Assembly: GCA_027492035.1 (NCBI GenBank)
Contig: JAOZFT010000026.1
Span: forward strand, 1 to 23,819
Source of the DNA: Thermoproteota archaeon
Lineage (GTDB): Archaea; Korarchaeota; JAOZGF01; JAOZFZ01
DNA length: 23,819 nt
Direction of reading: 5' to 3'
This document shows positions 1-23,819 of this stretch, in pieces. Numbering within the stretch: position 1 is the first letter of the stretch; each line of letters opens with the position of its first letter. Made by a program: the position numbers and the translations under genes. The notes beneath the pieces are model-generated. The model saw only the letters and a list, made by a program, of their open reading frames with translations. It searched no databases and had not been told where the DNA came from.

Positions 1-23
1 GTTTTAAATATTTTTTTCAACTT

Positions 24-67
24 GAAAAGGAAAATTTTTAAATAGTTTAATTTACATTATGTATATT
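24..67 (+). promoter_or_regulatory. Archaeal promoter (BRE + TATA) with downstream palindromic operator-like site
   Basis: Purine-rich GAAAAGGAAAA then TTTAAATA (37-44), then imperfect palindrome AATTTACA-TTA-TGTATATT (49-67). Typical TATA spacing puts the start near G69. Confidence 0.5.
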
Positions 68-68
68 T

Positions 69-180
69 GCCCTTTTTCCTTTTCTTGAAAAAGGGAAAGA
101 GGGTGGGGGGTTGGAAGAGGCTGATGCCATTCACTATTAACCTCTACCATGTTTCAGCATCAGCCTCTCATCTTTTTCTT
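69..180 (+). ncRNA. Candidate structured small RNA (two hairpins, U-rich 3' end)
   Basis: 9-bp inverted repeat CCCTTTTTC(70-78)/GAAAAAGGG(87-95); perfect 12-bp inverted repeat AGAGGCTGATGC(116-127)/GCATCAGCCTCT(157-168) with a 29-nt loop; ends in TCTTTTTCTT; upstream TATA/BRE. It could instead be a 3' structure of the convergent nadM mRNA. Confidence 0.45.
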
Positions 181-728
181 CATGTATTCAATTTTACTTT
201 ACTAAGTTCAGCGGCTCCTACAGCGTAAAGTGTCTTCAGCCTCTTAACACCATTAACTTGTTTAATAATTTTAACTGCTTCAGATGGCAAAAGTTTTTCC
301 CAGTTTCCTTGTTTAACCATTAACTCCCTTATTTTCTCTCCATTTAACCTCTCTCTTTGTTTGAAAGGTATAGGTTCCACTTTAACCGAGCTTTTTTCAC
401 ATAGTAATTTAACGAATGCGTTATTAGTGAAAACTACCTCGAAGGACGGTAAATAATTTTTTAGATACTCAATCCAGAGAGAATTGTTTGGGATATTGTT
501 TAATGGAACAATATAGACGTTTATGTTTAGATTTTTCAGTGAATCATGAATCATTTGAATTCTTTCCCCTGCTGTGAAAGGGTCTTGAAGTGTAAAGTTG
601 TACTGGGCAGCCATAACACCTACTATAACTTCTTTTGACTTTGTCAAGATATATTTGATTGCATGGAGATGACCGTTATGGAAAGGCTGGAATCTTCCAG
701 GGAAAAACACCCTCTTATACTGTTTCAA
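180..728 (-). CDS. nadM: Nicotinamide-nucleotide adenylyltransferase (archaeal NadM)
   Basis: GRFQPFHNGH HxGH motif, PFTAGERI motif, 182 aa, typical C-terminal WEKLLP; ATGA overlap with the upstream gene. Confidence 0.9.
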   Translation of the reverse strand: MKQYKRVFFPGRFQPFHNGHLHAIKYILTKSKEVIVGVMAAQYNFTLQDPFTAGERIQMIHDSLKNLNINVYIVPLNNIPNNSLWIEYLKNYLPSFEVVFTNNAFVKLLCEKSSVKVEPIPFKQRERLNGEKIRELMVKQGNWEKLLPSEAVKIIKQVNGVKRLKTLYAVGAAELSKVKLNT

Positions 729-1561
729 ACACCCTCCCCTTGCTGAAATTTAATTTTTTGGGAGGAAGTACTTCTTATCTTCATTTTCATGATTTCTTGT
801 TTAAGAAGTTTTTCAGCTTCTTCTAAGGTTTCAACTGCTTCTTTCCCTGGTAATTTTTCTGCATACAGTACAACGTTCATTTTTAATGTTTCCCCGAACC
901 CTTGAGGATAAGATTTAACCTTTAATTTTGGAAATTCCTTCATTATTTTCCTTAAAATCGGTGCAAGTGCTGATTCATCCTTAATTTCAACTTGGATTTC
1001 TTTCTGAATAAATGCTTTCTTCGCTTTAAAAAACCCTCTCTTTGTTTGAATAAAGTTTTCGAAAACATAGATCATTTCAGCGGGTACTCCCGGTAGATTA
1101 ATCAATTTCTTGTTTTTCACTGTTAACAAGACACCAGGAGCCACCCCTATTTTGTTAATCAACGGTTTCGAGTTTTGAGGCAGTAAAGCCATTTTCTTTC
1201 TCGACCGAGTTAAATTTTTTGAACTAATGAGCCCATGTTTGAAGAGGTAATTCAATCTTTCTTCCACCATTTTTAAGGCTTCTTTGTTTAGTTCCAGTTT
1301 CCTTTTCGTGGCTAAGGAGACAGCTTCTAGAGTTAGGTCTCCTGGAGTTGGTCCAAGTCCCCCGGTTGTGATTACTAAGTCGTATTTGCTGAGGAATTCC
1401 TTTATTTTGTTTTTTATGGTGTCTAAATTGTCTTTAACAACAGCTATTTCCTCCAGTTCAACATTTAAACTTGTTAACCTTTTAGCTAACCAATGTGAGT
1501 TATAGTCTAGGGTTCTTCCTGAAAGGATTTCATCGCCTACCACTATTATTCCTGCTTTCAC
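725..1561 (-). CDS. CinA N-terminal / COG1058 molybdopterin-binding-domain protein (probable pyrophosphatase; no PncC domain)
   Basis: IIVVGDEILSGRTLDYNS, TTGGLGPTPGDLT, APG and LPGVPAEM motifs; 278 aa, too short to carry the deamidase domain. Confidence 0.85.
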   Translation of the reverse strand: MKAGIIVVGDEILSGRTLDYNSHWLAKRLTSLNVELEEIAVVKDNLDTIKNKIKEFLSKYDLVITTGGLGPTPGDLTLEAVSLATKRKLELNKEALKMVEERLNYLFKHGLISSKNLTRSRKKMALLPQNSKPLINKIGVAPGVLLTVKNKKLINLPGVPAEMIYVFENFIQTKRGFFKAKKAFIQKEIQVEIKDESALAPILRKIMKEFPKLKVKSYPQGFGETLKMNVVLYAEKLPGKEAVETLEEAEKLLKQEIMKMKIRSTSSQKIKFQQGEGV

Positions 1562-2598
1562 TTCATTCTTCCCTGCTCTTCCTTTTTGAAAAAGTTGATT
1601 ATTTTTTCAGTCATTACTAAACCTGCTTGTTTCTGGGCTTCTTCGGTTTTTGCACCTATATGGTGGGTGCACACCACGTTTGGAAGTGAAGTTAAAATTT
1701 TTAGGTGTGGAGGGCCTTTGAATGGTGGTTCATAACTGTAAACATCTAGTCCTGCCCCACTTATTTTGTTGTTAAGTAAAGCTTTCGTTAACGCTTCTTC
1801 GTTTACTACTTCTCCTCTCGAAGTATTTATTACTATAGCTTCCTTTTTCAACATGTTTATTTCTTTTTCGCCAAGTAAATTCCTTGTTCCCTTTGTTAGG
1901 GGAACATGGATGGTTATTATGTCAGAAGTTTGAAGAAGTTTCTTTGGCAGCTTCAGTCCTTCCATTTTATCTTCAGGTTTTAACTCTATAAAGGAGATGC
2001 TGTTTACCTTTTCAAACTCTAAGTTTCTGTAAATGTCGTAGTATTGAACCTTCATACCGAAACTTAGGGCTAGTTTAGCCACTTTCTTACCTATTTTTCC
2101 AAGCCCTATTATCCCTATTGTTTTCCCGTTTAATGTGTGGAGGAGGCTTGTTTTTATTTGTCTCTTAAGCCAAAGTCCCTCCTTAATTGATGAATTAAAT
2201 AAAGGAATCTTTCGGTAAAGGGAGAGGGCTAGAGCTATCACTAATTCAGCTACGGAGTTGAAAATCGCCTCCGCTTCTGTTGTGTTTTCAACTTTCACCC
2301 CCTTTTGTTTTGCATGTTCAAGATCTATGTTGTCTAACCCAAGGCCAGGTCTTCCAATGTATTTCAAGTTTGAAGCTGCATCTATTGCTTCTTTATTTAC
2401 TTCTGTATTGCTTCTAACTATTAAAACGTCTGGGTTTATTTCTTTAAGTGTCTTAACAAGTCCTTTCCCTTTATTTATCTCCTCTATAGGGGTGAAAACT
2501 ACATTTTTTTGACCGAAGAAGCCCCTAAGCTTTTTTAAGGCTTCTTTATGGACTGGTTCAGTAATTAAAACTTTAACCATTCCATAAACCTCTTCCAT
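1558..2598 (-). CDS. serA: D-3-phosphoglycerate dehydrogenase / D-2-hydroxyacid dehydrogenase without ACT domain; start may be ATG at 2580
   Basis: GLGLDNID, GIIGLGKIG Rossmann motif, NTSRG Arg, DVYSYEPP Glu, HIGAKT His; next to a class V aminotransferase and SerK. Confidence 0.75.
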   Translation of the reverse strand: MEEVYGMVKVLITEPVHKEALKKLRGFFGQKNVVFTPIEEINKGKGLVKTLKEINPDVLIVRSNTEVNKEAIDAASNLKYIGRPGLGLDNIDLEHAKQKGVKVENTTEAEAIFNSVAELVIALALSLYRKIPLFNSSIKEGLWLKRQIKTSLLHTLNGKTIGIIGLGKIGKKVAKLALSFGMKVQYYDIYRNLEFEKVNSISFIELKPEDKMEGLKLPKKLLQTSDIITIHVPLTKGTRNLLGEKEINMLKKEAIVINTSRGEVVNEEALTKALLNNKISGAGLDVYSYEPPFKGPPHLKILTSLPNVVCTHHIGAKTEEAQKQAGLVMTEKIINFFKKEEQGRMK

Positions 2599-2607
2599 GT
2601 TTATTTT

Positions 2608-3849
2608 TTAAATTTCATTTATGTGTTTCATGTTTTTTTCAAGTATTTCCTGGGCTTTGGTTATTCCTTCACCTTCCTTAAATTCATGCTTAAGTTCTTT
2701 CAAGGTTAGTTCCAAAGCTGAAATGGTTTTGAGCACGTGACGTGGATAAATGAAGCCCATATGCCCTATCCGGAAAATTTTACCGAATAAATCAACTCTT
2801 TTGTCCTTTGTTACATTCCACGACTGTCCCTTAGCCACCAATACACCATACCTTTTCAGGGTTTCCCTCAAGGCCTTGTCCCTCTTCTTTTTTAGGGAAA
2901 TGTTTAATTTCTCAATTTCTTGAGGAATTGTTAGAGGGGGTATTTCAACAGAGGTGACTGTTTTTGAAGCTACTTTATCTTCGACAAAAAGGTTTAGGTT
3001 TAATGCTTTAACAGCTTCCCTGACCATTTCTTGACAAATTTGATGCCTCTTTATTCTGTTACTTAACCCTTCTTCAAAAACAAGGTTTAGGGACTCATTT
3101 AATGCATAGATCATGTTTATTGCTATAGTGAATGGTGTTTGAGGATGTTTTTGTTTGTAGTTTTGGAGGTTAAGGTAGTAGGGTTTGGATTTCTTTTTTT
3201 CAATTACTTCCCAAGCTTTTTCACTGACTGTTATAAAAGATAAACCTGGAGGTAGAGCTAAACATTTCTGTGAACCTGCAAAGCAAATATCTATATGTCT
3301 TTTATCAACTTCTACATTGTCCCCTCCCAGTGAGGACACAGTGTCAACAATAAACAATGCTTCATGTTCCTTAACTATTTCACCTACTTCCTTTACAGGA
3401 TTTACTGAACCTGTTGAGGTGTTGTTATGAACCATTGTAACAGCTTTAAATTCTTTTTTATCAAGTTTCTCCCTAACTTTTTCAGGATTAACAATTCCTC
3501 CTGGCTCCACATCAACTACTTCAGGTTTCCCGCCATAGTTTTCCACTATTTCCTTTAGTCTAGAACTGAATTTTCCTGAAACAACACATAAAACATTGTC
3601 ACCTTTATTTACAACGTTTGAAACAGCAGCGTCCATAGCGGATGTCCCGCTCCCAGTAAGGATGAAGACGTCATTCTTTGTTTCAAAAACTTTTTTCAGT
3701 CCTTCGTAACAGTTTGAAAGCAGAACAGTGAATTCTTCTTCCCTGTGATGAACCAAAGGCTTTGACAGTGCCCTCAAAATTTTTTCAGGCACAAAAGTGG
3801 GGCCAGGAGTCATTAACAATAACTTATTCAATCTTTTCCTCACCTTCAA
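2608..3849 (-). CDS. Class V PLP aminotransferase (serine-pyruvate / archaeal phosphoserine aminotransferase type); start probably TTG at 3831
   Basis: LMTPGP, GSGTSAMD, DTVSSLGG, GSQKCL PLP lysine, FRIGHMG; SD-like GGTGAGG precedes the TTG at 3831. Confidence 0.85.
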   Translation of the reverse strand: MKVRKRLNKLLLMTPGPTFVPEKILRALSKPLVHHREEEFTVLLSNCYEGLKKVFETKNDVFILTGSGTSAMDAAVSNVVNKGDNVLCVVSGKFSSRLKEIVENYGGKPEVVDVEPGGIVNPEKVREKLDKKEFKAVTMVHNNTSTGSVNPVKEVGEIVKEHEALFIVDTVSSLGGDNVEVDKRHIDICFAGSQKCLALPPGLSFITVSEKAWEVIEKKKSKPYYLNLQNYKQKHPQTPFTIAINMIYALNESLNLVFEEGLSNRIKRHQICQEMVREAVKALNLNLFVEDKVASKTVTSVEIPPLTIPQEIEKLNISLKKKRDKALRETLKRYGVLVAKGQSWNVTKDKRVDLFGKIFRIGHMGFIYPRHVLKTISALELTLKELKHEFKEGEGITKAQEILEKNMKHINEI

Positions 3850-3866
3850 AACGTTATGGATGAATT

Positions 3867-3874
3867 TTTATAAA
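3867..3874 (-). promoter_or_regulatory. Putative internal TATA box for aminotransferase-serA-cinA-nadM
   Basis: TTTATAAA directly after the serK stop, about 40 nt before the likely start at 3831. Confidence 0.4.
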
Positions 3875-3876
3875 AG

Positions 3877-4860
3877 TTAAGTTAAGAGGATTTTCGCAAC
3901 ACCTGAAACTTCCTTTATGTCTTCCATTAATTCTTTTTCTGTTTCTCCAGAAAAAATACTGCATGGTTCATTGTAAAACCTTTCTAGTTTTATTCCCTTA
4001 TCCCAAACCCATAAAGTTTTTTCTTTAAGCATTAACCTAATTTTTTCATTTAATTTTTTTTCGGGAACCCTGGTTTGAGCTAAAAAGGGGAGAGGGGTTT
4101 TTACGTTGAATGGTCTCAGGGGTACTGAATGTTTAGTTGTTTTCCTCACAAAAACTCTTTCTGGTTCATTGTTACCCTTCATAGCCACTTCTTTTACTTC
4201 TTTAGGTAAAACTTTGGGGGTAAGTAAAACAGCTAGAACTTTGCCTTTTTTAGCAGTTAATTCTTTTAGAGCTTCTTTTTCGAAGTTAAAATCAAGCCAC
4301 CGTGCAGCTTTTCTCCTGTCCTTTTTAGGTAAGTACTTGTAACCTCTTAAATTAAGTTTTTTCTCTATTTCACCGAATTGCCTGTTTAAACATAAAATAT
4401 TTTCATGGAACCTGGTTTCTTTCCCTTGTACAAGGTAACATTGCCCATTACTAGTTATTATTGCTGTCACAGCCTTTTTTGAATCTAATTCCTTCTTTGC
4501 TTCATCAATGGTTGTTTCGGAAATATTTAGGTTAAGTTCGTTAACAACTTGGAATATTTCTTTAAGTTCTGCCTTTTCACCGCCTAAAACCCTGCACCAA
4601 GTCCCTATTTCAACCCTAAACTTTTTTCCACCTATTAAGTAAGAGGTGTAGTTTACATTGAAGATAGGTATGTAGTTACATCCAAGTTCTTCTAAAGCCT
4701 TTTTCCTATGCATTCCGTCAAGGATAACCCATTTATCTTTGTTTACAGGGGTGGCGGGTACAGGTACAAGTAAAGCGTTTGCTTCATTTATTTCGTTAAC
4801 AAGTTCTTTAACTAATTCAGGGATTATTTCTTCGTGAATGAAAACTTTTCTAATATTCAC
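3877..4860 (-). CDS. serK: SerK/SbnI-family free L-serine kinase (ParB/Srx fold); true start uncertain
   Basis: HEE (catalytic Glu position), ILDGMHR, conserved TW and C-terminal KTTKH (KTTRH-like) motifs; serine-metabolism neighbourhood. The frame stays open 46 codons upstream of the GTG. Confidence 0.72.
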   Translation of the reverse strand: MNIRKVFIHEEIIPELVKELVNEINEANALLVPVPATPVNKDKWVILDGMHRKKALEELGCNYIPIFNVNYTSYLIGGKKFRVEIGTWCRVLGGEKAELKEIFQVVNELNLNISETTIDEAKKELDSKKAVTAIITSNGQCYLVQGKETRFHENILCLNRQFGEIEKKLNLRGYKYLPKKDRRKAARWLDFNFEKEALKELTAKKGKVLAVLLTPKVLPKEVKEVAMKGNNEPERVFVRKTTKHSVPLRPFNVKTPLPFLAQTRVPEKKLNEKIRLMLKEKTLWVWDKGIKLERFYNEPCSIFSGETEKELMEDIKEVSGVAKILLT

Positions 4861-4943
4861 TATCTTTATTAATTTTAGTAAATCTTTTTTCTCTTCAGAA
4901 GAAGCTTTTCTTGGCTTCGGAACAACTAAACTATTCCTTTTCT

Positions 4944-4989
4944 TTTTAATCCCCTCTTTGTTAAGATTAGAAATTTTAATCCCCCCTTT
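4944..4989. repeat. 16-bp direct repeat (15/16 identical, 30 nt apart) at the serS-serK junction
   Basis: TTTTAATCCCCTCTTT (4944-4959) and TTTTAATCCCCCCTTT (4974-4989). Confidence 0.6.
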
Positions 4990-6337
4990 TGCAAGGAGTT
5001 ATTACTTCTTTAGGGGCTTTGTTGAAAGGTTCCAAATATTTTCTTAAAACTTTAGGTATTATAACGTTTCCTTCTTCATCTTGGCAGTTTTCAAGGATGG
5101 CTGTTATGGCTCTTGTTGAAGCTATAGCTGTTGAGTTTAAAGTGTGAACGTACCCCCTCTCTCCCTTCTTCGTTATATACCTGATTTTTAGACGATATGA
5201 TTGGTAGTCGGTGCAGTTGCTACATGAAACCATTTCTTTATATTTTCCTTGAGCAGGCATCCAGGTTTCAAGGTCGTACTTTTTTGAAGCAACAGCTCCC
5301 AAATCTCCAGTACAGATGTTAACTACCCTAAATGGTATGTTTAACCCTCTCCAAAGTTCTTCAGCATTATTAATTAATTTTTCATGCCAACTCCAGGATT
5401 CTTCAGGTAAACAAAAAACGAATTGTTCAATCTTATGAAACTGATGGACTCTGAAAATTCCCTTTGTTTCTTTTCCATGTGCACCTGCCTCTTTTCTGAA
5501 ACATGGACTTATCCCGGTGTAGAGGAGAGGTAAATCTGTCTCATTGATTAAATCGTTCATATGTAAAGCTGCCAATGGATGCTCTGAAGTAGCTATTAGG
5601 AATAAGTCCTCATTCTCCACTTTGTAAATTGCTGTTTCAAAATCCTCAAGCGCCACAACCCCTTCGTAAGCGTTTCTTCTTAACATGTAAGGGGGAATAA
5701 CTACCTTAAACCCTTTAGAAGACATAAAGTCTAACCCGTAGAGTAATAAACTTAAATCTAACCAAACTAAGTCGTCAAAAAGGTAATAGAACCTTGAACC
5801 AGCAACCTCAGAGGCTTTCTGAGTGTCACCGCAGCCTAAGTAATTGAATTCATCTGCATGGCCTACCGGTTTTCCCTCAACTATTTCATAGTCAACTTTA
5901 AAGCCCTTAGTTTCCTCCAAAAAATTTTGCAGATGCTCTTTCCAGACTTTATGTTTACCGTAAAACCTTATAGGCACATTTTCTGTTTCATCCTTCCCCA
6001 CAGGGACTTCTTCATGCAAAATATTTGGTATTTTTAGTAAAGCCTCATCCCTTTCTTTTTCAAGTTTCTTGACTTCATTTTCCAAGCTTTTAATCGTGTC
6101 TAAAAGATCCCTAGCTTCTCTGATCTTCTCCTCCCTTTCTTCACCTGTTACCTTGGGTATTTGTCTCGAAAGGACATTGTGTTCATGTTTGAGTTTTTGA
6201 AGTTCAGATATTTTCTTCCTCCAAGAAGTATCAAGTTCAATTGCTTTATCAACAAAGGAAACAGGTAGATCTCTTTGCTTTAAAGACCAAACAATTTTTT
6301 CAGGGTTGTTCCGCAGAAAATAAAGGATACTCCACAT
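4976..6337 (-). CDS. serS: Serine-tRNA ligase
   Basis: N-terminal coiled coil, LIATSEHP, CFRKEAGAHG, GIFRVHQFHKIEQF, EMVSCSNCTDYQ, HTLNSTAIA. Confidence 0.97.
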   Translation of the reverse strand: MWSILYFLRNNPEKIVWSLKQRDLPVSFVDKAIELDTSWRKKISELQKLKHEHNVLSRQIPKVTGEEREEKIREARDLLDTIKSLENEVKKLEKERDEALLKIPNILHEEVPVGKDETENVPIRFYGKHKVWKEHLQNFLEETKGFKVDYEIVEGKPVGHADEFNYLGCGDTQKASEVAGSRFYYLFDDLVWLDLSLLLYGLDFMSSKGFKVVIPPYMLRRNAYEGVVALEDFETAIYKVENEDLFLIATSEHPLAALHMNDLINETDLPLLYTGISPCFRKEAGAHGKETKGIFRVHQFHKIEQFVFCLPEESWSWHEKLINNAEELWRGLNIPFRVVNICTGDLGAVASKKYDLETWMPAQGKYKEMVSCSNCTDYQSYRLKIRYITKKGERGYVHTLNSTAIASTRAITAILENCQDEEGNVIIPKVLRKYLEPFNKAPKEVITPCKRGD

Positions 6338-6469
6338 TTCTTCATCAACCCTTTAAAAAGGAAGACATAAATATAAAAAAATTTTTGAGTTTCGTAAAGT
6401 AGTTGTCTCAATAAAAAGGCTTCCCTTTTTAATTTATAAAGGAGAAAAGTAAGAAACAAAGGAAGTGAC

Positions 6470-6814
6470 ATGAACATGTACATAAAACATGTAAGGGAGG
6501 TAAAAGAGGAGGAAGTTAATTATGAAGGAAGTATAAATGCAAAAATTCAGTGGTTAATAACCAAGGACGTGGGAGCTAACCATTTCGCAATGAGAAGGTT
6601 CATAATCAAGAAGGATGGGAAAATACCCAAGCACCAACACGATTGGGAACATGAGATATATATGCTTAGCGGGAGGGGAGTAGTAGGGATAGATGAAGAA
6701 GAAGTAGAGGTAGATAAAGACATGTTTATTTACATTCCACCAAACAAACCTCACTGGTTCCGTAATCCTTATAATGAAGACTGCATATTCCTATGCCTCA
6801 TTCCCTACAAGTGA
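6470..6814 (+). CDS. Cupin domain protein
   Basis: IPKHQHDWEHEIYMLSG and IPPNKPHWFRN metal-binding cupin motifs. Confidence 0.9.
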   Translation: MNMYIKHVREVKEEEVNYEGSINAKIQWLITKDVGANHFAMRRFIIKKDGKIPKHQHDWEHEIYMLSGRGVVGIDEEEVEVDKDMFIYIPPNKPHWFRNPYNEDCIFLCLIPYK

Positions 6815-6840
6815 AGGGAAATAAGTAAATTGCTGAATGA

Positions 6841-6890
6841 TTAACAGGTTCCTACCCCTCCTTTTTCAAAAAATTTCTGTTTAACAGGTT
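6841..6890. repeat. 10-bp direct repeat TTAACAGGTT, 40 nt apart
   Basis: Identical copies at 6841-6850 and 6881-6890, upstream of the aIF-2B-like gene. Confidence 0.5.
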
Positions 6891-6897
6891 TTGGGAT

Positions 6898-7788
6898 ATG
6901 ACTTCCCATCCAACAAAGTTTTTTGCGTTGAAGAGGGAAATAATGGAGGACAAGTTTTCAGGAGCTTCCCAGCTCACTAAAAAAATGATAAACTTGGTAA
7001 TCCATGGTTTACAGGAAAAGTACCCTTTAGATTTTGTTAAGCAGACTCTTGAGGAAGTAAGGAATATACACAGTGAAATTATTCCCCTTCAAAACATAGC
7101 TGAAATATTTAAGTGGAGAATGGAAGCTGGAAGAGAAGAAATTTTAACTTTTTTCAACACGCTACTTAAAGAGTTGAATTACGCCAAGGAAAGGATAACC
7201 CAATTACTTCTTCAAACATTAGAAACCTATGGAAAAATTAGAATTATAACTTTAAGTTGGAGCTCAAATGTTTATGCATGTTTAAAGAAGGCCCATGAAG
7301 AGGGGGTAATAAATGAAGTTGTAGTTCTAGAGTCCAGACCTTTACAGGAAGGAGTTAAACTGGCTGAAAAGTTAGTTGAGGAAGGAATTAAAACAAAACT
7401 TATAAGTGATGCTGCATTAGGTTTCTTTGCTGAGAAAGTAGATGTGGGGTTAACAGGAGCCGACGCAATTACTCAAAAGGGAGAAGTGATTAATAAAGTG
7501 GGAACTTACCCTTTAGCCTTAGCATTGAGAGATAAAGGAAAAAGGTTTTATGTGGCATCAGAAACAATAAAAATAAATTTAACAGGTAAAGAAGTTAAGA
7601 TAAGGAAGAGGAACCCGTACGAATTGTTAAAAAAAGAAATTAAGAAGCTTGAGGTTGTGAATATTTATTTCGACAAAACACCTCCCCACTTAATTGATGG
7701 GATAGTGACAGAAAGAAAAGTGTTGAAGCCTCCTTTTGAAGAAAGCGTTAGGGAAACAATAAGGGAAAACTATGGATTTGTTCATTAA
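6898..7788 (+). CDS. aIF-2B / eIF2B regulatory-subunit-like protein (IF-2B family)
   Basis: SGAS, TLSWSSNV, ESRPLQEG, GADAI, NKVGT and FDKTP motifs. Confidence 0.85.
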   Translation: MTSHPTKFFALKREIMEDKFSGASQLTKKMINLVIHGLQEKYPLDFVKQTLEEVRNIHSEIIPLQNIAEIFKWRMEAGREEILTFFNTLLKELNYAKERITQLLLQTLETYGKIRIITLSWSSNVYACLKKAHEEGVINEVVVLESRPLQEGVKLAEKLVEEGIKTKLISDAALGFFAEKVDVGLTGADAITQKGEVINKVGTYPLALALRDKGKRFYVASETIKINLTGKEVKIRKRNPYELLKKEIKKLEVVNIYFDKTPPHLIDGIVTERKVLKPPFEESVRETIRENYGFVH

Positions 7789-7938
7789 AAATATTTTTAC
7801 TTTCACCCTTCCTTCAACTTGGAAATTATTACTTGAAAAAATTAGTTTCTTTTCCATAAAATTTTTTAAGTAAATAACCTGTTGTTTTTTAGATTCACTT
7901 CACAATTTACTTAAAGTTTTTGGAGGGAACGGATTAGT

Positions 7939-9138
7939 TTGGGGAAACAAATCGGTTACTCCCACTACAAACTTGTTGTACTTGGTTCTTACATGTTCAT
8001 TGCAGCTTTAACCCAGCTTTTGTGGCTGAACTTCGCATCTATAACCTCTACTGTTCAACACATTTTTAATGTTTCTGAACTTGAAGTAGGCCTACTTTCA
8101 ACTGTTTTCCCTCTGCTTTTCATACCTTTAGCTATTCCTACAGGGGTATTAGCTGACAAGAAAGGATTTAAAGTTGCAGTAACAATCGGCGCAGTTTTTA
8201 CAGCTTTTTTTGCTTTCCTAAGATATTTCGCTTCAAGTTTTATTTCGTTACTTGCTTTTCAAGCGTTAGTGGCAGTAGGGCAGCCTTTCGTTTTTAACAG
8301 CATATCTAAACTTGTTAACGAATGGTTTCCTGCAGGTGAAAGAGCGTTAGCTACAGGTTTGGGGACAATGTCACTTTACCTAGGCATGATAGTAAGTTTA
8401 TCCCTTACCCCCTTCATTACAACTTCTTTAGGTTTTAAAAACATGTTATTAATTTACGGAGTGGTTTCTGTAATAGGGGCCCTGCTTTTCGTTTCTCTAG
8501 CTAAAGAAAAACCAACCCCGCGAAAAGAAACAGAGGAAGCAATTACCGAAAGTGTTTCACTAAAAGACCTAACCAAACTTTTAAAGGTGCGTAACTTAGT
8601 CATTCTAAACTTTCTATTTTTCATCGGTGTAGGGGTTTTCACTGCTTTTGCGACATGGATAGAGAAAATATTAACCCCTCAAGGGTTAACAATGACTGAG
8701 GCGGGGTTAGCTGGAGGTTTAATAATTTTGGGAGGAATCTTCGGCTCAATAGTTATTCCCGGCTTATCTGACAAATATATGAAAAGAAAACCCTTTATCT
8801 TAATGGATTTAGTTATTTCAACGATTATTTTCTTCATTCTACCTAGTTTAAAAGGGTTCTTAACTGTTTCAACTACTTTGTTCATACTCGGCTTCTTTTT
8901 AATGTCAGCTTTACCCTTAGGTTTAGAAATTTCGGCTGAAGCTGTTGAACAGTCACTAGTTGGAAGTGCAACAGCTTATCTTTGGATGTTTTCACAAATA
9001 GGTTCCGTAATTTTAATAATTGCTGCTGAATATGTAAAGACATTTTTTGGTGGATTCAGCTACGCAATCACCTTCTTTTCACTCTTAATTTTCATTTCTT
9101 TAATTACCTCCATTTTCCTACAGGAAAGAGGGAGATAA
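7939..9138 (+). CDS. MFS transporter (FLVCR/SLC49-like motifs)
   Basis: About 12 hydrophobic segments; GVLADKKG and GLSDKY motif-A loops; WLNFASI and GQPF...SKLVNEWFPAGERALAT resemble FLVCR-type MFS. Confidence 0.88.
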   Translation: MGKQIGYSHYKLVVLGSYMFIAALTQLLWLNFASITSTVQHIFNVSELEVGLLSTVFPLLFIPLAIPTGVLADKKGFKVAVTIGAVFTAFFAFLRYFASSFISLLAFQALVAVGQPFVFNSISKLVNEWFPAGERALATGLGTMSLYLGMIVSLSLTPFITTSLGFKNMLLIYGVVSVIGALLFVSLAKEKPTPRKETEEAITESVSLKDLTKLLKVRNLVILNFLFFIGVGVFTAFATWIEKILTPQGLTMTEAGLAGGLIILGGIFGSIVIPGLSDKYMKRKPFILMDLVISTIIFFILPSLKGFLTVSTTLFILGFFLMSALPLGLEISAEAVEQSLVGSATAYLWMFSQIGSVILIIAAEYVKTFFGGFSYAITFFSLLIFISLITSIFLQERGR

Positions 9139-9275
9139 CTTAAATAAACAAAGGGTCTTCTTGAATTTCTTCCGATTTTACAAAATCCTTCTCTCAAACA
9201 TTGAAGCTTTGCCACAAGTTCAGACAATTATAGCTTACCATCCCATCCCTTCTTTTTTTATTCAATAGATATGCA

Positions 9276-9713
9276 TTAAACACCTAAAGGCGAAGGAGGA
9301 AGACTGAGTACTCCCCTTAGCCACGGACTGTTGATAGTATTAAACAGGTTCTTACTGAAAATGTGCCAATAAAAAGGGAAGAGGTATTTCCAATTCCTGT
9401 ACACTTTTTTCCTTTTTCTTAGACGCCGCAGGATTACTTGTCTACCAGATTGAGTAATTTCATACATTAGTCTGTAGGTAGCAATCCTGATACTACGTGA
9501 CCCTTTTAAGTTACTCACTAATAACTTCCCTTTATATGGATTTCGGCTAAGTTCTCTTATGATTTCAGGTATTTTATTTGAAATTAGAGGGTTTCCTTTC
9601 ACTAATTTTCTTAGGTCAAACTCAAATTTTGATGTAATGATGAGGGTGTAAAGTTTACTTTTCCACTCCGCAATAAGCAAAGGGAGGAATGGAGTAACCA
9701 CTATGACCCCCAC
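9276..9713 (-). CDS. RelE/ParE-superfamily toxin-like protein (core about 9653-9396); start uncertain, possibly degenerate
   Basis: YTLIITSKFEFDLRKL...LSRNPYKGKLL..NLKGSRSIRIATYRLMYEI...VILRRLRKRKKVY is the RelE pattern; atypical N- and C-terminal extensions. Confidence 0.72.
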   Translation of the reverse strand: MGVIVVTPFLPLLIAEWKSKLYTLIITSKFEFDLRKLVKGNPLISNKIPEIIRELSRNPYKGKLLVSNLKGSRSIRIATYRLMYEITQSGRQVILRRLRKRKKVYRNWKYLFPFYWHIFSKNLFNTINSPWLRGVLSLPPSPLGV

Positions 9714-9789
9714 AACCTTTTAAAGTTCAGTTTAGCTCTGTGGGGGGTCACGTTTTTGTTAACGAAACATTAATGGAAGAATAAGCATG

Positions 9790-9822
9790 TCAACTGTGCA
9801 CATTGCACAATTGAATATATAA
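9790..9822 (-). promoter_or_regulatory. TATA box followed by palindromic operator-like site upstream of the relE-like gene
   Basis: Minus-strand TTATATA (9822-9816) abuts TCAACTGTGCA-CAT-TGCACAATTGA (9790-9814; 11-bp arms, one mismatch). Confidence 0.5.
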
Positions 9823-10141
9823 CTAAAATTAATTTTTATACATATATCTATACACATGTTTAATATTTGTGTAAAACATGTTTTTTAAATTTATCATGAA
9901 TTAAAACGTATAATACATCGTCATTTGATATATTCAGATTCATTCACGTCTGTTTAATGCACGCCCACTTGATTCATTACATAAATCTACGTAAACTCAA
10001 TAAATGAGCAATTTCTTAAAATTGGAAAATTAAAAAGGGTAGCACAGTACTTACGGGTAAGGTGACAAGGTAGCATACTTTCCCTTGATTTCCATATTTC
10101 ACTTAACTTTTATTAATCTAGAACAGGAGAGGATAGTAACT

Positions 10142-11332
10142 TTAGGGTACAACATAAATTTGTTTTACTTCTGGAACGAAAGCTTCAAAACCTCTTTCTT
10201 GCGCCGTTTGCAGGAACAGTTTGTTGTTCCAGGAGTCTCCGTGCGTCACAACAGTTACTTTAGGCTGTAGGGCTTTAACTATTTTATAAGCATGCTCAGG
10301 CGAAGTTGAGGGTGACCCTCCGCCGACGCCTACGAAAGCTACGTCTGCTCCCCCAAGTAAGTTTATTGTTGTGACATAAGATGAATCTGCTGAATCAAAG
10401 AATCTAATTCCGTCAACTTCTATTAAGGGCAGCATTACAGGCACAGTATGGCTTCCCCCTACTGCTTTAATGGTTATCCCCCTTATATGATATGTTTGCA
10501 CTTCGAAGCTTTTTAGCTGTATCAAATCTTCTTCAGGTATAACGTTTCGTAAACTCACATAGACGCTGAGTTCAGCTAAAACTTTACATTTGGTCTTTTG
10601 ATAAATTTCTTCAGCTGCTTCTTTATTATAGTTTTCATCATGGATGTGAGTATAAATCAATAAGTCTAATCCTTTTAATGCATTTATTTCTTCGGGTTTC
10701 AAGTAGTTTGCTACATCTATGGCTATTAGATGTTCTTTTGTTTTAATTATTAATCCACTTTTGCCCAGGAAAATGAAGGCCAGTTCCCCTTCGCTTACTC
10801 CTTTTTCAATTAAATTTGTGACTACAGTTTCTTTTATGTAAGGGTTTGTGCCGCTCAGTATTTCTCTTATGTTGTTAAATGTATCTCCATCAAAGTCTGA
10901 ATAAAGGATATTTGCTGTTTCTTTCCTTGTGTGACCTGCTAAAATATAAAATGTTGTACCACCTAGGGTGAGGTTGTAGATTATTTTTGCTGCAGGGTTT
11001 GTTTCAAGTTGTGCCTTAATGTTTGAAGGTAAGTACACATTTGCCAAGTTTTCAGGCATGAACTCATCCAAGTAGGCTAGATGACCACCTAAAATGATTA
11101 CGTGTTGGTAGTTGTTTAGTTCGAGGGGGTCCGTAACCCTGTAAACCTGTATTCCTGTTTTGTTTGAAGCCTCTATTAAACTGAATCTGCAAAGGTTCCA
11201 ATCTACTTCATTTGAATAAACAGCAAAACCGCTTATTTTTTGGCAGTAGGATGGAGCCGAGACAATGCACAAGGGAGAGAATAGTAAAATTGGGATAAGT
11301 GACAGAAAAAATTTTTTAGTGTTTAAATTCAT
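10142..11332 (-). CDS. Secreted/surface protein with C-terminal metallo-beta-lactamase-fold domain
   Basis: Signal-peptide-like N-terminus; FLGKSGLIIK, IAID, LIYTHIHD, GSH, ADS and VVTHG MBL-fold landmarks; DFDGD...E...GTNP Ca-binding-like motif. Confidence 0.72.
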   Translation of the reverse strand: MNLNTKKFFLSLIPILLFSPLCIVSAPSYCQKISGFAVYSNEVDWNLCRFSLIEASNKTGIQVYRVTDPLELNNYQHVIILGGHLAYLDEFMPENLANVYLPSNIKAQLETNPAAKIIYNLTLGGTTFYILAGHTRKETANILYSDFDGDTFNNIREILSGTNPYIKETVVTNLIEKGVSEGELAFIFLGKSGLIIKTKEHLIAIDVANYLKPEEINALKGLDLLIYTHIHDENYNKEAAEEIYQKTKCKVLAELSVYVSLRNVIPEEDLIQLKSFEVQTYHIRGITIKAVGGSHTVPVMLPLIEVDGIRFFDSADSSYVTTINLLGGADVAFVGVGGGSPSTSPEHAYKIVKALQPKVTVVTHGDSWNNKLFLQTAQERGFEAFVPEVKQIYVVP

Positions 11333-11381
11333 TATTTTTTCACCGTTTCTCCGAAAAAGAGGACTTAGAAATTTCTTGGAA

Positions 11382-12500
11382 TCATTTTTGTTTCCTATAT
11401 AAATATTTTATTATTTCTTTCAAATTATTGATTACGTCTTCTGTCTTAGCCATGCCGCCTAAATCTGGGGTTCTTACTTTTCCCTTTTTCAGTTGCTGGG
11501 CTACAGCTTCCTCAATTAATTCACCACCTTTCTCCAGTTCTCTGTCGTTACGTTGCTCAGCTAACCATTCAATCATTAATTTAGCTGACAGAACTGAAGC
11601 TAGAGGGTTTGCTATATGTTTGCCATAAATGTCAGGAGCTGTTCCATGTACAGGTTCAAACATTGCATGTTTATCACCTATGTTTCCAGACGGTGCTAAA
11701 CCCAAGCCTCCTTGTAGAACCGAGGCTAAGTCGGTTATTATGTCGCCGAACATGTTGGTTGTAACCACTACGTCAAATTTTTCAGGTGATTTTATGACTT
11801 GAATAGTCCAAGCGTCTACGTAGCTAAAGTTTTTTTCAACATTTGGGTACTTTTTCCCCACTTCTTTAAAGGTTTCACGGAAAAATAGACACCCTTTTAA
11901 CACATTACTTTTATCTACAATAGTTACTCTTTTTTTACCGTCTAAAGGGGCACCTTTCCTCTTTAGAGAGACTTGAAAAGCTTTTTCAATTATTCTTTCA
12001 CATCCCTTCCTTGTTATGATCCTTACGTCTACTGCTTCCTCTTTCTTTGACCCTCTCTTAAGTTCTCCACCGACTTGCACATACAATCCTTCAGTGTTTT
12101 CTCTTACAACAACAAAATCTATTTCCGCTGGCTTTTTTCCTTTAACAGGGATGTCTACTCCAGGGTAAAGTTTTACAGGCCTTATGTTTGCGTAGAGATC
12201 TAAATCAAATCTTAGTTTCAGTAGAGTTTTTATCCCTACCAGGTTTCCGTCCGGGTAAACAGCTTTAGGCCACCCTACTCCACCAAAGAACACTGCATCA
12301 TTTTTCTTCGCGACGTCAATTAGATCTGCAGGAGCTTCTTCACCTGTTTCCAACCAATGTTGACCACCTATTTCAAGCTCTGTAAAGTTGAAAGAAAAGG
12401 CTTCAAAGAGGTCTTCAAGCAATGTTAAAATTTTCAGTGTTTCAGGGATAACTTCCTTACCTATCCCATCCCCTGGTAAAACAAGTATTTTGTAATTCAT
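11382..12500 (-). CDS. leuB: 3-isopropylmalate dehydrogenase (isocitrate/isopropylmalate dehydrogenase family)
   Basis: [43 protein letters not shown]; downstream of leuCD. Confidence 0.82.
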
Positions 12501-12516
12501 TTCTTTTTCCTCTTCC

Positions 12517-13026
12517 TTATTTAGACAGTTTAGAAACTTCTCTTTTTGTTCGTAAGTATTTTATGAGGCCACCTGCCTTGATTATCTCCAGTGCATAGCT
12601 ACTGAGGGGTTCAGCTTTAAACACTTCATTCCTTGTTATGTTTCTTATTTCTCCAGTAACTAGGTTTACTTCTGCTTCGTCGAAACTTTTGAATTTTTTA
12701 CTTATTCTTTGACAAGTTAGGACAGGAAGAGCTAAGTTTATAGCATTTCTGAAAAAAATCCTAGCTACACTCTCAGCTACTATAGTTTTCACTCCTGCAT
12801 ATTTTAAAGCTAAAGGGGCGTGCTCCCTGCTTGATCCTCCTCCAAAGTTTCTGCCTGCCACCAGAATTACTCCCTCCCTTGCTTTCTCTAGGAATTTTTT
12901 ATCCACTGTCTCCATTGCGTGTTCAGCTAACTTGTAGGGGTTATTGATCACTAGGTATCTGCCAGGAATTATTAAGTCAGTGTTTACGTTATTTCCATAA
13001 ACCAAGACTTTCCCTTTGATTTTCAT
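12517..13026 (-). CDS. leuD: 3-isopropylmalate dehydratase small subunit
   Basis: NVNTDLIIPGRYL, NFGGGSSREHA, ARIFFRNAINL; the YLVI loop is the IPMI-type signature rather than homoaconitase YLRT. Confidence 0.88.
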   Translation of the reverse strand: MKIKGKVLVYGNNVNTDLIIPGRYLVINNPYKLAEHAMETVDKKFLEKAREGVILVAGRNFGGGSSREHAPLALKYAGVKTIVAESVARIFFRNAINLALPVLTCQRISKKFKSFDEAEVNLVTGEIRNITRNEVFKAEPLSSYALEIIKAGGLIKYLRTKREVSKLSK

Positions 13027-14291
13027 TTCAAATACCTCCTCGGATCTGTTATTTCTCCATTAATTGCTGAAGCTGTAACTGTGAGGGGGGAAGCTAAGTA
13101 AATGTAAGCTTTCGGACTTCCCATTCTTCCCCTGAAATTCCTGTTTGATGAACTTATTGCTACTTCTCCTGCAGCCAGTAAACCTACGTGGCCCCCTATA
13201 CATACTGTACAGCCTGGATTAGTTACTATTGCACCTGCTTTCAAAAGAGTTTCAAGTACCCCTCCCCTTTCCATTTCTAAATATATTTTTCTTGAAGCTG
13301 GTGAGACTATAAACCTTACTTTCCTGTCTATTTTTCTTCCTTTGAGCATTTTAGCTGCTAACTCCATGTCTTTAAGTCTTCCATTTGTACATGAACCGAG
13401 GAACGCTTGGTTTATGGGTACTCCTTCAACTTCGTTTACAGATTTGATGTTATCAACTGCATGGGGAACTGCAACTTGTGGTTCTAAGTTTTCAATATTA
13501 AACTTTATTTTTTCATCATATTCAGCTTCGGGGTCGCTTTTTAAAGGTTTAACTGGGAATTTTGCTCTTCCTTTTAAGTATTGAATAGTTTTTTCGTCTG
13601 GTTCAATTATTCCTGCCTTCGCCCCCATTTCAACTGCCATGTTTGAAATGGTCATTCTTTCACTTACATCCATTTCTTTAACGGTTTCACCTTTGAACTC
13701 CACTGATTTGTAGTTAGCTCCTTCAGCTCCTATTTCACCTATGACGTGAAGTATAATATCTTTACTTGTTAAGTAATTTTTCTTTTTTCCCTCTATCTTT
13801 ATTTCCATTGTTTCAGGCATTTTAACCCATAGTTCACCTGTAGCTAAAATTGCTGCTAGATCTGTATGGCCTATACCTGTCGAAAAAGCGCCCAGGGCTC
13901 CATAGGTCGTTGTATGCGAATCTCCTCCGACTATAAACATTCCAGGTGAAATATAGCCTTTTTCTGGAAGGATTTGGTGACAGATTCCCTCCCCTACGTC
14001 ATAGAAGTTTTTTATCCCTTGCTGTTCCACAAACTCCCTTATTTTCTTTTGGTTTTCAGCTGCTTGAATTGAGCTTGGAGGAGACTGATGGTCAAATACA
14101 ACAATTATTTTTTCGGGGTTCCACACTTTGTCTTTCCCTATTTCTTTCAGTAAATTGATTGCAGGCAAACCTGTTATATCATGCATCATAACCAGGTCAG
14201 GTTTAGCGAAATAGATTTCTCCCTTTTCAGGTTTATTCACACCTGTAGCTTTTGAGAGGATTTTCTCTGTTAATGTCCTTTTCCCAAGCAT
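13023..14291 (-). CDS. leuC: 3-isopropylmalate dehydratase large subunit
   Basis: GICHQ, DSHT, GSCTNGR, CTVCIG [4Fe-4S] ligands, NRNFRGRMG. Confidence 0.9.
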   Translation of the reverse strand: MLGKRTLTEKILSKATGVNKPEKGEIYFAKPDLVMMHDITGLPAINLLKEIGKDKVWNPEKIIVVFDHQSPPSSIQAAENQKKIREFVEQQGIKNFYDVGEGICHQILPEKGYISPGMFIVGGDSHTTTYGALGAFSTGIGHTDLAAILATGELWVKMPETMEIKIEGKKKNYLTSKDIILHVIGEIGAEGANYKSVEFKGETVKEMDVSERMTISNMAVEMGAKAGIIEPDEKTIQYLKGRAKFPVKPLKSDPEAEYDEKIKFNIENLEPQVAVPHAVDNIKSVNEVEGVPINQAFLGSCTNGRLKDMELAAKMLKGRKIDRKVRFIVSPASRKIYLEMERGGVLETLLKAGAIVTNPGCTVCIGGHVGLLAAGEVAISSSNRNFRGRMGSPKAYIYLASPLTVTASAINGEITDPRRYLK

Positions 14292-14323
14292 TTCTTTACT
14301 TAACCCCTTACTTTATAAGTCTT

Positions 14324-15301
14324 TTATTTTATCTTGGCCAATTTACGTATTTTAGAGCCTACTTCCTCAATTTCATGAGAAGAAATTTTTTGGAGAAGTT
14401 TCTCCAGTGTTTTTCCGCCACTTTCGTACTCTTTAACCCATTCCTTAGCGAAGCTACCGTTTCTAACTTTTTCAGCTGCTTTCTTCATGCTTTCTTTCAC
14501 GTGTTCATCTAGAACTTGTGGGCCTACTTTTAAGCCTCCATATCTTGCAGTTACACTTACAGAATTCAGCATGCCTGTGAACCCTCTTGAGTAGATTAGA
14601 TCCATTATAAGTTTAGCTTCATTTAAAACTTCAAAGTAAGCCACTTCCGGTTGATAACCCAGCTCTGTTAACACCTCAAACCCTTTTTTTATGAGTTCTA
14701 TTAAGCCTCCAACTAGAACTGCTTGTTCACCTATTAAGTCTGTTTCTGTTTCTTCCTTGAAGGTTGTTTCAATTAAACCTACTCTGGCTGAACCTATTGC
14801 CTTCCCTATTTCTAAAGCCTTTTCCTTAGCTTTTCCTGTGTAGTTTTGATGAACAGCGATAAGTGAAGGGACACCGAACCCTTCAAGGTAATTCCGCCTC
14901 ACTACAGCCCCTGGCCCTTTTGGTGCAACCATGAATACATCCACGTTTTCAGGGGGGGTTATCAGGTTGTAATGTATGGCGAAACCATGTGCAAAGCAAA
15001 GAGCTTTACCTTCTGAGAGATTGGGTCCTATTTCACCCTTAAAAACTTTGCTTTGAACCATGTCAGGGATTAGAACTAAAATAACATCCCCTTCCTCAGT
15101 GGCCTCATTAACTTTCTTGACTTGAAACCCTTCTTTTTCGGCTTTACTCCATGACTTCCCTTTTCTTAACCCTATTATTACGTTTAAACCGGAGTCTCTC
15201 ATGTTTAAGGCTTGAGCCCTTCCTTGGCTTCCGTAACCTATAACGGAAACCGTTTTGTTTCTAAGAATATTTGTTTGAATGTCTTCTTCCCTATAAATCA
15301 T
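14324..15301 (-). CDS. ilvC: Ketol-acid reductoisomerase (start taken as ATG at 15301; ORF track gives TTG at 15319)
   Basis: [34 protein letters not shown]; SD GGTGA lies upstream of ATG 15301. Confidence 0.95.
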
Positions 15302-15753
15302 TTTTAGATCACCTTCCAAATTTTCTGCCAGTTAAAGGTGGGGAGTGTGAAGTTCATTTAAAGTTCCCTCAAAAGTTAAGTAACTGAATGAAGACAGGAA
15401 AATGTGTAAAGCAGTAAATTTATTTAGTAAAACAGGGTTGAAACTGTATTCTGCAATTTGGAAAAATTCTAAGATTTCCAAAGGACAGAGGAATAGTTCT
15501 TTTTTACCCTGAAACTTGATTTTTTGGCTGCTATTTAAGGAACAAAAAACACTCCCCTTTCTTCATGAAAACACACAACTCCTTAAAAGGAATAAAAGGG
15601 TACTGTGAATCTGAAGAAAAGAACTTATAAATTTTTCTTTTTTCAATTCACCAATTTTCGATGGACGCAGTGTCCGTCACTGAAAAATGTCTAGAGGGTA
15701 AAGATACTGAATCCGGTGGACACGTGATCTGGAGCCTGAACAATGAACCTTGC

Positions 15754-16827
15754 TTATTTTCCAGACACATTTTTCCAAATTCTGTAACCAAGTTTTTCGG
15801 TTCCATCAGTTTTGATTAACCCGATTGCATCATTTTCATTAAGATCATGAAGCCATGGCCATCCAAACAAATAAAGGTTTACTCCTTTATCCCGAGTAAG
15901 TCGCCCAGTTGCTTGCATAATGAAATCAACTTGTGCTTGCTCCCCTCCAAATGCGTCAGTTGATGGCCAAGCGATTTCACTGAAACCAAATGGTTTCTCC
16001 GGCATATAACTCGCTGCCCTCAAATAATAATTATCAGGAATCATTGAAGGACTGGTTTTTCCAAGTGCATATGGATAACTGGTAAAAACCAGTAAATCCA
16101 TTTTGTCCCTGTTAAACAAGCGAAGAACCTCAAGATTTGCTTCACGGTTTTCCTGAACAATTTCTCTGGCGAACACACAGAAGATCATTGTCTCTGGCGA
16201 TAGTTTCTTAATGTCATCGTAAATTTCCTCGTAAAGGCTGACATAGTTCTTAAAACCATTGGCCCCGTCTTCACCATATTTTTCATACCACCTGTTAACT
16301 TCGTTCCCAAGTGAAATATATCGTGGCTTCACAGCTTTCACAACATCAAGCGCCGCTTGTTTATATGCCGCTCTCCATGCAAGGTCGCTTAAAGTAGCGT
16401 TTTCCATCCCAGGCGGCATAGCAAGAGTTACTCCGCTTTCAATAAAGGATAAATGAATTATTGGAAACATTCCATTGCCACGAATAAGTTTTTTAACAAA
16501 GATTTGCCCCCAACTCCCACTTAAGTCAACTGCAAGATTGTAAAATGGAGTAGGTCTTCCCCATACTGGAACGAATTCTGAATACCGAGCAGCTTGTGTG
16601 TATGCATCATTGAATGACTGACCTTGAGCAGCAGTGGGCAGTATCCCCATAAAGAATCCACGTGGCGGAAGCTGCGGAGAATCTATTGGAACAAGCTTTC
16701 CTGGTTTAGTAAGGGCTGTTTCTTTTTTTGTACACCCGCTTACACACACAACTCCGATTAAAACCATTACACAAATTGCTAACACTTCAGAGTTTCTTAT
16801 ACCTATTTCCACTGTTTCCTTACCCAC
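15754..16827 (-). CDS. Lipoprotein clan GH-A-like glycoside hydrolase (TIM barrel)
   Basis: Hydrophobic stretch with lipobox VSGC; SLGNEVN acid/base and FSEIAWPS nucleophile motifs; GL...DGTEK C-terminal motif. Confidence 0.72.
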   Translation of the reverse strand: MGKETVEIGIRNSEVLAICVMVLIGVVCVSGCTKKETALTKPGKLVPIDSPQLPPRGFFMGILPTAAQGQSFNDAYTQAARYSEFVPVWGRPTPFYNLAVDLSGSWGQIFVKKLIRGNGMFPIIHLSFIESGVTLAMPPGMENATLSDLAWRAAYKQAALDVVKAVKPRYISLGNEVNRWYEKYGEDGANGFKNYVSLYEEIYDDIKKLSPETMIFCVFAREIVQENREANLEVLRLFNRDKMDLLVFTSYPYALGKTSPSMIPDNYYLRAASYMPEKPFGFSEIAWPSTDAFGGEQAQVDFIMQATGRLTRDKGVNLYLFGWPWLHDLNENDAIGLIKTDGTEKLGYRIWKNVSGK

Positions 16828-16888
16828 ATATTCAAGTTTTTTTCTACTTCACATCCTCCATCTTAAATCGAGTTTTTAAGGGAGAAAC

Positions 16889-17665
16889 TCAATCTATCAA
16901 GTCTCTTAGGGGGATAATTGGCGGTTTTTCTCTTTTATGAACGCTTCCTTTAATGAGTTGCAAAACTTTCTCTAAATTTCCTTTCTTGATGTTAAATTTC
17001 CTAATAATTTCTTCAGGTTTAATTTTTTTTTCTAAAGCTGCAAGGATTAGGTCTAGTTCTTTATAACTTATCCCAAGCTCTCCTTCATCCGTTTGACCCT
17101 TCCAAAGTCCAGCTGATGGTTTTTTCTTAATTATTTTTTCTGGAACACCTAGGAATTCAGCTAATTGCCAAACTTCTGTTTTATAGAGGTCCCCTATTGG
17201 CAAGAAATCAACTCCACCGTCACCGTACTTTGTATAGTAACCAGTCATTAATTCACTTTTGTTTCCTGTACCGACTACAAGGTAATTTAAAGAGTTAGCG
17301 TAGTAATAGTTTATGGTCATTCTGATCCTTGGTTTCAAGTTAGCTATTGCTATTTTGCTCCCCTCACCAAGGCTTTTAAGGAAAGCTGCTACTATCGGTT
17401 TTATTTCAATGATTTCATGTTTTAGCCCTAAAAAGTTACAGAATTCAACAGCGTCTTTCAGATCCTGTTTATCTGTGACTTCCTTTTCAGGCATTAAAAC
17501 TGCTAGAACTTTTTTTTTACTTAGAGCCTTCGTGCAAAGACAAGCTGTAACTGAGCTATCCACGCCGCCACTTACACCCACAACAACTCCTTTCGCACCT
17601 GCACCCTCAACTATTTTTTTTATGGATTCAGTTATTCTTTTTGACACCAAGGACCAGTCAATCAT
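16889..17665 (-). CDS. nadE: NH3-dependent NAD+ synthetase
   Basis: GVSGGVDS, NLKPRIRM, GTGNKSE, GYYTKYGDG, PSAGLW..QTDE. Confidence 0.95.
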   Translation of the reverse strand: MIDWSLVSKRITESIKKIVEGAGAKGVVVGVSGGVDSSVTACLCTKALSKKKVLAVLMPEKEVTDKQDLKDAVEFCNFLGLKHEIIEIKPIVAAFLKSLGEGSKIAIANLKPRIRMTINYYYANSLNYLVVGTGNKSELMTGYYTKYGDGGVDFLPIGDLYKTEVWQLAEFLGVPEKIIKKKPSAGLWKGQTDEGELGISYKELDLILAALEKKIKPEEIIRKFNIKKGNLEKVLQLIKGSVHKREKPPIIPLRDLID

Positions 17666-17772
17666 GTCTCTCTCCCCATAAACAAAAGCAAGGGAACATT
17701 TAAAATTTTTCCTTCAACTAGTTAGAAATTGAGGAGTTAAGAAGAAAAAGAGGCGATCAAGTAAGAAAATGT

Positions 17773-17787
17773 GAAAAAATTTAAATA
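17773..17787 (+). promoter_or_regulatory. Putative BRE/TATA promoter of thrB-thrC-eno
   Basis: GAAAAAA followed by TTTAAATA in the divergent nadE/thrB intergenic region. Confidence 0.45.
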
Positions 17788-17851
17788 TAAAACTGGTAAA
17801 AACAAAACAACCTCTTTGTCGAAAATGAAGACGGTTTTGTGAAGGTGTAAG

Positions 17852-18784
17852 GTGAATTGCAAACAATACATTAAAGTTTTTTCCCCGGCTTCAATAGCTA
17901 ACGTCGGCCCAGGATTTGACACTTTTGCTTTGGCTTTAGAAGGATTAGGGGACACAATTGAAGTCTTCAGGGTAGATGGTGACACTATAGAAGTAATTGT
18001 GGAAGGGGAACATTCCCAACATGTTCCGAAGAACTGGAAATTAAACAGTGTAGGGGGGGTTATCCAGTATTTTAAAAAGAAATACGGATTTAAGGGAGGG
18101 CTTAAAGTAAAGGTAGTGAAAGGGGTACCTGTTGGGAAAGGGCTAGGTTCCTCCGGTGCCTCTGCAGCAGGGATAGCTTATGCCTTAACAAAGATTTTCA
18201 ATTTAAAAATAACGGATAGGGAACTTGTTAGGTTAGCAGCAGAAGGTGAAAGAGTGGTTTCCGGTTCAGCGCACCCAGACAATGTTTCAGGCTCCCTTTT
18301 TGGCGGATTCGTTATAGTGACTCCTGAATTGAATGTTCTGAAACTGAACCCACCGGAGATGGAGATAGTTATAGGGATCCCTGAATTAAAAAACCAAAGA
18401 AACAAAACAAGGAAAGCTAGGCAAGTTATACCTAAAAAAATAAAGCTTGAGCATGCTGTGAAAAATATAGGCTATGCTTCAATGGTAACGGCTGCTGTTA
18501 TCTTAAATAAACCAGATTTATTCGGAAAAAATTTGCTTGACTACTTAGCTGAGCCGCACAGGTCAGAATCAATACCTGGCTACAAAGAATTAAAAAAGGA
18601 ACTAATGAAAAACGGAGCCTACGGTTGTGCAATAGCAGGAGCTGGACCTTCAATTTTCACTATAGGGAAAAATAGTGGAGAACTTAGAGAAATAATTAAA
18701 AGAAAATTTGAAGAACAAAACATTAAGTGTAAAGTTATGGTTACAAAGCCCAGTTTAACGGGAGTTAAGGAAATTAAAGGGTGA
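17852..18784 (+). CDS. thrB: Homoserine kinase
   Basis: PASIANVGPGFD, PVGKGLGSSGA GHMP motif, HPDNV, GAGPS. Confidence 0.95.
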   Translation: MNCKQYIKVFSPASIANVGPGFDTFALALEGLGDTIEVFRVDGDTIEVIVEGEHSQHVPKNWKLNSVGGVIQYFKKKYGFKGGLKVKVVKGVPVGKGLGSSGASAAGIAYALTKIFNLKITDRELVRLAAEGERVVSGSAHPDNVSGSLFGGFVIVTPELNVLKLNPPEMEIVIGIPELKNQRNKTRKARQVIPKKIKLEHAVKNIGYASMVTAAVILNKPDLFGKNLLDYLAEPHRSESIPGYKELKKELMKNGAYGCAIAGAGPSIFTIGKNSGELREIIKRKFEEQNIKCKVMVTKPSLTGVKEIKG

Positions 18785-20067
18785 AAAAAATGTCAAGCTA
18801 CTTGAAATGCATTGATTGCGGGAGGGAATACAGTATAGAAAAGGTAAGGTTTAGATGTGAATGCGGGGGTTTATTGGAAGTAATCCATGGATTTGGAAAC
18901 GAAGTTTCAAGGAAGATTTTCGATGAAAGAAGGAAGATATGGAATTCTTTTTTGAACAGTGGAGTGTGGAGGTTCAAGGAATTAGTTCATCCATTAATTA
19001 AAAAAGAAGACATTGTGTCAAAACAGGAAGGGAACACAAACATTTACTTCCATGAAAAATTGTGTAGGTATGTAGGGATAGAGGAGTTTATGGTTAAACA
19101 TGAGGGAGAAAACCCAACCGGGTCATTTAAGGATAGAGGAATGACTGTCGGGGTGTCAGAGGCAAAAAGACTGAAAAACAAAGTAGTTGCATGTGCATCA
19201 ACCGGAAACACTTCAGCCTCTTTAGCAGCTTACGCTGCAACAGCAGCAATGAAATGCATAGTTTTTATACCTAAAGGAAAGGTAGCATATGGGAAGCTTT
19301 CACAAGCATTAGCTTACGGGGGTAGAGTGTTAGAGATCAATGGAAATTTCGATTTCGCCATGAAATTAGTTCAAGAAACCAGTAAAAAACTAGGTCTGTA
19401 TTTACTGAACTCAGTAAACCCATGGAGACTGGAGGGACAGAAGACAATAGTTTTTGAATTGATTCAACAACTAAACTGGGAACCACCCGACTGGATAATT
19501 GTCCCAGCTGGAAACTTAGGAAATACTTCAGCTTTCGGGAAAGCACTTAAAGAAATGAAAGAGCTAGGTTTAATAGAAAAAGTTCCTCATCTAGCCTCTA
19601 TACAAGCTGAAAAATCATCCCCTTTCTATGAAACATGGAAGAAAAAATCAAGTAAGCTATTGGTGGTAGAAGAGCCTGAGACAGTGGCCACAGCTATTAG
19701 AATAGGTAATCCTGTAAATTGGAAAAAGGCTTTAAAAGCAATAAAGTACACAAAGGGAGTAGTTGAAAAAGTTACAGACCAGGAGATAATGGATGCCAAA
19801 GCAGTAGTTGACAGTTGCGGAATAGGTTGTGAACCTGCTTCAGCTGCATCTATAGCTGGAGCTAAAAAATTAAGGGAGAAAGGGGTTATTGAAGAAGGAG
19901 ATAAAGTAGTGAGCATCTTGACAGGGCATTTGCTTAAAGACCCTGACTCCACAATGAATTACCACAGAAACAAGCTTCCAGGAATAGAACCCAGATTCTG
20001 CAATACACCTGTTTCTTTACCGAAAGAAGTAAATGAAAACAAACTTAGAGAAGTAATTTTCAGCTAA
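18781..20067 (+). CDS. thrC: Threonine synthase
   Basis: N-terminal CxxC..CxC, NPTGSFKDRG PLP lysine, ASTGNT, PAGNLGN, TGHLLKD; GTGA overlap with thrB. Confidence 0.95.
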   Translation: MKKMSSYLKCIDCGREYSIEKVRFRCECGGLLEVIHGFGNEVSRKIFDERRKIWNSFLNSGVWRFKELVHPLIKKEDIVSKQEGNTNIYFHEKLCRYVGIEEFMVKHEGENPTGSFKDRGMTVGVSEAKRLKNKVVACASTGNTSASLAAYAATAAMKCIVFIPKGKVAYGKLSQALAYGGRVLEINGNFDFAMKLVQETSKKLGLYLLNSVNPWRLEGQKTIVFELIQQLNWEPPDWIIVPAGNLGNTSAFGKALKEMKELGLIEKVPHLASIQAEKSSPFYETWKKKSSKLLVVEEPETVATAIRIGNPVNWKKALKAIKYTKGVVEKVTDQEIMDAKAVVDSCGIGCEPASAASIAGAKKLREKGVIEEGDKVVSILTGHLLKDPDSTMNYHRNKLPGIEPRFCNTPVSLPKEVNENKLREVIFS

Positions 20068-20082
20068 GGGAAGGGAAGGACT

Positions 20083-21405
20083 ATGAATAGCGAAAAATTT
20101 AAAATAGAGAAGATAAAGGGCCGATGGATACTTGATTCCAGAGGAAACCCCACAATTGAAGTTGAAGTTCGTACAAAAAAAGGGATAGTGGGGTTAGCTT
20201 CTGTTCCAAGCGGCGCCTCCACAGGTAAATTTGAAGCTTTAGAACTTAGAGATGGTGGAGAAATGTTTCATGGAAAGGGAGTATTCAAAGCAATAAAGAA
20301 CATTGAAGAAGTAATAGCGCCTGCTTTAAAAGGAAAAAATGTACTGGACCAAAAAGAGATAGACGAAGAAATGATTAAGCTTGATGGAACAAAAAACAAA
20401 TCAAAACTAGGTGCAAATGCCATACTTGGTGTTTCACTCGCCATTTCAAGAGCTGCAGCTAATACGTTAAAAACTCCACTCTATAAATACTTACAAAAAC
20501 TTTTTAAGGGTGATTCTAAGGAGGAATACATCCTTCCTTTACCTTTAAGCAACGTGTTTAACGCAGGGAAACATGGAGGAAGCAAGTTAGAGATTCAAGA
20601 GTTCATGTTGGCACCTATAGGAGCCAATAATTTCCATGAAGGTTTAAGGTGGCTAAGTGAAGTTTATCAGACATTAAGAAGTTATTTAGTGGAGAAGTAC
20701 GGAATGCTTACTAGAAATGTGGGGGATGAAGGAGGGTTTTCTGGTCCATTAAACACCGTAGATGAAGTTATGGATGCATTAGTTAACTCTGTTGAAGAAT
20801 CAGGGTATACGTTACCTAAAGACTTTGTTTTAGCGATAGATTCTGCAGCAAGTGAGTTTTATAACGGGAAAGAATACATTGTAGAGGGGAAAAAACACTC
20901 AACAAAAGAATTAATTGATTATTATGTTGAATTAACTAGGAAGTACCCTTTAGCTTCAATTGAAGACCCTTTTGATCAGGAAGACTGGTCAGGTTTCATT
21001 GAATTAACAAAGAAGATAGGAGGAAACGTTCAGGTAGTAGGGGATGACCATTTAGTTACAAACATCGAAAGGATTAAGAGAAGCGTTGAACTGAAATCTT
21101 GCAACTCACTGCTTTTGAAGGTGAACCAAGTAGGGACATTAACTGAAGCTTTAGAAGCAGCTAGATACTCATTAAAGAATAAATACTCCGTTATTGTAAG
21201 CCATAGAAGCGGAGAGACTGAGGATTCTTACATTTCTGACTTAGCAGTAGGTATAGGATGTGGACAAATTAAAACAGGTGCACCTGCAAGAGGAGAAAGA
21301 ACCGCAAAATATAATCGTTTACTCAGGATAGAGGAAAGAGAAAAAGGAAGGACACGGTACGCAGGTCCCAATTTCTTATCTCCTCTGTTTTTCAGTAAGC
21401 ATTAA
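20083..21405 (+). CDS. eno: Enolase
   Basis: DSRGNPT, PSGASTG, GDEGGF, LLKVNQVG, SHRSGET, GQIKTGAP. Confidence 0.97.
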   Translation: MNSEKFKIEKIKGRWILDSRGNPTIEVEVRTKKGIVGLASVPSGASTGKFEALELRDGGEMFHGKGVFKAIKNIEEVIAPALKGKNVLDQKEIDEEMIKLDGTKNKSKLGANAILGVSLAISRAAANTLKTPLYKYLQKLFKGDSKEEYILPLPLSNVFNAGKHGGSKLEIQEFMLAPIGANNFHEGLRWLSEVYQTLRSYLVEKYGMLTRNVGDEGGFSGPLNTVDEVMDALVNSVEESGYTLPKDFVLAIDSAASEFYNGKEYIVEGKKHSTKELIDYYVELTRKYPLASIEDPFDQEDWSGFIELTKKIGGNVQVVGDDHLVTNIERIKRSVELKSCNSLLLKVNQVGTLTEALEAARYSLKNKYSVIVSHRSGETEDSYISDLAVGIGCGQIKTGAPARGERTAKYNRLLRIEEREKGRTRYAGPNFLSPLFFSKH

Positions 21406-21464
21406 CCTCAGGATTGAACCGCCCACAACAAGTAGTAAATTATTTAGTTCCCTAAATGAATTGT

Positions 21465-22025
21465 TTAGAGTGTACCACGATAATTTTTCGTAGCGGGACA
21501 CCCTAAACATTTTTTTGTGTGGTACCTATCACATTTTGAGCAGTTCGCTCCACAGGGAGCAACATCACTTTCTCTAGTGAAAGGAAGAACAATTGGCACA
21601 AAGTCAGGATATATTACATCTCCTACGCACACTTCAGATTTCCTTATTCCCTTCTGGGTCCTTATTGAACAAATGTCAACTATGCTTCTTAAGGTGTCTA
21701 TATCTTCTGCAAACATTAAGACAAGCAGGTTATGTCTTCCGGTGACGTTTGCAACAAAAAAGGTTCGTGGGCATTTATTAAAGATGTTAAGTAATTCTTT
21801 TAATCTTTTAAATGTTTCAACCTCAACTAAAACAGCAGCAATCCTCAACTTAAGTTTGGAGAAATTTAGTTGAGGGTAAATTCTTAATACTCCCTTATTT
21901 ATTAGGTTTTCAAGTCTTTTTTTAACAGCTACGTGTGAAATATTGAATTTTTTCCCAAGTTCTGTTAATGTCATTCTCCCATTTTTTTGAAGCTCTATGA
22001 TCAATTGTTTATCTTTTTCATTCAT
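21465..22025 (-). CDS. Lrp/AsnC-family transcriptional regulator with C-terminal Cys-rich domain
   Basis: LQKNGRMTLTELGK..S..AVKKRL wHTH, RAM-like VTGRHNLL, C-terminal CGANCSKC...CLGCP. Confidence 0.88.
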   Translation of the reverse strand: MNEKDKQLIIELQKNGRMTLTELGKKFNISHVAVKKRLENLINKGVLRIYPQLNFSKLKLRIAAVLVEVETFKRLKELLNIFNKCPRTFFVANVTGRHNLLVLMFAEDIDTLRSIVDICSIRTQKGIRKSEVCVGDVIYPDFVPIVLPFTRESDVAPCGANCSKCDRYHTKKCLGCPATKNYRGTL

Positions 22026-22040
22026 GAATGCGTCACCGTC

Positions 22041-22074
22041 TTTTATTACAAAATGTAATAAAAAAACTATTAAA
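22041..22074 (-). promoter_or_regulatory. TATA box plus perfect palindromic operator upstream of the Lrp/AsnC gene
   Basis: TTTTATTACA-AAA-TGTAATAAAA (22041-22063) lies between minus-strand TTTAATA (22074-22068) and the GGTGA SD/ATG. Confidence 0.65.
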
Positions 22075-22265
22075 ATTTATCTTTTCGAAAACAACACTTC
22101 AATGTAACTTACCAAGAAGTATTTGAAAAAAGAGAGAAATTCAGAAATCTAAAAAGGTAAGAGAAGACACTTCTCGATGTTTCGCTTGACAATGGATTTC
22201 TCTGAAAAAGAAGGGGCTTATGATAAATTAAAAAAAGGAGAGGAGGGGAGGGTAATTTTATATCC

Positions 22266-22478
22266 TTAAAATGATCCCTTTAATTTTTCTTTAGCTTTAA
22301 TGAGGTATTGAGATGATTGAGTAATTTGTTCAGCTGCTTTTTTCAGGTATTCACTTACCTCTACCAAGTTTTCCTCCTCAATTTTTTGACTCCACTTAAG
22401 GAATTCATTGGCATGCTCTTTATTATGTTCAATCCAGAAATCCAAATATTTATCAAGTTTGGCTTTTACTTCGCTCAT
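22266..22478 (-). CDS. Small helical protein with WIEHNxEH motif (putative metal-binding); start taken as ATG at 22478
   Basis: Amphipathic helical sequence with WIEHNKEHANEF; same strand as flanking genes. Confidence 0.7.
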   Translation of the reverse strand: MSEVKAKLDKYLDFWIEHNKEHANEFLKWSQKIEEENLVEVSEYLKKAAEQITQSSQYLIKAKEKLKGSF

Positions 22479-22572
22479 TTCTCTCAACCACTCCAAAAGA
22501 TTCTTAGGGATTTCTTTAATTCTTTAACTAAGAGTTTATAAGGACAAATAGTTCATAAGAAATAAACAATTT

Positions 22573-23259
22573 TTAAGCCATTGACACCGCAGTGGCTCTT
22601 ATTTGGTCACAGGTCATTTCGCATTTATCAGCTGTGTTTTCTATTGCGTCAACAAACTGTAAAAGTAACACATATTTTAATGTACAGACTTCAGGTTTTT
22701 CTATGGCTGCAAATATTTTTCTTGCTTCTTCATAAAGGGCATCTACTGCTTCTTCCCTTCTTTCAACTTTGTCAGCTAAGTTTAGTGTTTCTTCAATTTC
22801 TCCTTTCGAAAGGTCTGAAACAGCTTCAAAAAGGAAAGCTGCAGCCTCAACCGTTTCATCAATCATTTTTAAAATAACTTTTTTCATTTCAGGCAAGTTT
22901 TTCAGTATTTCCACTACATAAGGGGAAAGAACCTTCATTATTCTGCTTGCTTCATGAACCCAGTCAATTATCCAATCAATCCGTCTTGCAAGCCTCATAA
23001 GATCTCCTCTGTGTGAGGGTGGAAGCTCCCCCCTCGCCAGCTCAGTAATTATTAATCTCCTTAATGAATCTTGCTCTTTTTCACCTAATTCAACTCTATT
23101 ATGGATTCTTAAGGCTTCCTCGATGTTTCCCCCAAATATTTCCTTTATTTCCTCCCTGAAGTCTTTAATTATCTGTAAAGTCTTTTTTGCGTGTTCTTTC
23201 ATCATTTTTATGGCTTTAGATTCTCTTCTAACTTTAAACCATTTAGAGATTTCACTCAT
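22573..23259 (-). CDS. DUF47 / PhoU-like phosphate transport regulator
   Basis: Duplicated helical repeats EKEQDSLRR / EEAVD, D..ID and IENTADKCE. Confidence 0.88.
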   Translation of the reverse strand: MSEISKWFKVRRESKAIKMMKEHAKKTLQIIKDFREEIKEIFGGNIEEALRIHNRVELGEKEQDSLRRLIITELARGELPPSHRGDLMRLARRIDWIIDWVHEASRIMKVLSPYVVEILKNLPEMKKVILKMIDETVEAAAFLFEAVSDLSKGEIEETLNLADKVERREEAVDALYEEARKIFAAIEKPEVCTLKYVLLLQFVDAIENTADKCEMTCDQIRATAVSMA

Positions 23260-23819
23260 TAAATCATCTCTTTCAAAGCTTCAGGGTCATGTTTGAAAAG
23301 TAATATGTTTGCAGGGTTCAGCAAAACATTAACTTTTTGTTTTATTTTTACTTTATCATAAAAATTGTTTGAAGTTTTACATATAACTTTTATTTTATTT
23401 AAAAGTTTTACTTCACATCTTATCTTTTCACCTAGAAAATCAACCTCCATTACTTCACCTTCAAAAAAATTTACCCCTTCTCTTCTATCTATAGCAAAAT
23501 CTAAAACAAAATGTTCAGGTTTAATAGCTAATATAACTTTTTCTCCTTTTTCGAAACCATTCGCCGAGGTTGAAACTTGAAGATGAAACCCTTCCTTCAC
23601 TTCAACTTCTAAATAATTTTTCTTCAAACCCTTTACTTTTCCTTCCAGAAAATTACATTCCCCACCTATGAATTTGGCAGTGAAGAGAGAGGCAGGTTTG
23701 AAGTATATTTGTGTTGGTGAACCTATTTGTTCTACTTCTCCCTTCCTTAAAACAACTACTTTGTCAGCTATTGACATTGCTTCTTCTTGGTCGTGAGTGA
23801 CGTGGATAGCTGTTAAACC
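23259..23819 (-). CDS. ABC transporter ATP-binding protein with TOBE domain (5' part outside the window)
   Basis: Frame is open to the window edge and reads GLTAIHVTHDQEEAMSIAD (H-loop), then QIGSP..IY..P and a TOBE-like C-terminus; TAATG overlap with DUF47. Confidence 0.9.
   Translation of the reverse strand, partial: GLTAIHVTHDQEEAMSIADKVVVLRKGEVEQIGSPTQIYFKPASLFTAKFIGGECNFLEGKVKGLKKNYLEVEVKEGFHLQVSTSANGFEKGEKVILAIKPEHFVLDFAIDRREGVNFFEGEVMEVDFLGEKIRCEVKLLNKIKVICKTSNNFYDKVKIKQKVNVLLNPANILLFKHDPEALKEMI

What the first reader, a model, noticed from the sequence alone, without database searches (positions are those of the whole stretch)
69..180. Candidate trans-acting sRNA whose hairpin loop is antisense to the serA translation-initiation region
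Seen: a BRE/TATA promoter (37-44), two hairpins and a U-rich end define a ~110-nt plus-strand unit. The 29-nt loop of the perfect 12-bp stem contains AACCTCTACCATGTTT (139-154), which matches 2587-2602 (AACCTCTTCCATGTTT) at 15/16. CCATTC (127-132) also matches 2577-2582. Because serA is on the minus strand, the RNA would pair with mRNA AAACAUGGAAGAGGUUUAUGGAAUGG, covering both candidate AUGs (2598, 2580) and the GAGG SD; about 24 of 26 target nt can pair if a G-U pair and a 2-nt bulge are allowed. Inference: an sRNA at the end of the operon selectively silences serA within a polycistronic mRNA and so controls Ser/3-phosphoglycerate flux. I do not recognise it as a known RNA family.
Basis: partly seen in the sequence, partly recalled or inferred. 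Interest (0 to 1): 0.8.

Follow-up and report, generated by a model that had tools for sequence, protein, structure and literature searches.

The report
Histone-tail antisense small RNA candidate
The two-hairpin unit is real, but it looks like a reversed copy of the end of this archaeon's histone genes, so if it is made into RNA it most likely pairs with histone messages and not with the serine gene.

Summary
A consensus TATA box sits at 37-44, hairpins at 69-104 and 116-168, and a T5 run at 173-177. The 15/16 match of loop 139-154 to 2587-2602 is also there.

The serA reading is not supported:
- The serA site is only the 15th best genomic partner of the loop and the 3rd best start region.
- 198 of 400 shuffled loops (49.5%) give as many near-perfect 16-mer hits.

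What the unit resembles instead is the reverse complement of the 3' end of the genome's two histone genes (window about 88-146). This covers the last codons, the stop, a tail far better conserved than the coding sequence, and the U-tract. The only other genome of the family (G001) has the same architecture at another locus. It matches G001's own histone tail, shows one compensatory stem change, and has a TATA box 25 nt before the anti-tail.

Genome-wide, the anti-tail segment pairs best with the two histone tails: -57.5 and -56.1 kcal/mol, next best -46.3.

Best reading, at about 0.45: a plus-strand small RNA antisense in trans to histone mRNA 3' ends. The main rival is a histone-type terminator for the minus-strand operon. 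No expression data could be obtained.

The parts
1..10 (+). Upstream BRE/TATA-like motif P1. The 13-mer spans window -2..10, with TTTAAATA at 3-10.
   Evidence: Matches [AG]A[AG][AGT][AT]TTTAAATA. That pattern occurs 55 times in the genome, 40 of them intergenic. The left part was read from contig C38.
32..44 (+). BRE/TATA-like motif P2, with TTTAAATA at 37-44. The predicted start is near G69.
   Evidence: Same pattern match. The octamer is identical to the TATA boxes of both histone genes. 24 nt lie between it and G69.
69..104 (+). Hairpin 1: 69-83 pairs with 90-104, 15 bp, 6-nt loop. G.U pairs are at 69.104, 74.99 and 80.93. The 5' arm carries T5 (73-77) and T4 (80-83).
   Evidence: MFE structure. 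On the minus strand the three G.U pairs become A.C mismatches.
88..146 (+). Reverse complement of a histone gene 3' end: U-tract, conserved tail, spacer, stop and last codons.
   Evidence: Alignment A1, pairwise alignments and the 23-mer mismatch scan.
95..127 (+). Anti-tail segment: G-rich linker 105-115 plus the 5' arm of hairpin 2. This is the proposed pairing region for histone mRNA tails.
   Evidence: Genome-wide RNAduplex gives histone tails -57.5 and -56.1 kcal/mol, next best -46.3.
116..168 (+). Hairpin 2: 116-127 pairs with 157-168, 12 bp, with 29-nt loop 128-156. The 3' arm is a sense copy of the start of the histone tail.
   Evidence: The core GGCTGATGC/GCATCAGCC is shared with G001, with one compensatory pair.
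139..154 (+). Loop 16-mer that matches 2587-2602 at 15/16.
   Evidence: The match is not specific genome-wide.
173..177 (+). T5 run after hairpin 2, the candidate terminator of the plus-strand RNA.
   Evidence: Sequence. U-tracts are the archaeal termination signal (PMC8716108, passages read).
88..127 (-). Histone-type tail read on the minus strand: tail start, C-rich tract, then T5 at 92-88. This is the candidate terminator of the minus-strand operon.
   Evidence: It is the most C-rich pre-T-run tract of 290 gene tails (13 of 20 bases).
180..728 (-). Nicotinamide-nucleotide adenylyltransferase gene, the last gene of the minus-strand operon.
   Evidence: NCBIfam NF002243, 195 bits against a cutoff of 127; Pfam PF01467.
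2577..2602 (-). GAGG lies 8 nt before the ATG at 2580.
   Evidence: The G001 orthologue begins at the position of the 2580 ATG. TIGR01327 scores 267 bits, below its cutoff of 454.

Best explanation
Window 69-180 is a small non-coding unit built around an inverted copy of the 3' end of a histone gene.

**Shown.**
- The segment from about 88 to 146 is the reverse complement of the histone 3' end: last codons, stop, a conserved 26-nt tail and the U-tract.
- The same kind of element, matching its own genome's histone tail, exists in the only other genome of the family.
- The histone tails are by far the best pairing partners of the anti-tail segment in the genome.

**Inferred.**
- The unit is transcribed from the plus strand, from the BRE/TATA at 32-44, starting near G69 and ending at the T5 run 173-177.
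- The G-rich linker (105-115) nucleates pairing with the C-rich tail of both histone mRNAs. Pairing then spreads into the flanking stems.
- The resulting duplex covers the terminator-proximal end of the histone messages and changes their 3'-end formation or stability.

The resemblance of the loop to the serA start is most likely a by-product of this origin.
For: 1. **Copies in this genome.** The 23-mer 105-127 has only two non-self matches with at most 5 mismatches (2 and 3 mismatches). Each lies on the transcribed strand 8-10 nt after the stop of a histone gene and is followed by T5-T7.
2. **Selection on the tail.** The two histone paralogues are 72% identical in coding sequence (149/207), and 29/69 at third positions. 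Their tails match at 28 of 30.
3. **Extent of the similarity.** The alignment of the window with the histone tails runs from the stop-codon region to the T-run (A1).
4. **Second family member.** G001's histone tail has a second copy at C203 (E 3.8e-5, 89% identity). It is not next to a histone gene. It is preceded by a 14-nt inverted repeat of its own start, with a 65-nt loop.
5. **Distribution and covariation.** The core-stem pattern finds the element in 2 of 43 genomes of the phylum, which are both members of the family. One pair is A-T in G000 and G-C in G001.
6. **Tail similarity over 30 nt**:
   - within a genome, element to histone: 26, 26 and 24 matches;
   - element to element: 23;
   - histone to histone across genomes: 17-20.
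7. **RNAduplex of each candidate RNA with histone 3' ends**:
   - own genome: -77.3, -77.3 and -68.3 kcal/mol;
   - other genome: -54.8, -51.7 and -48.5;
   - shuffled targets: 0 of 300 reach the own-genome values in each of three tests.
8. **Genome-wide scan with 95-127.** The histone tails score -57.5 and -56.1 kcal/mol. The next best site scores -46.3.
9. **Strand.**
   - The consensus TATA lies 24 nt (G000) and 25 nt (G001) before the structured or anti-tail start.
   - In G001, similarity to the histone tail stops exactly at that predicted start, and the sense copy there has no U-tract.
   - The anti-tail strand folds better in both genomes: z -4.16 against -3.41, and -4.37 against -2.71.
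Against: - No expression evidence exists. No sequencing run could be listed, so transcription and strand rest on sequence motifs alone.
- Only two genomes carry the element. They are not syntenic: the G001 flanking genes map to contigs C5 and C20 of G000. Orthology against independent origin is therefore open.
- The margin of within-genome over element-to-element similarity is small (24-26 against 23 of 30), and the sequences are C-rich and of low complexity. Gene conversion could produce the same pattern without any RNA pairing.
- In G000 the predicted RNA carries T5 and T4 tracts 5-15 nt after its start (73-77 and 80-83). In Methanococcus, two U4 tracts give the strongest termination (PMC8716108, passages). 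Much plus-strand transcription could therefore stop before the anti-tail.
- In both genomes the tail copy lies just downstream of a gene on the sense strand. That also fits a 3'-UTR or terminator role.
- Most of the anti-tail is held in stems. Only about 11 nt are free.
- No extra tail copy was found in G002 (71% complete), and no convincing one in G005, G009 or G020.
Confidence: 0.45

Rival explanations
1. Sense-strand reading. The region is the 3' untranslated end and terminator of the minus-strand operon (aminotransferase, dehydrogenase, CinA-like, NMNAT). It reuses the histone-type tail of a C-rich tract plus U5. Hairpin 2 stabilises the 3' end, and the inverted repeats form a two-way terminator between convergent genes. 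No plus-strand RNA has a function.
For: - In this genome a C-rich tract before T5 or longer is the usual gene end. Of 831 genes with at least 50 nt of non-coding sequence downstream, 454 have T5 or longer within 100 nt. The 20 nt before the run are 20.2% C and 13.2% G, against 17.1% and 20.5% in the coding control.
- The NMNAT tail is the most C-rich of 290.
- Histone genes in 14 loci of relatives show the same kind of tail.
- The motif is on the transcribed strand at both histone genes, where there is no room for an antisense promoter.
- Both strands here read hairpin 2, then pyrimidines, then T5.
- The genes are convergent: the plus-strand ABC-2 permease ends about 263 nt left of the window.
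Against: - The G001 copy has no U-tract after the C-rich tract, so it cannot be a terminator there.
- Archaeal terminators do not need hairpins (PMC8716108, passages). This reading therefore does not explain a conserved 12-14 bp inverted repeat with a compensatory change.
- It does not explain two consensus BRE/TATA motifs pointing into the element.
- It does not explain why an unrelated operon shares a near-identical tail of at least 26 nt with the histone genes.
Confidence: 0.27
2. Cis-antisense reading. A plus-strand RNA exists, but its role is local. It overlaps the 3' end of the convergent NMNAT operon transcript and acts on that mRNA. The histone similarity reflects only origin.
For: - The promoter motifs and the terminator are on the plus strand.
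- The RNA would be perfectly complementary to the operon's 3' end by construction (self hit -73.2 kcal/mol).
- An antisense RNA at the 3' end of tpi is known in Pyrobaculum (review PMC4152357, passage).
Against: - The neighbouring gene differs in G001: a 111-aa membrane protein there and NMNAT here. No conserved local target exists.
- The element tracks the histone tail, not its neighbour.
Confidence: 0.1
3. Relic reading. The element is a decaying remnant of a histone gene copy or a rearrangement scar, with no function on either strand.
For: - Similarity to the histone 3' end includes the stop codon and a few last codons, as expected for a truncated copy.
- The locations are not syntenic.
- The contig junction falls at exactly position 127/128, which hints at population variation here.
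Against: - The same architecture, tail copy plus an inverted repeat of its start, is kept in two genera. Meanwhile the histone coding sequences are saturated at third positions (29/69 identical).
- The stem shows a compensatory change.
- Fold z-scores are -4.2 and -4.4.
Confidence: 0.1
4. A plus-strand sRNA uses its 29-nt loop to mask the SD and AUG of serA inside the polycistronic mRNA.
For: - The 15/16 match is real and is the best local alignment of the element inside the window. 3 of 300 shuffles reach it for the element and 4 of 300 for the loop.
- 0 of 400 shuffled loops hit a start region on this contig.
- The match covers GAGG and lies just upstream of the likely ATG at 2580.
- The G001 loop contains ACACCTCAA, the complement of TTGAGGTGT in the G001 serA start region.
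- The mechanism has a precedent in sRNA162 (PMC3510493, abstract).
Against: - 14 distinct sites pair better with the loop. Two are predicted gene starts, at -27.6 and -26.3 kcal/mol against -25.4.
- 45 of 400 shuffled loops (11%) hit some start region in the genome.
- GAGG lies before 27% of predicted starts, so an ACCTC loop is generically anti-SD.
- The matching loop bases sit in the stretch that aligns with the end of the histone gene.
- The anti-tail segment has partners that are better by about 30 kcal/mol.
- A scan of about 250,000 windows is expected to yield many chance matches at the 1-in-several-hundred level.
Confidence: 0.05

Closest known systems
sRNA162 of Methanosarcina mazei (PMC3510493; abstract read)
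   Same: It is an archaeal small RNA with stem-loops. A single-stranded linker pairs with an mRNA in trans, and it can also act on a neighbouring transcript.
   Different: Here the start-region complementarity is not specific. The strong, conserved complementarity is to the 3' ends of the histone mRNAs. There is no sequence or Rfam relationship.
Archaeal sRNAs that bind mRNA 3' ends: asR3 and tpi in Pyrobaculum, and 3'-UTR-binding sRNAs of Sulfolobus solfataricus and Haloferax volcanii (review PMC4152357; abstract and passages read)
   Same: The antisense pairing lies at the stop codon or 3' UTR of the target, and it is conserved between related species.
   Different: - As I recall it (not from a call), asR3 overlaps its target locus, whereas this element is encoded away from the histone genes.
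- The target class, histones, does not occur in that review: 'histone' has 0 occurrences.
- The Sulfolobus case is described in that review's reference list as transposon-derived, whereas this element derives from the target gene's own 3' end.
Archaeal U-tract terminators acting with aCPSF1 (PMC8716108; abstract and passages read)
   Same: The minus-strand reading ends in a C-rich tract plus U5, like many gene ends in this genome. The plus-strand unit also ends in U5.
   Different: Those terminators need no hairpin and no long conserved sequence. Here a tail of at least 26 nt is conserved between unrelated transcription units, and the G001 copy lacks the U-tract.
Regulatory RNA genes born from inverted duplication of their target gene, as proposed for plant microRNA genes (recalled, from no call)
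   Same: The locus contains an antisense copy of part of the target, plus a short sense copy that folds back on it.
   Different: The domain of life and the machinery differ. No processing into short RNAs is implied here.

Membership tests
Trans-encoded base-pairing sRNA (archaeal type, as sRNA162) | Own promoter in an intergenic region | tested here: met
   Two matches to the genome's BRE/TATA pattern lie on the plus strand. The pattern has 55 matches genome-wide, 40 of them intergenic, and includes both histone promoters. This is sequence evidence only.
Trans-encoded base-pairing sRNA (archaeal type, as sRNA162) | A detectable transcript of defined ends | not testable with these tools
   No sequencing run could be listed for window 1-3000.
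Trans-encoded base-pairing sRNA (archaeal type, as sRNA162) | Structure conserved in relatives, with compensatory change | tested here: met
   The hairpin core is present in 2 of 2 genomes of the family, with one A-T to G-C pair exchange. With n = 2 this is weak.
Trans-encoded base-pairing sRNA (archaeal type, as sRNA162) | Complementarity to the proposed target clearly above the genomic background (serA start) | tested here: not met
   The site ranks 15th of the distinct non-self sites and 3rd among predicted starts. 198 of 400 shuffles (49.5%) give at least 2 hits.
Trans-encoded base-pairing sRNA (archaeal type, as sRNA162) | Complementarity to the proposed target clearly above the genomic background (histone mRNA 3' tails) | tested here: met
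   These are the top two trans sites, at -57.5 and -56.1 kcal/mol against -46.3 for the next. 0 of 300 shuffled targets reach the observed values.
Archaeal intrinsic (U-tract) terminator of the minus-strand operon | U-tract of at least 4-5 shortly after the stop, on the transcribed strand | tested here: met
   T5 lies at 92-88 on the minus strand, 88 nt after the NMNAT stop and preceded by a C-rich tract.
Archaeal intrinsic (U-tract) terminator of the minus-strand operon | The same feature in the homologous element of the relative | tested here: not met
   The G001 sense copy runs from the C-rich tract into ATACTTATATG, without a U-tract.
Any Rfam family, including C/D-box and H/ACA guide RNAs | Score at or above the family's gathering threshold | tested here: not met
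   There are 0 matches at gathering thresholds in the window. The best sub-threshold hits in 1-400 are noise: sR52 at 13.4 bits against 50, and sR43 at 9.1 against 45. There is nothing in the left flank. No tRNA was found.

The most novel reading that the evidence does not exclude
A family-conserved small RNA, born from an inverted copy of a histone gene's 3' end, co-evolves with the terminator-proximal tail of every histone mRNA in the cell and pairs with it. By covering the C-rich tract and the U-tract, it would tune histone dosage through 3'-end formation (U-tract and aCPSF1-dependent termination or read-through) or through mRNA decay. Its 3' arm is a built-in sense copy of the tail start. 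That arm would act as an intramolecular target mimic that keeps the RNA closed until pairing is nucleated at the G-rich linker.
Probability: 0.15. Interest if true: 0.75.

Novelty: new variant of a known kind. Interest (0 to 1): 0.45.

Why it matters
- **Possible new biology.** If the plus-strand RNA exists and pairs with histone mRNA tails, I know of no earlier RNA-based control of archaeal chromatin protein genes. Two full-text searches listed none, and the 2014 review of archaeal sRNAs does not mention histones. It would also be a clear prokaryotic example of a regulator RNA derived from its own target.
- **Independent result.** The histone 3' tail is far better conserved than the coding sequence. 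This is a concrete, testable observation about archaeal mRNA 3' ends.
- **Lesson for the scan.** An ACCTC...CAT loop will find start regions by chance.

Tried and rejected
- **Known RNA families.** Rfam gave no hit at gathering thresholds on the window. A permissive search of 1-400 and of the left flank gave nothing usable. No tRNA or tmRNA was found.
- **Bacterial-type signals.** The promoter and terminator scan did not flag the hairpins. Its loop limit is 3-8 nt, and it is not designed for archaea.
- **Guide RNAs.** C/D-box or H/ACA readings were rejected. I saw no boxes by eye, and only noise-level Rfam scores appeared.
- **Small proteins.** I considered small ORFs on both strands: 34-53 aa on the plus strand, and 26 and 32 aa on the minus strand. 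I rejected them because the histone-tail copies have no start codon or consistent frame and G001 has no matching ORF.
- **DNA search in relatives.** A search of 30-185 in 40 relatives gave no match covering the element (best E 0.029). The exact 16-20-mers in six genomes of genus g4 lie, at the one locus examined (G017), inside a 671-aa membrane-protein ORF. I read them as coincidence.
- **Synteny route.**
  - The nearest NMNAT relatives in genome contigs (18 loci, at most 41% identity) and metagenome contigs (7 loci, at most 39%) are too distant.
  - In G001 the NMNAT gene overlaps a convergent ORF, so it has no such intergenic region.
- **Expression.** No sequencing run was listed and no RNA holder was listed.
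- **serA in G001.** No antisense match of 14 nt or more covers its SD-AUG. This BLAST test would miss a match interrupted in the middle.
- **Extra histone-tail copies elsewhere.**
  - G002: only a self-palindrome and low-complexity hits.
  - G005: one weak hit (85% over 33 nt, E 0.03) inside a 444-aa ORF.
  - G020: none.
  - G009: only hits of at most 23 nt.
- **G008 pattern match.** It spans a stop codon and the next gene's start, so I read it as chance.
- **Pair counting.** MAFFT did not align the 3' arms of the two elements (A2, A3). The count of structure pairs and a covariance model were therefore not used, and the compensatory pair is read.
Full report
**Setting.** The window is contig C16 of a 1.87-Mb, 42-contig archaeal assembly (36-37% GC, 93% complete). 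The finding sits at the contig's left end. Contig C38, reverse-complemented, overlaps window 1-127 exactly, so the left flank can be read.

The element lies in an intergenic region of about 440 nt between two convergent units:
- On the plus strand, an ABC-2-type permease gene ends about 263 nt left of the window.
- On the minus strand there is an operon of four genes:
  - a class-V aminotransferase (3849-2608);
  - a phosphoglycerate-dehydrogenase-like 2-hydroxyacid dehydrogenase (2598/2580-1558);
  - a CinA-like protein (1561-725);
  - NMN adenylyltransferase (728-180).

The name 'serA' is plausible but not established. TIGR01327 scores 267 bits against a cutoff of 454. The true start is probably the ATG at 2580, because the G001 orthologue begins there (MRVLITEP...).

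**Observation check.** The hairpins are far beyond chance, with z -4.16 on the plus strand and -3.41 on the minus strand.

**The serA link.** I tested it in three ways.
- *Sequence.* The loop has 2 non-self 16-mer hits with at most 1 mismatch in the genome.
  - Across 400 shuffled loops the mean is 2.5 hits, and 198 of 400 (49.5%) have at least 2.
  - 45 of 400 (11%) hit some predicted start region in antisense.
  - 0 of 400 hit one on this contig (an earlier run of 40 shuffles gave 19 with at least 2).
- *Energy.* I ran RNAduplex with the 29-nt loop against 186,656 windows of 50 nt covering both strands of all contigs.
  - The serA site scores -25.4 kcal/mol. It comes after 14 better distinct non-self sites and ties with two more.
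  - Two of the better sites lie over predicted gene starts, at -27.6 and -26.3.
  - Gene starts come from my own crude set of 1,723 ORFs of at least 80 aa.
- *Local alignment.* Inside the window the serA site is the best hit of the element. 3 of 300 shuffles reach it for the element and 4 of 300 for the loop.

The match is therefore unusual locally but ordinary genome-wide. A trans-acting RNA gains nothing from proximity to its target. GAGG precedes 27% of predicted starts against 6% in the background, so an ACCTC...CAT loop is generically complementary to start regions.

**What the element resembles.** A BLAST of 60-185 against the genome gave one short second hit in contig C9. A mismatch scan of the 23-mer 105-127 then found exactly two other copies, with 2 and 3 mismatches. 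Both lie on the transcribed strand 8-10 nt after the stop codon of a 68-aa archaeal histone gene, and each is followed by T5-T7.

Read on the minus strand, the window carries the same tail: tail start, C-rich tract, then T5. Alignment A1 extends the similarity from the T-run back through the spacer to the stop codon and the last codons.

The two histone paralogues are only 72% identical in coding sequence (149/207), and 29 of 69 third positions match. Their tails match at 28 of 30. The tail is therefore under selection or homogenised.

Part of the loop that matches serA (…AGAGGTT…) lies in the stretch that aligns with the histone end (…AGA GGC GTT TAA…). This gives a simple origin for its SD-like look.

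**Comparative evidence.** The family has only one other species genome in the collection (G001), and the order has one more (G002).
- *Second copy in G001.* G001 has a single histone match at E <= 1e-5 in the search. Searching G001 with that gene's own tail found a second copy on contig C203 (E 3.8e-5, 89% identity). It lies between a 111-aa membrane-protein ORF and a GNAT gene, not next to a histone.
- *Same architecture.* The tail copy in G001 is again preceded by an inverted repeat of its own first 14 nt, here with a 65-nt loop.
- *Shared core.* The stems share the core GGCTG[A/G]TGC ... GCA[T/C]CAGCC. The variable pair is A-T in G000 and G-C in G001, which is one compensatory change.
- *Distribution.* With that pattern the element is found in 2 of the 43 genomes held for the phylum, both members of the family. 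A third match, in G008, spans a stop codon and the next gene's start and is chance.
- *Tail similarity over 30 nt*:
  - element to own histone tails: 26, 26 and 24 matches;
  - element to element: 23;
  - histone tails across genomes: 17-20.
- *Duplex energies*:
  - each candidate RNA with its own genome's histone 3' ends: -77.3, -77.3 and -68.3 kcal/mol;
  - cross-genome pairs: -54.8, -51.7 and -48.5;
  - 0 of 300 shuffled targets reach the own-genome values.
- *Genome-wide ranking.* In G000, the anti-tail segment 95-127 pairs with histone tail B at -57.5 and tail A at -56.1, well ahead of the next site at -46.3.

**Which strand?**

For the plus strand (antisense to the tail):
- There are two matches to the genome's BRE/TATA pattern on that strand. 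The pattern has 55 matches genome-wide, 40 of them in the 16% of the genome that is intergenic. Its members include both histone promoters, a tRNA-like gene and a small basic protein gene.
- The TATA box lies 24 nt (G000) or 25 nt (G001) before the first structured or anti-tail base.
- In G001, similarity to the histone tail stops exactly at that predicted start, and the sense copy has no U-tract.
- A U-run follows the hairpin on this strand in both genomes.
- Fold scores are better on this strand in both genomes.
- Hairpin 1 has three G.U pairs that are A.C on the other strand.

For the minus strand:
- C-rich tract plus T5 is the typical gene end in this genome, and the NMNAT tail is the most C-rich of 290.
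- Histone genes of relatives end the same way.
- In both genomes the tail copy follows a gene on the sense strand.
- The plus-strand RNA of G000 would meet T5 and T4 tracts 5-15 nt after its start. Two U4 tracts are a strong terminator in Methanococcus (PMC8716108, passages).

The two readings are not exclusive.

**Mechanism proposed.** The shown and inferred steps are set out under Best explanation. In brief, the histone-derived anatomy, its presence in both family genomes and the outlier complementarity to the histone tails are shown. Plus-strand transcription from about G69 to about 177, nucleation at the linker 105-115, and an effect on histone mRNA 3'-end formation or stability are inferred. 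What the 3' arm, a sense copy of the tail start, does is open. It may be only a terminator stem or an intramolecular mimic of the target.

**Comparison with known systems.** Pairing with mRNA 3' ends is known for archaeal sRNAs in Pyrobaculum, Sulfolobus and Haloferax (review passages). The element matches no Rfam family. Two full-text searches listed no paper on RNA control of archaeal histone mRNAs, and the review does not contain the word histone. That is not proof that none exists. I file it as a new variant of a known kind: a 3'-end-targeting antisense sRNA that is derived from its target and directed at histone genes.

**Limits.**
- There are no expression data.
- Only two genomes carry the element, and they are not syntenic.
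- The sequences are of low complexity, and the similarity margins are small.
- Gene conversion is an alternative to co-evolution.
- RNAduplex ignores intramolecular structure.
- My gene set is crude.
- The organism's name is not known to me. The phylum holds only 43 species genomes in the collection.

Noticed in passing
window 1-127 and contig C38:1-127: Contigs C16 and C38 overlap by exactly 127 nt. The overlap ends at position 127, which is the last base of the 5' arm of hairpin 2 and of the histone-tail similarity. Twenty pairs of contig ends in this assembly overlap by exactly 127 nt, so these look like branch points of a k=127 assembly graph. A missing third branch could mean that the loop, from 128 on, varies in the population.
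   Followed up: partly
G000 contig C9:170930-170973 and 404075-404119 (loci L077, L056): The 3' tails of the two histone genes match at 28 of 30, while the coding sequences are 72% identical and saturated at third positions (29/69). On its own this points to a sequence-specific function of the histone mRNA 3' end.
   Followed up: yes
whole genome G000, e.g. window 6814 onward (+), C8:36111 onward, C9:586573 onward: Many genes end in a short C-rich tract directly followed by T5 or longer. The 20 nt before the first T5 run are 20.2% C and 13.2% G, against 17.1% and 20.5% in the coding control. Histone genes in other families of the phylum show the same pattern.
   Followed up: partly
G000 C9:289484-289496 (-), C21:56239-56251 (-), C14:3094-3106 (+), C29:5397-5409 (-) and others: About a dozen consensus BRE/TATA motifs have no ORF of at least 80 aa within 150 nt downstream. 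Some are followed by short GC-rich inverted repeats. These may be further small RNA or small protein genes.
   Followed up: no
window 2580 vs 2598: The dehydrogenase probably starts at the ATG at 2580, which has GAGG 8 nt upstream. The longest-ORF ATG at 2598 is less likely, because the G001 orthologue starts at the equivalent of 2580. The aminotransferase-dehydrogenase pair is conserved in G001, but the CinA-like and NMNAT genes are elsewhere there.
   Followed up: partly
G005:C1:616744-616773 (locus L109 about 1501-1530): A stretch of 33 nt is 85% identical to that genome's histone tail (E 0.03). It lies antisense inside a 444-aa ORF. It is probably chance, but it is the only hint of a tail copy outside family f1.
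   Followed up: partly
G000 C9:458426 onward (+): A tRNA-like sequence with what looks like an insertion lies about 60 nt downstream of a consensus BRE/TATA motif. It was not checked with ARAGORN.
   Followed up: no
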